Part shown: one piece after another, positions 1-64,000 of the stretch | How positions within the stretch are numbered: position 1 is the first letter of the stretch | Layout of the letters: each line of letters begins with the position of its first letter | Source: a virus | Length of the DNA: 64,000 nt | Strand: one strand, 5' to 3' | IMG/VR virus record: IMGVR_UViG_3300037882_003154 | Coordinates: 57,374-121,373 of that record | Made by a program: the position numbers and the translations under genes | The notes under the pieces: generated by a model | Databases searched by the model: none | What the model saw: the letters and a program-made list of their open reading frames with translations, nothing else | Told to the model about the DNA's origin: nothing

Positions 1-121
1 TGATTAGCATAACATCCAACGGCTATATTTAGTTGTGGGTATTTTAATAACTCTTTAATAAGAGCCCGGTTGGTTATTATATCACCATAATGCAGGTTGT
101 TATAAAGGTAGATATTGTGCA

Positions 122-628
122 TTATTTTTGAGCTACATCTTCGTATGTATAATTGATTTTAAATATATCAAAAGTTTTAAATCCTCGAACGCCAGCCAGC
201 ATGTCTCGAAATAAATCTTGTATATTGTTCCATAGAAAATCGTATTCTTGTTTTATCAGATCTGTTTTTTCAGGCACATGATCTATCGTATGTAGATATT
301 TAATATAGCATATGTTAGCTTTATCGATTATATTTCCTATTCCTTCGGTGTTTATATAATCAAAATTTGGTTTTTGGTATTTAACAAAGATATTATTCAT
401 TTTGTTGATTGTGTCGTTTCTAGACATATTGTTAGCTTTGCCAACATTATACGTATAATTTTCAAGAAGATGCCACATCTCATAATGATTGTAGGCATTT
501 ATAACACCAAGCACGACATATTCATCTGCCACTAATGGATCTAAATCAAAAATGGTTAAATTCGATTTATGCCAGTGATTAAGGTTGTCCTCTATTGTCT
601 TTTTCATTAAACTCAAATCAAGTTGCAT
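122..628 (-). CDS. DUF4254-like helical protein
   Basis: Pattern H.EMWH..E...N..RND.I....NTEGIGNIIDKANI..IK.LH...G.R.FK resembles DUF4254. Start moved to MQLDL (ATG 628, upstream AAGGTG). Confidence 0.6.
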   Translation of the reverse strand: MQLDLSLMKKTIEDNLNHWHKSNLTIFDLDPLVADEYVVLGVINAYNHYEMWHLLENYTYNVGKANNMSRNDTINKMNNIFVKYQKPNFDYINTEGIGNIIDKANICYIKYLHTIDHVPEKTDLIKQEYDFLWNNIQDLFRDMLAGVRGFKTFDIFKINYTYEDVAQK

Positions 629-1566
629 ATTGTTAACACCTTTTTCCAAAAATGTTCAGGGGAATAATTATCAATATATTTATTATATCCGCTATCTGCT
701 ATTTGCTGTCTCTCTTCATGATTAGCTAGATAGTAGCAACACTTATCTAGTATTTCAGCGCCGGAAAAGCTAACAAAATCCAATCCATCTATAAAAAATG
801 GTGGATTATTTGTGTTTTTGCTATAAAAAGTTTCAGGGTAGTCTGATAACATAAACTTACCACACGCGGTAATTTCAAATGCTCTGCCCTTTCTTTGTTT
901 TTGCCCATGACCAACAGATAGATTTAAACATATTTTACAGTTTTTTATTAACGAAACATACTCGTCTATAGATAAATTGTCGTGATTTCCCGGACCACGA
1001 CCGCCGCCAAAAAACACACTTATGCCGTTGTTTTGTAGATATTCTATGTATTGTTTTCTTTCTAATCTAGTAACATGACACCCGGCAAAGACAACATCAA
1101 ACTTTTCTGATGTATTATTTGTATTATATATGCGTGTATCTTGTGGAACTTCTAGACAAAATACGTTTGGCAATTCTTCTCCGTGTCCCCAGTCAAACAG
1201 TATTTGAGGTGAGTATGGTGCATAGTCCCACCATCTATATGTCGGAGCAACATTAGATTGTTTATTATACATTATAGAGTCCCACCAACATGTGACAATC
1301 TTTTTGTTGGTTTTGCTTAATTTCTTAACGGTATCTAATGTAGCGTTTATTCCATCGGGACAAGAAATAAACGCAATATCATAGTCTCTTTCTATCAATG
1401 CCTTATCAACATCGTTGCTGTCTACAAGATCTTCTGGACTAACAAATAAATGTTCATATGTTCCAATATTTGTACAAACATAAGATCCAACTAAATTGTG
1501 TATACTATTGGTTAGACCAAACTTTTCTAATACAAAATGTTTTTCTGTTATAAACAAAATCTTCAT
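613..1566 (-). CDS. CgeB-like glycosyltransferase (GT-B, Glyco_trans_1_2 type), paralog 1
   Basis: C-terminal motif KICLNLS..KGRAFEITACGKFMLSD..YLANHEERQQIA; ATGA-coupled to the upstream gene. Confidence 0.8.
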   Translation of the reverse strand: MKILFITEKHFVLEKFGLTNSIHNLVGSYVCTNIGTYEHLFVSPEDLVDSNDVDKALIERDYDIAFISCPDGINATLDTVKKLSKTNKKIVTCWWDSIMYNKQSNVAPTYRWWDYAPYSPQILFDWGHGEELPNVFCLEVPQDTRIYNTNNTSEKFDVVFAGCHVTRLERKQYIEYLQNNGISVFFGGGRGPGNHDNLSIDEYVSLIKNCKICLNLSVGHGQKQRKGRAFEITACGKFMLSDYPETFYSKNTNNPPFFIDGLDFVSFSGAEILDKCCYYLANHEERQQIADSGYNKYIDNYSPEHFWKKVLTICNLI

Positions 1567-2513
1567 TTAACACCGCATATATTACACACATTGCTCCAAA
1601 AATGGTATGCGCTATATTTTTCTAAATATTTGTTGTATAAATTTCTCGATATTTCTTTTCTCTCTATAGTATGATCAAGATAGTAGTCTATTTTAGACAA
1701 CAAAGAGCCTTCATTGAATACTACATATTCTTTATTTTCTTCTAACATTGACCACCCTTTATTTCTGAAATCTTCATCCCAATTGGCTAGCATAAATTTA
1801 CCACAAGCAGCTATTTCAGATGTTCTACATTTTCTTTGAAAAACACCGGGATGTCTCATACACATATGCAAACAAATTTTAGATTTTTTGAGTATATCTG
1901 CATAGTCTTCATTAGATAGATTTCCTTGATGATCACCACGACCACCACCGTATTTCAAATTATATCCATGCGATATAAGTGTGTTGATAATCTTTGGTCT
2001 TTCTACTGTAGATATAGCGCTTCCAGGAAATCCTATGTCATATTCATCACTAGTATTAGTAGTATTAAAAATGGTTTCATCTTGTGGAACCATCATTGCA
2101 AATACGTTTCTATAAATTTCTCCAACGCCATGATCAAAAAATATTTGTGGACAATATTCGGCATATTCCCACCATCTATATTCAGACTTTATATCAGAAC
2201 CTAGTGGTATATCGACAGCATCATGCCATATCATAGCAATCTTTTTGCTGCTACCATAAAGACCTTTTATCGTATGTAAATTTGCGTTTGGATTTCCAAC
2301 AGATTCAGATATTACGGCTAAATTATAGTCTTGGTTTATCAAAATATCATCTATTGCCTCATTGGAAAATATTTCTTCAGGATCTATAAAAATCAATTCA
2401 TATGTTCCAATACCGGAACTAATATAAGACCCAACCAGTGGACCAAAACTAACCGTATAGCCGTTTTTCTTTTGACCACAATATTTTTCCATGATAATTA
2501 ATGTGTGTATCAT
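1563..2513 (-). CDS. CgeB-like glycosyltransferase, paralog 2
   Basis: KSKICLH..RTSEIAACGKFML..YYLDHTIERKEI. Start moved to MIHTLII (ATG 2513, ATGA overlap with the upstream stop). Confidence 0.8.
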   Translation of the reverse strand: MIHTLIIMEKYCGQKKNGYTVSFGPLVGSYISSGIGTYELIFIDPEEIFSNEAIDDILINQDYNLAVISESVGNPNANLHTIKGLYGSSKKIAMIWHDAVDIPLGSDIKSEYRWWEYAEYCPQIFFDHGVGEIYRNVFAMMVPQDETIFNTTNTSDEYDIGFPGSAISTVERPKIINTLISHGYNLKYGGGRGDHQGNLSNEDYADILKKSKICLHMCMRHPGVFQRKCRTSEIAACGKFMLANWDEDFRNKGWSMLEENKEYVVFNEGSLLSKIDYYLDHTIERKEISRNLYNKYLEKYSAYHFWSNVCNICGVK

Positions 2514-3454
2514 ACGCCGCACAAGTATAGTACATTCGACCAAAATATAACTGGAGAGTATAGCCTTTGATATGTTTCATATATATTGTTGGCTATTTGC
2601 TGTCTTTCTATATCATGACTAAGCCAATAATCTATTCTTTCTAAGATATTATCCATATCGAAGTGTATATAATCGTGGTTTTCTAGTAACAGATCCCATT
2701 TCTTTTCCCTAAATTCCTGTGTGAAATTAGCCAACATAAATTTGCCACAAGCGGCTATTTCAGATGTTCTTCCTTTTCTCTGACCAACACCGGGTTTCCT
2801 ATGGCAAAGATGCAAGCATATTTTTGATTTTTTAAGTATACTAGCATAGTCCTCATTTGACAAATTACCCTGACCGGGACCACGACCACCTCCTGTCAAC
2901 ATTTTATATCCCCTATTAGAAATTTTGCCAAACAAATCCTCTCTATCTGGCATTGAAATAATTCTACCAGGAAATCCAAGGTCATACTCTTCTGTATTCG
3001 TGTTTTTGTTATACAATCTGTCGTCTTGTGGAGCCATTATACCATAAGCCCCAGGGTATACTTCTCCATTGCCCCAGTCTAACAAAATCTGTGTACAATA
3101 CTGAGCATATTCCCACCATCTATAACCGAAACACCTAGTATTACATCCAACGGGCAGATCTATAGAATCGTGCCAAATCATCGCTATTTTTTTACTGCTA
3201 CCTTTTAACTTTTTTGTTGTTTCAAGACTGGCGTTTTTGCCATCAAACGATGATATGAATGCCAAATCATAATCATATGTCAATAATACATTGTCTATGG
3301 CTTCATTGGTCCACAAATTCTCGGGGTCTATAAAAACACATTCGTGTGTTCCGAAGTTTGTACATTCGTATGAGCCTATGAGATTATGGATACTGTTTGT
3401 GTAACCAAAAGCTGGACCGTGATAGTATTTTTCTATTATAAATAGTACATGCAT
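2510..3454 (-). CDS. CgeB-like glycosyltransferase, paralog 3
   Basis: KSKICLH..KGRTSEIAACGKFML..WLSHDIERQQIA; colinear with the two neighbouring paralogs. Confidence 0.8.
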   Translation of the reverse strand: MHVLFIIEKYYHGPAFGYTNSIHNLIGSYECTNFGTHECVFIDPENLWTNEAIDNVLLTYDYDLAFISSFDGKNASLETTKKLKGSSKKIAMIWHDSIDLPVGCNTRCFGYRWWEYAQYCTQILLDWGNGEVYPGAYGIMAPQDDRLYNKNTNTEEYDLGFPGRIISMPDREDLFGKISNRGYKMLTGGGRGPGQGNLSNEDYASILKKSKICLHLCHRKPGVGQRKGRTSEIAACGKFMLANFTQEFREKKWDLLLENHDYIHFDMDNILERIDYWLSHDIERQQIANNIYETYQRLYSPVIFWSNVLYLCGV

Positions 3455-4054
3455 TTAAAGCCTCTCGTTGCCTGTTACTGTAACCTTCCACATACTATCT
3501 GGAAGCAACTCGTAGTTATCACCGAACCAATCATAAACCGCCTGTTCAACTCCAACATGACCACGGTTTATCTCTCTGTCTCTGTATAGTTGTTTTGCAC
3601 TATATTTGTTTGATGCTCCACGATGATCGCAGTCGTGCCCACACAATATTCCACCAATCTTTACTTTCTCTAAACATCTTTCTATATCGCCCATAACATG
3701 AAAATAATTATGATCAGCATCTACAAATGCTATATCTAGACTTCTATTAGGTATTTTTACTATTTGATCTACACTATTTCCCACCAAGATAGTCATGTAT
3801 TCAAGATAGTCCTTTACATAATCTTTAAACTCTTGTAAAAATTTTTGCTCATAGAATTCGTATTCCGGTGGATCATAGACGCCATTACGATATGTATTGC
3901 TTTTAAACCAGTCAACAGCCCACAGATGCCCCCCCATAGCAACCACATGTGGCATATATTCCCTGGTTGAATATCCTTCTCTAACACCAATTTCAGCCAC
4001 CTTAATACCACCTATATTTAGCGACTTGACCAAATTAACAAAAGAACTAACCAT
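3455..4054 (-). CDS. Class I SAM-dependent methyltransferase (Methyltransf_24-like)
   Basis: Motif I AEIGVREGYS, DIAFVDADHNY, GGILCGHD. Start moved to MVSSF (GGAGG upstream). Confidence 0.8.
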   Translation of the reverse strand: MVSSFVNLVKSLNIGGIKVAEIGVREGYSTREYMPHVVAMGGHLWAVDWFKSNTYRNGVYDPPEYEFYEQKFLQEFKDYVKDYLEYMTILVGNSVDQIVKIPNRSLDIAFVDADHNYFHVMGDIERCLEKVKIGGILCGHDCDHRGASNKYSAKQLYRDREINRGHVGVEQAVYDWFGDNYELLPDSMWKVTVTGNERL

Positions 4055-5057
4055 TCTTTCCTCCTTTAACATGTATTGTATACCAATCTACTACATCTGC
4101 AACCATTTTTTCAATATTTCTCTTAGGCGCCCATCCCAATAGTGTTTTAGCACGAGTATTATCAACAAATCTATTTTTTAGTGTTGATGGTTTATTTTTA
4201 TTAAGCGACATCCTTGGTGTTATAAACGAACCATTTTCATCTATTTTTGCTCCCTCGTGTTGTAAAGCATAACCAAGAATATCGATGGCGCTAAACGACT
4301 TTCCATATGCAATATTTATGGGCTCAAAATATGGAATCTTTTCTACCATAAGAAATACTGCATCAATGAAATCGTCTACATGCAAAAAGTCTCTAGTGTC
4401 TTTACCGTCTCCCCATACCTCAATTGGATCATCACCATCAACTACCTTTTTTACTAATGCTGGTAATATATGCGATTTGGATGGATCAAAACAATCTCTC
4501 GGACCCACTATATTACTAGGTCTTGGTACAATACATGTTATATTGTTGTCAATATATTTGGCAAAGAGTTCGCATAATTTTTCACTATATCTTTTCATAT
4601 GACCCACACCGAAATAAACTTCTGCCGGGTCTTCAAAATGGAATTCTTCTTCTTTTACCGGATGGTCATAGGGCGGATATCCGGTAGTGCTAGATAGATA
4701 AACAAACGCTTTGACTTGTGCTTTATGGGCGGCAGCCAAGAGGTTGTAATTCATCTTGATATTTGGACCAACAAGATTAAGGATGTTTTCAGCCTGTGCT
4801 CCAGCACCATAGCTCTTGCCAGCACAATGGAATACATAGTCTATTCCTCTACAGATGTAATCTACATCATAGTTTACTTCAAGATTTGCTCTCATTAAAG
4901 AATATGGCTTCAAATCCCCATCATATTCTTTGGGTATGGTATTATTAAACACTGCATAAACTCTAGCATTTTCTTTAATAAGTCTTTGCACGAAGTTAGA
5001 ACCGATCATACCAGCAGAGCCAGTAACCAAGCATTTTGTGTTTTTGAAAATACTCAT
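4047..5057 (-). CDS. Extended SDR NDP-sugar epimerase/reductase (GDP-fucose synthase-like)
   Basis: VTGSAGMIGS Rossmann motif, RPSNIVGPRD, SHILPALVKK, WGDGKDTRDFLHVDD. Confidence 0.8.
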   Translation of the reverse strand: MSIFKNTKCLVTGSAGMIGSNFVQRLIKENARVYAVFNNTIPKEYDGDLKPYSLMRANLEVNYDVDYICRGIDYVFHCAGKSYGAGAQAENILNLVGPNIKMNYNLLAAAHKAQVKAFVYLSSTTGYPPYDHPVKEEEFHFEDPAEVYFGVGHMKRYSEKLCELFAKYIDNNITCIVPRPSNIVGPRDCFDPSKSHILPALVKKVVDGDDPIEVWGDGKDTRDFLHVDDFIDAVFLMVEKIPYFEPINIAYGKSFSAIDILGYALQHEGAKIDENGSFITPRMSLNKNKPSTLKNRFVDNTRAKTLLGWAPKRNIEKMVADVVDWYTIHVKGGKNG

Positions 5058-6010
5058 TATTGTTCTTGCCTCAAGTGGTCTAAAAGAAACATAATTGACT
5101 CATCTAAGGTATAGTTTGGATACCATCCTGTTTGGTTAATAAATTTAGTGCAATCGGGTATCTGATAAGATATATCTACTGGTCGTAATAGTGACTTATC
5201 TTCTTCGGTAATAATATTGGCTTTAGTATATGTTTTTAGTAGCTCTAGAAATTCACCAATAGATATAGTATTATCCCCACCTATATTATATATCTGACCA
5301 ACATGACATTTTTGTGATGCCACCCAGTAAGAGGACATCGCATCACGAACATCTATCAGTGTTCTTACAGGCTTAAGATTGCCATGCTTCAAAACCCTTG
5401 CATTGCTCCGCTCAATATCTATAATTTGCTTAGCAAAAGCGGTAGCGAATATGTCTTTTCTACGGGGGTTTATATAGCTAAACATCCTTGTTGTTATAAC
5501 TTTGAAACCATAAGAGTGAAAATAAGCTAAGCCGATTTTTTCTTGTGTTAGTTTAGATACAGCATATATGTTCTGGGGCTCTACCGGATGGGTCTCTGAT
5601 ATTGGGCACTCATCTTTGGAAGCAGCCCTGTATACCTCTGAGGTCATACAGTTCTGTATTATTGGATCTATACCAACCATCCTAATTGCTTCAAATAGGT
5701 TGATTGTATTATTTGTGTTATTTTGCAATACGGCTATAGGATTAGAAAAACATACCTTAACATTCGCATGAGCTGCGAGATGAAAAACATAGTCTGGTTT
5801 TACATCTTTTATTGTGTGATATGTAGCGCTTAGATCATTAAGATCGCACTCATGTAATACCACATCGTCTTTAATCTCTCTTAAATTGTGTGCCGTTGCT
5901 GTACTATGCCAACGACTCACACCATGTACCTCTACATTGGTGTGTGACAGTAGATATTCGGCTAAATAAGAAGCCCCCGATCCAGTAATTCCTGTTATTA
6001 AGGCTTTCAT
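5057..6010 (-). CDS. gmd: GDP-mannose 4,6-dehydratase (Gmd/Rmd family)
   Basis: ALITGITGSGASYLAEYLL, VFHLAAHANV, TSEVY, YAVSK, GNLKPVRTLIDVRD. Confidence 0.75.
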   Translation of the reverse strand: MKALITGITGSGASYLAEYLLSHTNVEVHGVSRWHSTATAHNLREIKDDVVLHECDLNDLSATYHTIKDVKPDYVFHLAAHANVKVCFSNPIAVLQNNTNNTINLFEAIRMVGIDPIIQNCMTSEVYRAASKDECPISETHPVEPQNIYAVSKLTQEKIGLAYFHSYGFKVITTRMFSYINPRRKDIFATAFAKQIIDIERSNARVLKHGNLKPVRTLIDVRDAMSSYWVASQKCHVGQIYNIGGDNTISIGEFLELLKTYTKANIITEEDKSLLRPVDISYQIPDCTKFINQTGWYPNYTLDESIMFLLDHLRQEQ

Positions 6011-6011
6011 C

Positions 6012-7583
6012 CTAATCTCCCAATATCTTTCTTTTAAGTTTAATCTTAGACATATCTTTTATGTTATTTACAGCTACTATACCAAATTTCTTCTCTACCA
6101 AAGATAAATATTCCGGTCCATTAAAATAGATTTGCCATGCATCATCTCGAAACCTTAATATTTCTTCTGCTGTTAGTGTATCTGTTGGTAATGGCAGTGT
6201 ATCATAAGACAAAAATGACCATCCAGCATAGTTTTGTGGCAACTTATATTTTTTTTGTATAGCCTCATAATACAGGGGGCTTCCTGGCAAAGCCTGAGCA
6301 GCATACGCATTGTATGATTCGGTGTTGAGCTCTATGGCTAAATCTAAGGTTTGTTGCATTGTCTCCTTGGTATCACCGGGGAGCCCATATATATAATTTC
6401 CAATAACATTTAGGTCATGCCCCTTAATCTTTTGCACTACATCTCTAATATTCACATCTTTAAAAGAGCCCTTAGATACTTCCTGTCTTATCGCTTGATT
6501 ACCAGCCTCAATACCCAGGGCAAGCCAATGAATACCGGCTTTTTTGAACATATCTAGATATTTTTCTCTAATTGTATCGCATCTACTATAAACCCAAATA
6601 TTTAAGTCACCACCATATCCTCTTTCTATTATTTTGTTCAGTATGGGTTCAAAGTGATATTTATTAAAGAAAAATAGTTCATCTGCTATTCTAAGGGTCC
6701 TGACACCCATCCCATATAATCTGTCTATTTGTTTGATTACATGATCTGGACTCCAATATCGCATTAGATTACTATTTGCGGAATGTATGCCATCACTAGA
6801 ATCGGTTCTATTGATTAGATTAATTATACAAAAAGAGCACTTAAAATTACATCCCAGTGTAGTATATATGGAAGCGAATGGTGTGGTTTTATTGAAATCA
6901 TAGTCGCCATGCCAGATATGAGCCCTATACATATCTAGTGGCTTGTTTTTATATGGCAGCAAGTCCCATGCATAATCTGGGATCTCTTCATCTAATTTAT
7001 CAGATGGTATTATTGATCCTGTGCCATTGTTCATGTGGTGGTGAGACCACCTAAGACATTCATTGCCCTTATATGTATTTGTATATTCTTTATATCCAAG
7101 ACCTGGTATTCTATGTAAATCTGTCTTGAAATCAGTAGACAACAGACAACACAGAGCCCTAACACCCTCATTAATACATACAAAATCTACATATTTGAGA
7201 CCAAGAACTTCATTTGGCAATGCACTGGCGTGACTACCAATAAAACAAATTGGGTAGTTTGGGCTATTTAGTCTTACAAATTCGGCTAGTCTAGTAGCCC
7301 CAACCATTGATGTTGTACCAGAATTTGGGTTCTGTCCATATACGACAAAACAAACAAGTCTGGGATTGACATCTTCTATTCTTTTTAGGGCTGCTTCATC
7401 ATCTAGCTGTTCGGCATCGGCATCCAAAATATTACAGCCGAAGCCCATCCTTTTACATGCAGAAGCTAATAATAGAGCCCAGGTTGGAGGTTCAGTTGCT
7501 GTAAATTTATCACTAAGCCCCTGGTAAATTACATTAGCCGCCCCAGGGTTTATGAAAAGTACATCTACTTGTCTATCTGACAT
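6012..7583 (-). CDS. Cobalamin-binding radical SAM enzyme (class B methyltransferase-like)
   Basis: N-terminal B12-binding-like region (IGSHASALP, DFVCINEG), CNFKCSFC CxxxCxxC motif, LGIEAGN, YIYGLPGDT. Confidence 0.85.
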   Translation of the reverse strand: MSDRQVDVLFINPGAANVIYQGLSDKFTATEPPTWALLLASACKRMGFGCNILDADAEQLDDEAALKRIEDVNPRLVCFVVYGQNPNSGTTSMVGATRLAEFVRLNSPNYPICFIGSHASALPNEVLGLKYVDFVCINEGVRALCCLLSTDFKTDLHRIPGLGYKEYTNTYKGNECLRWSHHHMNNGTGSIIPSDKLDEEIPDYAWDLLPYKNKPLDMYRAHIWHGDYDFNKTTPFASIYTTLGCNFKCSFCIINLINRTDSSDGIHSANSNLMRYWSPDHVIKQIDRLYGMGVRTLRIADELFFFNKYHFEPILNKIIERGYGGDLNIWVYSRCDTIREKYLDMFKKAGIHWLALGIEAGNQAIRQEVSKGSFKDVNIRDVVQKIKGHDLNVIGNYIYGLPGDTKETMQQTLDLAIELNTESYNAYAAQALPGSPLYYEAIQKKYKLPQNYAGWSFLSYDTLPLPTDTLTAEEILRFRDDAWQIYFNGPEYLSLVEKKFGIVAVNNIKDMSKIKLKRKILGD

Positions 7584-8554
7584 AATAGATCTTTCATCCT
7601 GGTAATATAAGAGTGTTTTTCTATAAAGTCTTTATGAACCTGTTCTTTGAGAATTAAATCAGAAGAATGGCTGATTTTTTCATCCAAAGGCATATCTATA
7701 TCGGAAACTAGGGCGTCATATCCGATTAAAAGTTCACTTTCAAATAAATCATAAATAGCACTATTGACTTCGGTTACTGGAACCCTGCCAGCCCCAAGTA
7801 TTTTGAATATTCTCTCATTAATTTCAAAATCGTATTCTGCATATGGGTGCAATATATTCAGATTAACTTTAGATGATACAAAAAGGTCTAACAAATTATT
7901 ATCATTAATATATCCACAATAACATGGCAAAGACCATTCTTTATCACCAAATATCTTTATATTATAGTTTTTATGATACTCTTTAAATATCTCGAATATC
8001 TTATTCAACTTAACCATTTTGTTGGGATGATATCCACCTACATAAGATATGTCACACTCATAGTTTTTATTGAAAGTGGCTTTAGTATATGTTAAGGAGT
8101 CAAAGGCTAGTGGACAACTCAATACTACGAACCCCTTTGTATTCCACCCAGAGTGTGTGCCGATTATGTCTGTTCCCATATTTTTAGATACTAAGAACAG
8201 TGGATTTTTAAGTTCATCCTTACATCTATTCAGATTTTTTTTCTGATTATCGGTAGCCAATAAGTATGTGTGTTCTGGTTTTATTCTTAGATCTGTTATA
8301 TTATCATCTATATATAATCCGGGCTCGGTTACGATTATTATATGTGGGCTATTAAGCAAACACTTAAATACCGCCTTTGTTAGATGATCTGGATCGACAA
8401 TCAATATGTCTGGTTTAAATTCATCAAACATGTCAAATGCCGGTTTTTGTTCTTCTGACCAAAACACAACATTATGACCAAAATATAATAGGGCTTTATA
8501 CCATCCAGATCTGTGCCCTGGAATTCCGCCCCTAAATGTCATTAGTATCTTCAT
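7565..8554 (-). CDS. CgeB-like glycosyltransferase, fourth copy
   Basis: CDISYVGG, SKVNLNILH, INERIFKILGAG, HSYITRMKDLL. Confidence 0.75.
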   Translation of the reverse strand: MKILMTFRGGIPGHRSGWYKALLYFGHNVVFWSEEQKPAFDMFDEFKPDILIVDPDHLTKAVFKCLLNSPHIIIVTEPGLYIDDNITDLRIKPEHTYLLATDNQKKNLNRCKDELKNPLFLVSKNMGTDIIGTHSGWNTKGFVVLSCPLAFDSLTYTKATFNKNYECDISYVGGYHPNKMVKLNKIFEIFKEYHKNYNIKIFGDKEWSLPCYCGYINDNNLLDLFVSSKVNLNILHPYAEYDFEINERIFKILGAGRVPVTEVNSAIYDLFESELLIGYDALVSDIDMPLDEKISHSSDLILKEQVHKDFIEKHSYITRMKDLLCQIDK

Positions 8555-9264
8555 ATTTTTTCTAAGTCTTTAATACCATCTATTTCTAGTACAAACCCAT
8601 GATTATTTTTTTTTGTTATAAGCTTTCCACCATTATCAATAATATAGTTGAGAGCCTCAAACATACAGGACGTTCTATTTTCTTTATTATATACATACTT
8701 TCTCAGATTATAAAGCTCTGCGCCCGTGAAAAACCCAACCTGTCCCCATTTTTTGACAAGATTATATGCGAACAAAGTGGCTAGGTTGTCATCATATGAA
8801 TTAAGCCCTATTTCTTGTGGTCTAAAATGATCCGTGTCATAGATTATATTAGATGTTTGGGCATACAGATCAGAGATATATTCATTATTGAATAACAGAT
8901 CGCCCATGATTAGAATAACACATGGGTTTAGAGATACCCTCAAACACATAGCCAGCGTTCTGACTTGACTGGTACTCTCATATTCCATATTTTCGACAAA
9001 CATTATGTTCTGTGGTAGAGAGTCAATTACTTTATCAGCCTGAAATCCCAGCCCATATATGATATTGGCATTTGGATAGCATTCTCTGATGATTCTGACT
9101 TGCCTTTGACCTAGCTTTTCATTTTTAATATCTAATAAAGACCTAGGACCACAATTGGTCATTTTGCCAGCACCAGCAGCCAATACAATAATGTCAAGGT
9201 TATTGTTTGGATTGACCGACCACTTTCTTTTTATTACAGAGGTAAACCTATTGAGTTTTGCCAC
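8551..9264 (-). CDS. Sugar-phosphate nucleotidyltransferase (NTP_transferase/LicC-like)
   Basis: IIVLAAGAG...GPRSLL signature, ILIMGDLLF. Start moved to GTG 9264. Confidence 0.7.
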   Translation of the reverse strand: MAKLNRFTSVIKRKWSVNPNNNLDIIVLAAGAGKMTNCGPRSLLDIKNEKLGQRQVRIIRECYPNANIIYGLGFQADKVIDSLPQNIMFVENMEYESTSQVRTLAMCLRVSLNPCVILIMGDLLFNNEYISDLYAQTSNIIYDTDHFRPQEIGLNSYDDNLATLFAYNLVKKWGQVGFFTGAELYNLRKYVYNKENRTSCMFEALNYIIDNGGKLITKKNNHGFVLEIDGIKDLEKI

Positions 9265-10036
9265 CCTGCCTCGCGTTTGCTTTGTTGATAATGTGCTGCA
9301 ACACAGCATTTGGGTTGTGTTGTGGCTTTTGCAAAATACCAGTATTTTTTATGGAAATCTTACATAGCGTCTCTGGAATGTGTATCAAGATAGATTGTTC
9401 GGCAGCTCTCAATAACAGATCATAGTTTTCAAACATTGGGAGACCAGTATCGAAGATCCCTATCTTATTTAATATCATAGAACTAATAAAAAACGACACA
9501 TGCCCATAATATGTATTATATATGTTGTGTATATTAAAGGACCTTAGATATTGTTCAAATTCAACCCCACCAATATTTATGATATGATCTGAATATACAG
9601 CCCCAATCACACTTGGATTGTCTATAAATTCTATAACACTCTTGCTGACTTTGCCATCTAGATAGATATCATCGGCATCCAAAAAGCCAAAAATGTTGGC
9701 TATTGAGCTCAATGATTGTATGCCTATGTTTTTTGCATAGCATTGGCTACTATGCTTGTGCAGTCGAACTCCGTTGACGTGTACATTGTTCTTAATGCCA
9801 GCGAACACTTCGTTTTGGCTATCGTCCATATGTGATTCATAGTCTTTAACATAGCCCTTTATATTATCCCAACTACTATCCTCGGAGCAGTCATCAACTA
9901 CCATGATATATTTGTTGGGATAGTCCTGAGACACGGCACTGTCTATGGCATTCAGAACACTGTCCGCCATATTATAGTTGGGTACTATTATTCCAACTGC
10001 TGGCAAGTTTATGTTTTTTGTAGTATCTGCGCCCAT
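9248..10036 (-). CDS. Glycosyltransferase family 2
   Basis: IIVPNYN, VVDDCSED, FLDADD (DXD), ENYDLLLR. Confidence 0.9.
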   Translation of the reverse strand: MGADTTKNINLPAVGIIVPNYNMADSVLNAIDSAVSQDYPNKYIMVVDDCSEDSSWDNIKGYVKDYESHMDDSQNEVFAGIKNNVHVNGVRLHKHSSQCYAKNIGIQSLSSIANIFGFLDADDIYLDGKVSKSVIEFIDNPSVIGAVYSDHIINIGGVEFEQYLRSFNIHNIYNTYYGHVSFFISSMILNKIGIFDTGLPMFENYDLLLRAAEQSILIHIPETLCKISIKNTGILQKPQHNPNAVLQHIINKANARQGGKTQ

Positions 10037-10887
10037 GTTCTTGTGTATCCTGTTCCTATATCATTATCTAATATCTTTTTAAGGTGAGAAACTATTGTGT
10101 CTTCTTTAGACTGCATATAAAACCAACTATGCAGGCTTTTATTGACAACCAAACCATGATTTCCATCTTTAGGAAATATAGCCAATAACTGCACCATCTC
10201 TTTGTTTACTATATCGTTTATGTGTTCAATGAAATCTTGGTGTACTAGATTATCATCAACAAACCACACATAATATTGGCTAGATTTTAGGGATTTGTGC
10301 TTAACCATCCTTTGTATACTTCGATCGGTGGTCTCATCTTCAACAAGAGACTCTAATATCCAGGGTATATTTTCAAGATTCATGCCCTTTAGTTTCATCA
10401 ATATTGATGACACATCACACTTAGTAATTATGACAATGGATTGTGGTTTAATATAAGGTGTTGTTCGTCCTTGATAGATAATATTATCAAGAGCCCTCTC
10501 TATTTTAGATGGGTCAGATAGTTCTAGGATAGCAGACCACCTTATATTTGTAGCATCCCTTACTAGCTCATATTTGTCTTTGTCCTGATTAGCTAGAGCC
10601 CAGTCTTTATCCCTAAACCATTTGCAATGCCTGTTTATTTTGAAACTTAAGGTTTCTTGAACAAAGTCTACTGTGGCTCCTGCTCTAATGAAATCATCTA
10701 GCTTGCCCAAATAACAGCCGGTTTGTAGTTTTGGGTCAATGTCTATTTGTTTGAATATACAATCTTCACAAAAAGCTTGTATGTGCCAATTACTTTTCCA
10801 CTCTTCAGCCGAATCTAATATTAATTTGTGGGCATCTTGCTTATATATATCTTCTGGGTGTTTGTGTACAATAATTTCTTCGGGCAT
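10009..10887 (-). CDS. Hypothetical protein with N-terminal Cys cluster, within the glycan island
   Basis: Long ORF in operon context; CEDC..GC..C motif. Confidence 0.6.
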   Translation of the reverse strand: MPEEIIVHKHPEDIYKQDAHKLILDSAEEWKSNWHIQAFCEDCIFKQIDIDPKLQTGCYLGKLDDFIRAGATVDFVQETLSFKINRHCKWFRDKDWALANQDKDKYELVRDATNIRWSAILELSDPSKIERALDNIIYQGRTTPYIKPQSIVIITKCDVSSILMKLKGMNLENIPWILESLVEDETTDRSIQRMVKHKSLKSSQYYVWFVDDNLVHQDFIEHINDIVNKEMVQLLAIFPKDGNHGLVVNKSLHSWFYMQSKEDTIVSHLKKILDNDIGTGYTRTWAQILQKT

Positions 10888-10900
10888 GATTATGGTCTTT

Positions 10901-11377
10901 TTAGTGTCTCTGTGAAACTACGATATAAGTGTCATCGAGCATAATGGGTTCTATGATTTTGAGCCCCTTAGATTGTAAAAAACCACAAATGTCAGTGATA
11001 CAAGAGCTGTTCTTGCGGAAGTTGATGGGATTTGTTTGGTCTCCACGAAGCAATACATTTCCTTGTTGCACGGTGATTTTGTGTTGATATATTTTCCTAC
11101 AAATATTATATAGGTCAACCCCACCAACTTTTAGTATGCCACCATGACGCAACTTTTTAATCCAATTGTTGAGGGCTTTTTCTATCTGTGGCTGTGACAT
11201 ATAGTCTATTATATCTAGGGCTCTTATCTCTGTAGCTTCGGCGTCTTCACAAATAGTGTCAAGGTTAATAAAATCCGAAAATGTAGTCTTGACCCCACCA
11301 ACTACCACTGGAAACATAGATAGGTTGTGGTAGTCTGAAGAGAAATTTGCTTCGTTACGAATAAGGTTGATTTTCAT
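10901..11377 (-). CDS. Methyltransferase-like protein (class I fold fragment)
   Basis: EIRALDIIDYM..ALNNWIKKLRHGGILKV resembles the C-terminal half of class I MTases. Start moved to MKINL. Confidence 0.55.
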   Translation of the reverse strand: MKINLIRNEANFSSDYHNLSMFPVVVGGVKTTFSDFINLDTICEDAEATEIRALDIIDYMSQPQIEKALNNWIKKLRHGGILKVGGVDLYNICRKIYQHKITVQQGNVLLRGDQTNPINFRKNSSCITDICGFLQSKGLKIIEPIMLDDTYIVVSQRH

Positions 11378-11382
11378 ATTAA

Positions 11383-12408
11383 TTAGCCTGTATATACCGT
11401 GTTCGCTGCTTGATAGAATAATTTGTTCCAAGTTTCTAGATATTGTTCTAGACCACATTTACTTATAACTGTTTCTCTAGCCCTTTTGCCCATTTCATCA
11501 CACAGCTTCGGGCTGTCTAGCAATTGCTTGAGCCTTCTTCGCATTGTACTTTCATCATTGGTTACAAATGCATCATATTCGTCTGTAAAAAATTCTGGAA
11601 TAGCACAAGTTGCTGTGGTTACTATACCAGCCCCACAAGCTGCCGCTTCTAACAATGCACAAGGGATTGGTGAAATTAACGATGTATTAACAAATACTTG
11701 GCAGGCTCTATAGTGATTAACAAGTTCATCTAATGATTTTGCCGCCTCAGAAAGACCGGGAGTAGCCCCCATTGGTTTAACTGGAAGACCTTGGGTTATT
11801 CTCTTCCAAAGATTGAATCCGCAAGGCTGATCCCTATTTATCCAATCATTAACAACAGCCCCAATGGTCTTGATTTTTGGGATGTTTTCGTCTGGGCAAA
11901 ATAGTTCTGTGTCTACAGTATGTGGTATAACTATAGAATTTGATTCGTCCCACCCCCATTGTTTTCTACTCCAGTCTGTGATAAAAACATTTATATCACC
12001 ACTAAATGATCTTAGTTGTTGCCTCATTATTGGAGACCAAGTATCGTATGGGGCTGTGTGTTCAGCTTGTATAATGTTTAAATGATATATTTTTTGTAGC
12101 TGCTTAAAAAACTGATATTGACCAAATCTATTTTCTGACAATATAAGGTCAAAGCCTACATCTTTGGGTATTTGGTCGTTACCAAGATTTCTGTCTAGAA
12201 GTACAAAGTTGGCTGGTAGTGGGGCATACTCAGAATTCCATCCCTTGAAATTTTCTGTTTGTACCAAATAGAAATTGTGACCAGTCTTAGCATATTGACT
12301 CTGAACCCTTTCATGGACCGGACTACAGAGCACATTTAATTTATCCTTAGGTTTTCTAGTAGCCTGCCGTAATACCGATCTCATGCCATTAATTTGCATT
12401 GGTAGCAT
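11383..12408 (-). CDS. Glycosyltransferase family 4 (GT-B)
   Basis: VFVNTSLISPIPCALLEAAACGAGIV (EX7-type motif). Exact start uncertain. Confidence 0.85.
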   Translation of the reverse strand: MLPMQINGMRSVLRQATRKPKDKLNVLCSPVHERVQSQYAKTGHNFYLVQTENFKGWNSEYAPLPANFVLLDRNLGNDQIPKDVGFDLILSENRFGQYQFFKQLQKIYHLNIIQAEHTAPYDTWSPIMRQQLRSFSGDINVFITDWSRKQWGWDESNSIVIPHTVDTELFCPDENIPKIKTIGAVVNDWINRDQPCGFNLWKRITQGLPVKPMGATPGLSEAAKSLDELVNHYRACQVFVNTSLISPIPCALLEAAACGAGIVTTATCAIPEFFTDEYDAFVTNDESTMRRRLKQLLDSPKLCDEMGKRARETVISKCGLEQYLETWNKLFYQAANTVYTG

Positions 12409-13540
12409 CCTCTAATAAGAGATTCTTAATGCGTTCACCAACAACCTTCTTATTAAACTTCTCAAATATATTCTTGACACATCTTTCTGTCTTTTGTTCT
12501 CTTAGCTTTTTGTTCTCAAAAGCCTCTCTCATGGCTCTACGCAAGGCACCAACACTAACCTCATACCAATTTTCATCAGCCCTATACATATCAGGAAGTT
12601 CTACATTTATAGCCCCAAAGCATGGTTCTGAACTACCAGCAACAAGCCAAGCTGTATCGTCATTTAAATAATCCATCATACCACCACATTTACTAGCGAT
12701 AATTGCCTTGCCCATTGCTGCTGATTCAGCACATGGTATGCACCACCCCTCTCCTCTAGAAGCATTAACAAAGCAATCACAGGCATTATACAAAGAATAC
12801 AGGGTTTCATCATCTAATTTATCGGTAACGATGTATTCTCTATGATATCCACCTGCTGATTGATATAGTTTTAAACCATCTTTAACTTGATTACAATAAT
12901 CCGCACATCTTTTTGCAGTTTCTTGCACAGAGACGCCAGGAATATTCACCTTAAATAAGAGCCCCACCCTTTCTTGTGGATGAAACTCAGAATGAAAAGC
13001 CTTAACAATAGCCCCTAGGTTCTTCCTTCTGTTAAATTCGCCCACAAAATAAAACATAAACATACCATCTGCCCCAATTGGTAGTTTATTATATGATCTT
13101 TGAAACTTTTCGGTATCTATGGCATGACCAACATAATACACTGGTTTATGTATTTGTTGATTGTGATGGTGTTTTTCTGTTAGAATCTGGTATTGAAAAC
13201 TGTTAGTAGCCCAAATCTCATCCATTAGATTAAGATGGGTATGCCAATTCGGTCCATGAACACTGTCTGTCTCAGACTCGAACATTGCTATATTTTTCTT
13301 AAAGCCACCATGATATTGCATAAAATGGGGCAAAGTATATTGGATTACTACATCACAATCACTACTATTCCTCTGTTCTAGTTCAAGGATCCTTTCCGGT
13401 AATTTTGATGAAGCATCATTAAACCTAACAGGTCTAATTACCAAATCAATACCAACAGAATCCATAGCCTCTATGTAGGATAAGGCTGCTGATGAATAGC
13501 CGGTTCCATCTCTGTAATTAGATATAAAGAGGACTTTCAT
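12389..13540 (-). CDS. Glycosyltransferase family 4 (GT-B)
   Basis: FNRRKNLGAIV, CFVNASRGEGWCIPCAESAAMGK. Confidence 0.85.
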   Translation of the reverse strand: MKVLFISNYRDGTGYSSAALSYIEAMDSVGIDLVIRPVRFNDASSKLPERILELEQRNSSDCDVVIQYTLPHFMQYHGGFKKNIAMFESETDSVHGPNWHTHLNLMDEIWATNSFQYQILTEKHHHNQQIHKPVYYVGHAIDTEKFQRSYNKLPIGADGMFMFYFVGEFNRRKNLGAIVKAFHSEFHPQERVGLLFKVNIPGVSVQETAKRCADYCNQVKDGLKLYQSAGGYHREYIVTDKLDDETLYSLYNACDCFVNASRGEGWCIPCAESAAMGKAIIASKCGGMMDYLNDDTAWLVAGSSEPCFGAINVELPDMYRADENWYEVSVGALRRAMREAFENKKLREQKTERCVKNIFEKFNKKVVGERIKNLLLEDATNAN

Positions 13541-13541
13541 A

Positions 13542-13748
13542 TTACTCAAAATTAACCGCCCTTGGATCTATCTCTCTGATTACCCTATTATTTCTTTCGT
13601 TTTCAAGCTGTAGTCTAATTATGTCATTCTTTGCTTTCAGATCAAAAATCTGTTTGGACAAAAAAGTAATTAAACATGTCTGTAGTATAAAACACAAAGA
13701 AATAACAATCACTTGGACTTTAAACATCCCACAGTTCACCCCGTTCAT
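13542..13748 (-). CDS. Small membrane-anchored coiled-coil protein
   Basis: Hydrophobic VQVIVISLCFILQTCLITFL followed by heptad-like segment; fills the gap between two GT genes. Confidence 0.5.
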   Translation of the reverse strand: MNGVNCGMFKVQVIVISLCFILQTCLITFLSKQIFDLKAKNDIIRLQLENERNNRVIREIDPRAVNFE

Positions 13749-13764
13749 TATTGGTGTTCGTTGC

Positions 13765-15504
13765 TTATGTTCCACACAAAAACTCCTTATGATTTTCAAT
13801 ATTACTATCTGGTTTAGCATGAGTAATATAATAGGGCTTTTCTCTATTCTCTATACCACATCTTACCTTTTCCCAATTATTGATATTATTTCTCATATCA
13901 AATAACTGTTGCAACATATTATTAAGCTGGAAAGGCTCTGGTGTTGGACGAATTCCCACCATCGAAAAATCATTAATATACATATTGCCGCCATTAACTA
14001 TTTTGCCACCATATGTAAGGCTCTTAACAAGATTAAGCGCAAAATATGTATTGAGCTTTTCTGGCATTCCCAGGACATTCACAATAGCCCAATCAACCAT
14101 CTGAGACATGGATATATTAGATGGATATGTTGTGACAGGATTGTGTAATTTTGGTGGTGATTTCCAGGTTAATCTCCAATCAATGGGCTCCACACTATCA
14201 AAATATGCCATCCATTTTTTCGTTGTCTCTTCCCAATTAAAATGTTTCTCAACACACTTTCTGGTATCAAATCCACGCTTTTTTCTTAATGACTCCGGCA
14301 ATGAGAAAAATTTGATGAGTATATCTACTATTGAATCTGGGTCTGGCTTAGCCCTATGTGTATGTGTTGTTACATCTCTTGATTTAGACAAAAGCTCTAT
14401 TGGATATGCCTTGCATTTATTTATAAAGTCAATAGTACCAGAATAGTTAGTAACAGCCAGTGGTATGCCACACGAAGCCGCTTCTACACAAGGGATGCCA
14501 AACCCCTCTGAAGAAACTGGCTGAACATATAAGTCCATCAAATTATATATAACGCCTAGCTGTTCAGGACTAATGCCATGTTGTGTATTAGGCAACGTGG
14601 CTCCTGGCTGACCACAGTGAGGACAGAACACCCTACTATCAGCCCATAATTCCACAAATATATTGTGGCAATTTCTGCACAAATAGGTAAATAATACCTT
14701 GTGCATTATATTTTCTTCTTGTAGAATTAGTGGTAGGTTCCACCCAAGATCTGGATAAGAAGTATGACAATATAGATAGGTTCTTTGCCCCAAATCTTTA
14801 TTGCTTTTTTCACAATAATCAAGGAATTTTCTAAAAGCCTGAAATAGGTCGGGAAACAGTTTGCGAGCCTGGTTTCGCATCACAGTTCCAACAATATTGA
14901 TATTTTTACCAAACCCAAATTTTGCTTTGAGACCCTGTTTATCAAGTATTGGATTAAAGGTCTTAAAATCACCACCTGGAGGATTGGCTGATAATATTTT
15001 GAGAGACCCGCCGGTTTGGTTTTCTAGTAGACACTTAGCCCATTCAGTATATGTAAAGAGACAGTCCGCCTCCATCATTTGACCTATCCAGTCGGTGGCT
15101 TGTGGCTCACCATCGACGGTTGGCATATAGGCTATTTTATAGAGTGGTCTAAATGGAGAAGAAAACAGATGGGTGCAATACCAAGAATCGCTGATATCAA
15201 ATACTATATCTGGTTTAAAGTCAAGTACAACATCTTCATATCTCCATCCACCAAATTGTGCAAATCCATCTGCATTGTGTTGTGCTATACCGGCTTGGTC
15301 ATTGGGTTCAGGTGCATTAGGATAGACTCGCCAAGGTATAGAATAAGTTCTTTGGTCTGCCAGTGTACAGTATGAGGCGTGTTCCGCAATACAAAATTTA
15401 TTGGTAGCATAGAGCCTATCCAATAGATTTTTGTAATACACAGCATAACCACTAGACAAAAAAGTAGCTTCGCTTCTAGCCAACAGCCTTAATTTTCTAG
15501 TCAC
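13765..15504 (-). CDS. Glycosyltransferase family 4 with internal Zn-ribbon
   Basis: VMRNQARK, EGFGIPCVEAASCGIP; inserted CRNC..(x)..CPHC. Confidence 0.85.
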   Translation of the reverse strand: MTRKLRLLARSEATFLSSGYAVYYKNLLDRLYATNKFCIAEHASYCTLADQRTYSIPWRVYPNAPEPNDQAGIAQHNADGFAQFGGWRYEDVVLDFKPDIVFDISDSWYCTHLFSSPFRPLYKIAYMPTVDGEPQATDWIGQMMEADCLFTYTEWAKCLLENQTGGSLKILSANPPGGDFKTFNPILDKQGLKAKFGFGKNINIVGTVMRNQARKLFPDLFQAFRKFLDYCEKSNKDLGQRTYLYCHTSYPDLGWNLPLILQEENIMHKVLFTYLCRNCHNIFVELWADSRVFCPHCGQPGATLPNTQHGISPEQLGVIYNLMDLYVQPVSSEGFGIPCVEAASCGIPLAVTNYSGTIDFINKCKAYPIELLSKSRDVTTHTHRAKPDPDSIVDILIKFFSLPESLRKKRGFDTRKCVEKHFNWEETTKKWMAYFDSVEPIDWRLTWKSPPKLHNPVTTYPSNISMSQMVDWAIVNVLGMPEKLNTYFALNLVKSLTYGGKIVNGGNMYINDFSMVGIRPTPEPFQLNNMLQQLFDMRNNINNWEKVRCGIENREKPYYITHAKPDSNIENHKEFLCGT

Positions 15505-15976
15505 CAGCCACCCTGTTCCTTTTGATGATATACTTTTTGGCTTTATTATATACAGACTTTACAGTATTTATAGATTTATTTGTGCATTCGGCTATGTCCC
15601 TGAAGGACATATTCATCATCCTGTATAACAATATATTATATTCTTCTGGGGATAGTTTTGGCAAATATTCTGATAAATTTTCTGTCTTTTTATCAAAAAA
15701 AATATTAATATCAGCTATATTAACAAACCCCATCCTATAATGCTTGTTCTTTTTTTGCTCTTTTATGATTTCTTGAAGAATGCAAATCCAAGCGATAGTA
15801 GACAACTCACCCCTAGTTGGATCATGTCTCCTAATTGCCTTTAGGAGCCCAATACAACCAGCCTGGAAGTAGTCATCTACATCGCTTAGACTATTATGCT
15901 TAGCAGTGAACTTTTTTACATGCTTAAAGACCAGACCTAGATTTTCAACTAGGATCTGGTCTTCTTTTTTGTTCAT
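15497..15976 (-). CDS. RNA polymerase sigma-70 family factor (short, regions 2 and 4)
   Basis: ENLGLVFK..DYFQAGCIGLLKAIRRHDP..LSTIA (region 2); MSFRDIAE..SINTVKS (region 4 HTH). Confidence 0.85.
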   Translation of the reverse strand: MNKKEDQILVENLGLVFKHVKKFTAKHNSLSDVDDYFQAGCIGLLKAIRRHDPTRGELSTIAWICILQEIIKEQKKNKHYRMGFVNIADINIFFDKKTENLSEYLPKLSPEEYNILLYRMMNMSFRDIAECTNKSINTVKSVYNKAKKYIIKRNRVAGD

Positions 15977-15993
15977 GCAGCAACCCCGTTCGC

Positions 15994-16392
15994 TTAAAAT
16001 GGTGAGTCTTCTTCGGCACTGCTATTATCACTACCCACCGTGTCTTCACTATCAGGCTTGGGAACACCACCTTTTCCATCATTGATAAAGGTAAAGTCGT
16101 TGACCTTAAATTTAAGCTTGCTTCTTTTGCTGCCATCCTTTGCAACCCAGTTGTCCTGAACCACGGCAGCCATAACAGATAGTTGCCTGCCCTTGACACA
16201 ATACTTGGCGATTAATTCTGCTCGTGGTCCCCAAGCATCCATATCAAGGAAGATGGTCTCTTTTTCACCACTCTTGTTTTTAAACCCACTATGAATAGCC
16301 AACCCGAAGCTACAAACTGGCGTCTTTAGTTCACCAACATATTTAAGTTCTGGGTCTCTTGTTAAATTACCTACGAAAACACAATTGTTCAT
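15994..16392 (-). CDS. ssb: Single-stranded DNA-binding protein
   Basis: NNCVFVGNLTRDPELKY OB-fold; acidic C-terminus EEDSPF. Confidence 0.95.
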   Translation of the reverse strand: MNNCVFVGNLTRDPELKYVGELKTPVCSFGLAIHSGFKNKSGEKETIFLDMDAWGPRAELIAKYCVKGRQLSVMAAVVQDNWVAKDGSKRSKLKFKVNDFTFINDGKGGVPKPDSEDTVGSDNSSAEEDSPF

Positions 16393-16417
16393 GTTAATTA
16401 CTCTTTTTTGTGGTTAG

Positions 16418-17014
16418 TTACTTCATTATTTCAATAAAACGCTTTGGATCTGATAGAACTTGTTTTATCCTATCATATCCCTCTACGACATTTAACTTTT
16501 GGGCTAATTTATCTGTGCTCTCATTTAGACCATTTTTAGATACCTCCAGTAATACATTTTGAAGTGACGCTTGTTTGGTGTTGTTCGATTTGTCTAATTC
16601 AAGCTGACAAAAATCTAGTATAGATTGGGCTCCACTAGATATTGTTAGTAAATCACCGCGTGTCGATATAAGTTTAACTAAGTGAAAACTGTATTTTACC
16701 AGTAGTATTAAGGATGCCATGTTGATATATAAGAAGTATCCACATGCATATATTGGAATATCATGGTGAGATTTTCTAGATATATCATTATTATAAGTGG
16801 TCTCTTGTACTATCGAACACATGTTGTCTTGGAATAATAGTGTGTTTACCACACATATCTTGTTGGTTAGATGTGGTACAAATAGTGTTATGTGTTCATA
16901 TTTGCTCTTTTTAGTTCTGGTATTTGTTTCTTCGTTTAGACTATACAGCTTAATGATACTACATGTGTAGTCATTGTCTTCTAATATCTTAATAATCTCA
17001 GATTTAAATTTCAT
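16418..17014 (-). CDS. Hypothetical protein coupled to the dnaE C-terminal gene
   Basis: 198-aa ORF; TAATG overlap with the dnaE-C stop. Confidence 0.6.
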   Translation of the reverse strand: MKFKSEIIKILEDNDYTCSIIKLYSLNEETNTRTKKSKYEHITLFVPHLTNKICVVNTLLFQDNMCSIVQETTYNNDISRKSHHDIPIYACGYFLYINMASLILLVKYSFHLVKLISTRGDLLTISSGAQSILDFCQLELDKSNNTKQASLQNVLLEVSKNGLNESTDKLAQKLNVVEGYDRIKQVLSDPKRFIEIMK

Positions 17015-19644
17015 TATATCTGTATAACTTCCATTATGGTGAGTTTATTATTAAAATTAGTTCTATTTCCAACCACAATTACCGAATTGTTTTCTACTAG
17101 TAGATCACCATATTGGGCTATTTTATCCCCAAACATTGTAGCCCCATCAACCATACCAGTCTCATCAAAAAAATTAATAAACAACATTTTTTGTCCGGTA
17201 TTTTTGCCAGCCCTTATTTCATATTCTGACACCCTGGATATCTGACAGGCTATAGCAATTTGTTGTGTTCCTATGCCATTATTATAGTCTGCACAGGTTG
17301 AATTGGCAATAGAAATATCTTTTGAGTTTAGTTCCGACACCGAAACCGCTATTCCCAAAAGTTTTTCTTCATCGTTTGCCATAGAAACAATTGTGTCTTC
17401 CATAGAATAGGGTGGGCTCTCTAGGGACTTTATTATATCATTGACAATAACTTGTCTATTTTTATTTTTGGATTTAGTATTATGCAATGCATCCAAGAGC
17501 CCCTGGTACTTATCACAATTAGTAATAATACTGGTCTGTTCGCCATTACTTAGTTCTTGCCATTTTGAATATTCATAACACATTAGGGTCCTGGTCATAT
17601 TAAATGGAAGAGATCCACACTTAATCATATTCTCTATGCCAGTCTTATTAACATTTGTCGCTACTAAGCACAGGAACTCCAACCAAGACAGTTGTGTTAT
17701 GTTTTTGCCAGTATTTGATATGGCTTCTCGTAATTTTGATATAACAGAATCACCGACACCCCTAATATCTCTAAGCCCAAACCTTATACACCCATTATGT
17801 ATATGGAAGTCAGATTCCATAGTTATGATAGATGGTGGTAATACCTTTATACTAAATCTTTTACAGTCGTCTATGAGCTCTTTTTTCTCTTTTTTGGGAT
17901 CGAGTCTTTCTTTGGCATATTTTAGATAAGTTTTAAAGAATTCCAGTGGATAGTTAGCTTTATAATATGCTGTGTAGTATCCTATATGGGCGTACGCCAC
18001 ACTGTGCGACAGGTTAAACGAGTATCTTTGGCTTCTCTTTATATTATCCCATATTGCCCTGGCACTATCATCATCAACAACGCCATGACTCTTGCACTTA
18101 TCTATAAAAGTTGTCTCGATTTCCGCCATAAGTTTTGGGAGCTTCTTGCCAATACTGTTGTGTATGACCATCCCATTGGCGATAATCCAGTGTATTTGTT
18201 CTCTTGGTCTGCTTCTATCTAAATTGTCTACTGTAAAATCATAGACATTTTGTTTACCAAACTTTGGTCTGATTTCTTTGACAGCGCCGTGGTCGATATC
18301 TCTTTGTTTTTTGGTATTTGATAATAGATCGCCTATATTAGATATCATTTCCTCTGACATATATTGAGATAAAATAGGATCCTTGCTTATCTTGTATATA
18401 GATGCCACATCATCGAATATCATCCTATATTGCTGGCTTTCTTTGGCTTTTTTACACACAATTTTTGTGTATATATTCTGTATGCTCAAAAGGAGCTGCA
18501 TTTGTTTTGCTAATTTTTTGGACTTAAAGATAATATATACACTATTTTTTATTGCATGTCTTTGTAAACCACAAGATAATATAAACCCCAGAGCCCTATT
18601 AATGGTGGCGATATCAGCCCCAAGAATAAATCTGGGTAGATATTTTTTCGTAGCCGACTTTGCACAGTCTTGCAAGAGTGGTGCTAGCCTTTGTCTTTCT
18701 GCATATCCTATCCTTAGCTGATTTTTGTTATAGAATGTGGGCTTTTTCCCAAAGACCCTCAGATACAAGTCTGAGTATTCACTTAGTATGTGTTCACTAC
18801 AGTGTGAAAAAAAGCTCTTGTCTTTCGCCCCTTTACCAAAATAATAACCAGAATATACTATCGCCCCCACTAATGTGTATAGATCTTGGGTCTTTTCTGT
18901 ATCGGTCAATGCTGTATTATATATATGGGTTTGATCACCACCCTCAATAATATTCTGTATGTTTAATATTGAATTATACAAAGAGTCTTTAGACTTTATG
19001 AATCCACCCTTTGTTATTGAGTAAATTTTATGATTATGTGTACAGGCGATTGACATTCCATTATTTAATACTATCTCGTGTACTTCTTTTTTATCACTTA
19101 GCCATATATCATATATTTGTACCCAGACGAACTCTTTCATATTAGGGTGTATTGATAGAAACGAATCATTCTTATATTCAGCTTCTAAGATCTCTTTTAT
19201 TGTGATCCACCCCCTAGTCTTAGACAAAAACATAGTGTCGTCAGTAACGCATTTTCTAAGAGTCTCTGATTCAGCAAGAGTGAACCCGGCTATATCCCTG
19301 GATATTTGAATAGCCTGTTCCTGAAAAACCAAAATGCCCTGTGTCTTTTTCAAGATGGGCTCTAGTGCGGGGTGCACATATTCTACCGGTTTTTCTCCAT
19401 TTTTTCTCATACAATACACATCTGTAAGAGACTTATTATCTAACTTAGACTCTAAGCAGCCGGGTCTTATAATAGATATAATATCAGACAGTTCTTCGAT
19501 AGATCTTGGTTTGGCTTTTTTACAATACCTAGATCCCAACCAATTTTCTAGCTGAAAAACACCTTTGGTATGTCCCTCACATATCATATCCCATGTTTTT
19601 GTGTCATCTAGTGGGACCGACATTAGTTTTTCGGTACTATTCAT
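17014..19644 (-). CDS. dnaE: DNA polymerase III alpha, C-terminal half (fingers, HhH, OB-fold), intein-containing
   Basis: PLDD..TW..GVFQLE, IRPGCLE, GILVFQEQAIQI, YSFNLSHSVAYA, IRFGLRDIRGVG, final OB-fold. Start moved to MNSTEK. Confidence 0.9.
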   Translation of the reverse strand: MNSTEKLMSVPLDDTKTWDMICEGHTKGVFQLENWLGSRYCKKAKPRSIEELSDIISIIRPGCLESKLDNKSLTDVYCMRKNGEKPVEYVHPALEPILKKTQGILVFQEQAIQISRDIAGFTLAESETLRKCVTDDTMFLSKTRGWITIKEILEAEYKNDSFLSIHPNMKEFVWVQIYDIWLSDKKEVHEIVLNNGMSIACTHNHKIYSITKGGFIKSKDSLYNSILNIQNIIEGGDQTHIYNTALTDTEKTQDLYTLVGAIVYSGYYFGKGAKDKSFFSHCSEHILSEYSDLYLRVFGKKPTFYNKNQLRIGYAERQRLAPLLQDCAKSATKKYLPRFILGADIATINRALGFILSCGLQRHAIKNSVYIIFKSKKLAKQMQLLLSIQNIYTKIVCKKAKESQQYRMIFDDVASIYKISKDPILSQYMSEEMISNIGDLLSNTKKQRDIDHGAVKEIRPKFGKQNVYDFTVDNLDRSRPREQIHWIIANGMVIHNSIGKKLPKLMAEIETTFIDKCKSHGVVDDDSARAIWDNIKRSQRYSFNLSHSVAYAHIGYYTAYYKANYPLEFFKTYLKYAKERLDPKKEKKELIDDCKRFSIKVLPPSIITMESDFHIHNGCIRFGLRDIRGVGDSVISKLREAISNTGKNITQLSWLEFLCLVATNVNKTGIENMIKCGSLPFNMTRTLMCYEYSKWQELSNGEQTSIITNCDKYQGLLDALHNTKSKNKNRQVIVNDIIKSLESPPYSMEDTIVSMANDEEKLLGIAVSVSELNSKDISIANSTCADYNNGIGTQQIAIACQISRVSEYEIRAGKNTGQKMLFINFFDETGMVDGATMFGDKIAQYGDLLVENNSVIVVGNRTNFNNKLTIMEVIQI
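18157..19251 (-). mobile_element. Cis-intein (365 aa) with degenerate LAGLIDADG-like core in dnaE-C
   Basis: Begins C(VTDDT) after ETLRK, block B ACTHNHKIY, ends VIHN followed by Ser (SIGKK). Excision restores the conserved LRK/SIGKK motif. Confidence 0.9.
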
Positions 19645-19651
19645 TGTATTA

Positions 19652-20323
19652 TTATGATACAAGTGTGTCTGGGGTTTCTTCGTCATTACCAAAAGCCCCC
19701 GCAAATTTAGCAGCCTTGGATTTTTTTCTTTGCCACTCTAAAAATCTAACAGCAATGGCTTTGGTATCTAGCACATCTTGTAGCGCTTCGTGTGCTTTGC
19801 CGCCCGCATCTATACCAAAAAACTTTCTTAGATAATCTAGGTTGTATCTGTAGGGTTCTTTGAGGCTCTCAAATGAAAACCACATCATTTGCATTGTATC
19901 TATGTGATATGGGCTGAATAGTGTTGGTCTATTAGTTTTATCTACCGGACCAAACTCTAAGCAAAGTCTATCAAAAATGATCTTGTCAAACCCTATGATA
20001 TTATGACCACATAGTATGGGACGGTCCCAAGTAGATTTGCCTTTAGAGAATTTATCTACAAATTTTACAAAATCAGACCACACTTCGGATATAGACGGGG
20101 CTTTTTCTAGCTGTTCTATGGTCTTTTTATTAACATCTAGGGCTTGCTGCTCTACTGTGGCAAAGTCGGTTGGTCTGATAAGAGAATAGAATCTAGATTC
20201 TTTTTCTTCTTGTAGAGTTCTGCTGTCTAATACTATGGCGGCAAGCTCTACTGGCTGACATGTGTAGGGGTTTGCTGATGATGTTTCAAAATCAGCCACT
20301 AATATTTTGTTAAAATTAATCAT
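19652..20323 (-). CDS. DEDDh 3'-5' exonuclease (DnaQ-like)
   Basis: ADFETS (ExoI), GHNIIGFD (ExoII), HEALQD (ExoIII). Confidence 0.9.
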   Translation of the reverse strand: MINFNKILVADFETSSANPYTCQPVELAAIVLDSRTLQEEKESRFYSLIRPTDFATVEQQALDVNKKTIEQLEKAPSISEVWSDFVKFVDKFSKGKSTWDRPILCGHNIIGFDKIIFDRLCLEFGPVDKTNRPTLFSPYHIDTMQMMWFSFESLKEPYRYNLDYLRKFFGIDAGGKAHEALQDVLDTKAIAVRFLEWQRKKSKAAKFAGAFGNDEETPDTLVS

Positions 20324-20751
20324 TACAATTTTTCCTCTATAATATCGGCTATTTCCTGGAACGATTTGCCTTCGTCATTTAACATTGATAGTGTTATATG
20401 TCCATCTGCACCACCACCTATGATGATATCAAGTCCACCAAATACTTTAGTTCCAGACACACCTGATTGTTTAAATAGTGTGTCCTTAGATATACCAGCC
20501 CACTGAACCACAGATTCTGGCAAAAACTCATCTTTGCCATCAAAATAACACACTGTGTCAGCTAATTGGTCTGTGTAAAGTGATATGTGCGATTCTTCTA
20601 CAAATTTTTCACAGACACCTTCTTTAGCAGCCCTATCAGCCAGTACACCTAAGCAGCAATATCTGTTGTTCTTGGTCAGAGCGCCTTCACACTGTTGATA
20701 CTTGCCACTTCTAAGATCTTCCAACCACCATGATTTAACTTGTGGATTCAT
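20323..20751 (-). CDS. Conserved phage hypothetical protein (paralog of 63383..63766)
   Basis: W..LRSGKY.Q..L..YCCLGVL..LPESV..WAG..LND..F..IA..IE. Confidence 0.7.
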   Translation of the reverse strand: MNPQVKSWWLEDLRSGKYQQCEGALTKNNRYCCLGVLADRAAKEGVCEKFVEESHISLYTDQLADTVCYFDGKDEFLPESVVQWAGISKDTLFKQSGVSGTKVFGGLDIIIGGGADGHITLSMLNDEGKSFQEIADIIEEKL

Positions 20752-21094
20752 TTTCTAATGCCAACCTTTCTTTTTCCAAATTTCTGTTAATAGCTAGACT
20801 GGTATCGAATTTTTCTGGGTATCTAGCCCTTAGTTTGTCAATATTCCTTCGTTGCACTTCTTCAAACGAAACATTCATGGCATCGCACAAAATGGCTAAA
20901 TACCAGAATATATCACCGGCTTCTTCGATCAGATTGTGCCAATCAAGAGGTTTGTTATAAAACATTTCCCTCTTTTTAGCATCTAATAGTTCACCAGCCT
21001 CTGTTGCTAAACCAAGAGCAGCATGTAATATCCTGTCGGGATTTAATGTTGATTCGGTTCTTGTAGCTAATTTTATATATTCTTGATTGTTCAT
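20735..21094 (-). CDS. MazG-like nucleotide pyrophosphohydrolase
   Basis: LGLATEAGELLD..EEAGDIFWYLAILC..NIDKLRARYP. Confidence 0.9.
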   Translation of the reverse strand: MNNQEYIKLATRTESTLNPDRILHAALGLATEAGELLDAKKREMFYNKPLDWHNLIEEAGDIFWYLAILCDAMNVSFEEVQRRNIDKLRARYPEKFDTSLAINRNLEKERLALENESTS

Positions 21095-21972
21095 TTTGCC
21101 CCATTCATTTTAATATAACTGAATATGTGTGCTATTACATCAACACTCCAGCCATTGCCAATCGCTATCCTTCGTTGAGCATCCGAGATAATGGACGTAT
21201 AGTTATCTGGTAGTTGTTGTAACCTTTCTAGTTCTATACAGTTCAAATTGCCTATCTTGCCATTATCAAATAATAGCTTGATTTTCCCACTGCAATTAGA
21301 TAGTATTGTGCGAAACTTACCATCTAAAAGACAATATCTTTGGTCTTCCCAATAGTTATTCCCACAACCATCCTTTTTTGTATATTCATAATATAGCGGC
21401 TTTTTTTTTGTTGATGCTATAACATCCGTGTCTAGCCATTTTCTTTTATCACTTCTGTCGTCGGTTATTATATCTCTGACCACTATATTTTTGTCTTTTG
21501 GTTGTTCAATCCCAGAAACATTGGTCCAATATAATCTTCTTCTGTGTTGTGCCGATACTAAAGCAGAGTTTATTTCTATTGGCTGTACACCCATGTAGTC
21601 CGATATTATATCAGACCACTCTTTTTTCATAACAACATTTTCTAACAGAAAATATCTTGGCGATATCTCTTGTAGAAGACGAATATATTCAAAAAATAAT
21701 TTACCGCTAGTACCATCCATACCCTGTTTTTTACCACTACTACTGAATGATACACAGGGGCTTCCACCAATTAATAGGTCTGTCTTGGGCAAATTAACAG
21801 CAGAAATAGCCGATATATCACCAAGCTGTATCGTGTGTGGGAAATGATATTGGGTTACTTTTATAGCATGTTTATTAATTTCTGATGCATAATAATTATC
21901 ATATCTTATATTAGCTCTGTGCAATGCAAGTTGACCACAACTAATACCATCAAATAAAGATAGAACATTCAT
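21091..21972 (-). CDS. DNA (cytosine-5) methyltransferase
   Basis: LSLFDGISCG (motif I), GGSPC (IV), LLENV (VI), QHRRRLYW (VIII), IGNGW (X). Confidence 0.9.
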   Translation of the reverse strand: MNVLSLFDGISCGQLALHRANIRYDNYYASEINKHAIKVTQYHFPHTIQLGDISAISAVNLPKTDLLIGGSPCVSFSSSGKKQGMDGTSGKLFFEYIRLLQEISPRYFLLENVVMKKEWSDIISDYMGVQPIEINSALVSAQHRRRLYWTNVSGIEQPKDKNIVVRDIITDDRSDKRKWLDTDVIASTKKKPLYYEYTKKDGCGNNYWEDQRYCLLDGKFRTILSNCSGKIKLLFDNGKIGNLNCIELERLQQLPDNYTSIISDAQRRIAIGNGWSVDVIAHIFSYIKMNGAK

Positions 21973-23879
21973 GGCGATACATTTCTTTGTATTTCAGCTA
22001 ACTTAGATAATGCCGAAAGCCCAAGGCAATCTAATTTAAGAATTCCAAGACTTTCTGCATCTCTCATGTCTATGTATATTATTTGTCTATCACTGCTCTT
22101 ATCATGCCCCATCGGAACTATATCTACTAATGGGACCGGAGAAACAAATAGGGCTGATGCATGTTTAGACATAGCCTTAATTGTCCCCTCAAGTCTTATT
22201 GCCTGTTTGAAATATCTAGCATATTTACCAACTATAGCACCACCCTCATCTATAGAGCACCACTCTGATAGCTCCTTTTGGTTATTTTGCAATGACCATA
22301 GAATTATACTGGGATCTTCACCATCTTCTTTCATCTCCTGTAGTTCGTCGGCAATGGCTGCTTCATCGGGAATGTGTTCGGTAATTTTATTCATTTCTTC
22401 AAAGCCACAAATGTCGTGGGCTCTTAATACATCTTTAAGAGCCCCTCTGCCTTTGAACTTTGAAAACGTACATATTTGTGCTACTTGTTCTATTCCATAT
22501 TTATGTTCTATGTACTCTATTACTTTGTGACGATCATCTATTGGGAAGTCTGAATCAATGTCTGGCAGGTCTATTTTCTTCTTGTCAAGTCTTGCAGGAT
22601 TAATGAATCTTTCAAAGATTAAGCCATATTTTATTGGGTCTATCTCAGTAATGTTCATTAAGTAGCACATCAAAGAGCCAGCACAGCTACCACGAGAAGG
22701 TCCCACAAGTATGCCATGATTTTTAGCCCAGTTGATATAATCTTGAACAATCAAAAAGTAATCAGACAAACCATAAGGAGATATTACCCCAATTTCGTAT
22801 TTAATTCTGTCTACATACTTTTGCTGTTCTTCTTGAGCAATGCATCCAATGATTTTTTTTCTCCATCCATCTCTGCATAAGTGTGTTAAATATTCATTGG
22901 AATCCTTGTGTTCTTTTGGTATGCCAAATTTTGGTAAGAAAGGAGTATTACTTAATGAGTATGTCTCACACTTTTCTGCTATTTCTAATGTATGAGATAT
23001 CTCTTCAAGAGTATTATTGGCTAACATCTCTTGTGGTGATGGGATATGATAATTGTTAGATTTAAAAAACCCACTAAGTCCAAATTCTTCATCATTATCC
23101 AGAGCCCTCTGTATCTTCTTAAAATTGGTCTTTAACATCGTACATAACAAAACCCTTTGATCTTGAGCATCTTCTTGTCTACAATAGTGGGCATCTGCTG
23201 TAGATACACAAGGTATATTGTTTTTTTTGCCAATTTTTCTGAGACAGTCGGCTATTACATTTTGAACAGGAAGATTTTCCCTGTCTATTAACTGTATTTC
23301 TAAGTAAAAATTTTCTTTACCAAATATTTCTATGTGTTTTTGGGCTAGTTCCAGGGCTTTGTCATACCAATCGGGGACAAGTAATTGTTCGGCTTCTTTG
23401 GTGGTATTAGCCCTATAAGACAGTTTTGGATCTGCAAATAATATATTAGCCATTTGTGACCCAGGATGACCACTGAAACACAATAGATTGCCCATAAATC
23501 CACTAAATTGTTCTAGCTGTAATCTGGGCTTATAGTAAAAGTTTTCCTTTAGATTAGAAAATGAAACAGCCTTAATAAGACTTTGCCAGCCCATCTTATT
23601 CTTAGCAAGAACGACCAAGTGTGCTAGCTGTCTATTTTTTTGGGTCTTAATAGATGGGTGATCATTAGACAGATAAAATTCACACCCTAATATGGGTTTT
23701 TTATTGGCTTCTAAGAACAGTTTATTAAAAGCAAATGCCTCTGATACAGTACCATGATCTGTAATGGCACATCCCGGCAAACCAATTTCAGTTATCCTAT
23801 TTAGGATGTCCTTAGGCTTGCTAACACCATCTAGTACAGATGCGTGGCTGTGGGTATGAAGACTAAAATAAGTGCTCAT
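21969..23879 (-). CDS. dnaE: DNA polymerase III alpha, N-terminal half (PHP + catalytic palm/thumb)
   Basis: HTHSHASVLDG, ITDHG, TADAHY (PHP); GPSRGSCAGSL, FERF, PDIDSDF, SKHASA, KLDCLGL, then a stop codon. Confidence 0.92.
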   Translation of the reverse strand: MSTYFSLHTHSHASVLDGVSKPKDILNRITEIGLPGCAITDHGTVSEAFAFNKLFLEANKKPILGCEFYLSNDHPSIKTQKNRQLAHLVVLAKNKMGWQSLIKAVSFSNLKENFYYKPRLQLEQFSGFMGNLLCFSGHPGSQMANILFADPKLSYRANTTKEAEQLLVPDWYDKALELAQKHIEIFGKENFYLEIQLIDRENLPVQNVIADCLRKIGKKNNIPCVSTADAHYCRQEDAQDQRVLLCTMLKTNFKKIQRALDNDEEFGLSGFFKSNNYHIPSPQEMLANNTLEEISHTLEIAEKCETYSLSNTPFLPKFGIPKEHKDSNEYLTHLCRDGWRKKIIGCIAQEEQQKYVDRIKYEIGVISPYGLSDYFLIVQDYINWAKNHGILVGPSRGSCAGSLMCYLMNITEIDPIKYGLIFERFINPARLDKKKIDLPDIDSDFPIDDRHKVIEYIEHKYGIEQVAQICTFSKFKGRGALKDVLRAHDICGFEEMNKITEHIPDEAAIADELQEMKEDGEDPSIILWSLQNNQKELSEWCSIDEGGAIVGKYARYFKQAIRLEGTIKAMSKHASALFVSPVPLVDIVPMGHDKSSDRQIIYIDMRDAESLGILKLDCLGLSALSKLAEIQRNVSP

Positions 23880-24880
23880 TGACTAACCCTACCGCCACCA
23901 TCAGAATATTCGGCAATTTTAAATCCAGCCTGTGTGTGATTTTTCATCACGGTATCAATGCCATATAATTGTATTTCATCTTTGAAGAAATCACAATAAG
24001 ACTTGTCTTTTGTATATGGCTTGGAATATTGACAGAAGTTTTTACATTTCCATGTCAAATTAACATGGGGCTTTTCTACATTCCTTATAGCCAATATTCT
24101 ATTCTTAATCAGCTCTTCACATCTTGGTATATCTCTTTTAGTAAATGGCAGAGTATAAACACCACCATGATTAGAAAAAAATATGCTCACAATTATATGT
24201 TTATATTGTGGAAACACTTTACATGCAGCCCAATAATACATCATTAGTTGTGGATCTGAACACAATTCATTAAATCCCTTAACTTTTGGTATTATTGGCG
24301 AAAAGTCTTGGGGCTTGCCGGTTTTTAGATCTACTAATTCTATTGTGTCTTTGTTAAGAATGGATATGTGATCTAGGGTTCCCTTGACAGCAAAATTGCC
24401 CTTAATCACTCCATTTGGAGATCCCTGTTGATACTCAGCCCACTTTTCCTTTATCTCTATATCAAACTTGAATTCGGGCTCTAGTATATTCCTTAATAAT
24501 GGATTGAACATTCCACTTTTATATTCTAATAACTTATATGCCCATGTACAACACTGCTTTTTGTCTTTTTCTGTTAATGTAATATGTGGGGTGTTTTCTT
24601 TATAGAAATTAAATGCCAGTTCATTTATAGCCTCTATATTACTGGGATCAAAATCTTGGGTTACAAAAGATCCCAGGGAATCATCAACAAATGTTTTGGC
24701 TTTGTCTTGTGTAGCTTTTTTATATCTGGCTAATATTTCATAAAATTTATGTACCACATTTCCTTTTGCTGCTGCCACCCCAGCCAAAGACTTAAACCCC
24801 AGAACATAAGTAAGGAAATACCTGTGTTGACAAAATGAAAAGTCATTATATGAAGAAGATCTTAGGTATGTAATGAGCAA
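23876..24880 (-). CDS. PD-(D/E)XK nuclease, Cas4/AddB-like
   Basis: SSSY..F..C, GTLDH..LVDLKTG, QLMMY, C-terminal CKNFC..C. Confidence 0.8.
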   Translation of the reverse strand: MLITYLRSSSYNDFSFCQHRYFLTYVLGFKSLAGVAAAKGNVVHKFYEILARYKKATQDKAKTFVDDSLGSFVTQDFDPSNIEAINELAFNFYKENTPHITLTEKDKKQCCTWAYKLLEYKSGMFNPLLRNILEPEFKFDIEIKEKWAEYQQGSPNGVIKGNFAVKGTLDHISILNKDTIELVDLKTGKPQDFSPIIPKVKGFNELCSDPQLMMYYWAACKVFPQYKHIIVSIFFSNHGGVYTLPFTKRDIPRCEELIKNRILAIRNVEKPHVNLTWKCKNFCQYSKPYTKDKSYCDFFKDEIQLYGIDTVMKNHTQAGFKIAEYSDGGGRVSQ

Positions 24881-24919
24881 TGGTGGTGTTCCTGGGATTT
24901 GAGGAGTGGACGCCCAATA

Positions 24920-25693
24920 TTAGTTTTCAATAAAATTATAGTTGATGTATCCCCAGTCTATTAGTTTCTTATGTAGCACAGCATGGCAGCCTTCTAGTGA
25001 TATATCTTGGTTTTCTAAAATGAAATCAAAATTAGCCCAATCATATTTATCGGCATCTAATGCCACTTCGGATGCATCTGTGTCTTCTTCTACTTTTCTG
25101 GTAAGCCTAATAACTTTGCCACCAGCGGTCTGAATAGCCTTTACTTCATTGGGAAATCTAACATCGGCAATTACAGCCAATCTTGATTCTTCTTTCTCAA
25201 TTTTTGTTAATGTATTTTCTATCCATATATCATTATGAAAAGCCCTCATAACATCAGTGCCAACAAACTGCATAACCTGACGGGCAGTCATATATTCGCC
25301 TTCACGAATATGACCTGGTGGATATTTATACTTAGTTATAGAATTCTTATCATCATTGTCGCCATATACCTGTTTCCATTCTAGCCCCAAAACCCCCATA
25401 CACAAATCCTTTTTTAATGAATCAGCGAACGAATAGGGCTTAATATGCTGGAACACATTGGTTTCTAACCAGTCATTGAGCCCTATATCATTAGACTGGA
25501 ATTCCAGAAACATGTTTGTGGTTTCACCATTCTCTTCTTTTTTATCGGTATTTACAATCAATCTTCCATCATTGCTTATGTGGAAATATCTAATTATACC
25601 AATGTGCAACATTTCAGAACCACAAAGAAAATTACTAGCAGATGTTTTCCCAGCTTGTTTTTTTCCCGATATTCCTAAAATTTTTGTAAGCAT
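24920..25693 (-). CDS. Deoxynucleoside monophosphate kinase
   Basis: GISGKKQAGKT P-loop, SFADSLK, ARQVMQFVGTD, IADVRFPNE. Confidence 0.88.
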   Translation of the reverse strand: MLTKILGISGKKQAGKTSASNFLCGSEMLHIGIIRYFHISNDGRLIVNTDKKEENGETTNMFLEFQSNDIGLNDWLETNVFQHIKPYSFADSLKKDLCMGVLGLEWKQVYGDNDDKNSITKYKYPPGHIREGEYMTARQVMQFVGTDVMRAFHNDIWIENTLTKIEKEESRLAVIADVRFPNEVKAIQTAGGKVIRLTRKVEEDTDASEVALDADKYDWANFDFILENQDISLEGCHAVLHKKLIDWGYINYNFIEN

Positions 25694-25720
25694 ATTGTTC
25701 CTTTGTTATTATAATTAAAA

Positions 25721-25996
25721 CTAGTCTACGTATTTAGAATCAACAAATTTGGTTGGGATGGTAATTGCGTGCCTTGTTCCCTTAGCATGTATATCATCAC
25801 AGTGTTCGCATGACTCACAATTTATATGTCCAAAAAAATAATATTTGTCTTGGTATTTGTAAATGTGTCTTATGCTGTGTATGGGGCTATTCCAGTTGTC
25901 ACAGGCTTGGATGCACTCATCTAGTGTATTAAAAGCTTCGGCATCAGGAGGTGGTATATTGTTGTGCCGATTGAAGTCTAGCATTTGCTGTCTCAT
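25721..25996 (-). CDS. Hypothetical protein
   Basis: Start moved to MRQQM; its ATG lies within the repeat shared by the two MTase 3' ends. Cys/His-rich. Confidence 0.5.
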   Translation of the reverse strand: MRQQMLDFNRHNNIPPPDAEAFNTLDECIQACDNWNSPIHSIRHIYKYQDKYYFFGHINCESCEHCDDIHAKGTRHAITIPTKFVDSKYVD

Positions 25997-26729
25997 AATA
26001 TTCTCGGTTATTTTCTGACAAAATAAATCTTCGGCTTGTTTCTTTACAAGCAATGCCGGTCGATCCAGAACCGGCAAATGGATCTAAGACAATATCATTT
26101 TCTTCACTACAAAGTTTTATTAGCCATGATATAAATTCTGATGATTTGGGTGTTGGATGTTGTATTTTTTTTGCTGGGTTCTCAGTTGAGTAAGGGTAAC
26201 TATCACCAAACCAACATGCAGGAAATCTTGTTTTGAATTCTGCCGTTGGCTTTCTTCCCTTATTTGGCACTGTACCAGCCCTTTTATTTCTCATTAACTC
26301 TGTGTTCTGAAAATGAAACCGTCCTTTGTGTGCAAACAACAACCAGTCGGCATTACTTTGAAAAGAACCATATAGATCATGTGTTCCAGATGCTCTTTTT
26401 TGTACAATAAGTGGTTCTCTCATTTTAAAACCAGCAGCCCGAATCTCTTGAAAATGTTGCGGATATGTACTCCAGCCAGTATAAATAAATATGCATGAAT
26501 TATCTTTAAGGACTCTATAAAATTCTCTAGCTATCTGTAAATATGAAAAAGGTTTTTCATCACCATCTATTATATCAAATTTTTGATGGGTATATAGGTT
26601 TTGGTATTTGATACCATAGGGTGGATCAGTAATAACTAATGATACTGAATTATCTGGTATTTTTTTAATTAGATCGTAGCAACAATCAAAATGTATTTTA
26701 TCAACTAAGTCTTGTGGTGGCAATATCAT
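25944..26729 (-). CDS. DNA N4-cytosine/N6-adenine methyltransferase (beta class)
   Basis: TDPPYG, HPTPKS, VLDPFAGSGSTG. Confidence 0.9.
   Translation of the reverse strand: MILPPQDLVDKIHFDCCYDLIKKIPDNSVSLVITDPPYGIKYQNLYTHQKFDIIDGDEKPFSYLQIAREFYRVLKDNSCIFIYTGWSTYPQHFQEIRAAGFKMREPLIVQKRASGTHDLYGSFQSNADWLLFAHKGRFHFQNTELMRNKRAGTVPNKGRKPTAEFKTRFPACWFGDSYPYSTENPAKKIQHPTPKSSEFISWLIKLCSEENDIVLDPFAGSGSTGIACKETSRRFILSENNREYYETANARLQSAQQYTTS
25993..26015. repeat. 23-bp direct repeat, copy 1 (copy 2 at 26726..26748)
   Basis: tcataatattctcggttattttc vs tcataatattctctgttattctc, 21/23 identical. Confidence 0.8.
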
Positions 26730-27408
26730 AATATTCTCTGTTATTCTCAACCCCTATATATCTGCGATTAGTATTTTTGGCTGCAATTATCGTAGAACCA
26801 ACGCCCATGCAATTATCTAATACCACATCGTTTTCATTTGTATATGTTCTAATTAGATATTCACACAAAGCAACAGGTTTTTGTGTTGGATGTAATTTTT
26901 GTTTATCATAATCAATGTCTATGATTGATAGCGGATATCTTTCACCATTGTTTTCTGTAATCACAGACTCTTGTTTATTATAATTATTGCTACCTCTACC
27001 ACTCTTACATTTGTATGGTTTTCCTATTGTCTTTTGTGGATTATATGTGGGTTGATCTCGGTAGAATATCAGGACTTGTTCATGATTCCGTAATGGCTGT
27101 TTTTTCGCATTCAGATGACCAGTCCCCTGTGATTTTTTCCACACCCATTCATATTTATACCCATCAATATTTGACATTATTAAGCGGGCGGCAAAACCAC
27201 CAGTGGCATTAAGGGCGATACAGCCATTGTCTTTGATGATTCTAAAATATTCAGACCACAGCTTATTTAAATTTAATGGAGTGTCCCACTTGTTATTAGT
27301 TATTCCATAGGGCAAATCGCATAGAATGAAATCAACACTCCTATCTTCAATTTTTGGAAAAATGTTAAAGCAGTCATCACAAAATATTTGATTAATCAGA
27401 TTTTCCAT
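26701..27408 (-). CDS. DNA N4-cytosine/N6-adenine methyltransferase (beta class)
   Basis: CDLPYG, HPTQKPV, VLDNCMGVGST. Confidence 0.9.
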   Translation of the reverse strand: MENLINQIFCDDCFNIFPKIEDRSVDFILCDLPYGITNNKWDTPLNLNKLWSEYFRIIKDNGCIALNATGGFAARLIMSNIDGYKYEWVWKKSQGTGHLNAKKQPLRNHEQVLIFYRDQPTYNPQKTIGKPYKCKSGRGSNNYNKQESVITENNGERYPLSIIDIDYDKQKLHPTQKPVALCEYLIRTYTNENDVVLDNCMGVGSTIIAAKNTNRRYIGVENNREYYDIATTRLS

Positions 27409-28436
27409 CTTTTAATGTTATCTTGTATTGTTAAACTATCCATATCCCCTATATCTTCAAAATTATTATAATGTACGTCAAGAACATGCACATTAAACAA
27501 TTTTCCCAACTGTTTTTTGATAAAATTAGATGCTCTTTCACCAGCCTCACCAGGGTCCATAGCCAAATATACATTGTTGACCTGTGAGCACTCTAAGAGT
27601 ATTTGCTGTGCATCTGTGAGTGCTGTTCCAAAAATAGCTATAACATTTTTTTGACCTTCCTGAATCAGCTTAAGGGCATTTCCAACAGATTCCACTATTA
27701 TTATATTCTGGGCTTCTTGACATTGCCACCAATTAAACAGGCAATTTTTAGGATTGAAACTTGGGCTATGCAGCCACTTCGATACTCCCTTTGTGTGAAA
27801 ATCGTCTAAGACTGTTCTTCCAGTACAGCCCAATAAATACTGGTGTTGATTATCATAGATGGGCACTACCGCTCTATACCTCATCAGCTTTTGTTTATTA
27901 GTACAAACACCAATATCATACTGATCTAAAATTTCTTTGCTATATCCCTTATTTAAATAAAATTGGGCTGGGATTACTAGCTTGTCTCGTACCTGCTGTC
28001 TAGTAATATATCCTTTGCCCTGAACATTCCTCTTGTTGAATACAGCCAATCTTTTATTAGCTTTGTGCTGTTCTATTTTTTCTTTATCTACTTTAATATT
28101 TTTGGTATCTATATTATAGAGATCAATAATATAATCAATAGCCTGCCGCCAGCCACAATCCCTTACCCCTTTGACTAGACCAAATGGACTAGCACCATGA
28201 GTTTTGTGACATCTATTAGAGAAGCAGACCCACTTACAATAGTCATATTCATCATTGCCTAAATACATCCTCCACGATGTAGGATTGCTGCCATTGTGGG
28301 CTGGACATTTTCCGATTAAATATCTATCACTGTTCCTGTAATTGATACCCAGTTGATCTACCAACAATTCTATCTGTGGAGATATAATTGCTGCTATTCT
28401 TTCTAAAACCGGCTGATTTGAATATAGATTGTGCAT
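27396..28436 (-). CDS. DNA primase (Zn-finger + TOPRIM)
   Basis: CPAH..W.C..C zinc finger, RAVVPIYD..GCTGR, IIVES..AIFGT..AMD. Confidence 0.85.
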   Translation of the reverse strand: MHNLYSNQPVLERIAAIISPQIELLVDQLGINYRNSDRYLIGKCPAHNGSNPTSWRMYLGNDEYDYCKWVCFSNRCHKTHGASPFGLVKGVRDCGWRQAIDYIIDLYNIDTKNIKVDKEKIEQHKANKRLAVFNKRNVQGKGYITRQQVRDKLVIPAQFYLNKGYSKEILDQYDIGVCTNKQKLMRYRAVVPIYDNQHQYLLGCTGRTVLDDFHTKGVSKWLHSPSFNPKNCLFNWWQCQEAQNIIIVESVGNALKLIQEGQKNVIAIFGTALTDAQQILLECSQVNNVYLAMDPGEAGERASNFIKKQLGKLFNVHVLDVHYNNFEDIGDMDSLTIQDNIKRWKI

Positions 28437-28442
28437 TTGGCA

Positions 28443-29885
28443 TTAAAAGGTTTCCCCGATCAAATTTTCAACACTCTCTTGGAAACCACTATTATCCGTA
28501 TTGTCTGTATTTAAGCACACCTCTGTAATTCTATTGTATTGTCCGTCCATTTGCATACAGACATATTCGTTTTGATCTAATCCACCACCATGTCTACCTA
28601 ATACGAATACCATTTTTCTATTACCCTTTGTTATACCGTCTTGGGCTATTTCTTCATCGCTCTTATGTTTGAATATACAGAAGTGTGAGCATATCCAGGC
28701 TTGCCTGTCACTGCCCGAAACAACATCAGAGCTCTCTTTATTGATCCCATCTCTATTCAGTTGTATAAAGGATAAACATGGCACCGAATGTGTAACACAA
28801 AAATTATGAAGCGATCCTATTTGAAACCCCAAAAGCTGATATTCTTGTAGGGTTCGGGTCATGTCGTCCGTATTAGCCAATTTAAGATAATCATATAATA
28901 TTAAACAATCTTTGGTAATACCATTTTCATCCTTGCCTACGATTTTCAGTAGCCATCGCCTAGCAATGGCTAAGATTTCTTCTATGGGCTTGCCAACAGC
29001 GGAGACATGATAATAGGGTATTTTAGAAAGTTTTTTTGCGGCACCCTTTACTGATTTAAGTTTGTTTTCATCTTTACCAAACTTACCGGTCTCAATAGTA
29101 TATATATCTACATTAGACAGGTTAGCTAGAGCCCTATGTCTTTGGTCTGATACAACCATTTCAGTATCAAGAAAAAGCACGGGAATATTAAGTTTTTCAC
29201 TAACATATAGGGCTACATTATTTGCTAGTGTGCTTTTGCCAGCTTTTGTACGAGCCCCAATCAAACCCACTGTACCCCTTCTAATGCCACCACCTATCAT
29301 GGAGTCGTATAGTGGATAGCCAGTTGAAACACCTATGTTTTCTTTTGGGTTATCTTTTAGGTGGTCAATATACTCTCCAATATTATTGCCCATCATTACT
29401 GGGTCTGATGTGTCAGTAGAGCTTAGATTATCTGAAAACTCAAATATGGGCTTTTCTGCTATGTTGATAATACTAGTCAGAGGCTCATCACCAGTTATCT
29501 GACAAAGTTCGGCAATAGATAGCTGTAATTTGTCCCTATATCCCCTTGCTATTTCTAATTTCCTGATCTTGATAGCTATTTTTCTTATGTTTTCTCTAGC
29601 AATTGGGCGATTATATAAGCTCCTGATGTATTTTTGCTCTTCTATATCATCCAGTATGTTGTCGAGTTTTAGGCTTTTACCAGCAGACTCTATTAAAGAA
29701 TAATCTATTTTGGCATTAGGATCATTGGCATAGATATATTGAATAATTTCCCACAAAACCCTATTAGATTTTGTTGTAAATGTCTCATTAGTTATTAAGT
29801 CTAATATATCATAATAAATATCGCTATTATTTTGTAAAATTCCAGCTATTACCGATCTCTCGGATGCAATGTCTACTAATTCCAC
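28443..29885 (-). CDS. dnaB: Replicative DNA helicase, DnaB family
   Basis: SERSVIAGIL N-domain, GVSTGY..D..GG, GARTKAGKST Walker A, LYDYLKL, IQLNR. Confidence 0.92.
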   Translation of the reverse strand: MELVDIASERSVIAGILQNNSDIYYDILDLITNETFTTKSNRVLWEIIQYIYANDPNAKIDYSLIESAGKSLKLDNILDDIEEQKYIRSLYNRPIARENIRKIAIKIRKLEIARGYRDKLQLSIAELCQITGDEPLTSIINIAEKPIFEFSDNLSSTDTSDPVMMGNNIGEYIDHLKDNPKENIGVSTGYPLYDSMIGGGIRRGTVGLIGARTKAGKSTLANNVALYVSEKLNIPVLFLDTEMVVSDQRHRALANLSNVDIYTIETGKFGKDENKLKSVKGAAKKLSKIPYYHVSAVGKPIEEILAIARRWLLKIVGKDENGITKDCLILYDYLKLANTDDMTRTLQEYQLLGFQIGSLHNFCVTHSVPCLSFIQLNRDGINKESSDVVSGSDRQAWICSHFCIFKHKSDEEIAQDGITKGNRKMVFVLGRHGGGLDQNEYVCMQMDGQYNRITEVCLNTDNTDNSGFQESVENLIGETF

Positions 29886-29904
29886 AGTAACCTCTGTGTT
29901 AATA

Positions 29905-30459
29905 TCATCTTTGCATTATACACTTGTCACATCTAATAAGTGGTATAGTATTGCCAAAAGTCCTAATGGTTCTACTATCAACCTCTCTGATGCTGTCACA
30001 AGATGGACACTGCACCTTGATCATTTGTTTTTCTTGCTTGTCTCTAACACTAATGTTTCTAGACCCTTTTCCGCCTTCACCTTTTGAAATAGCTAGCTGT
30101 GTTTTAATGGTGTCCTCTTTGTACTCGATACCATCATCAACAAATGTATTGTTCCTAGGTTTAACTTCAAATGGTACAAGCTTGCATGGCTTTGATTGGT
30201 TATTTGGGTCGGCGCCAACCGTGGTTCTTTTGTTGGATGTGTTGCCATTCTTTTTGATAGGCATCAAATATGTTGATGGATCATCTCTGTGTGCCGCCGT
30301 CTTTGCTACCACCTCTGTTTGTTCTGGTGTTGCTATAACCAATGGTTGTTCAACCCTGGGCTTTCTACCCCTTTTCTTTGGTACGGTCGCTGGCTCTTGC
30401 TCTTTAAGGGCTGCTTGCAATATACCAATAGCTAGTTCTAATTCTTTTTTAGTCGGCAC
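29905..30459 (-). CDS. Hypothetical protein with C-terminal Zn-ribbon
   Basis: Basic disordered N-terminus; CPSC..CDKC. Confidence 0.6.
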   Translation of the reverse strand: MPTKKELELAIGILQAALKEQEPATVPKKRGRKPRVEQPLVIATPEQTEVVAKTAAHRDDPSTYLMPIKKNGNTSNKRTTVGADPNNQSKPCKLVPFEVKPRNNTFVDDGIEYKEDTIKTQLAISKGEGGKGSRNISVRDKQEKQMIKVQCPSCDSIREVDSRTIRTFGNTIPLIRCDKCIMQR

Positions 30460-30934
30460 CTTTGTTTCCTTTCAGATATTGTAAACCAGTGATGGTTTTT
30501 GCTAATGATGATAGCCTTTGTGACATAGAGTATAATATGTCTGCTCTGTTTTGAGCCATAATCCTTATTTTCTCTAGTTTTTGTGTAAAAACATTATCTT
30601 TTATAGCCTGCTGGCTTCTTTCTTCATAGCTATATCCCTTGTAATTTTGGATTTTATCGGCTAGGGTTTGAGATATTAAAGACTTAGCCCATTTAGCCCT
30701 TGTGTTTTCCTTATTATATGCCAATTGCACAAAATATGCTCTTTGTTCAATCAAATATGCTGCTTCTCCACATTCATTAGGAGTAAGAGCCTTAATTTGA
30801 GAGGCTGTCATACTTATGTATCCATCAGCTTCATTGTTCTTTGATATCTGTAATATACCCTTGGTATTACAATATTCTAACAAAATACTATCGAGTTTGT
30901 CAGATAGCTCTTCCGCCGACATTTGTTCGGACAT
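30449..30934 (-). CDS. Helical protein, possibly a UvsY-like recombination mediator
   Basis: All-helical pattern located near recA; the UvsY resemblance is weak. Confidence 0.35.
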   Translation of the reverse strand: MSEQMSAEELSDKLDSILLEYCNTKGILQISKNNEADGYISMTASQIKALTPNECGEAAYLIEQRAYFVQLAYNKENTRAKWAKSLISQTLADKIQNYKGYSYEERSQQAIKDNVFTQKLEKIRIMAQNRADILYSMSQRLSSLAKTITGLQYLKGNKGAD

Positions 30935-30956
30935 TGAACACCACTATTTGAGAAAA

Positions 30957-31349
30957 TTAAATCTTGATAGCCCATTCATTCTTTCCTTCTTTGTATGAAA
31001 AGATGATTAGCCTGATATTATTGTTCAGAAACCACTCCGCTTTATCTTTGTCTCTTTTTTGGGATTCTGCAAACCCAACCCTGTTTATATGAAAGAATGG
31101 CACATATTCATAATGTTGTATTCCATGTGCTTCTACGGCTAGTTTTTGGAAAGGAATAAAGAAATCAACCGTCAGTCTTGTTCCTGGCAATGGAACTTCT
31201 TCTAGTATTTGAAGTGTTGGAAATCGCTCTTTTAAAAAATCTCTAATACTAAGATGTAATTCACTTCTGGGTCTAGTTTCTAATCCATCTGTTGTGTGAC
31301 GAGTAAGATTCCACTTATGAATATTTCCATTAAGATCTACGACCCTCAT
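30957..31349 (-). CDS. Small PD-(D/E)XK endonuclease (DUF559/Vsr-like)
   Basis: EEV...LTVDFFIP..LAVEAHG.QHY..QKRDKDK. Confidence 0.75.
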   Translation of the reverse strand: MRVVDLNGNIHKWNLTRHTTDGLETRPRSELHLSIRDFLKERFPTLQILEEVPLPGTRLTVDFFIPFQKLAVEAHGIQHYEYVPFFHINRVGFAESQKRDKDKAEWFLNNNIRLIIFSYKEGKNEWAIKI

Positions 31350-32392
31350 TATGTTCCCGTTATCTTGTGGATTTGTTCTTTGATTCTGGCAAGTAGCTTT
31401 GGGTCCTCATTCATAGATGTCCACAGATTATCTGTGCCCTGAAATTTTTCTTCACCAAAATAATACCAAGCCCCCTTTTTATCTATAATACCAAAGCCTA
31501 TGGCTTGAGCTATATATTCTCTGATGTTATCGAACCCCATACCATACCTTAGATAGCTAGATATAGTGGTCCCAGGAACACATCCAAGTGGTGAGAATAA
31601 CACCGTCCAATTGATTATCTGACCTATTCTAGTTTCGTTTTGACCACTACCAACTTTATAGGGCTCTATGCTCTTAACCCTCATTTTGAGGTCAGACTGA
31701 TACTGTATTTTATTGCCACCATCTTCAAGTAGTGGCTGACCATAACCAGATGTATTAGCCATTAGGTGCTGTATGGCTATTACAGTAATATCATTGATAG
31801 GCACTACATTGGCTAATTTGCGACAAAATTGAGCGATCAACTTAGGACCAGAAGCCCTGGTTTGGCTATCCATATCGCCTATGAGCTCTTTTTCTGCACA
31901 CAATGCTGAAAGACTATCAATAATTAATATGGACCCTGGGCATGTGTGACATATCTTTTCGGCAATAGACAGAAATTTTTCAGCAGACAGTATATTGCCC
32001 TTTTCTGACTTGATTACCGTCATTCTATTGGTATCAATGCCCACTATACCAGATAGATTGATAGACTTGAGCCTGCCCTCAACATCAATATAATAAGAGT
32101 GTCTTTTGGTGTCTTTATTATATTCGTTCTTTTGTGATGCTGCAATTATGGATAGGGCTAGTGTGGTCTTTCCCGTCTTGGGTAGCCCAGAAATTAAGCT
32201 CCATGTTCCACTCAGGATTCCACCATTTAATCCAAGGTCAATAGATGGTGATATCTTAAATAATGTAGACTTAGTATTTAATAGAGTCGTGCCATCTTTA
32301 CAGATATTACCATACTGTTCTTCTATATCTTTAATTAGTTTAGAGTGGGTTGTATCTACTTCGTCTTCGGTCGTCGTTGTTTTCTTGCTCAT
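31349..32392 (-). CDS. recA: RecA-family recombinase
   Basis: SPSIDLGLNGG, GLPKTGKT Walker A, YIDVE, IIDSLSAL, GG..IQY.SD. Confidence 0.9.
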   Translation of the reverse strand: MSKKTTTTEDEVDTTHSKLIKDIEEQYGNICKDGTTLLNTKSTLFKISPSIDLGLNGGILSGTWSLISGLPKTGKTTLALSIIAASQKNEYNKDTKRHSYYIDVEGRLKSINLSGIVGIDTNRMTVIKSEKGNILSAEKFLSIAEKICHTCPGSILIIDSLSALCAEKELIGDMDSQTRASGPKLIAQFCRKLANVVPINDITVIAIQHLMANTSGYGQPLLEDGGNKIQYQSDLKMRVKSIEPYKVGSGQNETRIGQIINWTVLFSPLGCVPGTTISSYLRYGMGFDNIREYIAQAIGFGIIDKKGAWYYFGEEKFQGTDNLWTSMNEDPKLLARIKEQIHKITGT

Positions 32393-32393
32393 T

Positions 32394-32825
32394 TTATGAT
32401 AACAGTGATCTCGGGCTTTTGCCCTTGGTGAATGTTTTTCTGGGGCTCTCTATTGTCAACTTTTTGTTGATTTCTTTTATTTCCGTTTCTAATTTTTGTT
32501 TTTTGACTATTAGGCTTTCTTGTTCAATGATATCTTTAACCCAAGGGGGTCTCAAAGAAATAATTTTGGGATTTTCCCTTAAAACCCTTATTATAAGGTA
32601 TTCGGGATAGGTTGTCAATAGGTCATTGATGGTTTTTATTTCAGCCCTAAAATATTTACCCCAGTAGGGTATCTCCCAAAATTTTATTGGCAAATCCTTT
32701 TTTTGCTTACGGGCGGCGTTTTCACAGACAAATTCACATATGTATTGGGCTGCTGTAACAAAAACATTGGGCGAATATCTACTAGGAAATTTGCTGTTGT
32801 TCGTTGGAAGCTTTGGCACTATCAT
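32394..32825 (-). CDS. Hypothetical protein
   Basis: 143-aa ORF abutting recA in operon context. Confidence 0.6.
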   Translation of the reverse strand: MIVPKLPTNNSKFPSRYSPNVFVTAAQYICEFVCENAARKQKKDLPIKFWEIPYWGKYFRAEIKTINDLLTTYPEYLIIRVLRENPKIISLRPPWVKDIIEQESLIVKKQKLETEIKEINKKLTIESPRKTFTKGKSPRSLLS

Positions 32826-33121
32826 TCTCCTTGTCTTTGTTGGACGATCTCTTCCGAACTCATATACAAAGATAATATTTGGTGTTTGTGTCTAATAGTT
32901 GATATATGTTTCATGTGATTACATATATACTTCGTCTGATCGGTAATAAAAAAGGTGTGTACATATTGCTTGTGCGTGTCCATAGTTATATAATAATATA
33001 TACACATATGTTCTTTTGAGAATGGCAGTGGCTCAAACAACACCACATTTATATTACCATAACACTTATAATAAAATTCTTGTCCGATTGGTATTTGTAG
33101 CTTAAATATTGGGTTGTTCAT
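32822..33121 (-). CDS. Hypothetical protein
   Basis: ORF with ATGA overlap to the next gene. Confidence 0.45.
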   Translation of the reverse strand: MNNPIFKLQIPIGQEFYYKCYGNINVVLFEPLPFSKEHMCIYYYITMDTHKQYVHTFFITDQTKYICNHMKHISTIRHKHQILSLYMSSEEIVQQRQGE

Positions 33122-33146
33122 AAATATTAGCTTATAATTTTTAGTT

Positions 33147-33971
33147 TCAGTTGTTATTTAAAAGAACATTAGACCAAATTTTTTCTATTCTTTTTGATTT
33201 ATCACTTTTCTCATATCCACCAAGATTTTCTTCAAATTCTTTGGTATACCAACCAGACAGGTGGGTTTCATACAAGTTATTTGGATATCCAGATATAATA
33301 ACCTTGCCTTTTATATTGACAATAAGGTCTAATAGTTCTATATGGTCTTTGGTTGACATCTCATCACTATATGCCTTTTGCGATCTTGTGTCTAATGTAT
33401 ATGGTGGATCTAAATAAAACAGTGTTGTTTCGGTATCATATCTAGAAATAACATCTAGGGCTTTTTTATTCTCTATTTGTACTAGCAATAGTCTTTCAGC
33501 AAATTCTGGCAGCCCCTCTATTCCACTTAGCCATCTCGATGTGTTTTGTGATATACCCCTCCTGGTATTTGATGTGACATATGACCAATTGCTGATATTA
33601 CAGTTGGTTGCAGAGCTAGATCTAACTTGTCGAGCCCTCACAAAAAACAGTCTAGCCATCTCTATATCACTTAATTTACTGGTATCTTCTGTAGAATCTC
33701 CAAATTCTTCTCTACTATATGGTGTTAATGATAATAGTTTAATAATCTCTTCCGTATTATTTCTCAAAACCCTAAAAAAATTAACAACATCACCATAGAC
33801 ATCATTATAGACTTCAACTTGGCTAATGGGCTTATTAAATAAAACAGCCCCAGAACCTCCAAATGGCTCTACATATGCTATGTGCTCAATGTTGTTAATA
33901 ATTGGCAATAGCCACTTGAGCCTTGAACACTTACCACCATACCAGGGAAATGGTACTTTATATTTGCTCAT
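33147..33971 (-). CDS. dam: DNA adenine methyltransferase (Dam/D12 class)
   Basis: PFPWYGGK, YVEPFGGSGAV, EVYND, FYLDPPY. Confidence 0.9.
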   Translation of the reverse strand: MSKYKVPFPWYGGKCSRLKWLLPIINNIEHIAYVEPFGGSGAVLFNKPISQVEVYNDVYGDVVNFFRVLRNNTEEIIKLLSLTPYSREEFGDSTEDTSKLSDIEMARLFFVRARQVRSSSATNCNISNWSYVTSNTRRGISQNTSRWLSGIEGLPEFAERLLLVQIENKKALDVISRYDTETTLFYLDPPYTLDTRSQKAYSDEMSTKDHIELLDLIVNIKGKVIISGYPNNLYETHLSGWYTKEFEENLGGYEKSDKSKRIEKIWSNVLLNNN

Positions 33972-34347
33972 TTTTTGTAGCCCTAATTAGTAGATGCTGA
34001 TACTGTGATGGGTCTTTAACATTACTGTCTACAACAATCAACTCAGGAACTCGCCACGTATCTATATACAAAGATCCATTAATTAGCCTACCAACATTAA
34101 ATCCACCGAAGATATTATCAGTAAACAAAACCCCAGACATAGTTTGGGCTATATAATAGGCTTCTGCTTGTTGAATTCGTTCTATATGAGATCGAAACTG
34201 TAATTCAATCCAACTAATAGTAAGATCGTTTGCATCACAGTATTCTTTTAGATTTAACCAAGATTTAGTATCATTGGTTTGGAAAGCACATTGATTATTA
34301 GATAGCTGAGATACCCAGGTGAGTTCTTCAAAAACCCTAGTAAACAT
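33958..34347 (-). CDS. Hypothetical protein
   Basis: ORF in contiguous minus-strand operon. Confidence 0.55.
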   Translation of the reverse strand: MFTRVFEELTWVSQLSNNQCAFQTNDTKSWLNLKEYCDANDLTISWIELQFRSHIERIQQAEAYYIAQTMSGVLFTDNIFGGFNVGRLINGSLYIDTWRVPELIVVDSNVKDPSQYQHLLIRATKNEQI

Positions 34348-34350
34348 TAA

Positions 34351-34719
34351 TTACTTCTTGTTCTTATTCATAATAAAGTCTGGATTAAAGCTGCTTTTAG
34401 GACGCCTCTTTTTGTGTTCGTCATTATGTTGAGAGCCTGTCTCTGTCATCATGCTCACAACGCCCTTTGAAGGATTATTAGGATCTATCTGGTGTGTTAC
34501 TGTGGTTTTGGCTAACAGTGGTGGTCTTGGAGTGGGTGGTGTAGGGGCGGCGACTTGCACATCGCCATCACCACCATTGGCTAGTATAACTTTTATCACA
34601 TCTTTTAATGTAACACTATACTTGGTATACTTATTCAGTTCTTGGTATATTTTTGCTGGTGTTTTGTGTCGATAGTTATTAAGGATGTATTCCATAACAA
34701 ATTTATTGAGCTTAGCCAT
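34351..34719 (-). CDS. Hypothetical protein (possible N-terminal HTH-like region, Pro-rich linker)
   Basis: ORF in contiguous operon. Confidence 0.55.
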   Translation of the reverse strand: MAKLNKFVMEYILNNYRHKTPAKIYQELNKYTKYSVTLKDVIKVILANGGDGDVQVAAPTPPTPRPPLLAKTTVTHQIDPNNPSKGVVSMMTETGSQHNDEHKKRRPKSSFNPDFIMNKNKK

Positions 34720-35080
34720 CTAATGAAAGCCTTTCTGCACTTGATAAAAATCTATTGTTTCTTGTTGACAAATAGTTTAAATATGTTTCAAAACACTGTT
34801 CTGAAACCTTTACAAATTCATTGCTACCTCTGTCTTGGTGATTGTGTCTGTGGAACACTGCATCAAATGGATCATACAATCTATGGTTTGCATTTAGCTT
34901 AACATAAAAATATACACTATTGTTATGATGGTTGATTATGGTTTTGGCGAAGTGTGTCTGTTTGTCATCTTTGACTATTATTAGTGGTGTTTCGGGCTGA
35001 CCATATGTATATCGTAATATGGTTATGTCTTGTTTTTGATCAAACTTAGATGCTACGGCTTCTATTTCTTTATCAATCAT
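34712..35080 (-). CDS. Hypothetical protein
   Basis: ORF in contiguous operon. Confidence 0.55.
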   Translation of the reverse strand: MIDKEIEAVASKFDQKQDITILRYTYGQPETPLIIVKDDKQTHFAKTIINHHNNSVYFYVKLNANHRLYDPFDAVFHRHNHQDRGSNEFVKVSEQCFETYLNYLSTRNNRFLSSAERLSLDG

Positions 35081-35096
35081 TGAATTAAATACCCCC

Positions 35097-35570
35097 TCAG
35101 CTCTTTAATATTTCATCTATGTGTTCTAGTGACCAGACACAAATACCAACATTTTTCACATGTTTTCTCACATCGTGGTATAGTTTGATGACATCATCGT
35201 GAATTTCGGGGGGCTTGACTGGAGAAGAATTAGGATATGTCTTAAGATATTTATCAAAATAGTGTATCCTAACATAGATGCCCCTCTTATTTCTAGCCAC
35301 ATGAAAGTCTAATGTATTAAGTTCATTTGTTGTCAGGTATCTACCATGATAAAAATTGGTTTCAGAAACCCTGTTCTTATGAAATATTTCACAAATCTTA
35401 TCATTAACATCTGGTTTAGGGTATTCTTCTAAAATTGGTGATTGTGCTAAATGTGTATTATATATCATGTAAAAGATACCACGCTCATGTCGCCTTTTCT
35501 CTGAATTACGAGATATACCCCAAAGCGGCACTGTGAATATGTATTTTGTAAAATCTCTTCTGGTTGGCAT
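35097..35570 (-). CDS. Hypothetical protein
   Basis: ORF in contiguous operon. Confidence 0.5.
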   Translation of the reverse strand: MPTRRDFTKYIFTVPLWGISRNSEKRRHERGIFYMIYNTHLAQSPILEEYPKPDVNDKICEIFHKNRVSETNFYHGRYLTTNELNTLDFHVARNKRGIYVRIHYFDKYLKTYPNSSPVKPPEIHDDVIKLYHDVRKHVKNVGICVWSLEHIDEILKS

Positions 35571-35582
35571 AAATTTCTCTTG

Positions 35583-35888
35583 TTAAGATATTGACCCAGT
35601 TAAAAATATAAACTTGTTGTTGTGTACCATGTCTATGTCTACCAATCGTACTTTTGGTGGATCACATTCGCTATATTTGAATAGACCATCAATTTTAATT
35701 TCAAAACTGTGGTCCCCACACAAGCCACATCTGCCCTGTAATGTTATGGGCTCGTCTATGATATCTTCACCGGTCTGAATAACATCTACTAAGTCTGTTC
35801 CACACTTAGAACATTTCAGGGTTATTTTATTTTCTAATACCTTTTTTTCTATGTCTGGTGCAGACTGATTATGTATGCCCTGTATCAT
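35583..35888 (-). CDS. Zn-ribbon protein
   Basis: CSKC...CGLC. Confidence 0.6.
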   Translation of the reverse strand: MIQGIHNQSAPDIEKKVLENKITLKCSKCGTDLVDVIQTGEDIIDEPITLQGRCGLCGDHSFEIKIDGLFKYSECDPPKVRLVDIDMVHNNKFIFLTGSIS

Positions 35889-36319
35889 ATATTGGCTACC
35901 TTAACTTCTAGTTCATCAATTTCGGTAATTGGCATATTATACTTATCTCTTGTATTAATCTTCTGTAGGGCTGGTACAAAGTTATTAACCCAGTCTTGTT
36001 CGCCCTCAGTAGAATCTACTTTAACAGCCCTATCATCTACATAAATGTCAGCTACGATTTTGCCCATACATATTTCGTGATATTTTATGCCATTTTTATA
36101 TAACCAGTCTTTGAGTTCATCGAATCCCCTATTATACATCTTGTGTATATTGCCCTTTTCTCTATCACCATATCTTGCTGTGTGTAGAATGATGTAATAT
36201 CCATCATCATAAGCCTTATTAATATGTTTTTTGGCATATTCATAGGCAATAGCTTCTTTATAGTTACCCCTAGTTGGGCTGGCTATTACACTGTCTACAT
36301 CAAACAAGATTTTTTTCAT
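35885..36319 (-). CDS. HAD-superfamily phosphatase (capsule-biosynthesis-phosphatase-like)
   Basis: FDVDS (DxD), IILHTAR, YVDDRA. Start moved to MKKILF. Confidence 0.8.
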   Translation of the reverse strand: MKKILFDVDSVIASPTRGNYKEAIAYEYAKKHINKAYDDGYYIILHTARYGDREKGNIHKMYNRGFDELKDWLYKNGIKYHEICMGKIVADIYVDDRAVKVDSTEGEQDWVNNFVPALQKINTRDKYNMPITEIDELEVKVANI

Positions 36320-36365
36320 TATTACACCCCTTTGTTTTACATCGTGTCGATGATTGTTCACTTAT

Positions 36366-36707
36366 TTAGGGCATTTTACCAGTTTCAATGTACTTTTCTT
36401 TTTGTTCTGTGTTTAGTTTGCCCAGCTTATTAAGCTTTTGTCTTTTGGCTTTTCTTTTTGGGTCTTCTATGGGCGGCAATGTACTTCTGGCATTTTCCAG
36501 CTCATATTTGCCCATCTTTTGTGTGTTTCTATCTGCTTGATGTCCTAGCGTTTTGGGCTCACCAATAATAGCAGCATAAACACTATATACTCTATACAGT
36601 TTGTGGGCTTTGCATTGTGGGCACTTTTTCTTGGGCTTGTCGTGATACCCTTGTTTTATTTCAAATTCAAAAGAACAGAAATCACACTTATACTGGTACG
36701 TTGGCAT
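36366..36707 (-). CDS. FmdB-family Zn-ribbon protein
   Basis: MPTYQYKCDFC..FE..CPQC. Confidence 0.85.
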   Translation of the reverse strand: MPTYQYKCDFCSFEFEIKQGYHDKPKKKCPQCKAHKLYRVYSVYAAIIGEPKTLGHQADRNTQKMGKYELENARSTLPPIEDPKRKAKRQKLNKLGKLNTEQKEKYIETGKMP

Positions 36708-36906
36708 CTAATTCAACTCTGTCACCCACAAAATATGTTACCAGTTTAGAATTACAAGTCAGCAGTGGCTTGTATGATGAATTGCCCAATATTTGTAGGT
36801 TGATATTACACTCATCATTTTCACTATTATATAACCCCAATACCCTAGCCTGTAATGTCACCACATCACCAATTACCAGATTACAACCGTTCATATCATG
36901 TGGCAT
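36688..36906 (-). CDS. Small hypothetical protein
   Basis: MPHD.NG..L.IGDVV start; fills the gap. Confidence 0.55.
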   Translation of the reverse strand: MPHDMNGCNLVIGDVVTLQARVLGLYNSENDECNINLQILGNSSYKPLLTCNSKLVTYFVGDRVELDANVPV

Positions 36907-36907
36907 A

Positions 36908-37588
36908 TTATTTTTCTAACCTTTCTAAAATGGTGGATATAAGACTATTCCTTATTATATCCTTATAATCGAATTCAAAAATTCCAATATCATCAACATT
37001 TTTTAGTTTTGCCAAAATTTCTTGAAAAGCCCCGGATTCATATTTAGATAAATCGCTTTGATTTATATCCCCATTAATTATCATTTTAGAGTCTTTGCCA
37101 ATTCTCGTCAGGACCATTTTTAATTGTCCAAAAGTACAATTCTGTGCTTCATCAACAATAACGAAAGAATTATGAAAATTTCTTCCACGAGCATAGGCGA
37201 ACGGAAGTGTCTCTAGGGATTTTTCATTGGTCCACTGTACTATTTCGGTATATGAGGCGAACTTCTTAACTTCTGCTAGCACAGGAGCCATATAAGGCGA
37301 TAGCTTCTCTTCATAACTACCTGGGAGGAAACCCAGGCTTTCACCAGACTCTACCACTGGTCTCATAATAATTATATTATCAACTATCTTGGCAACAAGA
37401 TAATGTACAGCCAACCAAGCGCTAATTGATGTTTTACCAACCCCACTAGGACCATTGATCAGTGTTATCTGATTTTTAATGATAGTATCTATAAGAGACT
37501 TTTGGGCTGGGTTCTTGGGAACAAGCCTATTTCGTTCGGGCTTACTAGTCTCTTCTTTTTGTGCTTTGGTTTGCCTTTTTCTAGTCAT
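36908..37588 (-). CDS. phoH: PhoH-family ATPase
   Basis: GPSGVGKT, RPVVESGESLGFLPG, RGRNF, VDEAQN, TRIG, GDINQSD. Confidence 0.95.
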   Translation of the reverse strand: MTRKRQTKAQKEETSKPERNRLVPKNPAQKSLIDTIIKNQITLINGPSGVGKTSISAWLAVHYLVAKIVDNIIIMRPVVESGESLGFLPGSYEEKLSPYMAPVLAEVKKFASYTEIVQWTNEKSLETLPFAYARGRNFHNSFVIVDEAQNCTFGQLKMVLTRIGKDSKMIINGDINQSDLSKYESGAFQEILAKLKNVDDIGIFEFDYKDIIRNSLISTILERLEK

Positions 37589-37617
37589 ATATCTTTGATG
37601 ATGGTTCTGTATTAAAA

Positions 37618-38619
37618 TTATAAATCGTCCACTAAAGCCGACGCACTTCTATAAGATCTTTCTTTTCTCTCAAAAAATGCCCCCATGCTTAATCCATCTA
37701 CCACCTCAGATAGCCAGGGAAATGGATTTTTATTATTAGGAAATCTATATTCAAGACCAATAGATTCTAGTCTTCTATTTCCAATATATTGTACATATTC
37801 TAAGAACATTTCGCTGGTTAGTCCCAGAACTCCAATCGGAAGTGTTTCTTGGGCGTACTCTATTTCTAGCTCAACAGCATCTTTAATGTGTTGTGTAATA
37901 GCATCTTTAAAGTCTTTGGTCCATATTCCAGGATAATCATTTTTTATTGCATCAATAAGATAAACACCAAATTGTATATGTAGTGTTTCATCCCTAAGTA
38001 TAAACCTGATTTGGTCAGAACACCCCTGCATTTTATTCTGGCGCCCAAGAGCCAATACCATAGCAAAGGAAGAAAAGAAGAAAATGCCCTCACATATAAT
38101 ATAGTATGTTATGACATTTCGTAAGAAGTCTTGTCGATGTGATGGATCTTGTATATCAAAGTCTCTGTCTATAGCTGATATGGCTGCTTCTAAAAAATTA
38201 TTCTTTCTTTTTATAGATTTTATGTTTTTATATGCTTTGCTCACTTCTTCTAATGGTAAAGACAGGGCTTCGGTACATACCAAAACGGTCTCAGAATGTA
38301 GGCTTTCTTCAAAAGCCTGTCTGAGAATGTACAATCTACAAGAGGGCTCAGCAACATACTTGAATATGTTTAAGAGCAGATTTTGACCAACCAGTCCCTC
38401 ACTATTACTAAAAAAGCCCAAAACCCTCTTAATTAACAGTTTTTCATCGTCGGTAAGAGCACTACTATTCCACTGTTTGATGTCCTCTGACATAGATACT
38501 TCAGAGGCGACCCAATTATTCTGGATGGCTTTTTTCCATAAATCATATGAAAACCTGCTTCGCATTTCAGTCAATTGCAAAGCCCCAAATCCCTTGGTGT
38601 CTAATATTTTCTTTGACAT
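37618..38619 (-). CDS. nrdB: Ribonucleotide reductase small subunit (R2), class Ic-like
   Basis: NNWVASEV, GFFSNSEGLV, QAFEESLHSETV, ICEGIFF, RDETLH, FFERKERSY. Confidence 0.92.
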   Translation of the reverse strand: MSKKILDTKGFGALQLTEMRSRFSYDLWKKAIQNNWVASEVSMSEDIKQWNSSALTDDEKLLIKRVLGFFSNSEGLVGQNLLLNIFKYVAEPSCRLYILRQAFEESLHSETVLVCTEALSLPLEEVSKAYKNIKSIKRKNNFLEAAISAIDRDFDIQDPSHRQDFLRNVITYYIICEGIFFFSSFAMVLALGRQNKMQGCSDQIRFILRDETLHIQFGVYLIDAIKNDYPGIWTKDFKDAITQHIKDAVELEIEYAQETLPIGVLGLTSEMFLEYVQYIGNRRLESIGLEYRFPNNKNPFPWLSEVVDGLSMGAFFERKERSYRSASALVDDL

Positions 38620-38621
38620 GT

Positions 38622-38786
38622 TTAATATTTATCTGTTGGGCTCAAATTATGTATTATTGTAAGTTCGCACAACACAATCACAAGAGTAATAATAATAAAG
38701 GTGATAAGAGCAACCACTATACTAAAAATCACACACGATATGTCATCATGCTTATTGATGAAGTTTTTTATTTTTTTTACTGACAT
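38622..38786 (-). CDS. 54-aa single-pass membrane peptide (not in ORF track)
   Basis: Manual translation MSVKKIKNFINKHDDISCVIFSIVVALITFIIITLVIVLCELTIIHNLSPTDKY; fills the nrdA-nrdB gap exactly. Confidence 0.6.
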   Translation of the reverse strand: MSVKKIKNFINKHDDISCVIFSIVVALITFIIITLVIVLCELTIIHNLSPTDKY

Positions 38787-41212
38787 GATTCACACCCAGG
38801 GTCATTGATGCTACAAAATGCTGGCAACTTATTGAGCTCTTGGGAAACCGGAATATTAACTGTTGATTTTTCTACTCTGGATGCCACAGTATTTCTAAGA
38901 TAATATGTGGTTTTAAGTCCACTGTCATAACAATACATATACATATCAGACAGTTCTTTCAAAGAACTGCCCTTATTATATAAGTTCATACTGATGCCAG
39001 TGTCAATCCATTGTTGTCTAGCCTTGGTGGCATCTATTAACTTAAACATATTCCTATCAAAGGCTGTCTTGTATTTATCTTTATATTTTTGTGGTATGTT
39101 TTCTAATCTATTAATATCACCATCTACAGCCTTAATAGCTTCTGACAAAGCGGGCGACCAAAGCCCCTCCTTTTTCATATCATTAACAAAATGCTCATTA
39201 ATAATATAAAAATTACCAGACTTATTTTCATATACAAACAAAACACTATAATTGGGCTCTATTGATTGTTCGACCCCACAAATATAGCTTATGGTTGCTG
39301 TGGGCTGAATACAATTAACCTGACAATTTCTAATACCATTGGTAGCTATTATTTGCCTAGCGGTTTCCCATCTATGCTTGCCAAAGGAAAAATGATGAAT
39401 TTCATCTTTAATACCAACCTCAAATGGAAGTTTGCCATTGCTCCATTCGCTATTGGGATAGTTTTCATAACACCCACGTTCTTTTGCCAGAGCCCCAGAA
39501 GCACAAATAGAAGAAAAGGCTATATTTTCGGCTATCTCACTAGCCAATCTGATTCCATCATCCGAGTCATAGACTATATCTAACATATGGCAGACATCAT
39601 GGAACCCCATAACGCCAAGCCCTATTGGACGATTAGCAAGATTAGATTTTTTACCCTCTTGTGTTGGGTAATAATTGATGTCTATAGCATTATCCAGGGC
39701 TCTTATGGCTAGTTGTATAGAGTGATCTAAGATTCCCCACCTAATTGGATTAGCGGCGTCCCCCCTGTTTACAAACTGTGTTAAGTTTATAGCCAACAAA
39801 TTACAATTAAAGCTTTCACCATACCCAATCTTTGCGCCCTCTGGATTATACTGTGACACATGTGTATGTCCCAAAATTTCGGTACATAAATTACTAGATC
39901 GAACAATGCCACAGTGCTTATTCATATATCTAGCATTAGATGGGTCTTTAAAAGTAATCCAAGGATATCCATTTTCAAAGAGGTTTTTGAGTATCTTTTT
40001 CCACAGATCTTTTGCCTTAATAATCCTGTGTCTTATCTCATTTTTATTGGCTAGTAATATGTATTTGTTATATTCTTCATTAAACTTTTCACCATATGTT
40101 TCATTTAAAGACCCAGTTTCACTTGGGCAAAACATATACCAGTCTTCGTCTTTTTTTATCTTTTCAAAAAAGATATCTGGGCACCAAGCAGCTAGATTAA
40201 GATCGTGTGTTCTTCGTCTCTCTTCTCCAGTTGTCTTTCTTAAATCACAAAACTCTTCAAAATCTAAGTGCCAGGGCGACAGATAAATGCACATAGCTCC
40301 GGGTCTTTTGCCAGCCTGATCTACCGCAACCATAGTATCATTGTATATTTTTAACCAAGGAACTATACCAGAGCTACTACCATTAGTGCCCTTAATATGA
40401 GATCCAGTAGCCCTAACACTAGAAAAATCAACACCAAGCCCATAAGAATACTTGCTTTTACGAGCTTCCTGGTGCAGGGTTTCAAATATAGAGTCTATGG
40501 AGTCGCCCACCGTTACTAGATCACATGAACTTAATTGTGAGTGCCTTGTGCCAGAATTGAATAATGTAGGTGTTGCTGGCATGAAATATAGCTGACTTAT
40601 GGCATGGTATATCTCAATAGCGACTTTTTCTTTTTCTTTTTCATTATAACACAACCCCATAGCCACTCTCATAAAGAAAGCTTGAGGGGTTTCCATTCGA
40701 GCCCCATTATATTGTATTAAATACCTATCATACAGTATTTGGGCGCCGTGGTACTTCAGTAGATTGTCCCTAGAAGGCTCTAGGACTCGATTTATGACCT
40801 TCAGATTGAAGTCTAGGAGTCTAGAGTCAAGTATGTTATTTTTTATTAAAAGCTTTAAATTAGAAATAAATGACTTGTGATATTGTAATCTAAAAACATC
40901 AGAGTCTGCTCCCTCATCAAAAACCTCTTTATACAGAGAATTTAGAAGCAGTTTGGCGGCTACATAGCTATAATTTGGGTCTTTCTCTATCTTAGAGCGA
41001 GCCGTTAGCACCAACTCCCTGTGTATATCCTTTGTGGATATTTTATCAAAAAGATTTAGGTGGGCATCTAAGACTATTTCAGAAGCCGACACATCTGCAA
41101 TACCGACACAAGCCCTTGACACAACCGCATTGATTTTGTCTACATTCAATTTTTCCAGTTTACCACTGCGTTTTTTGACTGATATTGGCTTTGCTTCTTG
41201 CTTTTGTGACAT
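38777..41212 (-). CDS. nrdA: Ribonucleotide reductase large subunit with ATP-cone
   Basis: VKKRSG ATP-cone, PATPTLFNSG, QLSSC, SSNLCTEI, CNL, PTATIS, C-terminal CESC. Confidence 0.95.
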   Translation of the reverse strand: MSQKQEAKPISVKKRSGKLEKLNVDKINAVVSRACVGIADVSASEIVLDAHLNLFDKISTKDIHRELVLTARSKIEKDPNYSYVAAKLLLNSLYKEVFDEGADSDVFRLQYHKSFISNLKLLIKNNILDSRLLDFNLKVINRVLEPSRDNLLKYHGAQILYDRYLIQYNGARMETPQAFFMRVAMGLCYNEKEKEKVAIEIYHAISQLYFMPATPTLFNSGTRHSQLSSCDLVTVGDSIDSIFETLHQEARKSKYSYGLGVDFSSVRATGSHIKGTNGSSSGIVPWLKIYNDTMVAVDQAGKRPGAMCIYLSPWHLDFEEFCDLRKTTGEERRRTHDLNLAAWCPDIFFEKIKKDEDWYMFCPSETGSLNETYGEKFNEEYNKYILLANKNEIRHRIIKAKDLWKKILKNLFENGYPWITFKDPSNARYMNKHCGIVRSSNLCTEILGHTHVSQYNPEGAKIGYGESFNCNLLAINLTQFVNRGDAANPIRWGILDHSIQLAIRALDNAIDINYYPTQEGKKSNLANRPIGLGVMGFHDVCHMLDIVYDSDDGIRLASEIAENIAFSSICASGALAKERGCYENYPNSEWSNGKLPFEVGIKDEIHHFSFGKHRWETARQIIATNGIRNCQVNCIQPTATISYICGVEQSIEPNYSVLFVYENKSGNFYIINEHFVNDMKKEGLWSPALSEAIKAVDGDINRLENIPQKYKDKYKTAFDRNMFKLIDATKARQQWIDTGISMNLYNKGSSLKELSDMYMYCYDSGLKTTYYLRNTVASRVEKSTVNIPVSQELNKLPAFCSINDPGCESCQ

Positions 41213-41230
41213 CTGTTTTTTTATTAATGA

Positions 41231-41797
41231 TTATTTTTGATAATTAATTTCATTGCCCCACACATCCCATCCAGCCGTTATTTGTCGAGCAAATAATTCT
41301 ATACGTGGGATATCACCACATAACTCAACTATTTTTTCTTTAACTATATCGGGTTTTTTAGAATGTCTTTCTTTTGGAGATATAACAACACTAGATACTT
41401 TGTTGCTAACTTTAATCAACCGCCCTTTGACACCAATTAAACACACTTCACAGTTGCTTTTAGTATATGAGCCAATACCAAAAAAGGGACCACCATTATT
41501 TTTATTGGTCTTAATCCAACTAAATCCTAGTGTTTTATACGTAAATCCCCACGCTTTGATCGTTTCAAAAGCCAGTGGAAGGTTTGGAAAAGTACCCCAT
41601 AGAAATAACATACAGTTTGTGTCGGCAATACTGTTGACTGGCAGTGATTTAATGTCATCTATAGACATTGTATTGTAATGAGACAGAGCCCCACCACATA
41701 TTCTTTTGTGCTTATTACGCTTATCTTTATATGCCCAAGGTGGATCGGCGTAAATAATACTATATTTTTTCTGTGGCAGCGGGTACATTTGTGTCAT
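41231..41797 (-). CDS. MT-A70 family adenine methyltransferase
   Basis: IIYADPPW, LFLWGT, WGF.YKT, WIKTN, HSKKP, IELFAR, WGNE. Start moved to MTQMY. Confidence 0.9.
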   Translation of the reverse strand: MTQMYPLPQKKYSIIYADPPWAYKDKRNKHKRICGGALSHYNTMSIDDIKSLPVNSIADTNCMLFLWGTFPNLPLAFETIKAWGFTYKTLGFSWIKTNKNNGGPFFGIGSYTKSNCEVCLIGVKGRLIKVSNKVSSVVISPKERHSKKPDIVKEKIVELCGDIPRIELFARQITAGWDVWGNEINYQK

Positions 41798-42074
41798 CTG
41801 TTTGTGGTTCCGGCTCACCATATGATGCAAAACCATCGGTTTGTACCAAATTGTCATCCTTGATCCCCTTCTTCTTCTTGTCTTTGCCTTGTGATGGCTG
41901 CTTTTTCTTAGCAAAAGACGGTCTCATTCTCTGATACCATGACCATCCTTCAAATGCATTTTTGAAGGACTTTTCTATTCTTCTAATGCTACCATCTTTG
42001 GTGGTTTGATTTAAGACAATCTCTAACCAACATTCATTATTATATTGTTCTATTGGCATTTTACTCCTCTTCAA
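41760..42074 (-). CDS. Hypothetical protein
   Basis: ORF in operon context. Confidence 0.5.
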   Translation of the reverse strand: MKRSKMPIEQYNNECWLEIVLNQTTKDGSIRRIEKSFKNAFEGWSWYQRMRPSFAKKKQPSQGKDKKKKGIKDDNLVQTDGFASYGEPEPQTDDTNVPAATEKI

Positions 42075-42387
42075 ATCCGTTGCCAGCTATGATACCATTC
42101 CATTCGCTGCTCTCATATTTATCGACAGCCATTTCTAAATCCTCATATAAGTCCACAAGATGGGTGTCATTATAAGACACTAATTTATCACTGATATTAT
42201 GCAATATACTGCGGATTACATCCTGGTATTCAGAGTCTTTAAGTAGTTTATCGACTTTGTGTTGTAGAGCACTCACTTTAGATCTCCTTATTTTTGTAGG
42301 CATACTAATCGCAAACTTTTTTTGACAAATCGCTTCAAGAAGAGAGGCAAAGCCATATACAAGGGTATCATTCGATGATATTTTCAT
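42061..42387 (-). CDS. Hypothetical protein
   Basis: ORF with ATGA overlap. Confidence 0.5.
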   Translation of the reverse strand: MKISSNDTLVYGFASLLEAICQKKFAISMPTKIRRSKVSALQHKVDKLLKDSEYQDVIRSILHNISDKLVSYNDTHLVDLYEDLEMAVDKYESSEWNGIIAGNGFEEE

Positions 42388-42896
42388 AGCCGTATAGTTA
42401 TACCAGGAATATCATGTTTCTGTATAGCGAATGATTGTTCATATATGTTTGTTGACATAAATAATTCCGCAATCTTCTCTCTATTTTCCTTATCATATTC
42501 TACTTTTGGCTTTGACCATTCACAATAATGAATGTTCTTAATACCACATTGCCACATTGCCTTTATACATTCACTACATGAATATCCACTAACATATGCT
42601 ATGGCGTCCTTTAATGGGGCAGTAGTATTATATATTGCATTGGCTTCGGCATGGACCATATATGGGTATTTTTCTGGTCCATAGTTTGGTAGATTACTAT
42701 CATCGACACCAGCAGGAAATCCGTTGTATCCCACAGATATTATTTTATGATCTCGAACGAAAACACACCCACATTTAGTTCGTGCATCTGGAGAACGTAC
42801 ACTTGCTAGAATTGCAAATGACAGAAAATACTCATCCCAAGATGGTATATCAATATTACGATGAATACTCTCGATTGATTGGGATGGTTGTTGCAT
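42384..42896 (-). CDS. dCMP deaminase
   Basis: WDEYFL, RSPD..TKCG, GYNG, HAEANAI, CSEC. Confidence 0.9.
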   Translation of the reverse strand: MQQPSQSIESIHRNIDIPSWDEYFLSFAILASVRSPDARTKCGCVFVRDHKIISVGYNGFPAGVDDSNLPNYGPEKYPYMVHAEANAIYNTTAPLKDAIAYVSGYSCSECIKAMWQCGIKNIHYCEWSKPKVEYDKENREKIAELFMSTNIYEQSFAIQKHDIPGITIRL

Positions 42897-43011
42897 TTTT
42901 AGTTTCGGTTTCGATGATATTAGAACGTTTTTGCTGTCTCATCTTCCTGTTCTGACGACTAGCAAATATCTTCTTTTTATTACGATTAACCCCACGGAAA
43001 GTCCTACCCAT
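42856..43011 (-). CDS. 51-aa Arg/Lys-rich peptide (not in ORF track)
   Basis: Manual translation MGRTFRGVNRNKKKIFASRQNRKMRQQKRSNIIETETKNATTIPINREYSS; ATG directly follows the upstream stop. Confidence 0.5.
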   Translation of the reverse strand: MGRTFRGVNRNKKKIFASRQNRKMRQQKRSNIIETETKNATTIPINREYSS

Positions 43012-43233
43012 CTATGCTGACTTTTCCATGATATTAGTGAACATCTTCTTGTAGTTTCTTATAACACAATCACAATAGTCTAATTGTGTTTGTGGTTCAC
43101 CATATTTAGAATAATCAATAGGGGCTGGTTGAATCATTCTATAGCCCCGCCCATGACATTTTCTACATGTAGCTTTGGCATATGCATTGGCTTTGCCTAG
43201 CATATCATTAATTTGACTATTTTCCACTTGCAT
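43012..43233 (-). CDS. Small Cys-rich (Zn-finger-like) protein
   Basis: CRKC.G.G...C.C. Confidence 0.55.
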   Translation of the reverse strand: MQVENSQINDMLGKANAYAKATCRKCHGRGYRMIQPAPIDYSKYGEPQTQLDYCDCVIRNYKKMFTNIMEKSA

Positions 43234-43598
43234 TAGCCAGCATCATCCAATAGTGATTGGATTTCCTCTGGTGTGCTATTAGCTGCAACACTCAATACAG
43301 CATTCACAAGCCCACTTGCATTTTTAGCAAAAGCCCTTGGGGACATATCGCCATTATCTACAAGACTTCTGCGTAGATTAAGCCTCACACCTATTCTTTG
43401 GATTAGTGTTGGATTAGCAGCATCGGCTGCAACAGTAGCCGAGTCAGCCTTGCACTTTTGTAGGGCTTGGATCAAAGGAACTAGAGCCTCTGCAATTAAG
43501 ATAATAATTGAGGGATCAAATGCGAATTCTTTATCGCTTGGATGGTTGCTTTGTAGTTTAGCAACAACTTTTTCAGCAAATGCTTGTACTTGGTTCAT
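43233..43598 (-). CDS. Hypothetical amphipathic/membrane-associated protein
   Basis: FDPSIIILIAEALVPLIQALQKC hydrophobic helix. Confidence 0.55.
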   Translation of the reverse strand: MNQVQAFAEKVVAKLQSNHPSDKEFAFDPSIIILIAEALVPLIQALQKCKADSATVAADAANPTLIQRIGVRLNLRRSLVDNGDMSPRAFAKNASGLVNAVLSVAANSTPEEIQSLLDDAG

Positions 43599-43621
43599 TG
43601 TGTATTGACTTTCTTTGTATA

Positions 43622-44014
43622 TTAGTGGTGTGAAACTCTTAGGGTACGAATATTGCGTTGTTTTACCACCACTCTTTGTACATTTCGTACCCGAACACTT
43701 TGGAAGAGATTCTGTACAGAATTTCGTAGATTTTGTAGCAATGGTTCTCGTACTACAACCTTTTGGACTACTTGTCTTTGAACATGTCGAACTTCTTGAA
43801 CTACAAACTGTGGAGCCAAAGCTAGCTTACGCACAACATTAAATCGCACAGTGTTGAAATGTGGTGATAATACCACTCTCTGCACAACAAAATTGTCATG
43901 TGATACACATAGGTTTCTTACGCGTTCAATGCGTAGATTATCGCAAGATTTTACCACAGACCCAAAGGATAAAAATGAGGCGACCAAGGCACCAATCAAA
44001 AAACGTCTAATCAT
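43622..44014 (-). CDS. Secreted low-complexity V/R/Q-rich protein
   Basis: Signal-peptide-like N-terminus; repeated VQRVV/VQKVV/VRVR tracts. Confidence 0.65.
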   Translation of the reverse strand: MIRRFLIGALVASFLSFGSVVKSCDNLRIERVRNLCVSHDNFVVQRVVLSPHFNTVRFNVVRKLALAPQFVVQEVRHVQRQVVQKVVVREPLLQNLRNSVQNLFQSVRVRNVQRVVVKQRNIRTLRVSHH

Positions 44015-44050
44015 AGCATTCCCCTTTTCTCTTATAGTTACTTTGTATGC

Positions 44051-44677
44051 TTACTTTAGCTTAGCCCAATCTTTCAATATAATTACATCTTCATCTGACA
44101 AAGGATCCCCACCCTTTGGCATTTTTTGTTCAAAAGCCTGAATAAAAATATCAAACTTTTGTTCTCGATTCAGTTGAGACAGCTTGTTATCTTTAATGAT
44201 CTCAAGTCCACCATTTATTGTATCCCCCGAATGGCATTTTGCACAGTTCTTTTTTAATATTTCAAGGGATTTTAATTTTAATTTATCTGTTGGTGTTTCT
44301 GGGCTGGCTGGCTCTACTGGTTCAGTATCATCTGGTGATGGATTATCTACTGGTGGTGGAGCATCTGGTTTTGTTGGCAAGGATAGTTTAGAAATCAGTT
44401 TGGCGACTATTTTCTCTGATAATTTTTCTAAATCATCGTCATCAATAGATAGTTCTGCTGAATCTTTAACCCTATAATAATATTCGAGCCCAAGGTCTGT
44501 TACTGGTACCTCAAATATAAAATCATTGTGTGATACAAATCGTCTATCAAAATTCCTACTAATGAACCTAACATTGCTCCGAGCTATGTTGAGCCCAATG
44601 TCACACTGATTGTCACCAGCATTAGCAAAGTTACAAGCGAACGATAAGATTGTGGCTAAGAATATTTTTTTAAACAT
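44051..44677 (-). CDS. Secreted monoheme c-type cytochrome (Planctomycete cytochrome C-like domain)
   Basis: Signal peptide ..FANA, Pro-rich linker, LKKNCAKCH (44231..44245), distal KMPK.G.PLSDED...LKDW. Confidence 0.8.
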   Translation of the reverse strand: MFKKIFLATILSFACNFANAGDNQCDIGLNIARSNVRFISRNFDRRFVSHNDFIFEVPVTDLGLEYYYRVKDSAELSIDDDDLEKLSEKIVAKLISKLSLPTKPDAPPPVDNPSPDDTEPVEPASPETPTDKLKLKSLEILKKNCAKCHSGDTINGGLEIIKDNKLSQLNREQKFDIFIQAFEQKMPKGGDPLSDEDVIILKDWAKLK

Positions 44678-44690
44678 TGAATGCCCCCTG

Positions 44691-46340
44691 CTACTTGTTT
44701 ATCCAATCAAAGTCTTGTTCTTTAATTGTAATCTTGAGACCATTGGCTACAAAAACATAGAGACCCTCAGAATTCTTATTTGGGCTCTCTAAGGTAATTA
44801 TATCACCGATTTGTAGTTCTGCAATTACACTTTCTTGTTTTGTAATCTTAAGATGTTTTTTAATCCTAACTGATAGTGGATTGACATCTTGTGTTTCTGT
44901 CTTGGATGTTGGTGGAGCCCTTTCTATTCTATGTATTAGCAACATAGCTTGAGCAAATATGCCACTATCTAGATCTTCCCACACATCTCTATTTATTGAT
45001 TTTTCTGTTTTTACTAGAGCCCCAAGTCTACCACTAATAGTTGGTGTACATTTGGTCTTAAAATCATCAACAGACAGCCCACATTCATATGCGGCATGAG
45101 AGATAGATAGAGATCTTTCATACCACTTAAGGATCTCTTGGTATAGTTTGGCATTCTCTAAACCACTTAGCCCATTAATAGACTGTACAGCCCCATTAAA
45201 TATCTCTTTATCAGCCGCAAACAACTTGCCCATAGGGCTCAGATAGAACCTTTCTACAGCAATTTGATATTCTTTGTTATATGTTAACAACTCTACACCA
45301 GATTTTAAATGTTCGCTTAGAGCATTGATGGGAATATTGATAGCGTCTGCATGGCATATAACACAAGATCTAGCGGTTCTAACCCGTATATCTTTAGTGT
45401 CCGTTCTATCCCAAACCACCGTTGGATCACCAAATTCGACACGTTTATTCTTACCATCATATAGAAAATACACCTGGAGACCTAGTTTGTTGGTAGTAAA
45501 CGTCTCACCTGCATCTCTGTCATTACGAGATAAGCCGGTTGGGTCTAGATTTTCGATATAGTCTTGGGCTCCTTCCGATGTTTTAACATCTGAAGTTTCG
45601 TAATAATAACCGAGCTCTGTTCTTGTTCTTGATATTTGTCTATTATTCCTAGACACCCCAGACGACCCTTTGTCTACTAATATCCCTTTTTCTATAGCCA
45701 GTCCCTCTATTTTCTTAACATCTACACCCCAGGCAGCCCTAAACTCTTCTAGTGTTTTTGGCACACCGGTTTTAGCATATAGTAATTCATAGTATAGTGG
45801 TGGCAATTCCCTATCAACTTGTTTTGTTACATCACTAGTATGAATGATAAACCAATCGGCTCTTACTATTGCATTTCCAGCCAGAGCCCTTAGTAATTCA
45901 TAATTTTGATATTTTATCCAAGGCTCTCTAAAATATGGCTCATGTATACTGACTTTTTCCCAGGCTTCTGGGGTCCAGCCGTAATCTCGTATATCAATCC
46001 ACCAGAGATCATTGTCGCCCTCTACTTTTCTAGCCTTTTGTACAATATTCTCATAGCTTAAACTATGCATCCAAAAGTTAAGAGTTTTAATTATACCATC
46101 TTTAACTTTTATATTTTCTTGTCTATTAATATTTTCATTAGTGATAACAATAGTATCTTCTACTGGAATATTGTACACAGAAAAAAATCTGATGTAAGGT
46201 CGCAAATCTGTCGATATAGTAACTAGAAATTCACTTGCAGCCTCAACTTCTGATTGTGGGCTGTTTATTTTGGCTTCTTGCCCAATAGAAATTCCAGTGA
46301 GGCAAAAAACAATTGCCAAACTAAAGATGAGCCTAAACAC
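44691..46340 (-). CDS. Secreted 549-aa protein with single CXXCH heme-c motif
   Basis: Signal peptide; RADWFI..LYYELL, SGVSRNNR, GGE-like AGE, GLQVYFL, SCVICH (45351..45365); possible C-terminal SH3-like region. Confidence 0.7.
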   Translation of the reverse strand: MFRLIFSLAIVFCLTGISIGQEAKINSPQSEVEAASEFLVTISTDLRPYIRFFSVYNIPVEDTIVITNENINRQENIKVKDGIIKTLNFWMHSLSYENIVQKARKVEGDNDLWWIDIRDYGWTPEAWEKVSIHEPYFREPWIKYQNYELLRALAGNAIVRADWFIIHTSDVTKQVDRELPPLYYELLYAKTGVPKTLEEFRAAWGVDVKKIEGLAIEKGILVDKGSSGVSRNNRQISRTRTELGYYYETSDVKTSEGAQDYIENLDPTGLSRNDRDAGETFTTNKLGLQVYFLYDGKNKRVEFGDPTVVWDRTDTKDIRVRTARSCVICHADAINIPINALSEHLKSGVELLTYNKEYQIAVERFYLSPMGKLFAADKEIFNGAVQSINGLSGLENAKLYQEILKWYERSLSISHAAYECGLSVDDFKTKCTPTISGRLGALVKTEKSINRDVWEDLDSGIFAQAMLLIHRIERAPPTSKTETQDVNPLSVRIKKHLKITKQESVIAELQIGDIITLESPNKNSEGLYVFVANGLKITIKEQDFDWINK

Positions 46341-46353
46341 ATTGAGCCTTTTT

Positions 46354-47265
46354 CTAGATTTTCACTACCCTATATCCAGGGATTGTAATAGATTCCACTG
46401 AACCGACTATCTTTATTATAGTCTCATGGGATGGATTTGGTGTGGGGTTTGGGGTTGGTGGGGTTGGAGTTGGGGTTGGGGTTGGTGGCGGATTGATCGG
46501 TGGCACATTTTGTGGTTGACCATATAATCTCTGGAGCCTTGGTATATCATCATTTTCCTGTGGCTTATCTACATTGGGATTATAGTATGGTGCTAGAAGT
46601 GCCGATTGTATTTTGGAATGGTTTAATCCAAGATTATGACCAACCTCATGGCAATGAACGTTCCTGAGCAATATGCCCCTCTTGTTCTTGTTATCAATCC
46701 ATGTCTCAGCCAAATCTAATGTTAGCGTTAGTTTGCCAGTAAAGCTAGGTGAATTGGGCAAATATGCATAAGCTAATACGTTCCCAGGAGTACCAAGCTC
46801 TTCACTAGCAGCCCTACTAGTTAAGATCACAAGATTTGCATTATCAGAAAAAACCTCTCTAAATTTAATGCCACAAACAGCAGATATAGAGTCATAAGAC
46901 CGTCTATATATGTCCCTCTGTTCTTGTTTTGTTAATCCATCAACCCATTCAGCAATATAATAGCTCAGTTCTTTAAGAGCCCATTTATTAACAGATGTAG
47001 CAGGTGTATTAGGACCTCTGCGCCAGAAAAACTCAGGAACATCTGGGTGGGCGCATCTAGGATAGTTCATAGCCCTAAATGTCTTGAGACCGACACCATT
47101 TTCAACTATATTGGCATTATATTGAAATTCTTTAATAGCCAAAGACACTTCGTCATCCGTGGCATCATCTGGTAATCTATAGTAGTGTTTCAGATATGAT
47201 AGAACATATAATAGATTGTCTTTGGCTTTGGTTAGATCAGCCTCTAAAAAGTGTTCTAGTCCCAC
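46354..47265 (-). CDS. Matrixin (M10/MMP-like) metalloprotease with propeptide
   Basis: AIKEFQ..M.YPRCAHPD propeptide, KW..L.Y, LAYAYLP, HEVGHNLGLNH, ALLAP, DDI..Q.LYG, Pro/Thr tail. Confidence 0.88.
   Translation of the reverse strand: MGLEHFLEADLTKAKDNLLYVLSYLKHYYRLPDDATDDEVSLAIKEFQYNANIVENGVGLKTFRAMNYPRCAHPDVPEFFWRRGPNTPATSVNKWALKELSYYIAEWVDGLTKQEQRDIYRRSYDSISAVCGIKFREVFSDNANLVILTSRAASEELGTPGNVLAYAYLPNSPSFTGKLTLTLDLAETWIDNKNKRGILLRNVHCHEVGHNLGLNHSKIQSALLAPYYNPNVDKPQENDDIPRLQRLYGQPQNVPPINPPPTPTPTPTPPTPNPTPNPSHETIIKIVGSVESITIPGYRVVKI
46431..46500. repeat. GGGGTT-type low-complexity repeat encoding a Pro/Thr linker
   Basis: tggggtttggggttggtggggttggagttggggttggggttgg encodes PPPTPTPTPTPPTPNPTPNP on the minus strand. 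Confidence 0.8.
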
Positions 47266-47274
47266 AATTACCGC

Positions 47275-47538
47275 CTACGGATTAGAAAACAGCTGCTTAA
47301 AAAACATAAACATCAGTGTTATAAATGGGGCTATTAGACCAGCTAAAAATCCCACAACACCAGCCTTAACCTTCAAGCCGTTTATATCTAAGGCTATCGG
47401 TTGTAATTTTGCTTCTAGGTCTCTGAATCTAGTGTCTAGCTTCACGTCTAGATTCGAGAATCTTTCCGCCAGATCTTCAAGTGCATTCAGGACGAACTTT
47501 TTGTTCTCAACCCAATCGCCGTTTTCAATATTTGGCAT
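47275..47538 (-). CDS. Holin-like small protein (coiled coil + C-terminal TM helix)
   Basis: Heptad region followed by AGVVGFLAGLIAPFITLMFMFF. Confidence 0.45.
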   Translation of the reverse strand: MPNIENGDWVENKKFVLNALEDLAERFSNLDVKLDTRFRDLEAKLQPIALDINGLKVKAGVVGFLAGLIAPFITLMFMFFKQLFSNP

Positions 47539-47560
47539 TATTTAGCCCCCAAATTAGTGA

Positions 47561-48211
47561 CTAAGCCAAAGTACGAGCCGGATAATCCTTAAGTGTTGGT
47601 ATCAATGCCGGTTCTTTGATTACAAATTCGCCAGGGACCCCAATGGTCGGTGAAGCAGCATCATCAGGACCCACACCATTCCCAATACCTATGGCATTGG
47701 CAGTAAAATAGTTCTTGTTACTATATGTCAAAACAAGTCTTGAACTGTGTCTACCGGCACTATTTTGTAATGAGAATGTATAAAGATGGCTTGTTCGGAT
47801 CACAACCACCTTATTAACTCTACGACGATTGCCAAAATCAGCAGCACCACTGTTCATAAGTGTATTGGGCAATCCCGCTAGGGTGTCGGACTGTCGTATA
47901 ATAACATATTTGCCCTTGGTCATAGAGGCAAAAACGCCGCTATTAAGCACCTTAAATGTTGAAGAACGAGTTGTGGTTACGGTAGCCCCATCGCCAGAAA
48001 GTAGATCTGCAATTTGATCCGCAGTCATCGGATTGGTAACTTTACTACCATAAAATCCATGAACAGCAAGATTGGTATAACTAACATGTTTTGTAATTGG
48101 GCTGTTTGAGGCGATATTGCCAGCAAAAGCCATAGCCCCACCATTATTACGAAATGCATTTGCTGAGATTACTTTACTAATACCAGTTCTGCTGTTTGAA
48201 ACAATAGCCAT
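47561..48211 (-). CDS. Hypothetical protein, possibly virion-associated
   Basis: Small-residue-rich composition, AASPT.GVPGEF..DYPART tail; preceded by the GGTGTATTT motif. Confidence 0.5.
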   Translation of the reverse strand: MAIVSNSRTGISKVISANAFRNNGGAMAFAGNIASNSPITKHVSYTNLAVHGFYGSKVTNPMTADQIADLLSGDGATVTTTRSSTFKVLNSGVFASMTKGKYVIIRQSDTLAGLPNTLMNSGAADFGNRRRVNKVVVIRTSHLYTFSLQNSAGRHSSRLVLTYSNKNYFTANAIGIGNGVGPDDAASPTIGVPGEFVIKEPALIPTLKDYPARTLA

Positions 48212-48256
48212 ATTGTATACCTCTTTACATACTTTTGCGTGATTACTCTATTCAAT

Positions 48257-48265
48257 AAATACACC
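48257..48265 (-). promoter_or_regulatory. Recurrent GGTGTATTT motif, copy upstream of 48211
   Basis: Identical 9-mer also at 48937..48945 (minus) and 56120..56128 (plus), each in an intergenic gap upstream of a gene. Confidence 0.5.
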
Positions 48266-48275
48266 ACCGGGGCTT

Positions 48276-48920
48276 TTACAAGATATTTTCTGCTTGTTTA
48301 GAGTAGTTGAATCTAGCTCCATAAATACCGGCGCTACGTAGCAATGGAAGGTGTCTCTTATTTAAAAGTTGGCTATAACAAATTGTGTTAATGCCTATTT
48401 TTTGAACAGCCTCACATGCTATTATATTCTCATTTGGGTCATCTGCAAACACACCCGAAGAACTAATGATGGTTGTTATACCGGTCTTTTGCCTAATTAA
48501 TGAGCAGATGGCAACAAAGTCTTGAATGCTGAATAGTTTATAGTCTACAATGAATCTGATCTCTATTTTGTTTGTATGGGCTAGTGTGCTACAGGTATTT
48601 AGATCATTAAAAAAATTTTTCTTATCATTATTTGTTAGATAAGTGTGGTTTATCACAACATCAACAATATCACAGTTTTGTTTAGTAGACTCTAAAATAG
48701 CATGTAATTTTAAAGGAATGCTATCATTTCCATATGGATAGTTAATTAGACTACCAAATTTAGTAAGAGTTTCAACTTCTTTTAAATATGGTCGGGCTTT
48801 AAAGGCATATCCAACTGGTACACAAAAAGAATCAAAAGAATGCGATGTGGCTAAGTGTGCAGCCTCAACAATCTCTTTGTAGTTAATGTGGTGTGAAACA
48901 CAGCAAATTTCTAAAATCAT
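48276..48920 (-). CDS. Deoxyribose-phosphate aldolase (DeoC)-fold protein lacking catalytic lysines
   Basis: FDSFCV, INYPYG, VDVVIN, IRFIVD match DeoC; the KTSTG motif appears as ISSSG. Confidence 0.7.
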   Translation of the reverse strand: MILEICCVSHHINYKEIVEAAHLATSHSFDSFCVPVGYAFKARPYLKEVETLTKFGSLINYPYGNDSIPLKLHAILESTKQNCDIVDVVINHTYLTNNDKKNFFNDLNTCSTLAHTNKIEIRFIVDYKLFSIQDFVAICSLIRQKTGITTIISSSGVFADDPNENIIACEAVQKIGINTICYSQLLNKRHLPLLRSAGIYGARFNYSKQAENIL

Positions 48921-48936
48921 AGTGTACCTCTAAAAG

Positions 48937-48945
48937 AAATACACC
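48937..48945 (-). promoter_or_regulatory. GGTGTATTT motif upstream of the DeoC-like gene
   Basis: Lies about 17 nt upstream of the ATG, before the AGAGGT RBS. Confidence 0.45.
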
Positions 48946-48946
48946 C

Positions 48947-49519
48947 CTAGTTGGTGTCTTGTGTTGTGTCAATATGCTTGATATCTTTTTCTAGTCTATA
49001 GTCCCAGTAACCATCTACAACACCATATTTTATAGCCTCTTTGCTAGTCAACCACCAGCCCTTATTAATTCTGCCCAAAAAGTCTTGTTTTTTCTTGGTT
49101 GTATGACATCCACAGGCTTTGCAAACTAGAGAATTAATTTCATCAGATCTTTTTTCTAGGTGCTCGCTCATTATTTTTACATTGCCAGCACGATCTTCAT
49201 TAGTGGCATAAGACATCGGATGTACCATAATAGTTGAGTTTCTAGTACAATATCTATGACCATGACTGCCCAACACTAATATATCAGCAGCCCCAGAACA
49301 AGCCAAAGAATAACAAATGGTATGAACGGTTATACCTATGGATTGTAGCCCTAGCATTTCATCTATAATAGCACAAGCGGCATCAAAGCTACCACCATCT
49401 GAACATATGTAAATATATATGTCCTCGACGCCAATGTCAATAAGCCTACGAATCTTCCTGATTACCTTTAAAGACAATCTGACACTTATATTATGAAATA
49501 GATATATGCGTGGATCCAT
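48947..49519 (-). CDS. clpP: ClpP-family protease
   Basis: IYICSDGGS, LACSGAA (Ser), IMVH (His), EAIKYGVVD; catalytic Asp position appears as Gly. Confidence 0.82.
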   Translation of the reverse strand: MDPRIYLFHNISVRLSLKVIRKIRRLIDIGVEDIYIYICSDGGSFDAACAIIDEMLGLQSIGITVHTICYSLACSGAADILVLGSHGHRYCTRNSTIMVHPMSYATNEDRAGNVKIMSEHLEKRSDEINSLVCKACGCHTTKKKQDFLGRINKGWWLTSKEAIKYGVVDGYWDYRLEKDIKHIDTTQDTN

Positions 49520-49538
49520 AGGACCTTCAAAAACAGAA

Positions 49539-50228
49539 CTAGTCTAGGTAGCTGGTAAGAGATCCCCCTACATTTTGTTGTGATTCTTTTAATACTTCCA
49601 TATAATGCTGAAATTCTGGTGTGTCTTCTTCTGATACAACCACCTTTTTTTTACCATTGGGCAATATGTATTCAGCCCAATACTTAGATTTTATGGTTAT
49701 TGGTTGGTTTTCTGATACAATACTCGAAGCATAAATCTCTTCTTCGATCTTTGTGCTCTCAAAAAATTTATTAATATCTTCTCGTATCTTTCTGGTTGGG
49801 TCAAATGTAGAATCGGGATTTTTGCTATCTTCGTCATGGTCTGGTGATGACAGAAATGCTTTGCCAAAACCAATCAGAAATCTATATCTAGTTAATATTC
49901 TTAGGATTTCTACACCAGTAAATCTATTTAGGGCATTTGTGATATCGGCATTGAGATTAAAATTAGTGTGACCTATCCAAATTTGAAATGACTTGCCTAT
50001 GTCTGTTTTGGGATTAAATGGAATAGGCGAGCCATGTGCAACCATCATCTTGGGCTCTACATCTGGGTCTTCTATGTCGTATGATTGATTAATTAATTGT
50101 AAGTTACCCTGATTATCTCTGAAAGTATCGCCCTCAGATAAAAATGACATCATAGCCTTAAAATCTTTAATGGGAAATACTGATGGGTTTTCCCACTTTT
50201 CCCAAATAATTCTGCGTTTTTCTGACAT
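49539..50228 (-). CDS. Hypothetical protein
   Basis: 229-aa ORF coupled to thyX. Confidence 0.6.
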   Translation of the reverse strand: MSEKRRIIWEKWENPSVFPIKDFKAMMSFLSEGDTFRDNQGNLQLINQSYDIEDPDVEPKMMVAHGSPIPFNPKTDIGKSFQIWIGHTNFNLNADITNALNRFTGVEILRILTRYRFLIGFGKAFLSSPDHDEDSKNPDSTFDPTRKIREDINKFFESTKIEEEIYASSIVSENQPITIKSKYWAEYILPNGKKKVVVSEEDTPEFQHYMEVLKESQQNVGGSLTSYLD

Positions 50229-51149
50229 TTATTCGCCTTTCTGAGACTCAAAAAATGATGGCTCTTTAGCTGTAGACATATCTAAATCAAATGATTGGGG
50301 ATCTGGTACAGAAAGCTTATGCCAAAACTCGTCAAATTCCCGACTGGACATTCCAATTTCTTGACTAATCTTAACTAGAGATTCATTATTTTTGTTTATG
50401 GTTGCATATTGTTCATCTTCTTTATATACTGATATTCTTTGCTGTAACACCCTGTCTAGTCTAGTAAAATTAACAGCCTGAAAACTGTAATCATACCAAG
50501 CCTCAAAAGCCAGCGGGCAAACCGCTTTGACTATGCCAGCCATAGTATTGGCATATTGACGTATCTCATACTGAGCATGGCTATCACATCTGAGCTTTAA
50601 ATAATGGAATAGATTATGCAAATCTATCTTCCAATAGAAGTATGTATATGTATTAAGAGGCAAGTGCATTCTGGCTATTTCACGAGCAACACCACCCTTG
50701 ATACATTGATTATACAGATTAAAAGCAAATTCACTATTACCTTCTATTTGTGATTTAATCCAGCCACTTTGTACAATGTCTAATTCGTCATTAGATCTAC
50801 CCTGTTTATTATTTGTTGACTGAAGATTTAGTTTGTAATCTTCGTACATTAACTCTGGTACTTCACTATAACGTGAACTGAACTCGTTTGTTGACGACAT
50901 TCTGTGCCTGATGTGTTGTCTATGACAATGTATCGGCATAGACATATGAAATCTTAGAGTAACCATCTCATATGGAGTGGTATGTTTGTGTCTCATCAAA
51001 TATCTAAGTAAATTTCTAGTATCGGACACCTTCCTTGTGCCTTTACCATAGCTTACTCTGGCTGATTCTTCTATGGTACTATCATCGCCCATAATTTCTT
51101 TTAGGGCTACAAATCCATAATCTAGGACAGGAAAATATTTATCTAACAC
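50229..51149 (-). CDS. thyX: FAD-dependent thymidylate synthase
   Basis: ARVSYG, HTTPYE, RQHIRHRMSSTNEFSSRY, AREIAR..LP, LRCDSHAQYEIR. Confidence 0.95.
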   Translation of the reverse strand: MLDKYFPVLDYGFVALKEIMGDDSTIEESARVSYGKGTRKVSDTRNLLRYLMRHKHTTPYEMVTLRFHMSMPIHCHRQHIRHRMSSTNEFSSRYSEVPELMYEDYKLNLQSTNNKQGRSNDELDIVQSGWIKSQIEGNSEFAFNLYNQCIKGGVAREIARMHLPLNTYTYFYWKIDLHNLFHYLKLRCDSHAQYEIRQYANTMAGIVKAVCPLAFEAWYDYSFQAVNFTRLDRVLQQRISVYKEDEQYATINKNNESLVKISQEIGMSSREFDEFWHKLSVPDPQSFDLDMSTAKEPSFFESQKGE

Positions 51150-51163
51150 GAAGCGAATCCTTA

Positions 51164-51574
51164 TTAATGATTTTCAAAATCAAAAGATAGTGGTGTAATT
51201 ACAGGGCTTTCGTCTTCTGGTTCATCTAAAGACTGCCATATAGTCATAGCATGTTCTAAAAACTCTGATAGTTCTGGTTTTTCTTTTGTGGTTTGTTGTA
51301 TTATTTCTTTGGTAACTTGTGTCAGATCGCCCGAATGTATACCAGACAAAAGAGACCCCAACTGGTTAGAATACTTTATAAAATCAGCATCATTTTTGAT
51401 AGCCGGTATATTTATGTATACTTCTAGTCCTTCCTCTTCATCGAACCCATATTGAATTGATATATTTTTTGGAACAAATTTTTTGGGGGCTCTAGTGATC
51501 GCCCTCTTCCTATTTGTTTTTTTTATCATATTTTTGCATTTTCTTAAGAGCCCTATTGATTGTAATACGAACAC
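51164..51574 (-). CDS. Hypothetical protein
   Basis: ORF in operon; true start probably MIKKT. Confidence 0.5.
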   Translation of the reverse strand: MFVLQSIGLLRKCKNMIKKTNRKRAITRAPKKFVPKNISIQYGFDEEEGLEVYINIPAIKNDADFIKYSNQLGSLLSGIHSGDLTQVTKEIIQQTTKEKPELSEFLEHAMTIWQSLDEPEDESPVITPLSFDFENH

Positions 51575-52112
51575 CCTCCCTAGACATTTTAGTATGGGAC
51601 CTGGATATTTCTAGTCTATTCTTGCCCATTAAATAGAAGAGCTCAATGAATGACCTTTCATTTTCGGTCAGCCCAGAGTTATCCATCAGGTGTTTAATGT
51701 GCTCTGCATCATTAATATTTTTCCGCTCATCATCAACCCAACTATTATCTTCTGACACTTGTAACTTTGGGCAATTTTGCTTACGTTTAGCAATTCGGTA
51801 CATATCTAAGATTGCATAGTATGCATACAAGGATCGTTGGGTTGATAGAGAATTTTCCTTGCTTGGATCCCAAGACATATCAGCCAACATAATATAGTGT
51901 GCAACATGAGATATAGCATCTTCGTTATACAGCATATTTATGCACGCCGTTCTCCTTTTAATCTTATCAACCTTAGAAAAATAAGATATAAATTTTTTGG
52001 CTTGTGTTAAATATTCAGGCAATGATTGCAGATTAACATTATTATTATTTATAATCTTGTTTCTTTTGATATCTTTGATACAAAAAAAATTATTCTTAGT
52101 CGTCTTTCTCAT
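51510..52112 (-). CDS. Second sigma-70-like factor (region 4 clear, region 2 divergent)
   Basis: LTENERSFIELFY...EIS...MSREGVRITINRALKKM; WDP..SLST region-2-like. Confidence 0.65.
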   Translation of the reverse strand: MRKTTKNNFFCIKDIKRNKIINNNNVNLQSLPEYLTQAKKFISYFSKVDKIKRRTACINMLYNEDAISHVAHYIMLADMSWDPSKENSLSTQRSLYAYYAILDMYRIAKRKQNCPKLQVSEDNSWVDDERKNINDAEHIKHLMDNSGLTENERSFIELFYLMGKNRLEISRSHTKMSREGVRITINRALKKMQKYDKKNK

Positions 52113-52335
52113 CTATTTCTACCCAAGGAATTTTTAGTTCTGTTCTAGATTGTATATACTTGATGACCACTAAAGCATTAGCAATAGCGGTACCAAGTCC
52201 GGTAACTATCTTTGTCACACTGTCTACGACCACCCCCTGGTCCTGTGCTGTGATTATGCCAAGCAATACTAAAAAACCAATTAGCTGTGTAAGTAAAACG
52301 GTCCAAAATTCGGTAGTTCTAATTCCTGGTTTCAT
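52096..52335 (-). CDS. Small two-helix membrane protein (holin-like)
   Basis: MKPGIRTTEFW followed by two hydrophobic segments, YIQSRT. Confidence 0.55.
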   Translation of the reverse strand: MKPGIRTTEFWTVLLTQLIGFLVLLGIITAQDQGVVVDSVTKIVTGLGTAIANALVVIKYIQSRTELKIPWVEIDEKDD

Positions 52336-52347
52336 AAATGATCCTTT

Positions 52348-53514
52348 TTAAAAGAGTGAAGAAATAAGTTGGTCGGCTGTGTTTTCCCAAGAAAACCTTT
52401 TAGATGTTTCAAGGGCTCTTTGAGAGATTGTTTGATTGACTGACTTGCTGATGTCTGAATGAATGTGTTTCATACAGGTGATAATATCATTTTTTTGTTT
52501 TGGACCGATATGAGCCCAATTGCCCTGATTAAAGAAAAACTTTCCATCATAGGCTGGTTCAACCTCATCTATATCAATAAGATAGCAGTTTTCTTCTGTA
52601 CAAAATTCTGTGTGACCACTATAATTAGTAGCTATTACTAATTTGCCCATAGCCATAGCTTCCAAACATGGTAAATCCCATCCCTCAGCCTTACTAATAG
52701 ATAATACACAATCTACCTGTGACATTACCTGGGCTATTTCTACTTGGGTTTGGAATCTAGGTAATATTTTGATTTTTGAGCCCAGTTCAGAATTTTTGTA
52801 AAGTGATAACCACTCTTGCATTTCTTCTTGTGTTACGAAAAAAGAGTGTGGTGTAAGCCAGAGTTCAACGGAATCATTCTCGTTAAACGCATCTGCGAAT
52901 ATCTCATGTATTATATCGTGAGACTTGCGAATTTCGAGCTTGCCCGGCAAATAAAATACTGTTTTTACATTTGGGTCTCTAAAATTTGTGCTAGGCTCTG
53001 GTCGAATATTTTCATTGAAGATATCACGATCAACACCAAGTGGTATTATGTGATAGTTATTTACATCAATTTCTTTACAGTTGTTCAATACATCGGCAGC
53101 CCACCGACTACAAACAAATATTTGGTGGAGCCCATTTAAACTGTTAATTTCATGTGGTGCAAACTTATCTAGTTCAAATATAGGAAACCCCACTCTCCTA
53201 CCATACCCTACAGATTCATGTAGTAAGTGCTGATGAAATATTCTTAGTGTTGGAGCCCTACGATCATAGTTACATTTGTTCTGTATGGTTGGTACTAGAT
53301 ATTGTTCAACCAATTGATTTATATAGTTGGGATCTTTGGATATATGTGACATATGCCATTCTATTGTCCTTTGTTTATCGTTGATGTTTGGTATATCTAT
53401 TGGAAATAGTGACACATTAACACCATTATCTACTAATGCCCTAAGAATATTCCATCCGACAAGCCCATAGGACAATGGGTTTATTGGAGCCATTAAATTT
53501 AGATTCAGGTTCAT
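52348..53514 (-). CDS. Glycosyltransferase family 4 (outside the main island)
   Basis: GKLEIRKSHD, SKAEGWDLPCLEAMAMGK; similar to 12389..13540. Confidence 0.85.
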   Translation of the reverse strand: MNLNLNLMAPINPLSYGLVGWNILRALVDNGVNVSLFPIDIPNINDKQRTIEWHMSHISKDPNYINQLVEQYLVPTIQNKCNYDRRAPTLRIFHQHLLHESVGYGRRVGFPIFELDKFAPHEINSLNGLHQIFVCSRWAADVLNNCKEIDVNNYHIIPLGVDRDIFNENIRPEPSTNFRDPNVKTVFYLPGKLEIRKSHDIIHEIFADAFNENDSVELWLTPHSFFVTQEEMQEWLSLYKNSELGSKIKILPRFQTQVEIAQVMSQVDCVLSISKAEGWDLPCLEAMAMGKLVIATNYSGHTEFCTEENCYLIDIDEVEPAYDGKFFFNQGNWAHIGPKQKNDIITCMKHIHSDISKSVNQTISQRALETSKRFSWENTADQLISSLF

Positions 53515-53527
53515 TGTTGAAGCAATC

Positions 53528-53767
53528 TTATTTATTTTCCAAACGTATTCTGAATAGATTGACTTGTGATTCTAGTATACCGATCTGGTCTTGTAGATCG
53601 AGTATTGTTTTTGCCGCCTCTAACAAGGCTTGCTTTTTTATCATATTGGCTGTGATAACTGTTGAAGACTGACCACAAGGACCATCATATTCTTTTGCAT
53701 GAGCCCTAAGCTGCAATATAATGTCTCCACCAGCCCTCAACTTATCTAAATATTTTTCACTACTCAT
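53528..53767 (-). CDS. Hypothetical protein
   Basis: Short ORF, C-terminal coiled coil. Confidence 0.45.
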   Translation of the reverse strand: MSSEKYLDKLRAGGDIILQLRAHAKEYDGPCGQSSTVITANMIKKQALLEAAKTILDLQDQIGILESQVNLFRIRLENK

Positions 53768-53774
53768 TCTGGCA

Positions 53775-54077
53775 CTAAAGTGTTACTATCTCATTGTGGA
53801 ATGTTTCTTGAACATTCTGTTCAATAACAAAGTGGGCTATTCTAATCAAAACCTCTATTGGCACCCCATTTATTTGCTTGGGGACTCCCCTAAGTTGGTG
53901 GACAAACTGGTTGGGAAATTTAATCGTACAGGGCTTTAGTTCATCAGTTGTAATAATTGGCTGATATTTTACTGTAATATCACCAACAAACTGTCTTTGG
54001 TTGTCAACATCCCACTGTATTTGGGCTACTTCTCTAATACTAGCAAACCTGGCTTGTCTTTTACTAGGTTCTGACAT
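53775..54077 (-). CDS. Hypothetical protein
   Basis: ORF in operon. Confidence 0.45.
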   Translation of the reverse strand: MSEPSKRQARFASIREVAQIQWDVDNQRQFVGDITVKYQPIITTDELKPCTIKFPNQFVHQLRGVPKQINGVPIEVLIRIAHFVIEQNVQETFHNEIVTL

Positions 54078-54960
54078 TCAGTATTTCTGCAAGCTTTTTC
54101 TTATTATAATTGAACAGAAAAGGAAATTCCTTGGTTGCACTCTCATCTGGTAGATAATTAGCCCCAGTATCATCTACGACCATTTTAGCACGCTTGTTTT
54201 TGTCTGGAACACCAACAGATGGGTCTATGAGCCATTCCACATCATGTTTCTTACACCACTTCTTAATCCTGGTCATCGGTACGGTTAAATTAAACATTTC
54301 ACCAGCACCACGAACCAACATACCAGTATATTTGCCGTCTGTGGTAAAAACACCACCACCCGACGATCCTGGGAAAGCCCCAACAGCCACCTGACAATAT
54401 GGCTTATTATCAATGAGTCTACCATTTTGGCTAACAATACCCTTGGTCAATGAATTGTGACCATCGAGCCCCAAGAAAGACCCTACGTGGTATAGGTCCG
54501 TACCAATAACCGGGTCCGAATCTGATAGATTAAACTCTACTGTTCCTTGTATTAAATTGCTCTTATATACCTCTAGTATGGCAATATCATCGCCAGTTAA
54601 ATGATCACTAAATTTAATGATCTTGGCATCAAAGAACATCTGACCAACCCTACGTCCATCTTCTTGTATTTCCTTGACTATTTTTGCATCATTAAACTCT
54701 ACACGATCAACAACAATGCCGGTGGTCGAATCTACACCCTTATTGGTATATCTAAGGCTTCTGACAACATGTCCTGCGGTTAGAATAAATTGTCGATTAG
54801 TCCCATCTACATTACGGGTTACAACAACCCCGGAGCCAGAACCAGCACTAGTTACCACCGTCACACTAACATTCTGTAGACCACTAATTACAGTGTCTTG
54901 GGCTATTGCTGTTGATACGAATAGCATAAGTGAAAACATGATGCTTACAATACTTTTCAT
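54064..54960 (-). CDS. Secreted trypsin-like serine protease
   Basis: Signal peptide MKSIV..AIA, LTAGHV (His), DDIAIL (Asp), PGSSGGG (Ser). Confidence 0.88.
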   Translation of the reverse strand: MKSIVSIMFSLMLFVSTAIAQDTVISGLQNVSVTVVTSAGSGSGVVVTRNVDGTNRQFILTAGHVVRSLRYTNKGVDSTTGIVVDRVEFNDAKIVKEIQEDGRRVGQMFFDAKIIKFSDHLTGDDIAILEVYKSNLIQGTVEFNLSDSDPVIGTDLYHVGSFLGLDGHNSLTKGIVSQNGRLIDNKPYCQVAVGAFPGSSGGGVFTTDGKYTGMLVRGAGEMFNLTVPMTRIKKWCKKHDVEWLIDPSVGVPDKNKRAKMVVDDTGANYLPDESATKEFPFLFNYNKKKLAEILNVRT

Positions 54961-54973
54961 TTTAAATCCTTTC

Positions 54974-55813
54974 TTAGAGAAATACATTAACCAAATTACA
55001 ATAAAATTGCTCTGGGTCTATACACTGTAGACCTGACATTTGACCATCATTAACTTCTACTAGAATCCAATCATCTGAATCTTCTTTTTGGGCTATATCC
55101 AAAACAAAAAATGGCACATGCTCACTAATTATATTCGCTATTTTATTGACAAAATCAAGACCCGCTGCGGTCATCTGAGCCCTATTTATTGTATCCTCTT
55201 CGGCGATTTCCCAATAGTATCCATAGTCTATAATTTTATTTTTATAAAAGAAAAATCGCCATTCATTAGAAAATCTCATGCCACCCACACCAACTTCTAG
55301 TGTTTTCAGTGGTACAAACTCTCTAAATATGACACCCTGTTGGGCTATATTGTCATCAGACATTAACTCCGAGGCAATTAAAAGGGCTTCTTTTCTATCA
55401 CGGGCAAACATCTTTGTAGCCCATTGGTTCTTTTTGGAGTTTGTCTTGCCTTTAACAACAAATGGACCATCGTGGTCACATTGGCTCAGGTCATGGAACC
55501 AAGTTTGTGGTGTGTGCTCTATAACATCATTGTACCATAAAAAGTCTGCTATATATTTGTGTTGTTTTGGGCTGTTTATTAACTCGTGTCTGAAAAACCC
55601 CAGATCATAATTCACTTCCTGGTAATATGGAAGCACAGAATATCTGCCTAAAACACCTTGATATCTGGTGGTAGTGATCGCAATATTTAACTTAGGAAAA
55701 TCTAGCTGGCAGCGAGAGGTTATACAATCAAAATATTTGCTGGCAATGTTAAATTCTTCCTCATTCCATTTATTTTTACGAAAAAGAATTTTTGGGAAGA
55801 TATGATTTAACAT
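54974..55813 (-). CDS. ATP-grasp protein (R2K/DUF4343-like)
   Basis: FVVK, FREFV, EWRFFF, FFVLDIA, ILVEVNDGQMSG. Confidence 0.8.
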   Translation of the reverse strand: MLNHIFPKILFRKNKWNEEEFNIASKYFDCITSRCQLDFPKLNIAITTTRYQGVLGRYSVLPYYQEVNYDLGFFRHELINSPKQHKYIADFLWYNDVIEHTPQTWFHDLSQCDHDGPFVVKGKTNSKKNQWATKMFARDRKEALLIASELMSDDNIAQQGVIFREFVPLKTLEVGVGGMRFSNEWRFFFYKNKIIDYGYYWEIAEEDTINRAQMTAAGLDFVNKIANIISEHVPFFVLDIAQKEDSDDWILVEVNDGQMSGLQCIDPEQFYCNLVNVFL

Positions 55814-55838
55814 TTTATGATCTCTGCGGTCATATTAT

Positions 55839-55867
55839 ATTCTATTTCCTAGGACCATTAATGTCAA
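55839..55867 (-). promoter_or_regulatory. Sigma-70 consensus promoter
   Basis: TTGACA (55862..55867), exactly 17 nt, TAGAAT (55839..55844), in the intergenic gap upstream of the ATP-grasp gene. Confidence 0.8.
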
Positions 55868-55887
55868 CCCCCAAATTTCTGGATTTT

Positions 55888-56100
55888 TTAATTAGACAAA
55901 AGATTTTCGGATATAATATCGTTTTTAGATATCCAAACATCCATATTAAAGGGTGGGTCCTTATAATAAGGTGTGAAATCTACTAAATAGTGTTTTTCTG
56001 TCATTTCTTTGACATACCCATACCATGTGCCAAGGAAATATAGATTACATAAAACCTTGATGTTCTTGGGCTTATCGAAAATTTGCTGTTTATTCGGCAT
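55888..56100 (-). CDS. Small hypothetical protein
   Basis: ORF divergent from the plus-strand gene. Confidence 0.5.
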   Translation of the reverse strand: MPNKQQIFDKPKNIKVLCNLYFLGTWYGYVKEMTEKHYLVDFTPYYKDPPFNMDVWISKNDIISENLLSN

Positions 56101-56110
56101 TTTTGATGTC

Positions 56111-56128
56111 TACACCGGGGGTGTATTT
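56111..56128. promoter_or_regulatory. Palindrome TACACC-ggg-GGTGTA overlapping the GGTGTATTT motif, in the divergent gap
   Basis: Perfect 6-bp inverted repeat with a 3-nt spacer between divergent genes. Confidence 0.55.
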
Positions 56129-56176
56129 TATTATATGTAACTACTTCTTAGTTAATTATATATTGGTTTATTAAAA

Positions 56177-59100
56177 ATGGCAGTAAAATTTTTCAAATCA
56201 GACCAAACCTTGGATACTGCGGCTAATGCTGTAATTACCACATCATTTTCCGATAAATCTACCCTAAGCTGGTCTTTTTTCTTAAAATCACTACAAGACG
56301 TGAGCGGGTCTACTAGTAATTTTCTTGGTGGTCAATTCTCTCGATTTTTCTTTATGAATCGACCAGTAACAACCTCACCAAATGTAAGGTTTACTGTTGT
56401 TACATCCGGTAGTAATACAAATAGTAGTAGTTTTTATGTTAGCACTGGGGTTTGGACCCATTTTGCTGCAACCCAAACACCAGGAGCCCAATACTTTTAT
56501 GTAAATGGGCAGTTATTAAATTCAGGAAGCAATCCCAATAAAATGGCGTTTGTTTCTGCTAGTACCGCTATTGGATTTAATAGACAGAGCGCTAGTAGTG
56601 GTCATATGATATTTGATGATTTCTCTATATTTTCGGGTATAGTGTTGTCGCAATCACAGGTTAAATCATTAAGAAACAGAACAATTTTGCCAACAGACGT
56701 GTCTTTGTCTGGCAATTTAATGTATTACTACACATTTGATAATCCAACCGGTGGCGTTATAGTTGCCGGAGCCCCCGGATTAACCAATGGTGGGTTCTTG
56801 GGATCTAATGCAGATCTTACTGCCGTGAGTGGTCAACCAGAATGGGTACAAGAGACCGGTGTGTTTGTGTTCAATCTTCAGCCAAGAAGTATTGAAACAG
56901 GGAAAAGCGGCAAAACTATTATAATGACATTTCAGGATATGAATGGAAATACCCAAGACATTAATAATGCAGATCCAACCCAAAGACCCACAATATCAAT
57001 CAATGGCGGTGGTAATATTACGTTACATAGTGGAATATTGCCGGGCGGTGGAGGAACCGTAGACCTTGTAGGTGGAGATGGCTATTATATTGTATATCCT
57101 GTCACGGGCGTAGTAATACAATCTAGTGATGTAGTCAAATTGAGTACAGCAGACGAAGGATATTGGTCACGCATTGATGGTCTTGGTGGTACAGACATTG
57201 TTGTTTCGGGCTCTGTAAATAATTATGTTGGAATGGAATTGTATAATTATGCTGGATTTAGTCCCACAGGATTAAAGATTGGTCTCAATTCTAATTTTTC
57301 TCTATATTACGAAGAGCCCCTATTCCTAGCTGATATTAGCAGGGGTGGATTTAGTGCATTAACAAAAACATCAAGACCTAGAAATATATCATCAACAAGC
57401 GACGACGCTCTTGTATTTCATACAATGGATAATGACTATTGGGGCAGAAGACCCCATATGCCTAGTGGCAATGCCACAATTACATATTATGGCAGTGGAA
57501 CATTTGATACTGCAACAATTACCTCTACCGGAAGCCCCAATTTTGCTGTTAGAAATATAAATCCGACAGGCTCAACCAATATATTCTTTAATACAGTGTC
57601 ACTTCCTATTAGTGGTGTTGAGATATATCCAAGTGGGCACTATGGTCAAATATTTAATCCAAGACTGATACAAATATTAAGAGACACCAAGTGCGCCGTA
57701 TATCGTACTATGAATGCCAACCAGATTAATTCTAGTAGAATTGCTAGTTTTTCTGAGTGGGGAGACTCAGCAGACCAGACACTGGGGTTTGGTTTTAGAA
57801 CACAGGTACCATTACTAAACATTACTTCCTTTGTTAATGTTAGCAGCCTATTGCAAGCCAATAGAATTTTCATGCACATATTCACTTCAGGTGATCATGG
57901 TCTAGTTAATGGTCAAGTAATATCAATGACAGGGGCTCTGACTATAGCTATAACAGGATCGGCTACCACAACCACAACATTTCCGACCACTCTGACACCG
58001 GTGGTTATGGTGACAAGCCCCAGTAGTTTATTAATTCAAAGATTTAAGTCAGATGGCGGTCATGTGTCTGGGGTACAATTTTTCAATAATACAGTATATT
58101 GTCAAAGAGAAAATATATATAGACCATCGTTATTTGCCAAATTGGTTAATGAAGTTCCTGGCTGTGATTTAATGTACTGTATGCCACACGCAATGGATGA
58201 AAGTGGCATGTCTCTGACAATGCATGAACTTTGCCAAAATATTAATACTGATAAAAAGATATATCTTGAGCTCAGTAATGAGACATGGAATCCTGGTGAC
58301 GCTTTCCAACAATATGGATATTTCTATAATGAGGGTCATTTAAATCCAATGTTTGTTACTCCATCTGCTTATGGCGTGACAGTAAATACTACATATATAC
58401 CATTAACAAGCGGTGTAACAGCGACAGGTCAAACCAGAGTTAATCTAGCATATGCCGAAAAAGCTGGAAGACTGCATACAATAGCCAGTGGTGTTATGGC
58501 ACAATATGGTTTGGCACATAATCTAGTAAGAGTGTTTGGCGGCAGAAACAATATCATTGAGGACGGAGAAAGGGTCCTAGAGTGGGCGAGGGCTAGAGGA
58601 TATCAGATAGATGCTATCGCAACAGCCCCATATTATGACAATAGAACCGACGATTTATATGCAAACAACTTCATAGGGCTGGACTCAGAACAGGTCCAAG
58701 ATACCCTATATGCAGCCCTTAAATTTGCGGGTAATAGGCATCAACAGATAGTGAATTATAGAAATCTGGCTAGGACTTTTGGGGCTCGTAATATCTGCTA
58801 TGAGGGTGGTACTGCTGGATTAGCTGTTGGTAGCTCAACTATAGTTAGTGGGATTTTTACCCTAACAGATGTTGTATCTATTAAAGCTGGCAGACACCCT
58901 AGGCTGGCTGATAGCTATTTTTATATGCTTAAGCACTTAGCTGAAAATGGCTATGATCTATTTTGTCATTATAATATAGGTCATTCACTGGCTACTGAAC
59001 CAGATAATCATTGGGGCATGTTCCAATATTATACACAGCCAATAGGAAGGGGCGATGGTAGTGATGGACTAAGAGATAGTAGAATAGATCTACAAGATAT

Positions 59101-59464
59101 ACAACATCATGTATCACATCTTGGATATGCTATGTCGGGATGGAATGATGGGTCCAATTATCAATACAGAAAATTTATATTGGTTCCATCGGGATCCCAA
59201 GCAAATGTAAATAATAAACTAGAAATTATGGGATTTGGACCCAATAATTTTACTATTGGGGTTCTGCCGACAGGACAGCCCAATTCTAATCCTGCTACTT
59301 ATTATGTGGCTGACATATCTATGAATGATATACAGTGGGGCGGTACACTCAGACCATTCCTGATTACATTTGCTAGTGGATATATAGAAAGCAGTACGTC
59401 GGGCGTTACTGTACAAAATAGATTGGGGCAGTTTTTGAGTGGACAGGGATTGAAGCTGAAATAA
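56177..59464 (+). CDS. LamG-like lectin domain + glycoside-hydrolase-like barrel; likely virion/receptor-binding protein
   Basis: WTHFAAT..YVNG..FDDFSI (LamG); YCMPH, IYLELSNETWN, ICYEGG; Ser/Thr/Gly-rich; no signal peptide. Confidence 0.7.
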   Translation: MAVKFFKSDQTLDTAANAVITTSFSDKSTLSWSFFLKSLQDVSGSTSNFLGGQFSRFFFMNRPVTTSPNVRFTVVTSGSNTNSSSFYVSTGVWTHFAATQTPGAQYFYVNGQLLNSGSNPNKMAFVSASTAIGFNRQSASSGHMIFDDFSIFSGIVLSQSQVKSLRNRTILPTDVSLSGNLMYYYTFDNPTGGVIVAGAPGLTNGGFLGSNADLTAVSGQPEWVQETGVFVFNLQPRSIETGKSGKTIIMTFQDMNGNTQDINNADPTQRPTISINGGGNITLHSGILPGGGGTVDLVGGDGYYIVYPVTGVVIQSSDVVKLSTADEGYWSRIDGLGGTDIVVSGSVNNYVGMELYNYAGFSPTGLKIGLNSNFSLYYEEPLFLADISRGGFSALTKTSRPRNISSTSDDALVFHTMDNDYWGRRPHMPSGNATITYYGSGTFDTATITSTGSPNFAVRNINPTGSTNIFFNTVSLPISGVEIYPSGHYGQIFNPRLIQILRDTKCAVYRTMNANQINSSRIASFSEWGDSADQTLGFGFRTQVPLLNITSFVNVSSLLQANRIFMHIFTSGDHGLVNGQVISMTGALTIAITGSATTTTTFPTTLTPVVMVTSPSSLLIQRFKSDGGHVSGVQFFNNTVYCQRENIYRPSLFAKLVNEVPGCDLMYCMPHAMDESGMSLTMHELCQNINTDKKIYLELSNETWNPGDAFQQYGYFYNEGHLNPMFVTPSAYGVTVNTTYIPLTSGVTATGQTRVNLAYAEKAGRLHTIASGVMAQYGLAHNLVRVFGGRNNIIEDGERVLEWARARGYQIDAIATAPYYDNRTDDLYANNFIGLDSEQVQDTLYAALKFAGNRHQQIVNYRNLARTFGARNICYEGGTAGLAVGSSTIVSGIFTLTDVVSIKAGRHPRLADSYFYMLKHLAENGYDLFCHYNIGHSLATEPDNHWGMFQYYTQPIGRGDGSDGLRDSRIDLQDIQHHVSHLGYAMSGWNDGSNYQYRKFILVPSGSQANVNNKLEIMGFGPNNFTIGVLPTGQPNSNPATYYVADISMNDIQWGGTLRPFLITFASGYIESSTSGVTVQNRLGQFLSGQGLKLK

Positions 59465-59473
59465 AAAAAAACA

Positions 59474-59776
59474 CTACAGTCTTTCTGGTTTCAGATATAC
59501 AACCTCTTTTCTGCTACCACTTGAATTTTCATATTGTATGTATGCGTTATATGTTCTACCATCCATCCACGCGGCAGTGTGTATATATTCTACATCGTCG
59601 TCTAGGTCAAACTCAATATAATCTTTAGAAAAATTGTCTGAAATTGGGTAACAATCTCGGCTTGTAAGACCCCATCCATCACTGACTTCTATGACCACCT
59701 TGCCAGACATTCTTTTGGATTTTGGTGGTAGTATCTTAGCCCTGTATTTTATCATAATCAACATACTGCTTTCCAC
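59474..59776 (-). CDS. Hypothetical protein
   Basis: ORF convergent on the plus-strand gene. Confidence 0.45.
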   Translation of the reverse strand: MESSMLIMIKYRAKILPPKSKRMSGKVVIEVSDGWGLTSRDCYPISDNFSKDYIEFDLDDDVEYIHTAAWMDGRTYNAYIQYENSSGSRKEVVYLKPERL

Positions 59777-60074
59777 CGGTCCTTAACCAGTGTCTGATGT
59801 GTTTTTTAGTTGGTTGAATCGGACCGTCTATATCACCATCTTTATAAGCAATAATAACATTTTCAATCTTGGTTTTAAGAGATTCTGCCTCTGATAATTT
59901 TTCCAGTGGTAGTTTAGACTTATGATTAACCGTGAATCTATATTCCAGACTACCAAAACGAGTTGTGACTATAGCTAGGCTACTTGGATATATATTGTAT
60001 GTTTTGCCCCCATGAATAACTACCGATAATTTTTCACGGTTTTTTCGATAGTTTACAAAAGATATATGAGCCAT
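59736..60074 (-). CDS. Hypothetical protein
   Basis: ORF in operon. Confidence 0.5.
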   Translation of the reverse strand: MAHISFVNYRKNREKLSVVIHGGKTYNIYPSSLAIVTTRFGSLEYRFTVNHKSKLPLEKLSEAESLKTKIENVIIAYKDGDIDGPIQPTKKHIRHWLRTGGKQYVDYDKIQG

Positions 60075-60077
60075 GTG

Positions 60078-60340
60078 CTAGGGCTTTTCTAAAGGGTGTG
60101 GCGTATATGCAACATCAACAGAACCACCGTGACACCAAGACTGTGCATATCCACATCTGTCGCACACCCAACCACTTTTTGTAGGAGTTAATACTTCTCT
60201 ACAAGATGCGTTACCACAGGTATATGGATGAAATATGCCAGATGACCGATAGTGTCTTAGGGCTGCAATGTGCTCTTCAGACCACTCGATTTTTTTTTAG
60301 TATCTAGTATATCTGTGGGCGGTGTGTCTTTTGGGTTCAT
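60078..60340 (-). pseudogene. Cys-rich Zn-finger-like gene interrupted by a -1 frameshift at an A9 run
   Basis: Frame 0 from ATG 60340 stops after 27 aa; the -1 frame gives IEWSEEH..HPYTCGNASC..GWVCDRCGYAQSWCH..*. Confidence 0.65.
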
Positions 60341-60693
60341 AATATTTCTAAATCTTCTTCTGGATTGCTTACATAATAATACAAGTGACACTGTAAAACA
60401 TACTGTGTTGACAGAAAATCTCTTATTTGATCACCATTTAGTATTCCTTCTACCATGCCAATGTTAAATCCAGCCACAAACTCCTCAAAAGAAGTGTTCC
60501 TGGATGGTGAGTTGAGTCTAATATCATATACTGGATGATCAATCCAGTCAGGATACTCTCTAAACCAAGGCGCCTTATTATTGCCATTTGTAATAAAAAC
60601 TGTTAGTCCATCATGTATGCCCACAACTCTACCCGTCTGTGGTGGACCTAACTTCTTGGTTACAACAATATCGCCTAGATTAAATCTGGTCAT
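60337..60693 (-). CDS. Hypothetical protein (KOW/SH3-like N-terminus)
   Basis: FNLGDIVVTKK..TGRVVG. Confidence 0.5.
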   Translation of the reverse strand: MTRFNLGDIVVTKKLGPPQTGRVVGIHDGLTVFITNGNNKAPWFREYPDWIDHPVYDIRLNSPSRNTSFEEFVAGFNIGMVEGILNGDQIRDFLSTQYVLQCHLYYYVSNPEEDLEIL

Positions 60694-60697
60694 GTTA

Positions 60698-61201
60698 TTA
60701 CTCTTTCTTACTAACTAATGGCTCATTTTTGTTAGGCGCAATATCATATACATCATTGGTATGTTTGTTTTTGGGCACTATCTCTTTATTAGTAGACTGA
60801 TATCCGAACTGCGCAATTGCCATGTGATATCCATCACTATAATTCTTCCAGTCCAGTGTTTTACAGGCATCTCGCCATCCTGCCTGATAGTCTCCGCCCC
60901 AATCGCCACAGCTACGAATAATAGCGTCCCTATATCCATCATCATAGCTTGGGCAATTGTCTTTTTCTCTTATTTCCTGCTCTAGTATACGTGTTTCGGA
61001 TTCAAATAATGTAATAGAGAACTCTAGTCTGGCATTTGCCTGATCCAACAAATGATTTTGGTATAGTGTATATATGCACACCAGTATAGGTAGCACAACC
61101 AAAAGCTTGTAGTGTTTGAAAATTTTGTTGGTGATTGCGCTCATCATAACTAGTGTGTAGTGTTTGAAAATTTTCTGTTTGTGGAAGATTGCAGTCATCA
61201 T
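60698..61201 (-). CDS. Membrane-anchored protein with duplicated N-terminus
   Basis: TM helix LLVVLPILVCIY, coiled coil, YDDGY/YQAGW/YSDGY repeats. Confidence 0.6.
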   Translation of the reverse strand: MMTAIFHKQKIFKHYTLVMMSAITNKIFKHYKLLVVLPILVCIYTLYQNHLLDQANARLEFSITLFESETRILEQEIREKDNCPSYDDGYRDAIIRSCGDWGGDYQAGWRDACKTLDWKNYSDGYHMAIAQFGYQSTNKEIVPKNKHTNDVYDIAPNKNEPLVSKKE

Positions 61202-61216
61202 AATTAGTGTGTAGTG
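61108..61216. repeat. Imperfect tandem repeat, about 2.1 copies of 48-54 nt
   Basis: tgtagtgtttgaaaatttt...tcatcataa(c/t)tagtg, units starting at 61108, 61156 and 61210. Confidence 0.8.
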
Positions 61217-61251
61217 CCAGAGTGTGAAGAAAAAACTGAGGGGGTTTGTCT

Positions 61252-62325
61252 TTATATTACGGTACCGGTAAACCCAGGATCAACCAGAACATTTCTAAAT
61301 CCCAGAGCTTGTGCTATATCAGCCCTAAGATCTGGGTCTTTTGGCAGTATCTTTAGGTATTTGGTGATTTCCTCCATTCCATATTCAAGTGAGTGTTGTG
61401 GAAAAAGGTAGGGTGATATCTTTTGTGAAGACACAACATAATTTCTTTGGTCTGGGTCCTTGTCATTTGATATGTTTACTGGTATGCCACCTAGGTACAT
61501 AGAAATTTTAGTTACTAGTTCAAGCTTAGAACAATTGATTGAATCATTACCCAAATTATAGACTTCATTAGTTGGTATGGGCGACATTGTATATAAATGT
61601 GCAAAGCTATTCCTTTCGTCTCTAGTGAGCAATGATGCAAAGACCACGGCTACATCTTGAACATGGATAAAATTTCTCTTGGCATCTGGCTCAAATATGT
61701 TGATTTCATTATTAAAGTAACCCCTGTACACTAGGTCATTGACTAAAAGATCGAACCTCATTCTTGGGGCGATCCCAAATAATGTTGCCAATCTAAATAT
61801 CACCCAGTTTTTGGCATTTTTAATAATTGTTTCTTCGGCTTTTAATTTTGTTTCACCATATGAAGATAGGGGTTTGAGTGGGGTTTCTTCCGTACACACC
61901 CCATCTGTATTACCATATCCACTGTTCGTATTAGGATATACTATTAGTGGTGGATTTGGTAAATCTGATAGACCCTTTACCAACCAATCTATGGTTTCAA
62001 AATTAACTCTATTGACAAATTCCGTGCCATAAATACTATCATAGACATTACAGACGGGCATACCAACAAGAGCATGTAATAAACAGACCGTACATGGATA
62101 CCCATTGGTTTGTTTGGCTTCATTGATTATTTCTTGACACGACTCAGGAGAAAAAATATCTAGCCTTTTGACCCTAACATTGTCTCCAAAGCCAAGTGGC
62201 ACATGGTATTGATCATAAGTGAATGAATCAAACACTACTATATCATCTGAATCACCAAACCCCAATATCTCAATAAGTTTTGAACCAAGATAACCACAAC
62301 CACCTGTAATAATTATTTTTCTCAT
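61252..62325 (-). CDS. Extended SDR NAD-dependent epimerase/dehydratase
   Basis: ITGGCGYLGS, YPNTNSGYG, YGETK, RLATLFG, RFDLLVN. Confidence 0.85.
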   Translation of the reverse strand: MRKIIITGGCGYLGSKLIEILGFGDSDDIVVFDSFTYDQYHVPLGFGDNVRVKRLDIFSPESCQEIINEAKQTNGYPCTVCLLHALVGMPVCNVYDSIYGTEFVNRVNFETIDWLVKGLSDLPNPPLIVYPNTNSGYGNTDGVCTEETPLKPLSSYGETKLKAEETIIKNAKNWVIFRLATLFGIAPRMRFDLLVNDLVYRGYFNNEINIFEPDAKRNFIHVQDVAVVFASLLTRDERNSFAHLYTMSPIPTNEVYNLGNDSINCSKLELVTKISMYLGGIPVNISNDKDPDQRNYVVSSQKISPYLFPQHSLEYGMEEITKYLKILPKDPDLRADIAQALGFRNVLVDPGFTGTVI

Positions 62326-62870
62326 GTGTTCTGTATGCCACTAAGGTGCGGGACATCAAAATAATACTCAAAAAATCTATGGGCTCTTTCGGAATTAAAT
62401 AAGAATTGTTCTACCTCTTGTATACTAGAAAAGAAATATTGATGATTTAGACAACCAAAAAGCCAGTGGGGCAGATTGTACTTTTCTTTTTCATACCAAA
62501 TAACAACTGGAATTTTGTTGCGAGCCGCTGTAAAAATCTCATCATATGTTCCGCAAGCCCTATACTCTTCGGTAAGTCGGGCTATTAAGAAATCTGATTT
62601 TAAAACAGCATCTATGTCCATTTTCCTAATATGAGACATGATATAGGATACACGATCAAATTCGCCATCTTTCAATAAGCCATGTCTATTTTGTACATCT
62701 TCATGGCTCTCTATGTATTCTTTGAAAGAGTCAGTTGTGGGGTCTAGGGATTTAGCCCCAACAGCCCACAATATTTGTGATACAGCCCTTCTCCATAGTG
62801 TAGCACCATCTTCGGTACAAGAATCTATGGCGCCGGCTAAATATGCCGATTTACTTAAGAGCGGGTTCAT
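62322..62870 (-). CDS. Nucleoside 2-deoxyribosyltransferase-like / nucleotide N-glycosidase
   Basis: YLAGAID, DIDAVLKSDFLIA, GTYDEI. Confidence 0.7.
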   Translation of the reverse strand: MNPLLSKSAYLAGAIDSCTEDGATLWRRAVSQILWAVGAKSLDPTTDSFKEYIESHEDVQNRHGLLKDGEFDRVSYIMSHIRKMDIDAVLKSDFLIARLTEEYRACGTYDEIFTAARNKIPVVIWYEKEKYNLPHWLFGCLNHQYFFSSIQEVEQFLFNSERAHRFFEYYFDVPHLSGIQNT

Positions 62871-62875
62871 AGTGT

Positions 62876-63193
62876 TTAGGGTATATCTTGCTTTGTGTCT
62901 TGGTAAAAAATCGACAAGTCCCCATTGTTCATTTTACAATCGTCTTCATAGCCGGACACAAGCCTTCGATATATTTCTTGCTTTACACATTCTAAAACAC
63001 CCAGCATAGCATTATAGTGTTGATATCTAAATTTCTGGACCGACCACACACCTTTGTCAGCCAGGAGAGAGGATATTATGTAATTAAATATGCCCTCTAT
63101 ATTATCCGAGTTTGATATGTTCGCTATATCCTCAGACAGTTTTTTTATACTTTTATCCAGACCGTCTCTAAGATCTTGTTTTATATAGGGCAC
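62876..63193 (-). CDS. Conserved phage protein (DUF6899-like)
   Basis: MPYIK..G.FNY.I..YN..LGVLECVKQEIYRR..YED..NGD. Confidence 0.6.
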   Translation of the reverse strand: MPYIKQDLRDGLDKSIKKLSEDIANISNSDNIEGIFNYIISSLLADKGVWSVQKFRYQHYNAMLGVLECVKQEIYRRLVSGYEDDCKMNNGDLSIFYQDTKQDIP

Positions 63194-63197
63194 TTAA

Positions 63198-63386
63198 TTA
63201 CCCGTGCAGATCTGATAAGATTGTTTTAGACTCTTGTTCTTTTTGTATATCACGGGCTGACTTTCCATCAAAAAAACCCCTATAATAGTCTGCAAAATAC
63301 TGTGGAAGATTAAATTTATCAGGTGGGTGTGGATGGCTATTAGTTTTTCCGGCATTATAGCCATCCAGATAATAGTCTCTTTTCAT
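63198..63386 (-). CDS. Small hypothetical protein
   Basis: YLDGYNAG..YYRGFFDG repeats. Confidence 0.45.
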   Translation of the reverse strand: MKRDYYLDGYNAGKTNSHPHPPDKFNLPQYFADYYRGFFDGKSARDIQKEQESKTILSDLHG

Positions 63387-63766
63387 AAATATCTCTCGAT
63401 TACATTGGCTATTGTAGCAAGCTTTAGGTTACGATTGTCATTTAGTGTCGCAATATCTGTTATGTTGCCATTTTTAAATTTAATTTGCACGTATTCATCT
63501 TCATTATTAAGACCAGCCCATTTTAAGACACTTGTTGGCAAGAGTGTTGAAGTCTGATCATATAAAAAGTATTTAAGTGTACCCATAAAGATATAGGGTT
63601 CTTCTTTACATACGCCACGCAATGATGCTAGATGGCATAAAACACCCAGTGGACAATATAATCGTTGTTTTGTAGCCCGATCAAATGCACACAAGCTATA
63701 TGTGCCCTGCTTATATTTTTTGCTTCTAAGAGCTCTGGTCCACATTTTTTGTACAGTCTTATTCAT
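63383..63766 (-). CDS. Conserved phage hypothetical protein (paralog of 20323..20751)
   Basis: W..ALRS.KYKQG..YCPLGVLC..LPTSV.KWAGL..LND..IA.VIE. Confidence 0.7.
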   Translation of the reverse strand: MNKTVQKMWTRALRSKKYKQGTYSLCAFDRATKQRLYCPLGVLCHLASLRGVCKEEPYIFMGTLKYFLYDQTSTLLPTSVLKWAGLNNEDEYVQIKFKNGNITDIATLNDNRNLKLATIANVIERYL

Positions 63767-63986
63767 CTTCCACCATAAAAAGTTCTGGATCTTCATTCAG
63801 ATACATAATAAAACTTGGGCACTTTCTATCGGTTTCTCCTCTATATGAGCTGCAATTGCTACTACTAATAAATGATATTGGCAAAAAGTTTTCAATCTCT
63901 CTAGCTGCAACCCTAGCTTCGATTTGATATTCTTCTAATGGCAGCACTTCTTTATTATTTTTGTCATAAACAGCTATATACACCAT
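63759..63986 (-). CDS. Small hypothetical protein
   Basis: ORF overlapping the next start. Confidence 0.4.
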   Translation of the reverse strand: MVYIAVYDKNNKEVLPLEEYQIEARVAAREIENFLPISFISSSNCSSYRGETDRKCPSFIMYLNEDPELFMVEDE

Positions 63987-64000
63987 ATTTGTATCATAGT

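Follow-up and report, generated by a model that had tools for sequence, protein, structure and literature searches.

The window analysed here is a stretch of 64,000 nucleotides from a virus genome (positions 57,374 to 121,373 of the 133,464-bp IMG/VR virus record IMGVR_UViG_3300037882_003154, estimated to be ~85% complete). Its minus strand carries a gene for a putative M10A-type zinc endopeptidase, or matrixin, that would be synthesised as a latent zymogen in the cytoplasm (Table 1). The gene belongs to a long minus-strand block that also encodes ThyX, a ClpP-like protease, sigma factors and glycosyltransferases. The structural module, with the terminase, tape measure and other genes, occupies genome positions 728-41786 on the plus strand, ~60 kb away. 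Locally, the order of genes is a 216-aa protein, an 87-aa protein, the matrixin and two exported haem proteins, here called f1 and f2, both of which carry Sec signal peptides. The spacers around the matrixin gene measure 9 and 13 nt, and its GTG start, 9 nt past the stop of the upstream gene, comes after an AGGCGG Shine-Dalgarno-like sequence.

Table 1 Features of the matrixin gene and its neighbours, in window coordinates.
Feature	Position	Strand	Remarks
proMMP-type zymogen gene, complete	46354..47265	-	303 aa, GTG start, stop 46354-46356
Three-helix prodomain, residues 11-66	47068..47235	-	Like PG_binding_1 and the MMP propeptide
Cysteine switch PRCAHPD, residues 69-75, Cys71	47041..47061	-	Aligned to PRCGVPD of proMMP-1/proMMP-3
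Flexible linker from switch to catalytic domain, residues 76-93	46987..47040	-	Contains RR and K; possible bait region
M10 (matrixin) catalytic domain, residues 94-249	46519..46986	-	Pfam Peptidase_M10 and fold
Zinc-binding motif HEVGHNLGLNH, residues 206-216	46618..46650	-	Agrees with the HExxHxxGxxH consensus
Met-turn region ALLAP, residues 222-226	46588..46602	-	Leu224 for Met; departs from ALMxP
Pro/Thr-rich linker, residues 250-281	46423..46518	-	pLDDT 51-72; found across the family
C-terminal tail TIIKIVGSVESITIPGYRVVKI, residues 282-303	46357..46422	-	22 aa, pLDDT 78-85
f1, 549-aa exported protein, single CxxCH haem motif	44691..46340	-	Start 13 nt after matrixin stop
f2, 208-aa exported small cytochrome c	44051..44677	-	Cytochrome_CBB3 at 1.2e-05
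87-aa protein, coiled coil and single C-terminal TM segment	47275..47538	-	Stop 9 nt before matrixin start

The catalytic domain is matched by the entire Peptidase_M10 profile (PF00413), with an E-value of 1.8e-24 and 86.8 bits against a cut-off of 24, over profile positions 1-159 of 159. H206, E207, H210 and H216 are present in all 188 of the 188 relatives compared, and the domain is closed by DDIPRLQRLYG, ending at G249. An AF2 model built from 44 relatives (mean pLDDT 87.6) resolves the three helices of the prodomain at residues 11-28, 37-50 and 60-66 (pLDDT >90) and places residues 70-71 of the cysteine switch in a beta-bridge (pLDDT ~95). Within the switch, R70 is kept in 182 and C71 in 183 of the 188 relatives, the remainder being gaps where the N-terminus is truncated. 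Both the sequence and the predicted fold thus set a PRCGxPD-type switch behind a three-helix prodomain, the arrangement expected of a matrixin of this type.

Comparisons with known structures point the same way. A sequence search of the PDB (phmmer) brought human proMMP-1 (1su3; E 4e-19 over residues 18-263) and proMMP-3 (1slm) to the top, with alignments that begin at residues 18-20 and so take in the propeptide, including the PRCxxPD motif. The best PDB matches of the model in Foldseek are proMMP-3, -10, -1 and -9, aligned with the prodomain included over ~240 columns (TMt 0.77-0.84), with proMMP-3 (1slm) at rank 1 (E 4e-19, TMt 0.83). Because proMMPs come first with their prodomains included, the model reproduces the zymogen arrangement, beyond the catalytic fold alone. 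The full matrix metalloprotease architecture put forward in the original prediction therefore holds, each of the motifs that it quoted being found in the reading frame where it had been placed, and the presence of a proMMP-type zymogen gene in a phage is confirmed as real and well above chance. Judging from the sequence and the model, the prodomain probably lays PRCAHPD into the active-site cleft, with Cys71 blocking the zinc held by H206, H210 and H216. The linker that follows the switch varies in length across the family alignment and has a mean pLDDT of 64 over residues 81-90; residues 76-93 are a putative activation site.

The description of this protein as 'eukaryote-style' is apt for its proMMP layout and fold and needs qualification in other respects, since in most relatives the prodomain reads as PG_binding_1, a bacterial domain, and the site for the structural zinc is missing. 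Specifically, PG_binding_1 is matched by 36 of 44 relatives (best E 3.4e-11) and PG_binding_3 by 11 of 44; the prodomain studied here reaches 17.4-17.8 bits against PG_binding_1, under the cut-off of 23, and is the sole PG_binding-like element in the source genome. Of the four positions that supply the ligands of the structural (second) zinc in MMP-1 (His, Asp, His and His), the first two align to gaps in the phage protein and the others to Tyr166 and Leu/Thr. These ligands are missing across the family, position 166 being occupied by W, Y or F in the 188 relatives, without a single His. The calcium-loop motif FDGP of MMPs reads LGTP in the phage protein.

The Met-to-Leu replacement in the Met-turn was correctly recognised from the start, and its distribution can now be given: among the 188 relatives, 174 have Met at this position, 13 have Leu and one has Ile. 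The Leu-turn therefore represents a recurrent minority state, which the closest relative (P0002, 72-78% identical) shares, with the context of the turn (L223, P226 and Y228) retained in the phage protein. Met-turn mutants of MMP-2 carrying Leu for Met are reportedly active, so Leu224 need not abolish function.

Beyond the catalytic domain, the phage matrixin has no hemopexin domain and instead ends in a Pro/Thr-rich linker and a short tail. In most relatives, the tail follows the consensus IxIxGxxxxIxIPGYRVxK, its G297 is kept in 151 of 188, and within the 133-kb genome the motif is unique to the matrixin gene. The tail is a probable beta-hairpin docking element for a putative partner. The original prediction was silent on this conserved tail, on the absence of hemopexin and on the missing structural-zinc histidines.

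The stop-to-stop frame of the matrixin comprises only 306 codons, with 3 codons between the upstream stop and the GTG, and an upstream signal peptide is therefore impossible. The N-terminus is also non-hydrophobic, with a hydropathy maximum of 0.57 versus >2 in cellular matrixins. The phage protein thus lacks the secretory signal peptide of matrixins, as had been proposed. N-termini are non-hydrophobic throughout the phage family and signal-peptide-like in more distant cellular matrixins. A sister subfamily of 207-233 aa, encoded on related phage contigs, is built without the helical prodomain; its members have a mini propeptide that contains Cys, together with twin-arginine signals of the form RRxFL. 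These Tat signals place the site of action in the envelope. Recurrent small TM proteins flank the genes of this short Tat subfamily, and on one contig (L032) two small TM genes have a leaderless matrixin copy on one side and an exported copy on the other.

A word-indexed protein search returned ~50 relatives of 270-320 aa, and an exhaustive search returned 121 clusters at E <1e-30 and 979 at E <1e-10, so that the family, clustered at 50% identity, numbers at least 121 clusters, carried by uncultured phage contigs of 125-354 kb. In IMG/VR, 35 loci were found, on contigs of up to 354 kb. A tblastn search of the matrixin against 50,697 deposited phage records gave no match, which leaves no relative in culture to provide context; a comparison with PHROGs gave no match either, and the literature searched yielded no description of phage cysteine-switch matrixins. 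Five of the eight matches in prokaryotic genomes belong to Planctomycetota (a Pirellulales MAG, an uncultured planctomycete, Aeoliella, a Pirellulaceae and a Thermoguttaceae genome). The cysteine switch is retained in three of the eight, two of them full-length in MAG bins and one shortened in the Pirellulales MAG just named, and these three copies look phage-derived. Related loci also contain DUF1501, a family typical of Planctomycetota. The phage host is probably a member of Planctomycetota and, given this probable association, a proteinaceous wall or S-layer is a reasonable candidate target.

Six-frame HMM searches for lysins covered the source genome and 16 other matrixin-carrying records (125-354 kb, six at least 90% complete). 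PF00413 gave exactly one match in each of the 17 records. Absent from all 17 were Phage_lysozyme (GH24), Amidase_2, SLT, Peptidase_M15_4, M15_3, GH19, GH108, NlpC/P60, Hydrolase_2 and Amidase_3, the absences of GH19 and GH108 carrying less weight because the control genomes also gave no match to them; GH25, searched in the source genome only, was absent there. M23 was detected only below threshold, inside virion-type ORFs of 390-1637 aa in 8 of the 17 records and nowhere in the source genome, which suggests that the hosts of those eight phages have ordinary peptidoglycan that is attacked by another route. As no other lysin family was found, the matrixin stands alone as a recognisable envelope hydrolase that has a wall-binding-like module, and it is the sole lysin candidate among the families searched in a source genome that, at ~85% completeness, could hold an unrecognised lysin family. 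It departs from a canonical endolysin in that its sole catalytic domain is Peptidase_M10 and no known muralytic catalytic domain is present. We know of no M10 enzyme that cuts peptidoglycan. Matches of the tape measure to PHROGs labelled 'tail associated lysin' and 'endolysin' were rejected; they fall on segments of glycine-zipper type that contain no lysin domain.

Small TM proteins flank the matrixin gene in several lineages, and in the source genome the 87-aa neighbour had been described as holin-like, which our searches did not bear out. This protein gave no match in Pfam or PHROGs, holin families included, up to E 1-10, and blastp found no homologue of it in the first seven related contigs fetched. 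It displays neither a recognised holin family or topology nor, across those contigs, conservation beside a lysin. In a protein atlas its surroundings are made up of small phage proteins; among named clusters, an XhlA-like one lies closest (score 0.92, with only 16% of members in that family), a weak lead. A holin-family search with the small TM neighbours of six loci yielded non-significant matches only (for example phrog_297, E 0.26-0.39). In two loci (L036 and L038), a small TM/coiled-coil protein separates the matrixin from a probable relative of the 216-aa protein, and in a third (L044) the same two-gene pair occurs elsewhere on the contig, the relationship to the 216-aa protein being read in all three by eye from a shared motif and not from a search. 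It may thus be the 216-aa protein, and not the matrixin, to which the 87-aa protein is linked.

Our best, and tentative, reading, to which we give somewhat less than an even chance, is that the matrixin of this large phage is a latent protease that acts on the envelope in the lysis phase. The missing leader, the near-invariant switch, the Tat-exported sister subfamily and the lack of the ten muralytic families in the 17 records are all consistent with the latent proteolytic endolysin of the original prediction; its release by the 87-aa TM protein is the part that finds no support. In outline, the leaderless zymogen would stay latent in the cytoplasm until late in infection and, for want of a leader, would enter the periplasm only once the inner membrane is permeabilised, a compartment that its Tat-exported cousins would gain directly. 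Once there, the zymogen may attach to the wall through its prodomain. To release the switch, either the flexible basic linker would be cleaved, possibly by a trypsin-like protease that the phage exports (54064-54987), or the thiol would be modified. Substrates of the activated enzyme would be wall-associated or wall-tethering proteins and, less probably, peptide stems. It would replace or complement a muralytic endolysin, with the Pro/Thr linker and the C-terminal hairpin docking it to the putative partner.

Several observations run against the lysis reading. The most conserved neighbours of the gene are the two Sec-exported haem proteins and not lysis genes; the gene directly follows baseplate wedge genes in nine loci; the 87-aa neighbour has no holin family match and no homologue in the seven related contigs compared; M23-like segments occur below threshold in 8 of the 17 records; and the matrixin is off the family consensus at several conserved positions (M224L, D158G, W166Y and G72A).

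The nine loci in question form a baseplate clade, in which the matrixin stands immediately behind genes for gp25-like and Baseplate_J proteins (Pfam 3.2e-13; PHROG baseplate wedge 2.4e-22), and three of the nine also have f1 downstream. Such an order would suit a virion protease of the baseplate or tail, attached via the linker and the C-terminal hairpin and digesting proteinaceous surface layers of the host at adsorption or entry. The absence of a leader fits a virion component assembled in the cytoplasm, and a conserved tail behind a flexible linker resembles a docking element. We nevertheless regard a virion protease as unlikely, because in the source genome the gene lies far from the structural genes and on the other strand, in an operon with exported proteins, because the sequence of the tail is different in the baseplate-linked clade, and because Tat export rules out packaging of the sister subfamily; lysis genes, moreover, commonly adjoin tail genes too. 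The haem proteins invite another explanation, namely that the matrixin is a functional partner of f1 and f2 in a three-gene envelope module, processing or anchoring them or being switched on via redox chemistry at Cys71. The f1 gene adjoins the matrixin in 20 of ~40 loci, with f2 conserved after f1 in 14, and the association persists down to ~35% matrixin identity, with intergenic spacers of at most 13 nt or overlapping genes. Loci with a PGYR-type tail have f1 in 11 of 12 cases, a link that is confounded by shared ancestry, and the switches of animal MMPs respond to oxidants. A partnership of this kind seems doubtful, however, given that the compartments differ, f1 and f2 having Sec signal peptides and the matrixin none, and that the matrixin occurs without f1 in about half of the loci. 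A complex prediction for mature f1 (residues 22-549) with the full matrixin, each with its alignment, gave 0.00 in both runs, which counts neither for nor against binding. A bolder combination, which we consider highly speculative, is a redox-gated lysis module in which the cytochromes would sense or make an oxidant or nitrosating species that frees the Cys71-zinc switch, so that redox chemistry, instead of a holin-endolysin pair, would time the proteolysis of a protein-rich Planctomycetota envelope.

The enzyme might instead act after lysis. Its substrates would be proteins of the extracellular matrix, a holdfast or a biofilm, or surface receptors on nearby cells and on debris, and their degradation would let the progeny disperse, in a manner comparable to that of the tissue-liquefying MMPs of insect viruses. 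A leaderless, soluble protein that is latent until it becomes extracellular would be well suited to this, insect-virus MMPs are its nearest viral structural neighbours, and a phage-derived metzincin of Listeria alters wall properties and virion release (PMC8235301). Even so, dispersal has little probability in our view: the Tat-exported subfamily acts in the periplasm before lysis, the PG_binding-like prodomain suits a wall-directed role, and the missing recognisable endolysin would be left unexplained. Still harder to credit, to the point of being very improbable, is a cytoplasmic protease of host takeover that would cleave, for example, defence or regulatory host proteins once activated in the cell. 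The lack of an export signal and the block shared with nucleotide-metabolism genes and a ClpP-like gene are compatible with such a role, but the cysteine-switch zymogen, the PG_binding-like prodomain and the Tat-exported sister form point outside the cytoplasm, and no activator is apparent inside it.

With vertebrate proMMPs lacking a hemopexin domain (proMMP-7 and the pro-catalytic units of MMP-1, -3, -9 and -10; 1su3, 1slm, 5ue3 and 9csx), the phage matrixin has in common the three-helix prodomain, PRCxxPD, and HExxHxxGxxH with the turn that follows, at 26-30% identity and with a predicted fold that superposes with the prodomain included. Unlike them, it has no signal peptide, none of the four structural-zinc ligands, a Leu Met-turn and a PG_binding_1-type prodomain, and it bears the Pro/Thr linker and the 22-aa tail in place of a hemopexin domain. 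Karilysin of Tannerella forsythia (2xs3/2xs4) is another prokaryote-associated M10A-like enzyme and aligns over residues 93-251 (E 5.6e-14). It has a signal peptide, a 14-residue propeptide and a secretion-related C-terminal extension (PMC4404884), whereas the phage matrixin is leaderless and has a full prodomain with a cysteine switch.

Among virus-encoded proteins, the nearest structural neighbours in BFVD are the MMPs of insect viruses (for example G0T5G2 of Wiseana iridescent virus, E 7e-18), together with a few uncharacterised entries from uncultured phages. The insect-virus enzymes (of granulovirus, ascovirus, iridovirus, entomopoxvirus and nudivirus) are likewise virus-encoded matrixins, but they belong to eukaryotic viruses, have host-tissue targets and differ in size and domain set, and their function is not transferable to the phage protein. 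As for layout, endolysins of the phiKZ gp144 type and mycobacteriophage LysB also combine, without a leader, an N-terminal PG-binding-like domain with a catalytic domain (PMC13578437). LysB-type proteins join PG_binding_1 to a non-muralytic catalytic domain as a dedicated lysis factor. The phage matrixin differs from gp144 and LysB in being a metzincin endopeptidase, in that its N-terminal domain doubles as a propeptide predicted to block the active site, and in that its role in lysis is only proposed. Expression of Mtz, the phage-derived metzincin of Listeria, alters the wall and enhances phage-mediated lysis (PMC8235301). As described, Mtz is set apart from the phage matrixin as a secreted enzyme of a Gram-positive host, paired with the TIMP-like lipoprotein Tim and devoid of a PG_binding/cysteine-switch prodomain.

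What is new in this M10A zymogen is that it is phage-borne and leaderless, with no structural zinc site, a PG_binding-type prodomain and a new C-terminal tail. Complete cysteine-switch proMMPs have been held to be a hallmark of animals and plants; here they are the signature of a large phage-borne family. The family also bears on the movement of MMP genes between the domains of life, a transfer that has been discussed without phages (PMC12587646). Should the matrixin be a lysis enzyme, it would represent a proteolytic substitute for muralytic endolysins and would open a way into the Planctomycetota envelope, which is poorly understood. An autoinhibited phage matrixin could also serve as a useful scaffold.

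A scan for promoters and terminators over positions 42000-49600 showed no excess over shuffles. The GGTGTATTT motif has 4 matches versus 0.97 expected, a count that was reached in 2 of 100 shuffles.

Several proteases appear to be exported into the envelope by these phages. The short matrixins, a sister subfamily of 190-233 aa present at seven loci on related phage contigs, mostly carry twin-arginine (RRxFL) signals, and most have a mini Cys propeptide in place of the helical prodomain; the C-terminal tail of the long leaderless form is likewise missing. In the window itself, a trypsin-like serine protease bears a clear signal peptide and shares 42% identity with a Trypsin_2-annotated gene of the related contig L003.

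The flanks of the matrixin genes hold further neighbours. In L036 an exported protease resembling the window's trypsin-like one is encoded three genes away from the Tat-exported matrixin, and in L009 and L042 the matrixin is directly followed by a 590-aa Trypsin_2 protein. Small TM proteins recur beside the short matrixins, and in L032 two TM genes sit between the leaderless copy and the exported one. A homologue of Peptidase_M19 (membrane dipeptidase) is found 3′ of the exported matrixin at two loci, and a Tat-signal DUF1501 protein 5′ of it at two others.

Coordinates of the matrixin-associated and other features (window, whole-record genome or related phage loci)
Feature	Position	Strand	Remark
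f1 and f2 gene pair	window 44051-46340	(-)	adjoin matrixin gene
216-aa protein	window 47561-48211	(-)	followed by 87-aa TM and coiled-coil gene 47275-47538 (-)
Trypsin-like serine protease, 307 aa	window 54064-54987	(-)	clear signal peptide MKSIVSIMFSLMLFVSTAIAQD
9-mer GGTGTATTT copies	window 45466, 48257, 48937 (-); 56120 (+)		
Tape-measure protein, 1785 aa	genome 27279-32636 = locus L057 7279-12633	(+)	
Short matrixin regions	L032 5959-7731; L036 1324-1995; L038 5728-6402; L039 3704-4345; L040 5896-6570; L043 5929-6630; L044 5310-5933		
Baseplate-linked matrixin region	about 3600-6000 in each of nine loci (L018, L019, L021, L022, L027, L037, L005, L023, L026)		
Peptidase_M19 homologue	L036 2261-3652; L038 6338-7657		match E 7.5e-50
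Tat-signal DUF1501 protein	L039 1799-3037; L043 4083-5321		match E 3.7e-72

Exported haem proteins are also frequent neighbours: among about 40 loci, f1 (549 aa, a single CxxCH motif) is adjacent to the matrixin gene in 20 and f2, a small cytochrome c, in 14 (loci listed: L002, L003, L005, L007, L008, L011, L012, L015, L017, L023-L026, L029, L030, L033 and L034). The f1 proteins bear Sec-type signal peptides, and their invariant positions include D251, D276, E279, C326, C329 and H330.

Upstream of the matrixin, the 216-aa protein, with the C-terminal motif GVPGEFVIKEP, gave no family match. Because a small TM and coiled-coil protein also follows its probable relatives in L036, L038 and L044, a kinship judged by eye from a common motif, the analysis suggests that the two genes form a putative conserved unit upstream of the matrixin. 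Four copies of the 9-mer GGTGTATTT are present where 0.97 would be expected, a count reached in 2 of 100 shuffles. One of them, at 48257-48265 in the 64-bp intergenic stretch preceding the 216-aa gene, could mark where the transcription unit with the matrixin begins.

Residues 993-1098 of the tape-measure protein match the PHROG families 'tail associated lysin' and 'endolysin'; Pfam gives only glycine-zipper segments there, and a lysin domain is thus not evident. In one clade, gp25-like and Baseplate_J baseplate wedge genes lie directly 5′ of the matrixin gene. Some of these loci also encode, 3′ of the matrixin, small TM proteins and a protein of 274 aa that weakly resembles papain-like peptidases (Peptidase_C1).
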